A DNA stretch of 28,941 nucleotides from Candidatus Dormiibacterota bacterium (GTDB taxonomy: Bacteria; Chloroflexota; Dormibacteria; Aeolococcales; Bog-877), in contig DATDII010000192.1 in the NCBI GenBank assembly GCA_036521135.1, positions 1 to 28,941 of the forward strand, given 5' to 3'. The translations under genes were made by a program, and so were the position numbers. Under the pieces are notes generated by a model. That model was not told where the DNA came from, searched no databases, and worked only from the letters and a program-made list of their open reading frames with translations. Of the stretch, positions 1 through 28,941 are shown piece by piece; positions within the stretch are counted from its first letter, which is position 1; each line of letters opens with the position of its first letter.

Positions 1-49
1 GGCGCCAGAGGGCCCTTCGCAGGTCCTCCTCTCCCAGGAGCTCGGGCAT
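1..49 (-). CDS. pyrR: 5' end (partial) of pyrimidine operon regulator / uracil phosphoribosyltransferase PyrR
   Basis: ATG at 49, 26 nt after the pyrB stop, reads MPELLGEEDLRRALWR to the window edge. This resembles the PyrR N-terminus (..ELM...EMRRAL.RIAHE). A PyrR-binding RNA motif lies upstream of the operon. Only 16 codons are visible. Confidence 0.7.
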   Translation of the reverse strand, partial: MPELLGEEDLRRALWR

Positions 50-75
50 CCCCGCCGCCGTCGCCTGGCCTGTGG

Positions 76-1026
76 TCACGGGGCGAGCAGGGTCTTGATC
101 AGGGCCATCCGCACCGACACCCCGTTGCGGGCCTGGCGGAAGTAGGCGGCCCGGGGATCCTGGTCCACTGCCGGGTCGATCTCCCCGACCCTTGGCAGGG
201 GGTGCATCACGATCGCCCCCGGGGCCAGCCGCTCCATCACCCGCTCAGTGATCCTGAAGTCGCCGCGCTGGTCCTCGGAGTCGGTCCAGGGCTCGCTGAA
301 GCGCTCCACCTGGATCCGGGTCTGGTAGACGACGTCGGCGTCACCGACCGCAGCCAAGAGGTCCTCCGTCTCCCTGACCTTGGCCCCGTGCTTGAGCAGG
401 TGGTCGACCACCCCCTGGCTCATCCGGATCCGGTCAGGCGCGACCAGGGTGACCCGGAGGCCGGGGTAGAGCGCCAGGAGGTAGGCGAGCGAGTGGACGG
501 TGCGGCCGTGGCTGAGGTCGCCGACCATGACCACGTGCAGGTCGTCGAGCCGGCCGACCTCGCTCTGGATGGTGAAGAGGTCGAGCAGGGCCTGGGTCGG
601 GTGCTGGCCGGGCCCGTCCCCGGCGTTGACGATGGGGACCGGGGAGACCTCGGCCGCGCGCAGGGCGGCCCCTTCCTCGGAGTGGCGCAGGACGATGCAG
701 TCGGAGTAGCCGGCCACGATCCGGACCGTGTCCTCGAGGGTCTCGCCCTTGACCGCCGAGGAGAAGTCCCGGGCGTTCTCGGTGCTGATCACCTGGCCGC
801 CCAGGCGGAGCATCGCCGCCTCGAAGCTGAGCCGGGTCCTTGTGCTGGGCTCGTAGAAGAGCGTCGCCATGATCCGGCCGCTGAGGAGCTGGCCGCCCCC
901 TGCCTCCTTGAGCTGCTCCATCTCCGCCGTCAGCCGGAAGAGCTGGGCCAGGCGATCGCGATCGAACTGCTGGGCGGCGACCACGTGCTCGAGGGGGGTC
1001 GCCGCAGCGGGCCTGCTCGCCGCCAT
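76..1026 (-). CDS. pyrB: Aspartate carbamoyltransferase catalytic subunit (plant-like sequence type)
   Basis: Motifs FYEPSTRTRLSFE, NAGDGPGQHPTQALLD, YQTRIQ and MHPLPR. ATG 1026 is preferred over GTG 1032 because GGAGG (1036-1032) lies 5 nt upstream of it. Confidence 0.97.
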   Translation of the reverse strand: MAASRPAAATPLEHVVAAQQFDRDRLAQLFRLTAEMEQLKEAGGGQLLSGRIMATLFYEPSTRTRLSFEAAMLRLGGQVISTENARDFSSAVKGETLEDTVRIVAGYSDCIVLRHSEEGAALRAAEVSPVPIVNAGDGPGQHPTQALLDLFTIQSEVGRLDDLHVVMVGDLSHGRTVHSLAYLLALYPGLRVTLVAPDRIRMSQGVVDHLLKHGAKVRETEDLLAAVGDADVVYQTRIQVERFSEPWTDSEDQRGDFRITERVMERLAPGAIVMHPLPRVGEIDPAVDQDPRAAYFRQARNGVSVRMALIKTLLAP

Positions 1027-1090
1027 CTCCACCTCCCCAAGGGATCCCGGGGCTCGGCAGGCGGCCGCAGCGGCACCGCGCCGCTCAGCT

Positions 1091-1121
1091 CCTTACCGGC
1101 CTCGCTGGACCGGTTTCAAGG
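1091..1121 (-). ncRNA. PyrR-binding RNA element (pyr leader binding loop)
   Basis: Minus strand reads CCUU-GAAA-CCG-GUC-CAGCGA-GGC-CGG-U-AAGG: lower CCUU/AAGG stem, purine bulge, upper stem and CNGNGA hexaloop. It matches the known GUCC-NGNG-AGGC PyrR site and lies in the 5' leader of pyrB. Confidence 0.85.
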
Positions 1122-1134
1122 TCGCGTCCGCGCC

Positions 1135-1140
1135 ATCATA
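1135..1140 (-). promoter_or_regulatory. Putative sigma70-type -10 box (TATGAT) of the pyrB-pyrR leader
   Basis: TATGAT is 1 mismatch from TATAAT and sits 13 nt upstream of the PyrR element, in the dnaJ-pyrB intergenic gap. Confidence 0.55.
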
Positions 1141-1167
1141 GCGGTGGCCGCGGACGGGCGGCGGCCC

Positions 1168-2274
1168 TCAGTCGATCGAGCCGTCGGCGGCCGCCAGCTG
1201 GAGGTAGGCGGCCCGCTCCTCCTCGCTCAGGGGCGAGCGCCCGGCCGAGAGCACCTTGACCCGGAGGAAGAGGTCCCCGGGCGTCGCCGAGGCCTTGAGT
1301 TGGGGGATCCCCTTGCCGACCACCCGCAGCGTCCTTCCCGGGGGGCAGTGGGGCGGGATGGTGACCTCGAGCCGACCGGTCGGGCCCTCGGCGACCACCT
1401 TGCCGCCGAGCGCCGCGCGATAGTCCCGGACCGGCAGGTCGCGATAGACATTGCGGCCCTTGACCTCGGTGCCGCGATCGAGCTTGAGCCTGACCCGGAG
1501 GTAGAGGTCGCCCCGGCCCCCCTCCCGGACCCCGCTTCCGCCCTCGCCCGCGACCCGGATCTTGGACCCCTCGGTCACGCCCGGGGGGATGGTCACCTTG
1601 AGGGTCCGGCGCCGGTATTGGCGGCCGGTGCCGGAGCAGGCGGGGCAGGCCTTGACCCCGACCTGGGTCGCCGTGCCGCCGCTCGACCCGCCCTCCGCCA
1701 CCCGGCCGCTGCCCCGGCAGGTGGGACAGGGCTCGACGATCGAGACGTGCATCGTGCGCTCGCCGCCCTGGACGGCCTCGGCCAGGGTCACCTCGAGCTG
1801 GTCCTCGGTGTCGGCGCCCTTCTTGGAGGCGGAGTTCTCCCGGCGCAGCTGCTCCATCTGGGCCTCGATCCAGGGATCGGCGCCGTCGCCGCCGGTGCCC
1901 CGGGTGCCGAAGAAGGTCTCGAAGAAGTCGCTGAAGCCGCCAAAGCGGGCCCCTGACCGGTCGGCCGCCCGCTGGGCGGTGTCGCGGGCGCGCGCCCCGG
2001 CCTCGGCGAACGGCTGGCCGTGCTCCCGGCGGAAGGCCTCAGCCCGCTCGATCTGCTCCCAGTCGGCGCCGAGGCGGTCGTACTTGGAGCGCTTCTCCTG
2101 GTCCTTGAGCACCTCGTAGGCCTCGTTGACGCGCTTGAAGCGCTCGGTCGCCTTGGGATCCTTGTTGACGTCCGGGTGCAGCTCGCGGGCCAGCTTGCGG
2201 TAGCGGGCCCGGATCTCCTTGTCGGTGGCGGTGCGAGGCACGCCCAGGGTCGCGTAGTAGTCACGGAACTCCAC
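1168..2274 (-). CDS. DnaJ-family chaperone (J domain, one zinc finger, C-terminal substrate-binding domain)
   Basis: MEFRDYYATLGV…LHPDVN (HPD motif), a DFFETFFG motif, two CxxCxGxG repeats (CPTCRGSG, CPACSGTG), and V.IPPGV..G.KIRV.GEG…GDLY. Confidence 0.93.
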   Translation of the reverse strand: MEFRDYYATLGVPRTATDKEIRARYRKLARELHPDVNKDPKATERFKRVNEAYEVLKDQEKRSKYDRLGADWEQIERAEAFRREHGQPFAEAGARARDTAQRAADRSGARFGGFSDFFETFFGTRGTGGDGADPWIEAQMEQLRRENSASKKGADTEDQLEVTLAEAVQGGERTMHVSIVEPCPTCRGSGRVAEGGSSGGTATQVGVKACPACSGTGRQYRRRTLKVTIPPGVTEGSKIRVAGEGGSGVREGGRGDLYLRVRLKLDRGTEVKGRNVYRDLPVRDYRAALGGKVVAEGPTGRLEVTIPPHCPPGRTLRVVGKGIPQLKASATPGDLFLRVKVLSAGRSPLSEEERAAYLQLAAADGSID

Positions 2275-2280
2275 AGCTTC

Positions 2281-2286
2281 AAGGTA
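2281..2286 (-). promoter_or_regulatory. Putative -10 box (TACCTT) of leaderless dnaJ transcript
   Basis: TANNNT 6 nt before GTG 2274; no Shine-Dalgarno present. Confidence 0.5.
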
Positions 2287-2301
2287 CCGCCTGGACCTGG
2301 C

Positions 2302-3561
2302 TCACGAAACTCGCCCGGGCCGGTCGGCCGTCTCCAGCTGGGCCCGGATCTCGTCGACCAGGCCTTCCATCTCCGGTAGAAGTCCGCCGTCCGGCCCCAG
2401 GACGGGCCCCTCGAAGATGAACCGGGCCAGCTCCCGGCCGGGTCGGGACTGGCCCTGGACCAGGAGCGCCGACTCCCCTGGAAGGGGGCCGCTCAAGGGG
2501 AGCTCCGAGGTCGCGAGGTAGCGTCCGGACGCCGCCCTCTGGCCCCGGCTGCTGGCCACACCCGGCTCAGCCCGGCGCTGCCCTCGTTGGTAGAGGATGA
2601 GCTGCGACCAGTAGGAGTCGAGGCCCTGGTCGCTGCCCGGCGCCAAGCCAAAGCTGGCCAGGTGCTGCTCCAGGATTCCAGGTACCAGCTCGTCCCGGGC
2701 GCTCAGGCTGAAGAGGGGCACCGAGGCCACCAGCCGGGGGTTGATCTCGATGCAGCGGAGGTTCCCGTCGGTCCCCGCCACCAGGTCCAGCCCGAAGATG
2801 CCAAGGTGGCCGGCGCCCCTTAGCCACTCCGCGGCCCGCAGCGCCAGGCGGCGGATCTGGTCCGCCCCCGGAGGTGGCCGGTGGTAGTCGTTGCCGCAGG
2901 ACCCGAGCGGGTGCGGGGTCAGGCTCGGGATCCCGGTCAGCTGGATGCCTGCCTGGCCGACCAGGAGGCGCTCCCTTGAGACCACCCCGGTGACCGTGAC
3001 CGGGGTGCCGGCGATCCGCTCCGCGACCCGGCAGGGCCGGCCTCGGAACTGCTCGACCAGGCGCTCGAGCTGAGCCCGGTCAGGCACCGGGTAGGTGTGC
3101 TCGCCGGAGAAGCCCCGGGCCAGCTGGAAGACCAGGGGAAAGCGCAGCTCACCGGCTGACCGGAGCAGCTCCATGGTCGCCAGCCCGGTCTTGGTCGGGG
3201 GGGTCGGCAGACCCGCCTCCTCGGCGATCCGGCTGAACTGGCTCTTGTTCTCGATCCGGCGGGCGATCCGCGCCGGCGAGTTGGCGAGGAGAACGCCGAG
3301 GTCGCGGGCGACCGCCTCCGCTCCGGCCGAGCTCTTCCAGACCACGGCCGCCCCGAACCCGCCCTGGAGCCGCCGCTGCAGCTTCGGGTCCAGGAGCAGC
3401 GCCGAGGTGGAGCGGGCGCCGGTACCTGGGAAGGCCTCCCAAGCGGGCTGGCCGCCGGGAGCGATCCCGGCGCCGTCGGCGCAGAGGACCGGGAGCCCGC
3501 TCGCGATCGCCGGGAGCGGGTCGGGCCCGAGGAAGACCGCCTTGGACCTCGTTTCGGTCAT
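2302..3561 (-). CDS. ATP-grasp domain ligase, unknown substrate
   Basis: ENKSQF…AGLPTP, FPLVFQLARGFSGEHT, QLTG.P.LTP…GSCGND, GIFGLD, IEINPRL. Start overlaps the upstream stop (GTGA/ATGA-type 4-nt overlap, 3558-3561). Confidence 0.85.
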   Translation of the reverse strand: MTETRSKAVFLGPDPLPAIASGLPVLCADGAGIAPGGQPAWEAFPGTGARSTSALLLDPKLQRRLQGGFGAAVVWKSSAGAEAVARDLGVLLANSPARIARRIENKSQFSRIAEEAGLPTPPTKTGLATMELLRSAGELRFPLVFQLARGFSGEHTYPVPDRAQLERLVEQFRGRPCRVAERIAGTPVTVTGVVSRERLLVGQAGIQLTGIPSLTPHPLGSCGNDYHRPPPGADQIRRLALRAAEWLRGAGHLGIFGLDLVAGTDGNLRCIEINPRLVASVPLFSLSARDELVPGILEQHLASFGLAPGSDQGLDSYWSQLILYQRGQRRAEPGVASSRGQRAASGRYLATSELPLSGPLPGESALLVQGQSRPGRELARFIFEGPVLGPDGGLLPEMEGLVDEIRAQLETADRPGRVS

Positions 3562-4631
3562 GGCCGCTGGAACCCGGCCCCGGTGAGAATGCGGTCCAGC
3601 TCGCTCTCGGAGCTGGCCGAGGGCAGGTCGAGCTCGCGAGCCGGGGTTGGTGCCTGGTCGAGCTGGGCCTCGTCGCCGGTCAAGAGGGCGACCCAGGCTC
3701 CGGCCGGCCCGAGCCGCCGGCTCGCCGCCTCCCGCATCGCCGCCAGGGCGGCCAGGCCTTCCCAGGAGGTGCGCACACCCCGGCGCTCAGCCACCGGGCG
3801 GACGGCGGCGGCGGCGGCGCCCACCCGCCAGCCCCGTCCCCCGCTGGCGCGGACGGCCCGGCGGACGGCCGGGGCCAGCCGGGAGCGGTGGGTCCCGAGC
3901 TCGCCGAGGGTTGCCTCCGAGGTCGGCTCGCTTGTGCTCCGGCCGTACCAGGGCCGGGTCAGCTCACCCCCCGGTTCGCCCTCGACGATGTGCAGCTGGG
4001 GGCGCTCCTGGGCGGGGAGGAGCTGGTCGAACCCCTGGGCCAGACCCAGGGCCGAGGCACCGCTGCTGGAGAAGAGGAAGACGGCAGCCACCGGGCCCGC
4101 GTCCAGCAGCTCGGCGGCCAGACCCCGGTAGGCGTTGGGGGCGAGCCGGTTCACCGAGCCGCGCAGGTCGGCAAGGCCCCAGCTCTGGACAGCGTGGTGG
4201 AGCAGGGCAACCGGGCGGTCGCTGGTGACGGTCAGCTGCTGATAGATCCTCAGCCGATCGAGCTTGAGTCGAGGGGTCCGGGGGGAGACCAGGCTGAGGA
4301 GCCGGATCCCGCCCAGGGAGGCGTAGGCGGCGGCGGCGATGGCCGCGTTGCCACTGGAGGAGATCACGGCCTGGCGCTGGTTTCCGGCCACCAGCTCCGA
4401 GCAGAGCAGGCTCAGGCAGCGCCCCTTGTGGGACCCGCTTGGGGAGAGGTCCTCTCGCTTCAGGAGCAGGCCCGGGATCCCGAGGTCCCGGCCCAGCTCT
4501 GCTCCATCCTCCAGCGCCGTCCCGCCCTCGCCGAGAGAGAGCTGAGATGCAGCCGGTAGACTGACGCCGAAGAGGCGGGCATGGACCCACTGGCCCTGGG
4601 GCTGGCCCCCGCCCGGCTCAGGGGTGGACAT
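3558..4631 (-). CDS. Fold-type II PLP-dependent enzyme, threonine-synthase-like
   Basis: SLGEGGTAL, LKREDLSPSGSHKGR (Schiff-base Lys), SSSGNAA, phosphate loop FSSSGAS, SWEGLAALAA and VALLTG. Confidence 0.85.
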   Translation of the reverse strand: MSTPEPGGGQPQGQWVHARLFGVSLPAASQLSLGEGGTALEDGAELGRDLGIPGLLLKREDLSPSGSHKGRCLSLLCSELVAGNQRQAVISSSGNAAIAAAAYASLGGIRLLSLVSPRTPRLKLDRLRIYQQLTVTSDRPVALLHHAVQSWGLADLRGSVNRLAPNAYRGLAAELLDAGPVAAVFLFSSSGASALGLAQGFDQLLPAQERPQLHIVEGEPGGELTRPWYGRSTSEPTSEATLGELGTHRSRLAPAVRRAVRASGGRGWRVGAAAAAVRPVAERRGVRTSWEGLAALAAMREAASRRLGPAGAWVALLTGDEAQLDQAPTPARELDLPSASSESELDRILTGAGFQRP

Positions 4632-4645
4632 TGAGGAGGTTGTCC

Positions 4646-4819
4646 GTGGGCGGCATCGGCGCGACCGTGAAGCACTGCCCCGATTGCGGTGCCGAACTCG
4701 AGCTCGGCGACGTCGAGGAGGTGGGCGACCTGGTCGACTGCCCCAACTGCGGTGCCACCTTCGAGCTGATCGCCCTCACCCCCCTGACCCTGGCTCTCTT
4801 CGAGGACGAGGAGAAGTAG
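4646..4819 (+). CDS. LysW-like zinc-ribbon carrier protein, 57 aa, atypical C-terminus FEDEEK
   Basis: CPDCGAELELGDVEEVGDLVDCPNCGATFELIALTPLTL aligns with the LysW pattern CPECGAEL…ELGELVVCxxCGAELEVVGLDPLRL. The protein is acidic. Strong SD GAGGAGG (4633-4639) precedes GTG 4646. Confidence 0.85.
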   Translation: MGGIGATVKHCPDCGAELELGDVEEVGDLVDCPNCGATFELIALTPLTLALFEDEEK

Positions 4820-6314
4820 CGGCGCGGACCGCCTGACGGAAGCCGCCCTCGCGGTAGTGGGCGGAGAAGAATCCGGGGCAGGCGGGCGAGAGCAGGACCG
4901 CCTCCCCGGGCCTGGCCTCGGCCACCGCCGCCCGGACCGCCTCCTGCAGGTGCTCCGTCTTTCGAACCAGCTCCCCCTTGCCGGCGCTGCCGAGCTCGCC
5001 GGCGAGCCGGTCCGAGCCCGCGCCAGCGAGGAGGAAGACGAGCCGGACCGGGCCGCCGACCAGCGCCACCAGCTCACCGAAGTCGATGCCCTTGTCCTCG
5101 CCGCCGGCGATGAGGATGCAGGTCCGGCCCACACCCCTGACCGCGGCGACCGTGGATTGGGGGGTCGTGCTGGCGAGGTCGTCGATAAAGTCGACCCCCT
5201 GGTGCTGCCGCACCAGTTCGGTGCGGTGCCGCAGCGGCCGGAAGTCGGCGATCTCACGGGCGGCGGCGGCCAGCCGCTCGGGATCAGCCGGGGTGAGCGC
5301 CGCCAGCACCGTCAGGGCGGCCCGGACGTTGCTCTGGTTGTGGGCGCCGACGAGGCCGATCTGCTCCGCCGCCATAGCGGTCAGGGTCTCCTCATCCCAG
5401 CGGACCCGGATCTGGCCAGCCTCCTCGAAGGCTCCCGGCCGGCCCTCGAGGCCCGCCTCGGACCGGGCGAAGCGCAGCTCCCGGATGCCCTCCGCCAGGG
5501 GGGCGCCCTCGAGGCTGAGCCGGTCCTCCCCGTTCCGCACCGCCACCTCGCAGCCGGGCAGCTCGAAGATGCGGCGTTTGGCCCTGATGTAGCCCGCCAG
5601 CCCCTGATGCTCGTCGAGGTGGTTGGGCGAGATGTTGGTGAGGCAGCCGACCCTTGGGGCCCGGTCGAGCTGGAGCAGCTGGCGGTTGCTGATCTCCAGG
5701 ACCAGGCAGCTTCCCCCCTGGTCGCGGGCGACCTCCTCCAGCGCCTGGCGGTCGTGACGGTCGTTGCCGGCGAGCCAGACCTTCTGGTAGATCCCGGTCG
5801 CCCGCAGGACCGATGCCACCAGGGCGCTGGTCGTCGACTTGCCGTGGCTGCCAGTCACCCCGACCACCTCGCCCTTGGCCAGGTCGAGATAGGCCTGGAC
5901 CAGGGAGTAGAAGGGGTGGCCGCGGTCCTGCAGCTGGAGCAGGGGCGCGTTGGCGGGGGCCAGGAACCAGGCCTGGGTTGGGATGATCAGGGCCGAGTCG
6001 GCGATCCCCTCCAGGTAGCGGTCGGCGAGCCTTAGGGCCTGGAGGCCGGAGAGCAGCTCCTCGAGCCGGAGCTGCCGCTCCCGGCGGTCCAGCCCCGCGT
6101 GGGCCAGGGAGTGGGCCTGCTGGAGGTGCTCCAGGTCCGGTTGCTGGTCGTGACCGACGAGGTTGGTGAAGCCCGCCGCCACCAGGTAGCGGGCCATCTC
6201 GCCTCCCTCGACGCTGGCCACCCCGACCAGGTCGATCCGCCGGTCGCGGAGGTCGGCCAGGGCCGGCGGCACCCGGAGCGTCGCGGTCGCCGCCAGGGGG
6301 CCCGGAGACTCCAT
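4776..6314 (-). CDS. MurD-like ATP-dependent Mur ligase (divergent)
   Basis: GVTGSHGKSTT, VLEISNRQL, LTNISPNHLDEH, GAHNQSN, LRHRTELV, LIAGGEDKG, VLLSPAC. Start set at ATG 6314; the 758-aa ORF's upstream extension overlaps the NlpC/P60 gene and is spurious. Confidence 0.88.
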   Translation of the reverse strand: MESPGPLAATATLRVPPALADLRDRRIDLVGVASVEGGEMARYLVAAGFTNLVGHDQQPDLEHLQQAHSLAHAGLDRRERQLRLEELLSGLQALRLADRYLEGIADSALIIPTQAWFLAPANAPLLQLQDRGHPFYSLVQAYLDLAKGEVVGVTGSHGKSTTSALVASVLRATGIYQKVWLAGNDRHDRQALEEVARDQGGSCLVLEISNRQLLQLDRAPRVGCLTNISPNHLDEHQGLAGYIRAKRRIFELPGCEVAVRNGEDRLSLEGAPLAEGIRELRFARSEAGLEGRPGAFEEAGQIRVRWDEETLTAMAAEQIGLVGAHNQSNVRAALTVLAALTPADPERLAAAAREIADFRPLRHRTELVRQHQGVDFIDDLASTTPQSTVAAVRGVGRTCILIAGGEDKGIDFGELVALVGGPVRLVFLLAGAGSDRLAGELGSAGKGELVRKTEHLQEAVRAAVAEARPGEAVLLSPACPGFFSAHYREGGFRQAVRAATSPRPRREPGSGG

Positions 6315-6321
6315 CGGGGCT

Positions 6322-6327
6322 AGGTTA
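6322..6327 (-). promoter_or_regulatory. Putative -10 box (TAACCT) of leaderless murD-like transcript
   Basis: TANNNT 7 nt before ATG 6314; no SD. Confidence 0.5.
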
Positions 6328-6330
6328 GCG

Positions 6331-7206
6331 TCAGCGGGCAAGCGCTCCCGGGACTCGGCGCACGGTGAGAACCTGGTAGCGCTCGCGAAACTCGGCCAGC
6401 GGCTCGCGGCGGACCTCATGGCACTCGCTGCAGGCGTGGACCACCTCATCCCCTCCCAGGTAGATGGCGATGTGGCTGGTCCGCCGCGGCCCCCGGTGCA
6501 CGGCGCAGATGAGGTCGGCCTCGCGGAGGCCGGCGATGCGGATCCGTTCCCCGACCTGGCGCTGGGCCCGGCTGTTGCGGGGAAGCAGGACTCCCGCCGC
6601 CAGGTAGGCGCGCCAGACCAGGCCCGAGCAGTCCACTCCCTGACCACCGGTGCCGCCGAACACGTAGGGCCGGCCGAGCAGGGCGAGCGCGGTTGCCCGG
6701 ACCGACTCGATCGGCCAGCCCGATTCGGGCACGGCCAGGACGCCCGGATCCGCCTCGGCAAGGGCCGGGCCCCAGCGGAAGCGGGCGGAGCGCCCCACCC
6801 ATCCGACCGCCTGGCCTGGGGCCCGGACCAGGAACTGGCCCTCCCGGACCGCCAGCAGGGCGGCGGGCGGGTCGCCGGGCAGGAGCTGGGTGGTGAGCTC
6901 GGCAGGCTCGGTGTCGCCATCCGGGCGGTGGCGCCAGACGTCGAGCGGCGGACCGTCGGGGTAGAGGGCGAGGCGAGCCCGGCGCTCTGCCAGGACCAGC
7001 AGCGAGCAGCGGGCACCGGGCCAGATCGCCTCCAGGCGGGTCCGGAACTCAACCGCCTGGGAGGGCAGCGCGACCGTGCCCCGCCAGCCGTCGCCCGCCC
7101 GGCCCACCTCGATCAGGGCCTCGCCGTAGCGGAGCGTGGCCGCCGCCCGGAGCCGTTCGATCTCCGAGGCCACCGCGGAGACGAGATCGGCCGGGGTCGG
7201 GCTCAA
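6331..7206 (-). CDS. NlpC/P60 (C40) peptidase with N-terminal SH3-like domain, YkfC-like
   Basis: LLGRPYVFGG…DCSGLV (Cys), SHIAIY (His), VVHA (His), and an SH3b-like ELTTQLL…VGWV. TTG 7206 overlaps the upstream TGA (TTGA). No signal peptide is evident. Confidence 0.88.
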   Translation of the reverse strand: MSPTPADLVSAVASEIERLRAAATLRYGEALIEVGRAGDGWRGTVALPSQAVEFRTRLEAIWPGARCSLLVLAERRARLALYPDGPPLDVWRHRPDGDTEPAELTTQLLPGDPPAALLAVREGQFLVRAPGQAVGWVGRSARFRWGPALAEADPGVLAVPESGWPIESVRATALALLGRPYVFGGTGGQGVDCSGLVWRAYLAAGVLLPRNSRAQRQVGERIRIAGLREADLICAVHRGPRRTSHIAIYLGGDEVVHACSECHEVRREPLAEFRERYQVLTVRRVPGALAR

Positions 7207-8078
7207 CTGTCCCCGGCTCCGAAGAGGCGGCGCCAGCCCGACTGGGCGGTCGGCCGGCCCTCGGCCGGGTGGAGCTCCAAGCCCAGCCCGTCGGTCGTGA
7301 GCAGGACGGGGCTGAGCGGGAAGCTGGCCAGGCGGTAGAGCCGGCGCGCCAGCTCCAGCATCGGCTTGGGTTCCGCGGCCTCGCCCACGGCCGCCACCAC
7401 CATGGCCCGGTCGGGGGCGGCGATGGCCGCCCGGCCGCCGCCGAGCTGGCCCAGGCGCGCCAGGAACGCGGGCACCAGGAGCAGGCTGCTCGAGAAGAGG
7501 GCGTCGTCGGTGAAGAGCCAGGTCCGGTCCTTGGGATTCTGGTCCAGGACCGAGCCCCAGCGGGTCAGCCGAAGGCAGGTGTTGTAGTCGGCGTGCTGGG
7601 CCAGCTCGGAGGCGCTGAGACCGCCCGCCTCGGCCTCCGCCCGCGAGACTCCCCGCATCGCCTCGCCCGGGAGCGTCTCGGCGACGAAGGCGAGCAGACC
7701 GCCGGGAAGCTCCCTGGTGGCCAGCTCGGCGTAGCGGCGGTAGCGGCGGATGCTGCGCTCGGTCCTGACGCACCAGACCAGGCCGCCCGGGTCGGGCGCA
7801 GCCTGGGCCCGTTCGGGATGGGCCTCGGCCCCGCTCAGGCGGGGCCCGACCCCGGTCACAAAACGCGAGATTTGCTCGGGAACTGACACCTCGGGACGGT
7901 TGACCTCAGCGAACAGAGAGTCGAGCGAGAGCGACACCTGACAGCGCTCCTTGGCGGCGATGACGCCGAACCCCTCGGCCGCCGCCTGGAAACCCCAGTC
8001 CGAGTACCGTGCCCGGAGCTGGGTCAGGAGCCGCTCCTGAAACTCGCGCCGGGCCGATCCTAGTCGCGGGCCGGCCAC
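7203..8078 (-). CDS. Hypothetical protein, DUF1444 (YtpQ)-like
   Basis: C-terminal DDALFSSSLLL…FL…AIAAPDR…FPLSP resembles the DUF1444 pattern. The stop is coupled to the NlpC/P60 start. Family call by eye. Confidence 0.55.
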   Translation of the reverse strand: MAGPRLGSARREFQERLLTQLRARYSDWGFQAAAEGFGVIAAKERCQVSLSLDSLFAEVNRPEVSVPEQISRFVTGVGPRLSGAEAHPERAQAAPDPGGLVWCVRTERSIRRYRRYAELATRELPGGLLAFVAETLPGEAMRGVSRAEAEAGGLSASELAQHADYNTCLRLTRWGSVLDQNPKDRTWLFTDDALFSSSLLLVPAFLARLGQLGGGRAAIAAPDRAMVVAAVGEAAEPKPMLELARRLYRLASFPLSPVLLTTDGLGLELHPAEGRPTAQSGWRRLFGAGDS

Positions 8079-8277
8079 GGTTCAGCCGGCCCCAGCCCGG
8101 TCGCCGATTGCCTCGGCGCCGGGGAGCGGGCGGACTGCGGGGGTGTCGCCTGGGGAGCGCGAGAAATCCATGGAGATACCGGGCAACTGTCTCACTGATT
8201 GGCTGGCGGCGGTGGCTTTTTGATCAACGGGCAACCGTATCGCCTCCGAGCCGTCCTCCCCCGGCACCGGTCCTCGG

Positions 8278-10266
8278 CTAGGTCCGGCTCTGGCGGCTGG
8301 CCACGTAGTCCACCAGGACGTAGTCACCGAGGCGGTCGGGACTGACGAAGAAGGCCCGGCCGCGGTTCTGTCGGGTCATCTGCTTGATGAACTGAACCAG
8401 GTACTGGTTGCTCTCCAACATGAAGGTGTTGATCACGATTCCGTCGCGGGTGCAGTGACGCACCTCCTGGAGCGTCTTTTGGAAGGTCTCCGGCAGGGGC
8501 GGGTACATAAAGACCGCGTGCGCGCCCTCCATGTGCGCGGTTGGCTCGCCATCGCTGACGATGATGACCTGGCGGTTGCCGACGCGGTGGCGATGGAGCA
8601 GGCGCCGCGCCAGCATCAGGCCGTGCTGCATGTTGGTGCCGTAGACGTACTCGCTGTAGGAGAGTTGCGCCAGCAGCGCCGGGCTGATCTCGCGCGCGTA
8701 ATCGGAGAATCCGACCACGTAGAGGGTGTCTCGGGGAAACTGGGTCCGGATCAGAGAATCCAGCGCCAGAGCCATTTTCTTGGCGGCGTAGAAGTAGCCC
8801 CGCAACGGCATGCTCCGGCTCATGTCGAGCATGAGAACGGTGCTGGTCTGCACGCTCCGCTCGGGTTCGCGGACCTCGAAGTCGGAGACGGCGAGACGGA
8901 GCGGGCGGCTGCCGTCGCTGTGACGGACGGCGTTCATCAGGGTGCGCTCGACGTCGAGGTTGAAGGCGTCGCCGAACTGGTAGGGCTTGCTGTAGTCGCC
9001 CAGCTCTGAGCCACTGCCGGCAGTCCCCTGGCGATGGCTGCCGAAGCCGTCGGCGGAGAGGTGCTGAAAGATGTCCGCCAGGGCCTTCTGGCCGATCTTG
9101 CGAACCCCCTGGGGGGTGAGCTCGAGCCCGGCCGGGTCGCGCCGGAGCTGGCCCTTGGCCTCCAGCTCCTTGACCAGCTCCTGGATCTGGGCGAGGCTGG
9201 CAGCCGACTCCGGACCCAGGCTCTCCGCCATCTGCTCCAGGAGCTCGCCCGGCAGCTCGACCCCGGCGTAGGCCTGGCGGACGCCCCGCTCGAGGGAGTC
9301 CAGCTGCTGCAGCTCCCCCATCACGTCGAGCGCCCCGGGGAGGTCGAGCTCCTCCCCGCCGAAGAAGGGAAACCGGGTGCCGGCGGTGGGCTGGGGCGAG
9401 ACCTGGCCAAGGAGCCGGGAGAGCTCAGCCAGCTGGGCCTGGAGCTCCTCGTCGTTGAGGCTGGCGCGCATGATCTCCTGGAGTTGCTGGCGCGTCTCCC
9501 GCGACGCCGACTCCAGCAGCGAGTTCAGCTCGGCCATCTGCTGGCGGAGCTGCTCGATGAAGCCCTCGAGGTCGTCCGGGTGGTCGGGGAAGTAGCTGCC
9601 CCAGCGCTCCATGAACTCCTGGTAGCCGGGGGGCTCACCCCGCTGCTGGCGCTGGAGCATCTGGTTGAGGTCGGAGACCATCTCCCTGAGCCGGCCCAGG
9701 TCCCGCTGATCGAGGGACTGGACCGCCTGGCCGAGGTCCTGGAAGTGGCGCTCGACCAGGCTCTGGCGCAGCTCGGCGAGGAGGTCCTGGAACTCCTGGC
9801 GCGCCTGCTGGTCGAGGAACTCGTAGTCCTGGAGGGCCCGGATCGCCGACCCCGCCTCGGGAGGGAGGCTGTCCAGCTGCTCGAGCCGAGCCCGGGTGAG
9901 CCGCTCGATCAGGCGCTCGCGGTCGGTGCCCGCAGCCGAGCTGGCTCGCTCGCCAAGCGTCTGGCGCTCCTTCTGGAGGATTCGGTCGAGGCGCTCCTCC
10001 AGGTCGCGGAAGAGGCCGTCGAGGTTGTAGCGCTCGAGCTTCTCCTGGCGCTGCTGGCGGAGCTGCTCGAGGACTTCCTCGAGGCCCCGGAGCTGGCGCC
10101 CCTGGCTGTCCTTGAACCCCTGGCTGAGCAGGCGCCGGAGCGCGGACTCGAAGTCCCAGCCGTGGAAGACGTCCTCGGCCAGGCGGGCGAAGAGCTCGCT
10201 GGGGTCGGGGAGATCCCCGGCCTGGCTGCCGTCCCAGCGGCTGTAGCGGAGCCGGACAGCGGCCAC
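8278..10266 (-). CDS. von Willebrand factor A domain protein (Rv0959-like)
   Basis: N-terminal RYSRWDGSQ, a long coiled-coil region, and MIDAS DMSRS, GTNMQHGL, IVSDGEPTAH. Confidence 0.88.
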   Translation of the reverse strand: MAAVRLRYSRWDGSQAGDLPDPSELFARLAEDVFHGWDFESALRRLLSQGFKDSQGRQLRGLEEVLEQLRQQRQEKLERYNLDGLFRDLEERLDRILQKERQTLGERASSAAGTDRERLIERLTRARLEQLDSLPPEAGSAIRALQDYEFLDQQARQEFQDLLAELRQSLVERHFQDLGQAVQSLDQRDLGRLREMVSDLNQMLQRQQRGEPPGYQEFMERWGSYFPDHPDDLEGFIEQLRQQMAELNSLLESASRETRQQLQEIMRASLNDEELQAQLAELSRLLGQVSPQPTAGTRFPFFGGEELDLPGALDVMGELQQLDSLERGVRQAYAGVELPGELLEQMAESLGPESAASLAQIQELVKELEAKGQLRRDPAGLELTPQGVRKIGQKALADIFQHLSADGFGSHRQGTAGSGSELGDYSKPYQFGDAFNLDVERTLMNAVRHSDGSRPLRLAVSDFEVREPERSVQTSTVLMLDMSRSMPLRGYFYAAKKMALALDSLIRTQFPRDTLYVVGFSDYAREISPALLAQLSYSEYVYGTNMQHGLMLARRLLHRHRVGNRQVIIVSDGEPTAHMEGAHAVFMYPPLPETFQKTLQEVRHCTRDGIVINTFMLESNQYLVQFIKQMTRQNRGRAFFVSPDRLGDYVLVDYVASRQSRT

Positions 10267-10276
10267 CGCGGCTTGC

Positions 10277-11671
10277 CTAGCTGCCGTAGACGGCGGTGCC
10301 GTCGACCTGGGCCTTGTTCAGCCGCTTGGCCAGGTGGAGCCCCTCCAGGACCAGCTCGAGGGCGGCGGCCACCGAGCCCGGCTGCTGGGGCTCGTCGAGG
10401 TCGCTGAGGATCCGCTTCATCTCGGGGATGCCGTCGGCGAGCTGGAGGTAGCGGGCCGCCTCGACCATCTCGCCCACCTCGATGGTCAGGCCCTGCTCAA
10501 AGCGCGCCAGCATCGGGGCGAACTCCTGGAGGGCGAAGTGGCGCCGGAAGACGTTGCCGGTGGCGCTGCGGAGCAGCTTCTCGAGGACCGCCTGGTCCTC
10601 GCCCTCCTCCCAGGTCTCGAGCTCGAGCTTCCCGAGCGTCGAGGCGGAGAGGGCGCTCAGGTCGCTGAGCCGGGGCACCGCCTCGGGCTCCCCCAGGCTG
10701 ATCGTCCGGCGGACGGCGTTGGCGCAGAGGCTCTCGAAGTTGGCGATCGAGAGCCGGACCGAGACCCCCGAGCGCTGGTTGATCTGGGTGGTCCGCCGGG
10801 CCAGCTGGGAGATCTCGGCCACCAGCTCGAGCATGTACTGGGGAACGTGGACCGGGATGCCCAGGCCGGCGAACTGGTCCCGCTCCTGCTCGATGATCTC
10901 GGCCTCGGCCTCAGGCGACCGCGGGTAGTGGGTTCGGATCTGGGCGCCGAAGCGGTCCTTGAGCGGGGTGATGATCCGCCCCCGGTTGGTGTAGTCCTCG
11001 GGGTTGGCGGTGGCCACGACCAGGACGTCGAGGGGGAGGCGCACCTGGAAGCCACGGATCTGGACGTCCCGCTCCTCCATGATGTTGAGCAGGCCCACCT
11101 GGATCCGCTCGGCCAGATCGGGGAGCTCGTTGATCGCGAAGATGCCCCGGTTGACCCGGGGAAGCAGGCCGTAGTGGATGGTGAGCTCGTCGGCCAGGTA
11201 GCGGCCCTCGGCGACCCGGATCGGGTCGACCTCGCCGATCAGGTCGGCGATGGACGTGTCGGGGGTCGCCAGCTTCTCCCCGAAGCGGTCCTGGCGCCCG
11301 ATCCACCCGACCGGCGTCTCGTCGCCCAGCTCGGCGACCAGGTCGCGGCCGAACCGGCTGATCGGGGCGTAGGGGTGGTCATGGACCTCGCTGCCTCGGA
11401 TGACCGGGATCTGCTCGTCGAGGAGCTCGGCTAGGGCGCGGATCAGCCGCGACTTGGCCTGACCCCGCTCGCCCAGGAAAACGATGTCCTGGCCCGCCAG
11501 GATCGCGTTCTCGATCTGGGGCAGCACCGTGTCCTGGTAGCCGACCAGGCCCGAGAAGCGCTCCCGACCCTGGCGCAGTGCCTCGACCAGGTTGTCCCGC
11601 AGCTCCTCCCGGACCGAGCGCATCCGGTACTCGCTGCCCCGCAATTCACCGAGGGTGCTGGGAAGTGCCAA
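10277..11671 (-). CDS. ChlI/Mg-chelatase-like AAA+ ATPase (Rv0958-like)
   Basis: Walker A-like GERGQAKS, NRGIFAINELPDL, ATANPEDYTNRGRIITPLKDRFG. Directly upstream of the vWA gene. Confidence 0.9.
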   Translation of the reverse strand: MALPSTLGELRGSEYRMRSVREELRDNLVEALRQGRERFSGLVGYQDTVLPQIENAILAGQDIVFLGERGQAKSRLIRALAELLDEQIPVIRGSEVHDHPYAPISRFGRDLVAELGDETPVGWIGRQDRFGEKLATPDTSIADLIGEVDPIRVAEGRYLADELTIHYGLLPRVNRGIFAINELPDLAERIQVGLLNIMEERDVQIRGFQVRLPLDVLVVATANPEDYTNRGRIITPLKDRFGAQIRTHYPRSPEAEAEIIEQERDQFAGLGIPVHVPQYMLELVAEISQLARRTTQINQRSGVSVRLSIANFESLCANAVRRTISLGEPEAVPRLSDLSALSASTLGKLELETWEEGEDQAVLEKLLRSATGNVFRRHFALQEFAPMLARFEQGLTIEVGEMVEAARYLQLADGIPEMKRILSDLDEPQQPGSVAAALELVLEGLHLAKRLNKAQVDGTAVYGS

Positions 11672-11710
11672 CTAGATCCCAGCCCCACCACCAAGGCGCA
11701 CCACTTGCCA

Positions 11711-11716
11711 ACTATA
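11711..11716 (-). promoter_or_regulatory. Putative -10 box (TATAGT) for the AAA+/vWA operon
   Basis: Near-consensus hexamer in the divergent intergenic region, 40 nt upstream of TTG 11671. Confidence 0.45.
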
Positions 11717-11813
11717 GACAGGCGCCAGCAAAGGGGCGGGATGGGAGAGCGAGCTTGGCCCAGGGCCACCAAGGCCCCTCGCCTCGGCGCCCGATCCCCC
11801 AAGCTATGCCGCC

Positions 11814-12614
11814 ATGGACGCCACTTCCGAAGAGCGAGCCGGCCATGCCGGCTCCGCCTATGGGGAGCATCGCCAGGCGGCCGCCGACCAGGCCGGCTAC
11901 ACCGTCCGCTTCGGCTGGGGCCCGGTCGGCGCCGCGGTCCTGGCCCCCGGGTCGGACGTGATCATCGTGGTCGATGTGATCACCTTCTCGACCGCGGTCG
12001 CGGTGGCGGTCGAGCGGGGTTGCCTCGTCTACCCCCACGCCTGGGACCCGGTCGCGGCCCGGGCCAGGGCCGAGGAGCTGGGGGCGCGGGTGGCGGTGAG
12101 CCGCTCCGCCGTGTCGGAGCAGGAGCCCTACTCCCTCTCACCGGGGTCGCTGAGCCGGGCGCCGGCGGGCCAGGCCCTGGTGCTGCCCTCGCCCAATGGC
12201 TCGGCGATCTCGGCCGAGCTGGCGCCGGGACCAGCGCTGGTGCTGGCCGGGTCGCTGCGCAACGCCTTCGCTGTTGCCCGGCTGGCCCGGCGCCAGGGCC
12301 AGGTGATCTCGATAGTCGCGGCCGGCGAGCGCTGGGCCGACGGTGGGCTCGACCTGGCCCTGGAGGACATGATCGGGGCCGGCGCGATCATCGACGGGCT
12401 CCGCCGCCGACGCCGTTCACCCGAGGCGGCTGCCGCCGCGGCCGTGTTCCGCCAGGCCCGGCACCAGGGCCTGCGCCAGGTTCTCCGCGAGTGCGTCTCG
12501 GGGCGGGAGATGCGCCGGCGCGACTACGGCGAGGAGCTGGAGTGGGCCTGTGCCCTCAACGTCTCGGCGGTGGTCCCAGTCCTCCGCCAGGGCGCCTTCC
12601 AGGCGGCCGGCTGA
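11814..12614 (+). CDS. 2-phosphosulfolactate phosphatase (ComB) family protein
   Basis: IVVDVITFSTAV, LPSPNGS, AGSLRNA, AAGERW, ALED.IGAGAI. Confidence 0.85.
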   Translation: MDATSEERAGHAGSAYGEHRQAAADQAGYTVRFGWGPVGAAVLAPGSDVIIVVDVITFSTAVAVAVERGCLVYPHAWDPVAARARAEELGARVAVSRSAVSEQEPYSLSPGSLSRAPAGQALVLPSPNGSAISAELAPGPALVLAGSLRNAFAVARLARRQGQVISIVAAGERWADGGLDLALEDMIGAGAIIDGLRRRRRSPEAAAAAAVFRQARHQGLRQVLRECVSGREMRRRDYGEELEWACALNVSAVVPVLRQGAFQAAG

Positions 12615-12731
12615 GGCCAAGGGAGCGCGGATCCCGGGGCGCTCCCGGGTCTGCCATGGCCTCATCGGTTGGTGCATGATGACGATGCCAGGGCGCTTGG
12701 CAACCCGGACCGCGGATCAGGGAGACGGCCA

Positions 12732-13115
12732 ATGACCGACCACGCCCAGGTCCTCAAGGACCTAGCCCCGCCGATTGCCGAGCTGCGCCAGGCGATTCCC
12801 GAGGTCTGGGCCGGTTACACCCAGATGCACCGGGCGGCGATGGCCGACGGTGCCCTCTCCGCCAAGCACAAGGAGCTGACCGCGCTGGCGATCTCGCTGG
12901 TGAAGCGCTGCGACGGCTGTGTCAGCGCCCACGCCCGGGGGGCCGCCCGCCGAGGCGCCACCGCTGGGGAGGTGGCCGAGGCGATCGGGGTCGCGCTCAT
13001 CCTCGACGGCGGCCCAGCCACCGTTTGGGGACCGCGGGCGTTCGAGGCCTACCAGCAATTCGCGAGGGAGATCCAGGCGGCGCCGGCCCCCGATGGGGCC
13101 GGGAGCACTCCCTGA
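12732..13115 (+). CDS. Carboxymuconolactone decarboxylase / AhpD-like protein
   Basis: DGALSAKHKELTALAISL…CDGCVSAH (CxxC…H). ATG 12732 follows a GGGAG SD. Confidence 0.88.
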   Translation: MTDHAQVLKDLAPPIAELRQAIPEVWAGYTQMHRAAMADGALSAKHKELTALAISLVKRCDGCVSAHARGAARRGATAGEVAEAIGVALILDGGPATVWGPRAFEAYQQFAREIQAAPAPDGAGSTP

Positions 13116-13184
13116 CTCAGGGCCCGCACTTGAGGCGGCGGAGCGGGTGTTGATCGCCCAACGGCGGTCGAGAAGGAGGAGAGG

Positions 13185-13586
13185 ATGGCAGGTTTCAAGG
13201 CATTCCTGATCCAGGGGAACCTGGTCCAGATCGCCGTCGCCTTCGTCATGGGCGTCACCTTCGCGACCCTGGTCCAGGCGCTGGTCGGGGACCTGTTCAC
13301 CCCGCTGATCGCCGCCATCATCGGCAAGCCCAACTTCAACCAGCTGAGCTTCACCCTCAACCACTCGATCTTCATGTACGGCGCCGTGATCAGCGCTCTG
13401 ATCACTTTCGTCCTCGTCGCGATCGTCCTCTACTTCGCGGTGGTGCTGCCCTACCAGAAGCTGGTGGGACTCCGTCAGGGCCAGCCTGAGGCCACCACCA
13501 AGCCCTGCCCCGAGTGCCTCAGCGAGATTCCCCTGAAGGCGACCCGATGTGCCTTCTGCACCGCGCTCCAGCCTGCGACCGGCTGA
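13185..13586 (+). CDS. mscL: Large-conductance mechanosensitive channel with C-terminal Cys4 zinc-ribbon-like tail
   Basis: FKAFLIQGNLVQIAVAFVMG, YGAVISALITF; tail CPECLSEIP..ATRCAFCT. Strong SD AAGGAGG. Confidence 0.92.
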   Translation: MAGFKAFLIQGNLVQIAVAFVMGVTFATLVQALVGDLFTPLIAAIIGKPNFNQLSFTLNHSIFMYGAVISALITFVLVAIVLYFAVVLPYQKLVGLRQGQPEATTKPCPECLSEIPLKATRCAFCTALQPATG

Positions 13587-13675
13587 GCCCTCCCAAGGGA
13601 AGAGCTGGCTGAGCCGAGGCTTCCGCCAGAGAACCGCCGGGAGGCCGGTAGGCCCTGGACCAAAGCTGGGGCCGT

Positions 13676-13681
13676 TACCTT
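13676..13681 (+). promoter_or_regulatory. Putative -10 box (TACCTT) of leaderless SIP transcript
   Basis: TANNNT 7 nt before ATG 13689. Confidence 0.5.
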
Positions 13682-13688
13682 AGTTCCG

Positions 13689-14480
13689 ATGCACGGCCAG
13701 GAGAGTGGGGTGGGGGGACGGCCGGCCGCCGTCCCGGCGACCAGGGCCGACCTGCCCATCCCGAGGACGATGTCGCTGGCGGTGGACCGGGTCACCGAGC
13801 TCAGCCCCAGCCTGCGCGAGATCGGGCTAGCCGGGGAGGATCTGCTCGGATTCAAGTTCCTGCCCGGCCAGGACCTCATGCTCCGCCTGCCGCTTGGCCA
13901 CGACGAGGTGGTGAGCCGGCGCTACACCATTCGGCGGGCCGATCCCGCGCTCGGCCGGGCCGAACTCAACGTGGTCATGCACGGCGACGGTCCGGCGGCA
14001 CGCTGGGCCGGCGCCGTCAGCCCGGGAGACCGGCTCGCCGAGGTGGTCGGCCCCCGGGGCAAGATCACCTTGGACAGCTCCGCCGGGTGGCACCTGTTCC
14101 TCGGCGACGAGACCTATATCCCAGGCACCCTGGCCCTCCTGGAAGCGCTGCCCGGCGGAGCCGCCGCCAGAGCCTTCCTCGAGATTCCGAGCGCCGCCGA
14201 CCAGCAGCCGGTGCCCGCAGCCGACGCGATCCGGGTCGAGTGGCTCGTTCGCGGCGATCGGCCTCCGGGCGAGCCCGGCCTCCTTCTCGAGGCGCTCCGC
14301 GGCTGGCAGCAGCCGGAGGGGCTCGGCCACGTCTACATCGCGGCCGAGGTCCGGGTCGCCCTGGCCCTGCGGGACGAGCTGGTTGGGCGGGGACTGGCCC
14401 GAGAGCAGATCTCGGCCAAGGGCTACTGGGACCGACGCCGGGCGAACGCCAGCCGAGGCGAGCCGGACGAGCCCGCATAG
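13689..14480 (+). CDS. Siderophore-interacting protein (ViuB/SIP, FAD-binding)
   Basis: RRYTIRR, HGDGPAARWA…PGD, VGPRG, LGDETYIPG, VYIAAE, KGYW. Confidence 0.88.
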   Translation: MHGQESGVGGRPAAVPATRADLPIPRTMSLAVDRVTELSPSLREIGLAGEDLLGFKFLPGQDLMLRLPLGHDEVVSRRYTIRRADPALGRAELNVVMHGDGPAARWAGAVSPGDRLAEVVGPRGKITLDSSAGWHLFLGDETYIPGTLALLEALPGGAAARAFLEIPSAADQQPVPAADAIRVEWLVRGDRPPGEPGLLLEALRGWQQPEGLGHVYIAAEVRVALALRDELVGRGLAREQISAKGYWDRRRANASRGEPDEPA

Positions 14481-14558
14481 CCGGTCCCGCGTGAGTCCGA
14501 CCCGGGCCAGGGGCCGAGCTGGGGGCGGCGCCCCCGGGCCGGCCGGGGCTCGCCAGCT

Positions 14559-15062
14559 TTGACCCGGGGAGGAGAAGAGCTCCTGGTGTTGGCGGTGGAT
14601 CCCACCGAGTGGGAGAGCCTTCGCGAGATCCGCCTCAAGGCCCTTGCCGACGCCCCTCAGGCGTTCGGCTCCACCCTGGCTCAGGAACTCGCGCGGCCGG
14701 AGGCGGCTTGGCGGGAGAGGGCTGAGCCCAGCGCCGGGGGTTGCACCTGGACCGCCCGCACGGCCAGCGGCTGGGTTGGCCTGGTCGGCGCCTTCGTCAC
14801 CGAGGGACGGGTCCAGCTGGTCTCGATGTGGGTCGCCCCGGGCTGGCGTCGCCGGGGCGTGGCCCGGGCGCTGATCGCCGCCGTCGTGGCCTGGTTCGGG
14901 GAATCCGGTCAGGGTGAGCTCTACCTCCGGGTCGGTGCCGACAACCTGGTCGCCCGCCGCTGCTATGAGGCAGCGGGCTTCCGGCTCGTCGAAACGCCCT
15001 CGACGAGGCCCCGCGGTCCCGGCAGCGAAACGGTCGAGATGACCTGGTCCGATCTCGGCTGA
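14559..15062 (+). CDS. GNAT family N-acetyltransferase
   Basis: LREIRLKALADAPQAFGST, LVSMWVAPGWRRRGVARALI, N..ARRCYEAAGF. Start codon uncertain (TTG 14559 or GTG 14586). Confidence 0.88.
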   Translation: MTRGGEELLVLAVDPTEWESLREIRLKALADAPQAFGSTLAQELARPEAAWRERAEPSAGGCTWTARTASGWVGLVGAFVTEGRVQLVSMWVAPGWRRRGVARALIAAVVAWFGESGQGELYLRVGADNLVARRCYEAAGFRLVETPSTRPRGPGSETVEMTWSDLG

Positions 15063-15172
15063 GCGCTTTCACATTCTGGACCTGACTTCGTCGCCGCCAC
15101 AAACGAGCCCGGCCGCGGGATGATGATCCGGTGGGCGGGCTGGTAGGACAGCCCCGGGGCAAGGAGGGAACT

Positions 15173-15214
15173 GTGTCGGCGGCAGCTGCTGACCGGTCGG
15201 CGTCGGGCCGGTGA
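15173..15214 (+). CDS. Putative 13-aa upstream ORF (MSAAAADRSASGR) coupled to the next gene
   Basis: Perfect SD AAGGAGG (15161-15167) sits 5 nt before GTG 15173. Its TGA (15212-15214) overlaps GTG 15211 of the next CDS. Confidence 0.45.
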   Translation: MSAAAADRSASGR

Positions 15215-15594
15215 TCTGGCTCTATTTCGCTTTGGTGCTGGCTGCCCACGAGGGCTCCCATGCGCTGGCGCTCTGGGGCTACGGGGTCCCCTTCGCCCCC
15301 CGGGTCTGGTACAGCTCAGACTTTCCCTGGCTCGGCTTCGGCTGGAAGTACCTCATCGACGACGTCGAGCCGGAGCAGCGTCGCACCATCCTGACCGTGG
15401 GGCCGATCGTGGAGGCGATCCTCTGGATGGTCGGGGCCCTCCTGTTCCCTCCTTACTTCCTCGGACTGATCGTGATGGCAGGGCTCACCCTGCTGCTCAA
15501 CCGGGTGCTCCCCGGGGGCGACCTCTGGAAGGCCCGCCGGATCCGGCGGCCCGCGCCACTGCCGCGGCTTGAGGCGGGGGCGACCCAGGGCTGA
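15211..15594 (+). CDS. Small membrane zinc metalloprotease-like protein (M50/site-2-protease-like)
   Basis: HEGSH inside a hydrophobic helix, a TVGP motif, and LLNRVLPGGD resembling the N..P…D third-ligand motif. About 3 TM segments, 127 aa. Confidence 0.6.
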   Translation: MIWLYFALVLAAHEGSHALALWGYGVPFAPRVWYSSDFPWLGFGWKYLIDDVEPEQRRTILTVGPIVEAILWMVGALLFPPYFLGLIVMAGLTLLLNRVLPGGDLWKARRIRRPAPLPRLEAGATQG

Positions 15595-15663
15595 CCCGTG
15601 CCTGGCGCAGTCCTCCCGCCCCGGAGATTGCCGATCGCGAGATCCGAGTTCCGGTACAGACCG

Positions 15664-15669
15664 TAGACT
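15664..15669 (+). promoter_or_regulatory. Putative -10 box (TAGACT) of leaderless AI-2E transcript
   Basis: TANNNT 6 nt before GTG 15676. Confidence 0.5.
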
Positions 15670-15675
15670 GGCCCG

Positions 15676-16980
15676 GTGGCGCCTGAGAAGCCGACGGCCC
15701 CCCCTGCCGTCGGCTCGGCAAAGTCCCAGGCACAGGGGCCTGCCCCGACCACCGCGCTGACGGGCGCTCCCGTCGGCCCCTCCTCCGCCGGGGTGCCGCC
15801 TGGCACCTGGGGCTGGGTTCGCGCCGCCGCGATCGTCCTGACCGTCTTCCTCATCTACCAGCTTCTCCTGGTGGTCGCCGGGTGGCTGACCACGATCCTT
15901 ACCGTGATCCTGGCGCTGGTCCTGGCGGTGGCGATCAGCTTCGTCGCCGACCCCGTGGTCGGCGCGCTCCAGCGCCGGGCCCACTTCCCGGCCGCACTGG
16001 CGGTGCTGACCACCCTCATCCTCGGACTGGTCCTGGTCGCGGCCGTGCTCTTCTTCGTGGGCGGGCCGCTGGTGGGCGAGGCGCGGAGCCTGGCTGCCCA
16101 GATTCCCCACCTTCTCTCTCGCGCCAACGGCGAGATCAGCCACGTCCGAGCCCAGCTCCGCAACCACGGCATCCAGGTGGGCGGTGGCGGAGTCGTCCCC
16201 ACCAATCTGACCTCCTACATCCCGGGAGCGACGGGGATCCTCCTCCACGGGCTCACCAGCACGGTCCAGGTCCTGGTCGACGTCTTCGTCGGCCTGGTCA
16301 TCTCCTTCTGGCTGCTCAAGGACGGCCGGATGCTGCGCCGCCAGTTCCTCGAGCTGCTCCCGGCCCGGCTCCGGGCCGAGGTGACCTTCGGCTTCGACGC
16401 CTTCGCAGTGGTGGTGGGCGGATACGTCCGAGCCCAGCTCCTGATGGCCCTCCTGGTCGCCATCCTGGCCGGCGCGGGCACCGCGATCCTGGGAGTGCCC
16501 TTCCCCCTGGTGATCGCCGTGGCCACCTTCATCTTCGAGCTCGTCCCCCTGGTCGGGCCGTTCGCGGGCGGCGCTGTGGCGCTCCTTCTCGCCCTGACCA
16601 AGAGCCCGATCCTGGCCCTCTTCACCCTGATCCTCTTCCTGGCGATCCACATCGTCGAGGGCTACCTGCTGGCGCCGCGGATCCAGGCCAAGTTCGTCAA
16701 GCTCCATCCCCTGGTGGCGCTCCTGGCCCTCTTCGGCGGGATCGAGGCGGCTGGATTCCTGGGCGCCCTCTTTGCGGTCCCGGTCGCCAGCCTGCTGGCC
16801 GTCTTCATCCGGGCTGGCGTCCTCGACTGGCGCCACAACCGCCCCGACCTATTCGGTGCTCGGGCCACCGAGCGGGCGGCGGTCGGCAGCGCGCCCGGAC
16901 GCAGGGTGCTGCGCGAGTTCACCCCGATCCACCGCGACCTGTGGAACTGGGTCCGGCGCCACACCGGACGCTCCCGGTGA
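15676..16980 (+). CDS. AI-2E (PerM) family transporter
   Basis: Multiple TM helices, GGYVRAQLL, FELVPLVGP, IVEGYLLAPRI…KLHPL…GG…GFLGALFAVP. Confidence 0.92.
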   Translation: MAPEKPTAPPAVGSAKSQAQGPAPTTALTGAPVGPSSAGVPPGTWGWVRAAAIVLTVFLIYQLLLVVAGWLTTILTVILALVLAVAISFVADPVVGALQRRAHFPAALAVLTTLILGLVLVAAVLFFVGGPLVGEARSLAAQIPHLLSRANGEISHVRAQLRNHGIQVGGGGVVPTNLTSYIPGATGILLHGLTSTVQVLVDVFVGLVISFWLLKDGRMLRRQFLELLPARLRAEVTFGFDAFAVVVGGYVRAQLLMALLVAILAGAGTAILGVPFPLVIAVATFIFELVPLVGPFAGGAVALLLALTKSPILALFTLILFLAIHIVEGYLLAPRIQAKFVKLHPLVALLALFGGIEAAGFLGALFAVPVASLLAVFIRAGVLDWRHNRPDLFGARATERAAVGSAPGRRVLREFTPIHRDLWNWVRRHTGRSR

Positions 16981-17122
16981 CCGGCCGCTACCTCTAGGGC
17001 AGGCGTGAGTGGGCTGGTCGCCCGGACGCCAGCTCGGCAGTTTTTCTAGGCGACCGCGCCTGGCCAACTGGCGAGCAGGGCCAGAGCGCCCCGACAGACG
17101 CTGGGCGGGGACTCCGTGCCCT

Positions 17123-18649
17123 TCACTCGAGGAAGGGCGAGAGCAACCCAGGGCAGGCTTCCTCGGCGACCCGGATTGACTCGGGCAGCGTCAGATCCTG
17201 GAGCCGGTACGCCTGACGACCGGCCGCTGTGGTGGCGATCAGGTTGACCACCCGGGCGCGACGCTGAAAGAACGACTGGTGCAGGTTCCAGCCGATGATG
17301 CCCTCGGTCAAGACCATGCTCCGCCGACGCACCAGCGAACCGGAGCGGACCACCAGGCACTGACCGACCACGGCATGGCCGAGGCTCCGATAGCGATCCC
17401 AGGCGACTGGGAGCAGGAGGAGGAGGAGACCTGTGGCCGCGAGCCAGGGCCAGGCGGGAAGCGCTCCCAGCCCCCAGAGGATGAGCAGGAGGACCAGCAC
17501 CGGCGCCATCACCAGCAGGACACGGTTGAAGCGGCGCCGGCGGGCAACCGGGCCGTGCTCGAGCAGCGCCGCCTGGACCGGACCGGTGCTGCCCAGGAGC
17601 TCCGCCGAGACCGACGCGGCGATCCGCTCGGGGGCGGGCGGGACCAGCATCGACCCGCCTCGCTCGGCGCCCCGGCCGACGCGAAGTCCGGTCGCGATCG
17701 CGATGCAGCGGGCGCCCTTGACCCAGCGCAGGAGCAGCGGCTCGCTCAACTCGATCCCCCGGAGCCGGCGCTCGTCGATGCTGATCACCCGGTTGGTGAG
17801 GAGCCCCCTGGTCACCTGGAGTGTGCCTGCCTGCCGGATCAGGCGAAAGTTCCAAAAGGCGAGCAGGTAGCCGAGAGTCGAGGCCAGGGCGATCAGGATC
17901 ACGGCTGCGACCAGGGCGACCAAGGCGAGCAGGGTAGGTGACGCCGAGCCGAGCTGCTCGATGATGCTGTGGATCGGCCCCAGCCGGTTGACCCGGAGGT
18001 GGCCCTCATTGACGATCTCGAGACCGAACCCGACCACTGCTAGGACGGTGACCGCTCCCGAGAGAGTGAAGGGACCGTAGGCGATCCATCTCGGCTGCCA
18101 GCGAGCGAGCTCGGTCGCCGCTGGTCCAGCCTGGCTCGTGGTCGCGGTCGGGGCCGCGACCGCCGACCTCCGGTGGAGGAGCTCCTCCCGGATCCAGCTC
18201 GCGTCCTGGGCGCTGAGCCCGTCCAGCTTCAGGCCGCGGTCCTCCTTGCGATCCGTTCGCCCGGTCCCGATGGTGATGCTGGCCAAGCCCACGATCCGAT
18301 GGAGCACATGGGCGGTCAGGTCGACCGTGCGGATCCGGTCCCGGGGCACGGTCATGGTGCGCCGGCGGAAGAGGCCGCGGCGCACCTGCACCTGGGCGAC
18401 TCCGATCTGATACCTGGTCGTGAACCACCGCAGGGTCCCCGCCGCCAGGGTGACCGCCAGTCCGATCAGGCCCCAGAGCGGCCCCCGGCCGCTTCCGCTC
18501 CCAGCCAGGACCAGCACGGCCAAGAAGGGAAGGTTTTTCAGGATCTCCTGGAGGGGCAGGAGCAGGAGCATGCGCGCGTCAAGCCGGTGCCAGACGCCGG
18601 GGTCTATGGCTGAGACCGCGCCCGCAGCGGCCCCGGTCTCCGGCGGCAC
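17123..18649 (-). CDS. YdbT-like membrane protein with bacterial PH domains
   Basis: WHRL…, RWFTTRYQI, RRGLFRRR…RIRTVD, GWNLHQSFFQRR. Start uncertain; GTG 18649 chosen because the 606-aa ORF overlaps the upstream gene. Confidence 0.82.
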   Translation of the reverse strand: MPPETGAAAGAVSAIDPGVWHRLDARMLLLLPLQEILKNLPFLAVLVLAGSGSGRGPLWGLIGLAVTLAAGTLRWFTTRYQIGVAQVQVRRGLFRRRTMTVPRDRIRTVDLTAHVLHRIVGLASITIGTGRTDRKEDRGLKLDGLSAQDASWIREELLHRRSAVAAPTATTSQAGPAATELARWQPRWIAYGPFTLSGAVTVLAVVGFGLEIVNEGHLRVNRLGPIHSIIEQLGSASPTLLALVALVAAVILIALASTLGYLLAFWNFRLIRQAGTLQVTRGLLTNRVISIDERRLRGIELSEPLLLRWVKGARCIAIATGLRVGRGAERGGSMLVPPAPERIAASVSAELLGSTGPVQAALLEHGPVARRRRFNRVLLVMAPVLVLLLILWGLGALPAWPWLAATGLLLLLLPVAWDRYRSLGHAVVGQCLVVRSGSLVRRRSMVLTEGIIGWNLHQSFFQRRARVVNLIATTAAGRQAYRLQDLTLPESIRVAEEACPGLLSPFLE

Positions 18650-18660
18650 CGGCTCCGGGA

Positions 18661-19200
18661 TCAGGTGGCGTCTCCGGGGGTCTGCTGGGCGATCGCGGTC
18701 AGCTCCTCGACCAGCTCCTCCGCCGTCTGGCGGTCGAGCCCGCTGATCCGGAGCGGGCCCGCCGCCGAGGCGGTGTTGGCGGTCACCTTGACCAACCCGA
18801 AGAGCTGCTCGATCGGCCCTCGCTCGCTGTCCACCGTCTGGAGCCGCGACAGGGGCGCGACCCGCCGCTCCTGGTGGAACCAGCCGGCCTGGGTGTAGAC
18901 CGCGACCGAGGTCACCTCCCAGCGATGGACCCGGTAGCGCCACCTCGGCATCACGATCAGGTGGCCGACGGCGAGGACCACCGTGACCAGGAAGACGACC
19001 AGATGCCAGACCTGGTCGCCCGACTGAGCCAGCAGCCAGACCAGCTCCAGGATCAAGACCACGGCCCAGCCGATCGCGGCCCTGGTCGTCCAGTACCAGA
19101 CGGCGACCGGGCTGACCAGGTGGCGGGGCGGACGGAGGGTGCGCACCCCGGGCGGAAAGGCCCTGTCGACCGGCTGGCCCGATGGGGGAACCTGGGTCAT
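18661..19200 (-). CDS. YdbS-like membrane protein with bacterial PH domain
   Basis: Two TM helices, then PRWRYRVHRWEV…GWF…PLSRLQTVDSERGPIEQLFGL…TAS. Confidence 0.88.
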   Translation of the reverse strand: MTQVPPSGQPVDRAFPPGVRTLRPPRHLVSPVAVWYWTTRAAIGWAVVLILELVWLLAQSGDQVWHLVVFLVTVVLAVGHLIVMPRWRYRVHRWEVTSVAVYTQAGWFHQERRVAPLSRLQTVDSERGPIEQLFGLVKVTANTASAAGPLRISGLDRQTAEELVEELTAIAQQTPGDAT

Positions 19201-19580
19201 CAGGTCCCTCTCCTGTCCCTGGCCCGGGACGCCTGGCTGGCGGCGGAGCGGGCAGATGCCGCTCGCGCGCGGCGGTGGTTCTGCCCGGTCGATGGCTCGC
19301 CTAGGTTGTGGATCACCGCCTTCCCTGCGCGCTCCCGGATGCTGTCCAACTCCGCGGATCCTACGATCGCGTTGCCGCGACGACGCTCCCCGGCCCGCAC
19401 TGCCGGCAGCCTACTCTCCAGCGCCGGGATGGGACAGCTCCGGACACGCTCGGGGGCCGGGTCGTGGGCGGACTGCCGCAGCAGGTGCCGCTCCGGAGTC
19501 GGACCTCAGAAGCCTGCTCCTGGCTGCTGTTGAGCGGGCGATATCATCGGGCTGCTCCGGGCGGAGCTCAAGGAGGCCGG

Positions 19581-20030
19581 ATGGAGCTCGGTCGAGGGCT
19601 GGTCTTGCTACCGGGAGAGGGGGAGCGCTTGCAGGCGCGAGGTAGCCAGATGTTCTTCAAGGCGGTCTCAGCGAGCACCGGCGGACGGTTGTCCCTGATG
19701 GAGCGAACCCTGCCCCCGGGGGGGCGAATGCCGCCCCCGCACCTCCACCGAGACCGCGAGGAAGCGTACTTCGTGCTCGAGGGGCAGGTGGCCTTCCTGG
19801 TCGACGGCCAAGAGGTGATCGGGGAATCAGGCTCCTTTGTATTGGTGCCAGGTGGCGTTCCGCACACCTTTGGTAATCAGGGGTTGGTCCAGGCCAGGCT
19901 ACTGGTCATCCACGTCCCCGGCCTGGACGGCTACTTCCGCGAGCTGCAGGCACTCTGGGCGGGTGCAGCGCCGCCCGAGCCGGCGCAGGAGCGCGAACTC
20001 ATGGCCCGACACGGGATGGAGCCTGCCTAG
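19581..20030 (+). CDS. Cupin domain protein
   Basis: PPPHLH…EEAYFVLEG and VPGGVPHTF. SD AAGGAGG (19570-19576) fixes the start at ATG 19581; -10-like TATCAT at 19542-19547. Confidence 0.88.
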   Translation: MELGRGLVLLPGEGERLQARGSQMFFKAVSASTGGRLSLMERTLPPGGRMPPPHLHRDREEAYFVLEGQVAFLVDGQEVIGESGSFVLVPGGVPHTFGNQGLVQARLLVIHVPGLDGYFRELQALWAGAAPPEPAQERELMARHGMEPA

Positions 20031-20207
20031 CCGCGGGTCGGCGCCCTGGGCTGACGCCGGTGCGCGGAGTCGGATAGCGCGGTGATCAGCGCCGGATGCC
20101 CAATCTGATCGAGGGGGCGACAATGCAGGCTGAACTCCCGGCACGACGGTCGCGTCGCCCCGGCGGGGTACCATCATCCCCGGCAGCACGGCTGAACTGG
20201 AGGTGCC

Positions 20208-20654
20208 ATGGCGAACGACATCGATGGTTACGGCTTTGCTGAGCAGGGCCGGAACGTCGGTCGGCTCCAGGCCGACATCCGCGAGCTCGACGGGGCGGGC
20301 ATCGAGAGGGTGGCCCAGGGCTGGGACCGCCATGTCGGGGACGCGAACCTGGATTCCTTCCGGGCCGCCGAGCAGCAGGCGTCCGAAGAGCTGGAGCAGG
20401 AGAGCCGGGTCGAGCTCTGGCACAAGGTCAGGCAGAGCGTGCTCCGGCTGACCGAGGGTGATGCGGCGCTGGCCAGCTGGAAGGCAGAGCACGGAGAGAT
20501 CGGTGCCAAGGCCGAGCGTGCTGCGCTGGCGGCGGCTCTCGGGCTTCTCGCCGGCGCCGACTCCGACCGGCCCGACCTGGCCCTGCTGCTCCGCCCGATG
20601 GCCGAGGCGCTCCCCTGGCTGATCCTCGATGAGGAGCTGCCCGCGGGGGCCTAG
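20208..20654 (+). CDS. Hypothetical protein (acidic, helical)
   Basis: GGAGG SD, -10-like TACCAT (20169-20174), coding-like codon usage. No family recognised. Confidence 0.7.
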   Translation: MANDIDGYGFAEQGRNVGRLQADIRELDGAGIERVAQGWDRHVGDANLDSFRAAEQQASEELEQESRVELWHKVRQSVLRLTEGDAALASWKAEHGEIGAKAERAALAAALGLLAGADSDRPDLALLLRPMAEALPWLILDEELPAGA

Positions 20655-20819
20655 CCTGCCCCGGCTCTCCTGGCCTGCGACCCTAGCTGGTCGCCGTGCC
20701 CAAGGGACTCGCCGGCAAGGCGCCCTGGCAGCTGACGCCCAGGCGAAGGCCTCAGCGGCCCGCTGCGACGCTACGGCGCTCAGAGCTGAGGAAGGGGACG
20801 GCTTCCGGGCCAGCCCTGG

Positions 20820-23800
20820 CTAGCTCACCGCCTCCGGCTGGAAGGTCGCCCACATCGAGGCGTAGGGCCCGTGGTCGGCGAGCAGGGCCTCGTGGGCCCC
20901 GTCCTCGACGATCCGGCCCCTAGCCAGGATCACGATCCGGTCTGCGCTGCGGGCGGTCTGGAGCCGGTGCGCGATCACGATCGTGGTCCGCCCGCTGGCG
21001 AGCCTGGTCATGGCGGCCGCGACCCGGGCCTCGGTGGCCAGGTCCAAGTTGGAGGTGGCCTCGTCGAGGACCAGGATCTTGGGGTCGATCAGCTGGGCCC
21101 GGGCGAGCGCGATCAGCTGCCGCTGCCCGGTCGAGAGCGAGCGGCCCCGCTCCAGGAGCTGGTGCTCGTAGCCGTTGCTGAGCCTCTCGATGAAGTGGTC
21201 GGCCCCGACCCCCCGGGCGGCGGCCTCAACCTCGGCCGGCGATGCCTCCGGACGTCCGTAGGCGATGTTGTCGCGGATTGAGCCGGTGAAGAGGAAGGGC
21301 TCCTGGGGGACGTAGCCGACGTGGTGGCGATAGTCCTCCGGGGCGAGCTGGCGCAGATCCTGACCGTCCACCATCACCCGCCCCCGCTCAGGGTCGTAGA
21401 AGCGGACCACCAGCTTGGCCAGGGTGGACTTGCCGGCGCCGGTCTCGCCGACCAGCGCCACCGTCTGCCCGGCCGGGATGGTCAGGTCGATCCCCCGAAG
21501 TGCGGCCTCGGCGGACCCGGACCGGCCTTCGGACGTCGCCCGTCCGCTGGATCCCTCCCTGACCGGGTAGGTGAAGTGGACCCCTTCCAGGGCCACCACG
21601 CCGTGGGGGAGCCGGGCCGGGATGGGATGGGCCGGCGAGGGGGTCAGGCTCCGGCTCCCCATCAGCTCCCGGATGCGACGCATCGAGGCCCCGGCCTGCT
21701 GCCAGGAGTCGAAGACCTGGGAGAGCTGCTGGATCGGGGAGAAGAACATGTCGATGTAGAGCAGGAAGGCGATCAGCGCCCCGCTGGTGAGCTGGCCCTG
21801 AGCGATCAGGTAGCCGCCGAAGCCGAGGATCACGGCGTCGGCGACGTCGGCCAGGAACTGGACGAATGGGAAGTAGACCGAGACCAGGCGCTGGGCCGAG
21901 AGCCGAGCCTCGAGGTAGCGCCCGCCCAGGCGGTGGAACTCCGCCTGGCTGAGACGCTCGTGGCGGAAAGCCTGGGCCTCGCGAACCCCGGCCAGGCTCT
22001 CCTGGAAGTCGGCATTCACGATCGCGATCCGCTCCCGGGCCCGGTCGTAGATCCGGCCCGCCCGGCGCCGGAACATGGTCGTGGCGATGCCCAGGGGACC
22101 GATCACGAACATGCTGGCCGCGGCCAGCCGCCAGTTGATGAAGAAGAGCGCCACCCCGACCCCGACGAAGGTGCACACGCTGACCACGGCGGTGATCAGG
22201 CCGCTCTCGAGGAGCGACTCCAGGGAGTCCACGTCGGTGGTCATCCGGGTCATGATTCGGCCCGCCATCTCGCGCTCGTAGTAGTCGATGGAAAGCCGCT
22301 GCAGCTGGGCGAAAATCTTCACCCGCAAGGCGAGCATCAGCCGCTCCGCGGTCCGTCCTGTGATGAACGTCTCGGCGATCGAGTCGGCCAGGTCGAGGAG
22401 GGTGATCACCAAGAAGACCAGGCTGGCGGCGATGATGACGAAGAGAGAGCCGGCGACCACGCCCTGGTCGATTCCCCGCTGGATCAGCAGGGGCCCGGCC
22501 AGGCTCGCGATCGCGTCCAGGATCACCAGCGCCAGCCCGAGGCCGAGGGGACGGCGGTAGTCCCTGACGAAGCCCCAGAGCGAGAAGCCCTCACCGGGCG
22601 GCGCCTCGGCGTCGACGTCGATGGCGACGTCGTCACGGACCGGGCGCAGGGCGGCCACCTTGGCGAGAAGCTCGGGGGTGGGCGCCAGCGAATGGCGCCA
22701 ACCGCCGCTGCCGGTGCCACCCAGCCCAGCGCCCAGCGTCGGGGCCATCGCATGACCGCCCCCGGCCCCGGTCGCGACCCCGCTGTTCCGCTCCGGCCGC
22801 CGCCAGGCGGAGCCTGGATCGGGCGCCGCCTTGACATCGACCAGCCCCACGGTGAGCGGGGAAGCCCCCTTTTCCGGGCCGGAGAGGAGCTCGCGGTAGA
22901 GGGCACAGCGCTCCATCAGTTGCGCATGCGAGCCCTGGTCGATCACCTCGCCCTGGTCGACCACCACGATCCGGTCGGCCAGCCCCAGGGTCGACTGGCG
23001 ATGGGCCACCAGGATGGTGGTCCGGCCCGTCATCAGCTGCCTCAGCCCGCGATGGATCGCCTCCTCGACCTGGCCGTCGACCGCGCTGGTCGCGTCATCG
23101 AGGATGAGGATCCGGGGATCGGTTAGCAGAGCCCGGGCCAGGGCCACCCGCTGGCGCTGGCCCCCAGAGAGGCTCAGGCCCCGCTCTCCGACGACGGTGT
23201 CGTAGCCGTCGGGAAGGCGGCTGATGAACTCGTCCGCCTGGGTCAGCCGGGCGACCGCCATGATCTCGTCCAGGCTGGCGTCGGGCCGGCCGTAGGCGAT
23301 GTTGGCCCGGATGCTGGTCGAGAAGAGGAAGCTCTCCTCGAAGGCCACCCCGATCTGGCCCCGGAGCGAGCTCAGGGTGAGCTCGCGGACGTCGTGGCCG
23401 TCGACCAGCACCGCTCCCTCGGTCACGTCGTAGAAGCGCGGGATCAGGGCGGCCACGGTCGACTTGCCCGAGCCTGACCGACCGACCAGGGCGACCGTCT
23501 CCCCCGGCGCCACGGTCAGCTCCAGGCCTCGCAGCACCGTCGCCTCCGCCTGGTAGCCAAAGGTCACCCCCTGGAACTGGACCTCGCCCCGAATACCCGG
23601 CAGCTCGATGGCCGAGCCCGAGTCCTGGATCGCCGGCCGGGAGTCGAGCAGGTCGAAGATCCGCTCCAGGCCGGCCCGAGCCTGCTGGGCGATGGTGAGC
23701 ATTCCCGCCAGCGTCCGGGCCGGGGCCATCATCGAGGTGAGGTAGGTGGAGAAGGCGAGGAAGGTGCCCAGGGTGATCTCGTGGTGGAGGGCGAGCCAGC

Positions 23801-24608
23801 CTCCGAGCCCGAGCACCGCGACCTGGCCCAAGGTGGGCAGCGCCTGGAGGATCGGCTGGTAGCGGGCCTGCAGCCGCACCGCCCGCAGCCGGGATCCGTA
23901 GAGGCGCTTGGCGGCCGCGGTGAGGCGGAGAAGTTCGCGGCGCTCCTGGCCGAAGGCCTTGACGATCCGGACCCCGTTGACGTCCTCGTCGACGATCTGG
24001 GCCACCTCGCCCTCCTTCTGCTGCCCGTCCCAGGTGGCGGGGAAGATCTGGGAGCGCATCCGGTACGAGACCACGAGCAGGGCCGGGGCCACGATCAGGC
24101 TGACGACAGCCAGGGGCGGGGAGAGGATGACCATGATCACCAGCGAGCTGACCAAGAGGAGGGCGTTGCCGCTGACGTTGGGGAAGAGGGCCAGCAGCCC
24201 CTGGACCAGGGTGGAGTCCGAGTTCGCCCGGGAGACCAGCTGGCCGGTCGGCATCCGGTCGTGGCTGGCGAAGTCGAGCCCCATCAGCCGGTCGTACATG
24301 GCGTTGCGGAGGTCGTACTGCACCGCCAGCGCCACCCGGCCTCCCTGGTAGCGCCGGAGGTGGCCGAAGAGGAAGGCGAGGGCCCCGATCCCGACCAGCG
24401 CCGCCAACCAGGGGGCCATCGGTGAGCGGTGGTGGAGGATCACGTTGTCGAGGATCTGGCGGGCGACCAGCGGGGCAGCCGCTTGGCAGCCGCTGGCGAG
24501 CACGGCCGCGGCGAGCGAGACCACGACCGCGTTCCGGTGGGGTCGGAGGTAGGGAAGGAGGCGGCGCACCCAGCCCGGGGGCCGCGCCCCTCTTGGGAGC
24601 TGGCTCAC
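20820..24608 (-). CDS. Fused (TMD-NBD)2 ABC exporter, multidrug type (Rv0194-like)
   Basis: NBD1: GRSGSGKS / LSGGQRQR / ILILDDATS. NBD2: GETGAGKS / LSTGQRQL / ILVLDEATS. Two 6-TM domains. GTGA overlap with marR. Confidence 0.95.
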   Translation of the reverse strand: MSQLPRGARPPGWVRRLLPYLRPHRNAVVVSLAAAVLASGCQAAAPLVARQILDNVILHHRSPMAPWLAALVGIGALAFLFGHLRRYQGGRVALAVQYDLRNAMYDRLMGLDFASHDRMPTGQLVSRANSDSTLVQGLLALFPNVSGNALLLVSSLVIMVILSPPLAVVSLIVAPALLVVSYRMRSQIFPATWDGQQKEGEVAQIVDEDVNGVRIVKAFGQERRELLRLTAAAKRLYGSRLRAVRLQARYQPILQALPTLGQVAVLGLGGWLALHHEITLGTFLAFSTYLTSMMAPARTLAGMLTIAQQARAGLERIFDLLDSRPAIQDSGSAIELPGIRGEVQFQGVTFGYQAEATVLRGLELTVAPGETVALVGRSGSGKSTVAALIPRFYDVTEGAVLVDGHDVRELTLSSLRGQIGVAFEESFLFSTSIRANIAYGRPDASLDEIMAVARLTQADEFISRLPDGYDTVVGERGLSLSGGQRQRVALARALLTDPRILILDDATSAVDGQVEEAIHRGLRQLMTGRTTILVAHRQSTLGLADRIVVVDQGEVIDQGSHAQLMERCALYRELLSGPEKGASPLTVGLVDVKAAPDPGSAWRRPERNSGVATGAGGGHAMAPTLGAGLGGTGSGGWRHSLAPTPELLAKVAALRPVRDDVAIDVDAEAPPGEGFSLWGFVRDYRRPLGLGLALVILDAIASLAGPLLIQRGIDQGVVAGSLFVIIAASLVFLVITLLDLADSIAETFITGRTAERLMLALRVKIFAQLQRLSIDYYEREMAGRIMTRMTTDVDSLESLLESGLITAVVSVCTFVGVGVALFFINWRLAAASMFVIGPLGIATTMFRRRAGRIYDRARERIAIVNADFQESLAGVREAQAFRHERLSQAEFHRLGGRYLEARLSAQRLVSVYFPFVQFLADVADAVILGFGGYLIAQGQLTSGALIAFLLYIDMFFSPIQQLSQVFDSWQQAGASMRRIRELMGSRSLTPSPAHPIPARLPHGVVALEGVHFTYPVREGSSGRATSEGRSGSAEAALRGIDLTIPAGQTVALVGETGAGKSTLAKLVVRFYDPERGRVMVDGQDLRQLAPEDYRHHVGYVPQEPFLFTGSIRDNIAYGRPEASPAEVEAAARGVGADHFIERLSNGYEHQLLERGRSLSTGQRQLIALARAQLIDPKILVLDEATSNLDLATEARVAAAMTRLASGRTTIVIAHRLQTARSADRIVILARGRIVEDGAHEALLADHGPYASMWATFQPEAVS

Positions 24609-25066
24609 GAAGTGGGAGTCGCGCGGGCCGCCTGGCGCAGCTCCAGCCCGAGCGCCAGGTTCTCGAAGGCCGCAACCGCCCCGGCCGGGTCGGGACAGTG
24701 GCCGACCACCTCCGCCAGCTCCGCCGACATCGCCGCTCTCGCCCGGGCCAGGGCTCGCCGTCCGGGTCCGGTGATCTCGAGGCGGATCGCCCGGCGGTCC
24801 TCTTCGCCGGCGGAGCGGGTCAGTAACCCCCTGCCGACCAGGGACTCTACCGCCGCGCTGATCGCGGGCTTGCCGAGCGCCAGACGTCGGGCCAGGCGCG
24901 AGGCCCGGGCGTCGCCGGCCGCCACCAGGCTGAGGACGCGGTAGTGTGAGAGGCCGAGTTCAGGGTTCGCTCGCTCCAGGATCCGCGCCAGCTGAGTCAG
25001 GGCCTCGACCGCCCGGCCCAGTTCGGACGCGCCCTTCCCCGCCTGCGCCAGTTGGGCTGAGGCCAC
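24605..25066 (-). CDS. MarR family transcriptional regulator
   Basis: LSHYRVL…SRLARRL…ISAAVESLVGRGLL.R…EDRR…LEIT..G. Confidence 0.9.
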   Translation of the reverse strand: MASAQLAQAGKGASELGRAVEALTQLARILERANPELGLSHYRVLSLVAAGDARASRLARRLALGKPAISAAVESLVGRGLLTRSAGEEDRRAIRLEITGPGRRALARARAAMSAELAEVVGHCPDPAGAVAAFENLALGLELRQAARATPTS

Positions 25067-25072
25067 CGGCCG

Positions 25073-25078
25073 AGTTTA
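25073..25078 (-). promoter_or_regulatory. Putative -10 box (TAAACT) of leaderless marR-ABC transcript
   Basis: TANNNT 6 nt before GTG 25066. Confidence 0.55.
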
Positions 25079-25135
25079 GCCGATTGGTTCGGCCATTGAA
25101 CTATCCCGGGGCGCCGGTTCAGGCCGTGGCAGCGC

Positions 25136-25549
25136 TCACTTAGGGACTAGGGCGACGACCGGGATCCGGCGCTCGGTCTTCTCCTGGTACTCGGCGAACC
25201 CAGGGAAGAGGCTCGCCTGGCGCGCGTACTTTTCATCCCGCTCCGCCCCGGTCAGCTCGGTCGCCGAGACCTCGATGGTCTGGTCGTCCACCTCGACCGA
25301 GGCATCGGGGTGGGCGATGAGGTTGTGGTACCAGGAGGGGTTGGTGGGCGCACCGGCCTTGGAGGCGAAGACCAGGTAGCGCTCCCCGTCGCGCAGGTAC
25401 ATCACTGGATGGATCCTGGGCTCGCCGCTGCGGGCGCCCCTGGTGTGGAGGAGGAGCAGGGGCGCCCCTTCGAAGCCGCCTCCCACCTTGCCCCCGTTGG
25501 ACCGGAACTCCTTGATCACCGTGGTGTTGAAGTCTTCGGCTGGGCTCAT
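25136..25549 (-). CDS. Deazaflavin (F420)-dependent nitroreductase/oxidoreductase (DDN family)
   Basis: FN..VI.EFR.NGG.VGG.FEG.PLLLLHT.GARSG..R..P, ASKAGAP.NP.WYHNL, YQ.KT.R.IPVV. SD GGGAGG. Confidence 0.93.
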   Translation of the reverse strand: MSPAEDFNTTVIKEFRSNGGKVGGGFEGAPLLLLHTRGARSGEPRIHPVMYLRDGERYLVFASKAGAPTNPSWYHNLIAHPDASVEVDDQTIEVSATELTGAERDEKYARQASLFPGFAEYQEKTERRIPVVALVPK

Positions 25550-25649
25550 CTGGTGTGGACCTCCCTGGCGGACGCTGGCGACTCTCTGACCTAGCCTACC
25601 GGCCGGGCTCCCCGGGCGGGTCCGCCCTCGGAGGGATCGAAAGTCCGGC

Positions 25650-27146
25650 TCAGCCGGCCCGGAGGAAGGCGACCCTTCCGCCGACCACGGTCGCGTTCAC
25701 GGCGCCGTCGCCGACCACGGTCAGGTCGCACCGGTAACCGGGGGCGAGCTGGCCGCACTCTCGCTCCATGCCGGCGGCAAACGCGAGACCGGTGGTGTAC
25801 CCGGCCAGGGCCTGCGCCTCGGTGAGAGCCTGGTCCGGGTACCAGTCGGCGCGGGCCCGCCAGCTGGTCGCAGCGTCGATGCCGAGGAGCGGGTCGGGCG
25901 ACTCGCCCGGGGCGTCGGACCCGAAGGCGAGGGGCACCCCGGCCCGGGCCAGGCCGGCCCACGAGTAGGCGTGGGCTGCGGTCGGACCCCAGACGGCGTC
26001 GGCAGTCTCGCGGTCGCTGACCGCGTGCAGCGGCTGCATCGAGGCGACCGCCCCGGTGCTCCGAAATCGGGCCAGGTCACCCTCCTCGACGCACTGGGCG
26101 TGCTCGATCCGAGGCCGCCACAGGGGCCAGGGGGTGGGGTGGCGCTCGAGGGCGGTCAGGGCCCGCCGGACCGCACCGTCGCCGATCGCGTGCAGGCAGA
26201 GGTTGAGCTCAGCCGCCTGGCAGCGCTCGATCAAGTGGTCCAGCTCGGGGTCGGGGATCCGGGCGACCCCGCTGCCGTCCAGCATCTCCGCGGTCAAGCT
26301 TCCGAGGGAGCCGTCGAGGAAGGCCTTGATCCCCCAGATACGGAGCAGGGGACCGCCGAAGCCGCTGCGGATGCCGACCCGCTCGGCGTCCCCGAGCGTC
26401 CCGACCGGGAGGTTGACCACCACCCGCAGGGGCAGGCGGCCCTCGGCCTGGAGCCGCTGCAGGCAGAAGAGGGTCTCGCTCGGATCCATCGTGTGCAGGG
26501 AGCAGAGGCCGAAGGCCGCGAGGTCGGCCAGGACCGCCTCGAGCAGGCGCAGGTACTCCGACCGCCCGGGCCGGGGGAGGATGTCGGTGAAGAGCTGGCC
26601 CGCCTCGCGGACGATCCCGCTGGGATTCCCATCCCCCTCGCGGTCGATCAGCCCGTCGGGCGGGTCCGGGGTCGCCTTGGTGATCCCGGCCCGGGAGAGG
26701 GCCGCGCTGCTGGCCCAGAGCGAGTGTTCGTCCTTGCTGGCGAGCAGGACCGGCCGACCTCCTCCCGCCTGGTCGAGGTCGTGGCGGCTTGGCCATCTGG
26801 GCTCGGGCCAGAGGCTGCGGTTCCAGCCCCGGCCAAGGATCCACCCGTCGGGGGGAGCCGAAGCCGTGGCCCGCCGCACCTGCTCAAGCACCTCCGCCAG
26901 CGACCGAGTCCGGTGGAGGTCGAGGCCGACCCGGAGATGCACCAGCTCGTCAAGGTGGATGTGGGAGTCCCCGAGCCCAGGGAGGGTTTGGCCCGCCAGC
27001 TCGACCACCTGGGTGCCGGCCGGAGCCGCCGCCCGGGCCCCGGGTCCGACGGCGAGGATCCAGCCGCGACCGTCCGCGAGCACGTTGGGCTCGCAGCCGA
27101 CGAAGAGGGTCGAGGGGATGCCGGCAGAGGAGGTCATCGCCGTCAT
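25650..27146 (-). CDS. YtcJ-like metal-dependent amidohydrolase (Amidohydro_3)
   Basis: PGLGDSHIH, KAFLDGSLGS, LHAIGD, RIEHAQ, SMQP.H, FGSDAP. Confidence 0.9.
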   Translation of the reverse strand: MTAMTSSAGIPSTLFVGCEPNVLADGRGWILAVGPGARAAAPAGTQVVELAGQTLPGLGDSHIHLDELVHLRVGLDLHRTRSLAEVLEQVRRATASAPPDGWILGRGWNRSLWPEPRWPSRHDLDQAGGGRPVLLASKDEHSLWASSAALSRAGITKATPDPPDGLIDREGDGNPSGIVREAGQLFTDILPRPGRSEYLRLLEAVLADLAAFGLCSLHTMDPSETLFCLQRLQAEGRLPLRVVVNLPVGTLGDAERVGIRSGFGGPLLRIWGIKAFLDGSLGSLTAEMLDGSGVARIPDPELDHLIERCQAAELNLCLHAIGDGAVRRALTALERHPTPWPLWRPRIEHAQCVEEGDLARFRSTGAVASMQPLHAVSDRETADAVWGPTAAHAYSWAGLARAGVPLAFGSDAPGESPDPLLGIDAATSWRARADWYPDQALTEAQALAGYTTGLAFAAGMERECGQLAPGYRCDLTVVGDGAVNATVVGGRVAFLRAG

Positions 27147-27188
27147 TCTGAGGCCCCGATCAAACTCCTCGTCCCCGCCCAGGCCGGG

Positions 27189-27929
27189 CTAGGCGGCGTG
27201 GCCGCGGTGGCTCGCTTCGGACTCGCCGGGCGAGCGCGGCCGGGACCGCTGCGCGGGCAGGGCAGTAGCCCCATCGGCCGCCGACCGGGAGCGCCACCGG
27301 GGCCAGGCCAGGGCCAGGAAGAGGAGCGGGCAGACGAACCAGGCACCCACCACGTACCAGGGCCACGGTCCCATCACCAGGAGCGGGCTCCAGCTGGTTG
27401 GAGGCTGGCGCAGGAAGAGGTAGTCGCCGTGGACGGCCCAGTTGGCTGCGCCGGCCAGCACCGCCAGGGCCATGGTGGCCAGCCAGGCTCCGCCGACCGA
27501 GCGCCAGCCCAGGCTTCGCGCGGATCCGCCTGCCAGGCAGATGGCCCCGAGCAGCAGGGCCCAGTGGTTGGCATAGAAGGCAAAGTAGAGCGGGGAGGGA
27601 CTGGCCGCTCCGATGGCGGGGAAGGCCAGGCCCAGGGTGCCGGCAGGGGCACCCCAGAGGTAGCCGAGGTCGGCCCACGGTGACGGCCGGGCCCTGACCA
27701 GCGCCCAGATCACGACCAGGCTGCTCACGTCGGACAGCTGCAAGGGCAGGTTGTGGGCGGGCGACCAGGTGCCGGTGAAGGCGGGATAGAGGAGGTTGGT
27801 GGCCTCGCTGGCGGCGAGCACGGTGGCGAGTCCGATCCGAATCGACTGAGCCAGCAGGTCGATTCGGCCAGAGGGCTGCCGCCCCCGCGCTGCGGGTGGT
27901 AGCGGGAGCTCGGCGACTCGCCCCAGCAC
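27189..27929 (-). CDS. YwaF-family (TIGR02206-like) integral membrane protein
   Basis: LPLQLSD, GYLWG, N…GDYLFLRQPP…LLVMGPWPWYV. Start uncertain. Confidence 0.78.
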   Translation of the reverse strand: MLGRVAELPLPPAARGRQPSGRIDLLAQSIRIGLATVLAASEATNLLYPAFTGTWSPAHNLPLQLSDVSSLVVIWALVRARPSPWADLGYLWGAPAGTLGLAFPAIGAASPSPLYFAFYANHWALLLGAICLAGGSARSLGWRSVGGAWLATMALAVLAGAANWAVHGDYLFLRQPPTSWSPLLVMGPWPWYVVGAWFVCPLLFLALAWPRWRSRSAADGATALPAQRSRPRSPGESEASHRGHAA

Positions 27930-27940
27930 CCGGGCTGCCG

Positions 27941-28681
27941 CTAGCTCGGGGACAGGGGCCGGGACACAGTCCCAATCCGGGCTTCGAGCGACCCGTTGTC
28001 GTCACCGAGGACCACCTGGAGGTGAAGGCGCGTGAGACGGTCCGCCTCGGTCGGGTCGGCGGCGGCGATCGCCCGGGCCAGCTCGGAGTGGGGCACGGCC
28101 GATGTGCTCCTGGTGAGGTCCCCATCACTGAGGGCGACCAGCCGGTATCGGCTGAGCCTCTCCCAGAGCTGGGCCAGCGCGACCGAGAGGACGGTGTTGT
28201 TGGCCATCTCATGGATCAGGCGGTGAAACTCGAGGTGGGCCTCGTGCCAGGCCAGGAGGTCGGCGCTGGGCTGGAACTCTGCTCGGAGGACGAGCGCACG
28301 GCGCTGCTTGGCGGTCGCCGCGGTAGCCGCCAGGCTGGCCGCGAAGGGGTCGAGCTGGAGTCGCACCTGGCGCAGCTCGACGAGCTCCCTCAGGGTCAGG
28401 GGTACCACGCAGACGGTCTTGTCGCTCCGGACCTCGAGTAGGCGCTCGCCCTCGAGCCTCCTCATCGCCTCGCGCAGCGGCGTGACCGAGACCCCCAGAG
28501 TCAGCGCCAGGGTCTCCTGGTTGAGGGCTGACCCAGCGGGCAAGGACCCGTCCAGGATCCGCGAGCGGAGCTCGGCGTAGGTCGCCTCGCTCTTGGTCAT
28601 GACCTTGACCCTTCCGAGAAGGCCACCGATGGTGCTGGGCGCAGCAATCGAGTGCTCCGCCACGGCGGTCTCGTCAGGCAT
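27941..28681 (-). CDS. GntR family regulator (FCD domain)
   Basis: TYAELRSRILDG.LP.G..L…LGVS.TPLREAMRRLEGE; FCD-like HLEFH…N..L…H. -10-like TACACT 8 nt before ATG 28681; alternative start ATG 28600. Confidence 0.92.
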   Translation of the reverse strand: MPDETAVAEHSIAAPSTIGGLLGRVKVMTKSEATYAELRSRILDGSLPAGSALNQETLALTLGVSVTPLREAMRRLEGERLLEVRSDKTVCVVPLTLRELVELRQVRLQLDPFAASLAATAATAKQRRALVLRAEFQPSADLLAWHEAHLEFHRLIHEMANNTVLSVALAQLWERLSRYRLVALSDGDLTRSTSAVPHSELARAIAAADPTEADRLTRLHLQVVLGDDNGSLEARIGTVSRPLSPS

Positions 28682-28898
28682 GGCGGCTCAGTGTACGGGG
28701 CGAACGGGCAATCCAGGCCAATCGGCCGGCACAACGAGTCTCAAGGTCTCCCAGCGGAGGAGCTGGACGGGTCAGCTCACCCGTCGGCCGCGCTCCCCAG
28801 GACCTCGCCGAACGCGGCTCAGGCAGCAACTCCCCAGAAAGTGGTTTCATTGGCTTTGGATGGTCCTGACGACCAGCTCGGAGGGATCGGGACTAGCG

Positions 28899-28941
28899 CT
28901 AGGGCAGATCGTACTTCAGACCATCGACCGGGCTCCCGCTG
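28899..28941 (-). CDS. Possible 3' end of a CDS entering from the right edge (…SGSPVDGLKYDLP*)
   Basis: Open frame to TAG at 28901-28899 with G/C in most third positions. Too short to assign. Confidence 0.3.
   Translation of the reverse strand, partial: SGSPVDGLKYDLP

Follow-up and report, generated by a model that had tools for sequence, protein, structure and literature searches.

Gene content of the locus

The window, the whole stretch of 28,941 nt that was analyzed, belongs to a Candidatus Dormibacteria MAG that is 86% complete, and its positions 2302–7206 hold five genes. These encode an ATP-grasp ligase (2302..3561, minus strand, 419 aa; PF02655, 29.8 bits), a ThrC-like fold-type II PLP enzyme (3558..4631, minus strand, 357 aa; PF00291, 124.7 bits), a LysW-like zinc-ribbon carrier (4646..4819, plus strand, 57 aa; PF21344, 45.7 bits against a gathering score of 27), a MurD-like ligase designated MurD* (4776..6314, minus strand, 512 aa; Mur_ligase_M and Mur_ligase_C domains) and an NlpC/P60 (C40) cysteine peptidase of the YkfC/dipeptidyl-peptidase VI type (6331..7206, minus strand, 291 aa; PF00877, 71.2 bits). 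Domain searches confirmed all five genes of the original prediction and their boundaries, including the 16-nt gap between the peptidase and MurD-like genes (6315–6330), the 4-nt overlap of the PLP enzyme and ATP-grasp genes (3558–3561) and the 44-nt overlap of the LysW-like and MurD-like genes (4776–4819); the remainder of the window is, as predicted, free of dcw genes and of genes for the lysine or arginine pathways. The LysW-like gene is the only one of the five on the plus strand, converging with the 3' end of the MurD-like gene and diverging from the PLP enzyme gene, and has its own ribosome-binding site (GAGGAGG, 4633–4639) ahead of a GTG start at 4646. The peptidase gene begins with a TTG codon that overlaps the stop of the upstream gene through the sequence TTGA and is translationally coupled to it. 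This upstream gene (7203..8078, minus strand) encodes a DUF1444-like protein of 291 aa with zero matches in Pfam and NCBIfam; clusters carrying DUF1444 in the protein atlas are mostly from Dormibacteria, and the gene adjoins the module in family f1 only. It is a lineage-specific neighbor, outside the conserved module.

Conservation of the five-gene module

The five-gene arrangement is retained in all seven relatives with fetched loci (locus L023 stops inside the cluster), and family f1 also conserves the neighboring DnaJ and VWA genes. A distant homolog of the ATP-grasp ligase, with 34% identity, lies in a co-directional NlpC_P60–Mur ligase–LysW–PALP–ATP-grasp row with unrelated flanks. HMM annotation of 62 genome loci recovered the set in Thermoleophilia/Gaiellales, Anaerolineae, Caldilineae, Ca. 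Epilinea and other Dormibacteria, in MAGs labeled Rickettsiales or Deltaproteobacteria, and partly in Patescibacteria, in agreement with the similar genes that the original prediction mentioned there. In some Thermoleophilia the ATP-grasp gene is found 6–8 kb from the other module genes or without them, and some Patescibacteria carry the other four genes without an adjacent MurD*. Four kinds of gene fusion were encountered: PALP–ATP-grasp (P0102, P0113, P0183, P0169; loci L039, L048, L062), ATP-grasp–NlpC/P60 (P0172; locus L068), NlpC–MurD* (loci L042, L057, L064, L066) and MurD*–PALP (locus L075). The arrangement is far beyond chance: synteny across phyla with different flanks, together with the four fusion kinds, excludes a chance neighborhood and upholds the view of the five genes as a functional unit. 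Our literature search found no paper describing the five-gene module, which is conserved and apparently undescribed.

The carrier and its candidate modifying enzymes

The small protein is LysW-like, as had been proposed, but lacks canonical LysW identity: it scores 44.8 bits with the lysW equivalog model TIGR01206, below the cut-off of 53.2, and terminates in FEDEEK. A C-terminal Glu-Lys is present in 24 of 24 carriers from several phyla (E-E-K in 22, D-E-K in two), whereas LysW ends in EDWGE; carrier identity among relatives is 55–83%. A tail that ends in lysine rules out tethering by the canonical LysW chemistry, and the reactive group is probably an amine (the Lys epsilon-NH2), inverting the polarity of LysW with its Glu gamma-carboxylate.

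The ATP-grasp ligase is the proposed carrier-loading enzyme of the module. It is not LysX/ArgX-like: the LysX model TIGR02144 gives only 15.8 bits against a cut-off of 275.6, and LysX/RimK is absent among the best 50 structural matches of the AF2 model (pLDDT 94.5), which comes closest in fold to biotin carboxylase, PurK, PurD and L-amino-acid ligase. The family includes 469 representatives at E<1e-10 and conserves the motif LGSCGND[WY].

Judged by sequence, the PLP enzyme is ThrC-like yet forms a distinct family. Its nearest kin are threonine synthases, which lead the profile search of PDB sequences (E 5e-37), and dehydratases; fold-type II serine and aspartate racemases are also among the profile matches. 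The thrC model TIGR00260, whose cut-off is 167, yields about 21–22 bits. K69, the PLP lysine within GSHK, never varies, nor do the SSSGN loop and R157, while the arginine of ThrC NPYRxEGQK, which we take to be a phosphate-binding residue, aligns with a conserved alanine. The host genome has two canonical thrC genes at other sites; the module enzyme is therefore not the housekeeping threonine synthase, in keeping with the prediction.

The best PDB sequence matches of the peptidase are 3NPF and 3PVQ (dipeptidyl-peptidase VI), followed by the bare NlpC/P60 domains 8ER5 and 7CFL and by 3H41, presumably B. cereus YkfC, which bears out the suggested YkfC-like type. C193, H245, H257 and a GW motif of the N-terminal domain are invariant across 16 orthologs. 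Inspection of the N-terminus by eye revealed no signal-peptide-like stretch, and the peptidase is predicted to be cytoplasmic. It shares the Cys-His-His triad, the N-terminal accessory domain and the missing signal peptide with 3NPF, 3PVQ and 3H41, which are among its closest solved relatives, but differs from them in that its gene invariably accompanies the carrier module and in some cases is joined to that of MurD* or the ATP-grasp ligase.

MurD* is a distinct subfamily and the only MurD of its host

MurD* scores 199.6 bits with TIGR01087, under the cut-off of 211.95, and the HMM leaves the N-terminal domain, enlarged by an inserted helical segment, unmatched. The best PDB matches of its AF2 model (pLDDT 92.7) are nevertheless all MurD over the full length (target-normalised TM 0.83). 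Along with the three-domain fold, MurD* retains the P-loop, the NHLDEH histidine, the carbamoyl-lysine position, GGxDKG and LLSPAC of the canonical MurD that partners MurI (E. coli 1UAG to 4UAG; P. aeruginosa 8DP2), but has DDLxSTT in place of the DSKATN motif and gains invariant arginines in GNDR and SNRxL. The residues contacting D-Glu in E. coli MurD presumably correspond to the Thr in STT, the Lys in GGxDKG and the Ser in LLSPAC of MurD*, the last of which we take to be the position binding the D-Glu gamma-carboxylate. In the MurD tree, MurD*, MurD2 and canonical MurD form separate groups (MurD* support 97/90), and the three group labels are explained by the minimum number of changes. The MurD-like protein had been envisaged as an extra ligase next to a possible second, canonical murD. 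None exists in the host genome, where MurD* is the sole MurD homolog and MurC/Mpl-like, MurE and MurF genes are found elsewhere; its standing as a distinct subfamily, on the other hand, is borne out by the tree.

Mutual exclusion with MurI and MurL

We compared the occurrence of the module with the known D-Glu routes in 41 genomes sampled from the order of the host, which fall into three classes with zero exceptions. In 25 genomes the module is present with MurD* as the single MurD (178–208 bits), and both MurI and MurL are missing; nine have MurI and a canonical MurD of 359–378 bits (273 bits in one, where it is cut by a contig end); and the remaining seven have MurL (348–487 bits) adjoining a MurD2-type MurD of 257–313 bits. 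The 23 module genomes found in other lineages through the ATP-grasp search contain no MurI above the cut-off, no MurL and no canonical full-length MurD. The best MurD match is of the MurD* type in 21 of them, and two Shapirobacteria MAGs (0.5 and 0.9 Mb) have no MurD match. Of 151 genomes drawn without bias from the phylum, 98 carry MurI, none of them among the four with the module; 49 genomes have neither MurI nor the module, and wall-less Dehalococcoidia and MurL users account for only some of these. The class IV aminotransferases of the host genome (G000) are IlvE, not D-amino-acid transaminase. Module genomes are mostly MAGs, and the co-occurrence counts, representing perhaps six lineages, are not phylogenetically independent.

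D-Glu at position 2 of the stem peptide is described as strictly conserved (PMC5885031). Rather than a non-canonical amino acid or muropeptide salvage, as originally suggested, the exclusion with MurI and MurL/MurD2 points to the D-Glu step at this position, and the module quite likely serves the D-Glu/MurD step. A divergent MurD paralog and energy-dependent stereo-inversion also characterize the MurD2/MurL pathway of Xanthomonas oryzae (Feng et al. 2017, reviewed in PMC8788868), which is confined to genomes without glutamate racemase and D-amino-acid transaminase (PMC8788868). However, module genomes have zero MurL homologs and the MurD* clade stands apart from MurD2; in the module, a PLP enzyme would carry out the epimerization on a residue bound to a protein carrier, whereas MurL is ATP-dependent and acts on a nucleotide dipeptide.

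A possible carrier-bound pathway and its alternatives

The nearest precedents for the overall logic are the LysW/ArgW amino-group carrier protein (AmCP) systems, in which LysW operates with LysX, LysZ, LysY, LysJ and LysK in Thermus, Sulfolobus and Thermococcus; Streptomyces secondary metabolism has AmCP pathways as well. The module shares with them a homologous small acidic zinc-ribbon carrier and, encoded together, an ATP-grasp ligase with one enzyme for modification and one for hydrolytic release, that is, the load-modify-release logic. It differs in the carrier tail, in an ATP-grasp ligase that is not of the RimK/LysX type, in the absence of kinase, reductase and aminotransferase, in the use of a C40 cysteine peptidase for release instead of LysK, an M20-type metallohydrolase, and in the inclusion of a Mur ligase. 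The CysO–CysM–Mec+ cysteine pathway of Mycobacterium tuberculosis likewise combines a small carrier, whose C-terminus reacts in a fold-type II PLP active site, with a dedicated releasing peptidase; CysO, however, resembles ubiquitin and carries a thiocarboxylate, and that pathway proceeds by beta-replacement and involves neither ligases nor Mur enzymes. The original interpretation is upheld in part: the functional unit, the LysW-like carrier and the YkfC-type peptidase persist, while the data do not point to its salvage or non-canonical product.

In the scheme that we propose, the ATP-grasp ligase would couple the gamma-carboxyl of L-Glu to the epsilon-amino group of the carrier C-terminal lysine, leaving the alpha-amino and alpha-carboxyl groups of Glu free. 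The tethered Glu would be racemized at C-alpha by the ThrC-like enzyme, MurD* would ligate UDP-MurNAc-L-Ala onto the alpha-amino group of the tethered D-Glu, giving a mimic of UDP-MurNAc-L-Ala-gamma-D-Glu-Lys, and the YkfC-type peptidase would cleave the gamma-D-Glu-Lys bond. We infer the substrate, attachment point, racemase activity and step order, and the four steps exactly as given are tentative, with the odds somewhat against them. PLP chemistry requires a free alpha-amino group, which fits a side-chain tether; graspetide ligases are ATP-grasp enzymes forming amides between Glu/Asp side chains and Lys-epsilon, and serine and aspartate racemases of fold-type II are known. The relatedness of the peptidase to gamma-D-Glu-diamino-acid endopeptidases, with an intact catalytic triad, supports the scheme, as do the MurD fold and catalytic motifs retained by MurD*. 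Counting against it, ATP-grasp enzymes more often activate alpha-carboxylates, and YkfC-type enzymes cleave gamma-D-Glu joined to the alpha-amino group of Lys/DAP and require a free N-terminal L-Ala, whereas the presumed substrate here, a protein-linked gamma-glutamyl-lysine instead of a free murein tripeptide, would be an epsilon-linked isopeptide with a blocked N-terminus.

The exclusion of MurI and MurL would be explained equally well if the carrier, ATP-grasp ligase, PLP enzyme and peptidase made up an ATP-driven glutamate racemase, releasing free D-Glu stereoselectively for subsequent use by MurD*. The preserved MurD fold and the equivalents of the D-Glu-contacting residues agree with such an arrangement, as do the Patescibacteria in which MurD* is not adjacent; because MurD* retains the presumed gamma-carboxylate position, free D-Glu may still be its substrate. 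We nonetheless regard this as unlikely: the long divergence of the MurD* clade, the altered DSKATN motif and the enlarged N-terminal domain, which accompany the module throughout, would be unexpected if the substrates were unchanged, and the NlpC–MurD* and MurD*–PALP fusions suggest a ligase acting inside a complex. The kinship of the PLP enzyme with threonine synthases and dehydratases, not racemases, makes beta/gamma-replacement or elimination equally compatible with its fold. The enzyme might then generate another residue, or a modified one, on the carrier, such as an amine adduct of the carrier lysine from O-phosphoserine/O-phosphohomoserine or a hydroxylated or amidated Glu analog, which MurD* would insert at position 2 instead of D-Glu. 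Threonine synthase is itself a beta,gamma-replacement enzyme, SbnA-type matches set a precedent for fold-type II enzymes using amine nucleophiles, CysM/CysO provides one for a carrier C-terminus attacking a PLP-aminoacrylate, and the D-Glu-site motif of MurD* is changed. Yet a cysteine peptidase could not release a secondary-amine adduct, the presumed phosphate-binding Arg of ThrC is not conserved, the strict avoidance of both known D-Glu routes speaks for a product that takes the place of the D-Glu supply itself, and the strict conservation described for D-Glu at position 2 (PMC5885031) also makes this outcome improbable.

Lowest of all we place a muropeptide recycling or remodeling set, pairing YkfC-like cleavage with enzymes for re-ligation, or unrelated neighbors of a LysW-like protein acting in lysine/arginine biosynthesis. 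YkfC-type peptidases do sit in a murein-peptide catabolic operon in B. subtilis, public records label the small carrier 'lysine biosynthesis protein LysW', and the DnaJ and VWA flanks are conserved within family f1. However, with no other MurD in the genome, the module ligase must act in de novo synthesis; synteny across phyla and the gene fusions oppose a chance grouping; the carrier tail is E-E-K and not EDWGE; and none of the LysX, LysZ, LysY, LysJ and LysK genes is adjacent, a relative having a separate canonical LysW (ending in EEDWGE) that adjoins a LysX-like gene away from the module. We therefore favor, with a probability of roughly 0.6, the four enzymes and the carrier as one pathway that installs D-Glu at stem position 2 independently of MurI and MurD2/MurL, although a moonlighting racemase of the Chlamydia DapF type (PMC5885031) may operate and has to be counted against it. 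The module probably represents a third route by which D-glutamate enters the cell wall.

Gene layout of the module

ORF listing and Pfam and NCBIfam scans of the window confirmed the five genes of the module: an ATP-grasp enzyme (2302-3561, minus strand), a fold-type II PLP enzyme (3558-4631, minus), a LysW-like zinc ribbon of 57 aa (4646-4819, plus) whose gene starts with GTG behind a GAGGAGG ribosome-binding site, a divergent MurD-like ligase hereafter called MurD* (4776-6314, minus), and an NlpC/P60 peptidase (6331-7206, minus). The contig has 72% G+C and belongs to a Ca. Dormibacteria MAG (G000) of 1.83 Mb in 246 contigs, 86% complete. The spacings given in the original prediction—a 16-nt gap, a 4-nt overlap and a 44-nt overlap—are all correct, and the rest of the window contains no dcw, lysine or arginine pathway genes, as had been stated. 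What it does contain is a pyrB-like, putatively plant-type ATCase-like aspartate/ornithine carbamoyltransferase gene (76-1032, minus), DnaJ, a MoxR-like AAA and VWA pair, ABC transporters and an amidohydrolase. The genes of the pair, encoding a 662-aa VWA-domain protein (8278-10266, minus) and the adjoining MoxR-like AAA ATPase (10277-11671, minus), lie upstream of the module and are kept throughout the family. A gene for a DUF1444-like protein (7203-8078, minus), translationally coupled to the peptidase gene through a TTGA overlap, is a companion of the module in this Dormibacteria family alone. The carrier gene is opposite in strand to the four other module genes and converges on the 3' end of the MurD* gene. 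This inversion relative to the rest of the module is shared by both Dormibacteria groups and the Patescibacteria loci; in other lineages the carrier gene is co-directional. The MurD* tail beneath the 44-nt overlap is unconserved and is modelled with low confidence.

Module genomes lack the known D-glutamate routes

D-Glu is regarded as the universal residue at stem-peptide position 2, and to our knowledge only two routes to it are established: free D-Glu, made by the glutamate racemase MurI or a D-amino-acid transaminase, used by MurD; and MurD2 together with MurL. MurI (TIGR00067, above cut-off) is absent from G000, which is 86% complete, and from all 24 of its family relatives. Matches to TIGR01121 were considered as D-amino-acid transaminases and rejected, being IlvE proteins that exceed the IlvE cut-offs. 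Sampling of the order, 41 genomes in all, gave a clean three-way partition. All 25 genomes of the window genome's family have the module, with neither MurI nor MurL, and their MurD* scores 178-208 bits against TIGR01087. Nine genomes of the sister family have MurI and a canonical MurD of 359-378 bits (273 in one, at a contig end), and the other 7 of its 16 genomes have MurL (348-487 bits, NF041275) directly beside a MurD2-type ligase of 257-313 bits. Examples of such MurL-MurD2-type pairs are L095:6938-8311(-) with L095:5566-6951(-), and L096:3510-4931(+) with L096:4928-6298(+); the further genomes are G029, G030, G034, G036 and G039, and all seven are without MurI. In PMC8788868 the MurD2/MurL pathway is listed for some Gamma- and Alphaproteobacteria and a few rare actinobacteria alone; it extends beyond these taxa to Dormibacteria/Chloroflexota.

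The same deficit recurs outside the order. Among 23 module genomes of other lineages we found no MurI above cut-off, no MurL and no canonical full-length MurD; the best MurD match was of the MurD* type in 21, and two small Shapirobacteria MAGs with the module gave no MurD match. Of 151 evenly sampled Chloroflexota genomes, 98 have MurI, but none of the four with the module does. All these counts, inside and outside the order, are not phylogenetically independent (about six lineages by our estimate) and come mostly from MAGs. The sole sizeable MurI-like match among module genomes, in an Anaerolineae genome (G054:C90:1473-2066, the genome of locus L062), is partial: 99.7 bits against a cut-off of 146.65, over HMM positions 38-221. 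Either a truncated MurI or a different member of the Asp/Glu-racemase family may account for it. Four planctomycetes with distant ATP-grasp relatives only (47-189 bits; G064, G065, G067 and G069, loci L070, L073, L085 and L092) have neither MurI nor MurL; two have a canonical MurD, and the other two show no MurD match at E<=1e-25.

MurD* is a distinct MurD subfamily

G000 and its relatives, including one whose genome is a single contig, have no MurD homologue other than MurD*; the second, canonical murD whose presence the original prediction had left to be checked is found in none of them. As further Mur ligases G000 has MurF, MurE and a MurC/Mpl-like enzyme. The last of these (L003:1501-2571(-), on G000 contig C17), scanned as a fragment, scores about equally as Mpl (216 bits) and MurC (213 bits), below cut-off in both cases.

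The best 33 PDB structure matches of MurD* are all MurD, and MurD structures superpose over the full length of its predicted AF2 model (pLDDT 92.7), with a target-normalised TM of up to 0.83. The aligned catalytic motifs are GSHGKST (P-loop), NHLDEH (catalytic His) and AKRRIF (carbamoylated Lys). MurD* reaches 199.6 bits against the cut-off of 211.95 of the MurD equivalog TIGR01087, matching only HMM positions 73-422, and its enlarged N-terminal domain is unrecognised by the family HMM. The canonical D-Glu-site motif DSKATN is replaced by DDLxSTT (DDLASTT in the window), and there are new invariant arginines. In a maximum-likelihood MurD tree, for which reading frames were picked by homology, all 24 MurD* sequences form one clade (support 97/90), the MurL-associated MurD2-type ligases form a separate one (99/84), and canonical MurD stands apart; mapping the three labels onto this tree takes no more changes than the possible minimum. 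The module is functionally analogous to MurD2/MurL (PMC8788868), but it has no MurL and its ligase belongs to a different clade.

The genes form one unit across phyla

Within the window genome's family the whole neighbourhood is syntenic, DnaJ and VWA flanks included. Synteny inside a family alone is little proof; three further results are decisive. A metagenome contig whose ATP-grasp homologue is only 34% identical carries a co-directional row of NlpC_P60, Mur ligase, LysW, PALP (the PLP enzyme) and ATP-grasp genes between unrelated flanks, and a second contig has LysW, PALP and ATP-grasp genes. An exhaustive search for ATP-grasp relatives (469 representatives at E<1e-10) recovered natural PALP-ATP-grasp and ATP-grasp-NlpC/P60 fusions. 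We also scanned one genome per GTDB species with an ATP-grasp alignment of 11 sequences sharing GSCGNDW, which yielded 62 loci whose gene content was annotated by home-built HMMs. By these HMMs, all close ATP-grasp orthologues with enough flanking DNA sit in the same gene set, barring a few Thermoleophilia. The lineages concerned are Thermoleophilia/Gaiellales, Anaerolineae, Caldilineae, Ca. Epilinea, a second Dormibacteria group and, partly, Patescibacteria, and the module also occurs in MAGs labelled Rickettsiales or Deltaproteobacteria. Fusions among the scanned loci join NlpC to MurD*, PALP to ATP-grasp, ATP-grasp to NlpC, and MurD* to PALP. The predicted association of the five genes is therefore borne out by their co-occurrence across phyla amid unrelated flanks and by the fusions.

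In four Thermoleophilia/Gaiellales loci (L034, L035, L036 and L037) the close ATP-grasp orthologue lies 6-8 kb from the PLP, carrier, MurD* and NlpC genes or is without them, so the module is not always contiguous; in P0075/L027 the ATP-grasp stands on its own, without other module genes. PLP-enzyme matches of 27-28% identity in the sister family (G030, G034, G038 and G039) were rejected as divergent modules, having no ATP-grasp, carrier or MurD neighbours. Full-text literature searches found no description of the module.

A LysW paralogue ending in Glu-Lys

The zinc-ribbon carrier matches PF21344 at 45.7 bits (gathering score 27) and has two CxxC pairs, CPDC and CPNC; against the lysW equivalog TIGR01206 it scores 44.8 bits, below the cut-off of 53.2. 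Canonical LysW ends in EDWGE, the gamma-carboxyl of the terminal Glu being the attachment site. The window carrier ends in FEDEEK, and a Glu-Lys end is found in all 24 carriers recovered (E-E-K in 22, D-E-K in two), the usual tails being FEEEEK or YEQEEK, with LLEEK in Shapirobacteria. At another chromosomal site, relatives of the window genome (e.g. G013) keep a canonical LysW with the tail EEDWGE, immediately beside a LysX-like gene, which makes the E-E-K protein a paralogue in its own right. Public records wrongly call it 'lysine biosynthesis protein LysW': a search for homologues of the 57-aa carrier gave matches in Dormibacteria only, all named LysW and none from a cultured organism.

The ATP-grasp enzyme, the PLP enzyme and the peptidase

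The ATP-grasp enzyme scores 15.8 bits against TIGR02144 (LysX; cut-off 275.6) and 28.2 bits against TIGR00768 (cut-off 143.4), and has no sequence match in the PDB. Nearest in fold to its AF2 model (pLDDT 94.5) are biotin carboxylase, PurK, PurD and L-amino-acid ligases, with LysX and RimK absent from the top 50. The module shares the working logic of the amino-group-carrier pathway (LysW/ArgW), but lacks the features that define that family: its carrier tail differs, and it has no LysX-type ligase and no LysZ/Y/J/K genes.

The PLP enzyme (PF00291, 124.7 bits) has a PLP lysine, K69 (GSHK), and an SSSGN loop that are invariant in 22 orthologues, and an invariant Arg157 of the family's own. When PDB sequences were searched by profile, threonine synthases came out nearest (5e-37). 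It is not an ordinary threonine synthase, an identity that was part of one condition under which the original prediction would fall: it scores 21.9 bits against TIGR00260 (thrC; cut-off 167.1), a conserved Ala takes the place of the phosphate-binding ThrC Arg of NPxRxEGQK, and EGQKT is absent. G000 also has two full-length canonical thrC genes (251 and 256 bits) about 1.3 kb apart on another contig (G000:C89:2760-3743 and 5004-5987, both plus).

The peptidase has an invariant Cys-His-His triad (C193/H245/H257). Its closest solved structures in a PDB sequence search are those of dipeptidyl-peptidase VI (3NPF, 3PVQ), and 3H41 (YkfC) also ranks high. The N-terminal domain, a putative counterpart of the SH3b-like one of the YkfC/dipeptidyl-peptidase VI type, matches weakly; read by eye, the N-terminus has no signal peptide.

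A possible carrier-bound route to D-glutamate

Our leading, tentative reading, to which we give a probability of about 0.35, is that a peptidoglycan precursor is partly assembled on a LysW-derived carrier of inverted polarity, on which Glu would be tethered, racemised by the PLP enzyme, coupled by MurD* and released by the YkfC-type peptidase. PLP chemistry requires a free alpha-amino group, and this rules out the tether of LysW systems, which runs through that amine. The epsilon-amine and free alpha-carboxylate of the invariant C-terminal Lys resemble the diamino acid at stem position 3, which leads us to propose four steps. By analogy with graspetide ligases, the ATP-grasp enzyme would join the Lys epsilon-amine of the carrier to the gamma-carboxyl of L-Glu. 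The PLP enzyme may then racemise the tethered Glu, as fold-type II serine and aspartate racemases do with their substrates. MurD* would add UDP-MurNAc-L-Ala to the amine of D-Glu, and the YkfC-type peptidase would cut the gamma-D-Glu-Lys bond, giving a normal MurE substrate and the regenerated carrier.

The main rival differs in the order of events: free D-Glu would be released first, and MurD* would then catalyse an otherwise ordinary reaction. MurD* has its fold and catalytic motifs in common with canonical MurD, whereas the N-terminal domain, DDLxSTT and the invariant arginines are its own. Less likely is a replacement-type PLP reaction, which would yield another residue. A role in salvage is also less likely: the original prediction had offered muropeptide salvage and remodelling as one reading of the locus, and it is undone by the fact that G000 has no MurD besides this ligase. 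A polymerase of the cyanophycin or poly-gamma-glutamate kind, built from an ATP-grasp and a Mur ligase, was rejected on the same ground. Two other uses of the carrier were also rejected. With LysX logic, the alpha-amine of Glu would be joined to a carboxylate of the carrier, which would block PLP chemistry, and carboxylation of the carrier lysine by the ATP-grasp enzyme, by analogy with biotin carboxylase or PurK, offers no chemically sensible route to Glu.

If true, the carrier-bound assembly of the precursor would be a third and phylogenetically widespread solution for D-glutamate, shared by Dormibacteria, Anaerolineae, Thermoleophilia, CPR and others, and the synthesis of cell-wall precursors would have its first step on a carrier protein. 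In many uncultured lineages the wall pathway is scored as 'incomplete' when MurI or canonical MurD is not found; a third route would close this gap for Dormibacteria, many Anaerolineae, Thermoleophilia and CPR bacteria, and would put right the widespread mis-annotation that makes the small protein the LysW of lysine biosynthesis. It would also define new lineage-specific enzyme targets, and bring the amino-group-carrier principle, with its chemistry reversed, into primary cell-wall metabolism.

Follow-up and report, generated by a model that had tools for sequence, protein, structure and literature searches.

[quoted passage not shown] In the window analysed here, a stretch of 28,941 nucleotides from a Candidatus Dormiibacterota bacterium (GCA_036521135.1 DATDII010000192.1:1-28941), a short gene encodes a LysW-like protein that ends in Lys, which raises the question of what such a protein could carry, by which of its groups, and for which pathway. 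The genome of the window (G000) is a MAG of 1.83 Mb that is 86% complete. The genes and sites of the locus are:

1168-2274, minus strand: DnaJ
2302-3561, minus strand: ATP-grasp ligase, 419 aa (PF02655), with a 4-nt overlap with the PLP gene
3558-4631, minus strand: PLP enzyme of fold-type II, threonine-synthase-like, 357 aa (PF00291, 124.7 bits)
4633-4639, plus strand: Shine-Dalgarno-like GAGGAGG, 6 nt 5' of the carrier GTG, by direct reading of the sequence
4646-4819, plus strand: carrier gene, LysW-fold zinc ribbon of 57 aa with an -EEK tail (PF21344); GTG start at 4646, TAG stop at 4817-4819
4676-4750, plus strand: zinc site of the carrier, C11xxC14 (4676-4687) and C32xxC35 (4739-4750), columns invariant in two alignments
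4799-4816, plus strand: carrier tail F52-E53-D54-E55-E56-K57, with E56 and K57 invariant in 134/134 lysine-ended members
4776-6314, minus strand: atypical MurD-like Mur ligase, 512 aa (TIGR01087, 199.6 bits), start at 6314
6331-7206, minus strand: NlpC/P60 cysteine peptidase of the YkfC / dipeptidyl-peptidase-VI type, 291 aa (PF00877, 70 bits)
7203-8078, minus strand: uncharacterised protein, 291 aa
8278-10266, minus strand: VWA protein with Rv0959/Mb0984-like domains
10277-11671, minus strand: MoxR-like AAA ATPase

The carrier gene and its lysine tail

The carrier ORF is a genuine small protein with the LysW zinc-ribbon fold. It matches the Pfam model Zn_ribbon_LysW (PF21344) at 46.1 bits (cut-off 27, E 3.8e-12), and reading of the ORF confirmed what had been noticed in a sequence-only reading of the same DNA, namely two intact CxxC pairs (C11/C14 and C32/C35) and a C-terminus L-A-L-F-E-D-E-E-K closed by a clean TAG. 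The protein scores under the cut-offs of the NCBI lysW equivalog TIGR01206 (45.2 vs 53.2 bits) and of NF041070 (37 vs 75 bits), and no EDWGE was found in the carrier or in the sequence downstream of it in any frame. It is encoded by the lone plus-strand gene within a run of minus-strand genes: its start and that of the PLP gene are divergent and 14 nt apart, and it shares its last 44 nt with the 3' end of the MurD-like gene on the opposite strand, with the 'TSPRPRR' tail of MurD encoded opposite the FEDEEK of the carrier.

The subfamily was gathered by an exhaustive search of 50%-identity cluster representatives together with a profile search, the latter alone returning 890 proteins at E <= 1e-5. 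Among the 201 short LysW-like proteins collected, 134 are lysine-ended; all of these end in -EK (Glu56 in 134/134) and 132 of them in -EEK (Glu55 in 132/134), and a terminal Arg or other residue was never seen in these carriers. This invariance spans carrier sequences that are just 30-45% identical, and all 36 close homologues (58-79% identity) end in F-x-D-E-E-K. The remaining short LysW-like sequences, going by their printed ends, mostly have the classical EDWGE or another acidic tail. In independent soil-study contigs (runs X2 and X3) the carrier gene has no indel and the identical stop, L51P being the sole difference near the tail; no RNA run with the locus was found. About half of the codon differences among Dormibacteria carrier orthologues are synonymous, which fits a translated gene. 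These comparisons support the view that the terminal Lys is an invariant, selected feature. Conservation of a terminal (E/D)EK, which the sequence-only reading had proposed to check in homologues, holds in 134/134 sequences for -EK, and two of the three outcomes that it had named as fatal to itself did not occur: variable C-termini are excluded by the 36/36 and 134/134 counts, and a truncation or sequencing error by the independent soil contigs. A truncated or mis-assembled canonical lysW, for which nothing speaks beyond the public 'LysW' annotation of homologues, can be rejected with near certainty, since 134 sequences have the same end, independent metagenomes show it too without any indel, and no LysX/RimK-type gene adjoins the carrier or rises above noise in the genome.

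Residue 51 itself is Leu in the window and Pro (…LAPF…) in nearly all orthologues. Position 4797 is C (Leu to Pro) in two other soil samples, a strain-level variant just ahead of the tail.

Conservation of the tail as a by-product of the antisense MurD overlap was considered and rejected, since -EEK is still present in other phyla, where the carrier has no MurD overlap and the tail of MurD is different. The last 15 nt of the carrier are identical in Dormibacteria, so that they are uninformative on this question. It looks instead as if the 'TSPRPRR' end of the Dormibacteria MurD is the by-product of the overlap.

A five-gene module across phyla

The carrier is part of a conserved module of five genes, which encode the carrier, the ATP-grasp ligase, the threonine-synthase-like PLP enzyme, the atypical MurD and the YkfC-like NlpC/P60 peptidase. 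A species-level scan with one genome per prokaryote species yielded 80 LysW-like loci, 13 with the -EEK tail and 67 with EDWGE or EEEWD. The hosts of the 13 -EEK loci are CSSED10-310, a 'Deltaproteobacteria' MAG, Planctomycetota, Chloroflexota, a CPR Shapirobacteria MAG and unclassified MAGs, and lysine-tailed module loci are found in at least six lineages. In tblastn searches with the window proteins, homologues of module enzymes adjoin the carrier in 13/13 -EEK loci, and all four enzymes lie beside it wherever the contig is long enough, except at the CPR locus, where PLP enzyme and ATP-grasp lie beside housekeeping mur genes and NlpC/P60 and the module MurD are missing. At the canonical EDWGE/EEEWD loci the module set was found in 0/67 cases. 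Conservation of the neighbourhood, also proposed as a check in the earlier reading, is thus borne out across phyla. The commonest order is carrier, NlpC/P60, MurD-like ligase, PLP enzyme and ATP-grasp on one strand, and several orders and strand arrangements occur. At two CPR loci the carrier, PLP enzyme and ATP-grasp genes abut mraY, murA, other mur ligases and ftsI. A search for natural fusions of a lysine-tailed carrier to a module enzyme found none, only one tandem double carrier (P0039, 103 aa), a double zinc ribbon in which the -IEEEK end is present on the second copy only.

The other Dormibacteria contigs examined show the layout of the window again, convergent overlap included; the antisense geometry is kept in Dormibacteria and not in other phyla, where the module genes are on one strand. 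The genes for the AAA ATPase, the VWA protein and the uncharacterised 291-aa protein (7203-11671, minus strand) always follow the module in Dormibacteria. Together with DnaJ they accompany it in Dormibacteria only, and we do not count these four genes as part of the module because no other phylum has them at its module loci. Carrier-like matches in two sister-family genomes (G016 and G018) were rejected as canonical EDWGE LysW without the module.

The model of the ATP-grasp ligase (pLDDT 92.6) has a biotin carboxylase/PurK/PurD/carbamoyl-phosphate synthetase-like architecture. Its profile matches are carbamoyl-phosphate synthetase (CPS), the gamma-glutamyl ligase BesA, biotin carboxylase and Ddl; LysX, ArgX and RimK are absent among its profile and fold matches. 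An E-x-N-P-R motif is CPS-like, and GSWGR, the motif that reads EDWGE in LysX/ArgX, was found in 0/30 orthologues. The enzyme scores 15.8 bits against TIGR02144 (cut-off 275.6), and the only PF08443 match in the genome (22 bits) lies elsewhere from the module. Judged by these motifs and scores, the ATP-grasp is not of the LysX/RimK type. The PLP enzyme has as invariants the PLP-lysine K69, S93-G94-N95 and R157, and its top Foldseek matches are threonine synthases (TM 0.75); with 21 bits against TIGR00260 (thrC, cut-off 167), it is probably not a threonine synthase orthologue. Structure searches of these two enzymes returned generic family matches only, which do not settle the substrate. The NlpC/P60 peptidase (best PDB matches 3npf, 3pvq and 3h41) is closest to the YkfC / dipeptidyl-peptidase VI enzymes, has the D-C-S catalytic motif in 16/16 orthologues and a hint of an N-terminal SH3b-like region, and is free of a hydrophobic N-terminal stretch; it also matches the MepS DD-endopeptidase/LD-carboxypeptidase model. 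YkfC and dipeptidyl-peptidase VI enzymes cut gamma-D-Glu-L-diamino-acid bonds.

A predicted complex of the carrier with the ATP-grasp reached an ipSAE of 0.48 vs 0.00 for the best control, to be read against a pass mark that was reached by 58/80 solved complexes and 2/110 mismatches, with values of 0.60 or below in 7/80 solved complexes and in both mismatches. In the model, tail residues 52-57 of the carrier contact the active-site loops 148-152, 174-176 and 278-279 of the ATP-grasp. The model lends weak support to the pairing of the two proteins, and it may echo LysW-LysX structures.

Like LysW/ArgW of Thermus, Sulfolobus, Thermococcus and Natrinema and AmCP of Streptomyces, the carrier has the PF21344 globular domain, an acidic surface and a flexible C-terminal tail, and the module follows the same logic, in which a small carrier is loaded by an ATP-grasp enzyme, modifying enzymes act and a hydrolase brings about release. 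Unlike LysW, the carrier ends in -EEK and not EDWGE, its ATP-grasp is not LysX/ArgX and is without GSWGR, and the partners are a ThrC-like PLP enzyme, MurD and NlpC/P60 in the context of peptidoglycan and not of Lys/Arg synthesis. No homologues of LysZ, LysY, LysJ or LysK were found among the window neighbours scanned or in any lysine-tailed locus. Because the EDWGE end, a score at equivalog level, a LysX-type partner and the LysZ/Y/J/K partners are all missing, we conclude from the comparison of motifs and gene content that the module resembles LysW in its logic, yet is not a LysW system. In the literature library searched, no paper has LysW and MurD together and none describes the module; papers found for LysW or carrier proteins in connection with peptidoglycan dealt mainly with endolysins.

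Glutamate racemase and MurD in module genomes

Glutamate racemase MurI (TIGR00067) was found in 0/26 module genomes overall (0/13 in the window's genus, 0/3 in a second Dormibacteria family and 0/10 in other phyla) and in 5/8 genomes of the sister family without the module, 83/117 genomes of a phylum sample without the module and 7/10 canonical-LysW genomes; these counts are clustered by descent, come from a limited number of lineages and are not independent, with several phyla covered. The loss of MurI appears specific, since module genomes retain alanine racemase (Alr, above cut-off in 15/16) and Ddl (found in 14/16). In the window's genome, the Ddl gene (G000:C191:10219-11277) lies directly after the MurF-like gene and is below cut-off, with two separate parts of the model (2-229 and 232-317) matched inside a single frame of 412 aa; this Ddl is divergent or carries an insertion. 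No D-amino-acid transaminase scored above cut-off in the same genome, which has only class-IV aminotransferase-like genes (<=102 bits); judging from these matches, they may be another source of D-Glu.

The window's genome also encodes MurC-like, MurE-like and MurF-like genes, which makes the module ligase its fourth Mur ligase. Neither this genome nor any of 12 other genomes of the genus gave a MurD-type match besides the module copy. Against TIGR01087 the 199.6 bits of the window's protein fall under the cut-off of 211.95 and only model positions 73-422 are matched, and such a partial match is common to all module MurD copies. Those of the window's genus score 189-208 bits, with the match starting at model position 24-74 (mostly ~73), and sister-family MurDs are full-length with 257-378 bits. 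In other phyla the module copy is the best MurD match in 9/10 module genomes (213-262 bits, from position 51-79), and no second full-length MurD was found in those nine; the tenth, a CPR genome (G028), has only a weak MurD-type match of 94 bits. The Mur-ligase core is kept in the window's protein (PF08245 77.5 bits, PF02875 53.1 bits, GSHGKST retained). In the N-domain of the module MurD the glycine motif is changed and ~30 residues are inserted; GGNIG is replaced by [AS]GNDR[HY] and LSSFQ by [IV]SNRQ, and there are changes in the SPAC..DQF segment. The module MurDs of all phyla fall, in a tree, on one side of a branch with support of 100/99, apart from the sister-family MurDs.

A further substitution concerns the Lys of the D-S-K-A-T motif, the counterpart of Lys348 in an alignment with E. 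coli MurD. This Lys is replaced in 16/16 module MurDs by Ser, Ala, Asn or Gly (DDLAST in the window) and is present in three sister-family MurDs whose genomes have MurI. In E. coli MurD, Lys348 is near D-Glu and helps to set the chirality of the accepted Glu (PMC8788868). By this alignment, the module MurD is without the Lys that holds the alpha-carboxylate of free D-Glu. The nearest functional analogue is the MurD2/MurL route of Xanthomonas and Micromonospora, in which glutamate racemase is absent, an atypical MurD2 has Arg at the Lys348 position and extra ATP-dependent chemistry is used (PMC8788868). The module bacteria are likewise without MurI and have a MurD altered at this position. The module MurD differs from MurD2 in having Ser, Ala, Asn or Gly there and a remodelled N-domain, and MurL/MurD2 has no carrier, PLP enzyme or peptidase.

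We consider this link between the absence of MurI, an abnormal MurD and the D-Glu step, which the sequence-only reading had missed, to be the main point of the analysis. In the genomes searched, the module is found only in bacteria that are without both glutamate racemase and a normal MurD, and it probably marks an undescribed D-Glu route. That it serves residue 2 of the stem peptide seems likely to us. The more specific proposal, that it stands in for glutamate racemase and canonical MurD by supplying and installing the D-Glu of the UDP-MurNAc peptide, belongs to the scheme set out below, to which as a whole we give not quite an even chance; the complementary occurrence of the module with MurI and canonical MurD is itself an observation.

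MurI and the module are both missing from three sister-family genomes (G015, G017 and G018; loci L108-L110), which encode a full-length MurD that is also without the motif lysine (DDSIAT, DDALAS); this pattern may represent yet another unrecognised D-Glu solution.

Proposed carrier chemistry and its alternatives

A PLP enzyme requires a free alpha-amine on its substrate, so that attachment of the cargo through its amine, in the manner of LysW, is improbable. A carboxyl-group carrier is favoured, because N-epsilon of Lys57 is the only amine of the tail and this Lys is never replaced by Arg. In the scheme that we propose, the ATP-grasp would activate the gamma-carboxyl of L-Glu and join it to N-epsilon of Lys57, leaving the alpha-amino-acid end of Glu free. 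The PLP enzyme would then bind this free end and invert C-alpha, and the atypical MurD would couple UDP-MurNAc-L-Ala to D-Glu, either tethered or already released; its pocket, without the Lys for a free alpha-carboxylate, may accept the tethered residue. In the last step NlpC/P60 would cut the gamma-D-Glu-Lys bond and regenerate the carrier. The scheme as a whole is put forward tentatively, at slightly less than even confidence, and what it says of substrate, attachment atom and sequence of steps is inferred; glutamate as the cargo is deduced from the MurI/MurD pattern only.

There is a precedent for part of it. In the CysO-CysM-Mec system of Mycobacterium, the C-terminus of a small carrier is the site of action of a fold-type-II PLP enzyme, and the amino acid is afterwards set free by a peptidase, which makes this system the nearest precedent for a fold-II PLP enzyme on a carrier C-terminus; CysO itself is a ubiquitin-like beta-grasp protein with an adenylation-activated Gly-Gly thiocarboxylate, and the protease is of the JAMM type. 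Several points stand against the scheme: the PLP enzyme resembles threonine synthase and not a known racemase, the ATP-grasp is as similar to bicarbonate-activating enzymes as it is to amino-acid ligases, and the need for a carrier in racemisation is not obvious. The peptidase cuts both ways. The sequence-only reading had suggested that a gamma-Glu-Lys linkage would resemble the bond class cut by the neighbouring NlpC/P60 enzyme, and this is in keeping with the bonds cut by YkfC/dipeptidyl-peptidase VI, with which the peptidase shares the Cys motif, an SH3b-like hint and a cytoplasmic location. However, the gamma-D-Glu bonds on which YkfC-type enzymes normally act involve the alpha-amine of the diamino acid and not its epsilon-amine, and by analogy this preference would count against the proposed epsilon-amine link. 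YkfC, moreover, recycles free L-Ala-gamma-D-Glu-Lys/DAP peptides, unlike the module enzyme, for which the Lys would be a protein C-terminus and epsilon-linked.

The alternative that survives best keeps the carrier close to LysW: the amine of the substrate would sit on the gamma-carboxyl of Glu56, and Lys57 would serve for recognition or positioning, or else as a cap taken off by a peptidase so that Glu is exposed, comparable to the action of Dop on Pup. Glu56 is as invariant as Lys57 (134/134) and Glu55 nearly so (132/134), the fold and the acidic surface are LysW-like, and in the predicted complex the tail enters the active site of the ATP-grasp as in LysW-LysX. The statement of the sequence-only reading that canonical chemistry is not possible at this end was therefore too strong, for the invariant penultimate Glu56 still offers a gamma-carboxyl. 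On the other hand, an N-acylated amino acid would be unable to form the external aldimine that the conserved PLP enzyme requires, the ATP-grasp with its missing GSWGR is not of the LysX/RimK type, and Arg, which would be tolerated for mere charge recognition, never substitutes for Lys. We regard amine loading on Glu56 as unlikely.

Quite improbable, in our judgement, is extension of the carrier at its C-terminus, with the MurD-like ligase or the ATP-grasp adding Glu to the alpha-carboxylate of Lys57. The tail would then mimic a stem peptide ending in an L-diamino acid, Glu would be epimerised via an activated carboxylate, as proposed for MurL, and NlpC/P60 would release D-Glu as an LD-carboxypeptidase. 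Remodelling of the N-domain and UMA-side motifs of MurD is expected if the acyl substrate is not UDP-MurNAc-L-Ala, the peptidase also fits the MepS model, and MurL provides a precedent for ATP-dependent epimerisation of peptide-bound Glu. But such a role would leave the module genomes without an enzyme for the true MurD step and the PLP enzyme without a function, and the best matches of the peptidase are gamma-D-Glu endopeptidases.

To about the same low degree we credit a carrier that is never covalently modified, either a zinc-ribbon adaptor or regulator of the neighbour enzymes, or a member of a set that makes or recycles a non-peptidoglycan product, for instance a metabolite of small-peptide type. 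A structural role is common among zinc ribbons, and chemistry does not follow from gene linkage; yet an invariant, flexible, free tail of three residues is typical of a reactive end, and it would be hard to explain otherwise why this MurD is the only one, why MurI is missing and why the genes have a dcw position in CPR.

The ATP-grasp also brings to mind a BCCP-like carboxyl carrier, in which bicarbonate would be activated and transferred to N-epsilon of Lys57 as carbamate, and CO2 would be passed to the threonine-synthase-like enzyme or MurD. By sequence and by fold, the ATP-grasp indeed matches carbamoyl-phosphate synthetase, biotin carboxylase and PurK best, and E-x-N-P-R is CPS-like. These matches, however, mostly reflect a shared three-domain ATP-grasp architecture, as PurD, Ddl and amino-acid ligases score too; the bicarbonate motif of biotin carboxylase was not seen in the module enzyme, and the peptidase would have no role. 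We therefore hold a carbamate on Lys57 to be very improbable.

Returning to the scheme with gamma-linked Glu on Lys57, it is possible, albeit rather doubtful at present, that the protein is the first carboxyl-group carrier protein, that the atypical MurD takes Glu directly off it, and that the module constitutes a third D-Glu route. Such a route would follow MurI/Dat and MurD2/MurL, and its users would be Dormibacteria, other Chloroflexota, Planctomycetota, CSSED10-310 and many CPR. The supply of D-Glu in bacteria without glutamate racemase is known for few groups, by D-amino-acid transaminase or MurD2/MurL. If true, the proposal would account for D-Glu in large groups of uncultured bacteria, among them the Dormibacteria of soil and many of the ultra-small members of the CPR, which have been described as having an incomplete wall pathway. 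The LysW principle would also be inverted, with the carrier presenting an amine and not a carboxyl, and the scope for protein-tethered metabolism would widen. Public records name the homologues 'lysine biosynthesis protein LysW'; for the lysine-tailed ones this annotation is probably wrong, and hundreds of such entries would be corrected.
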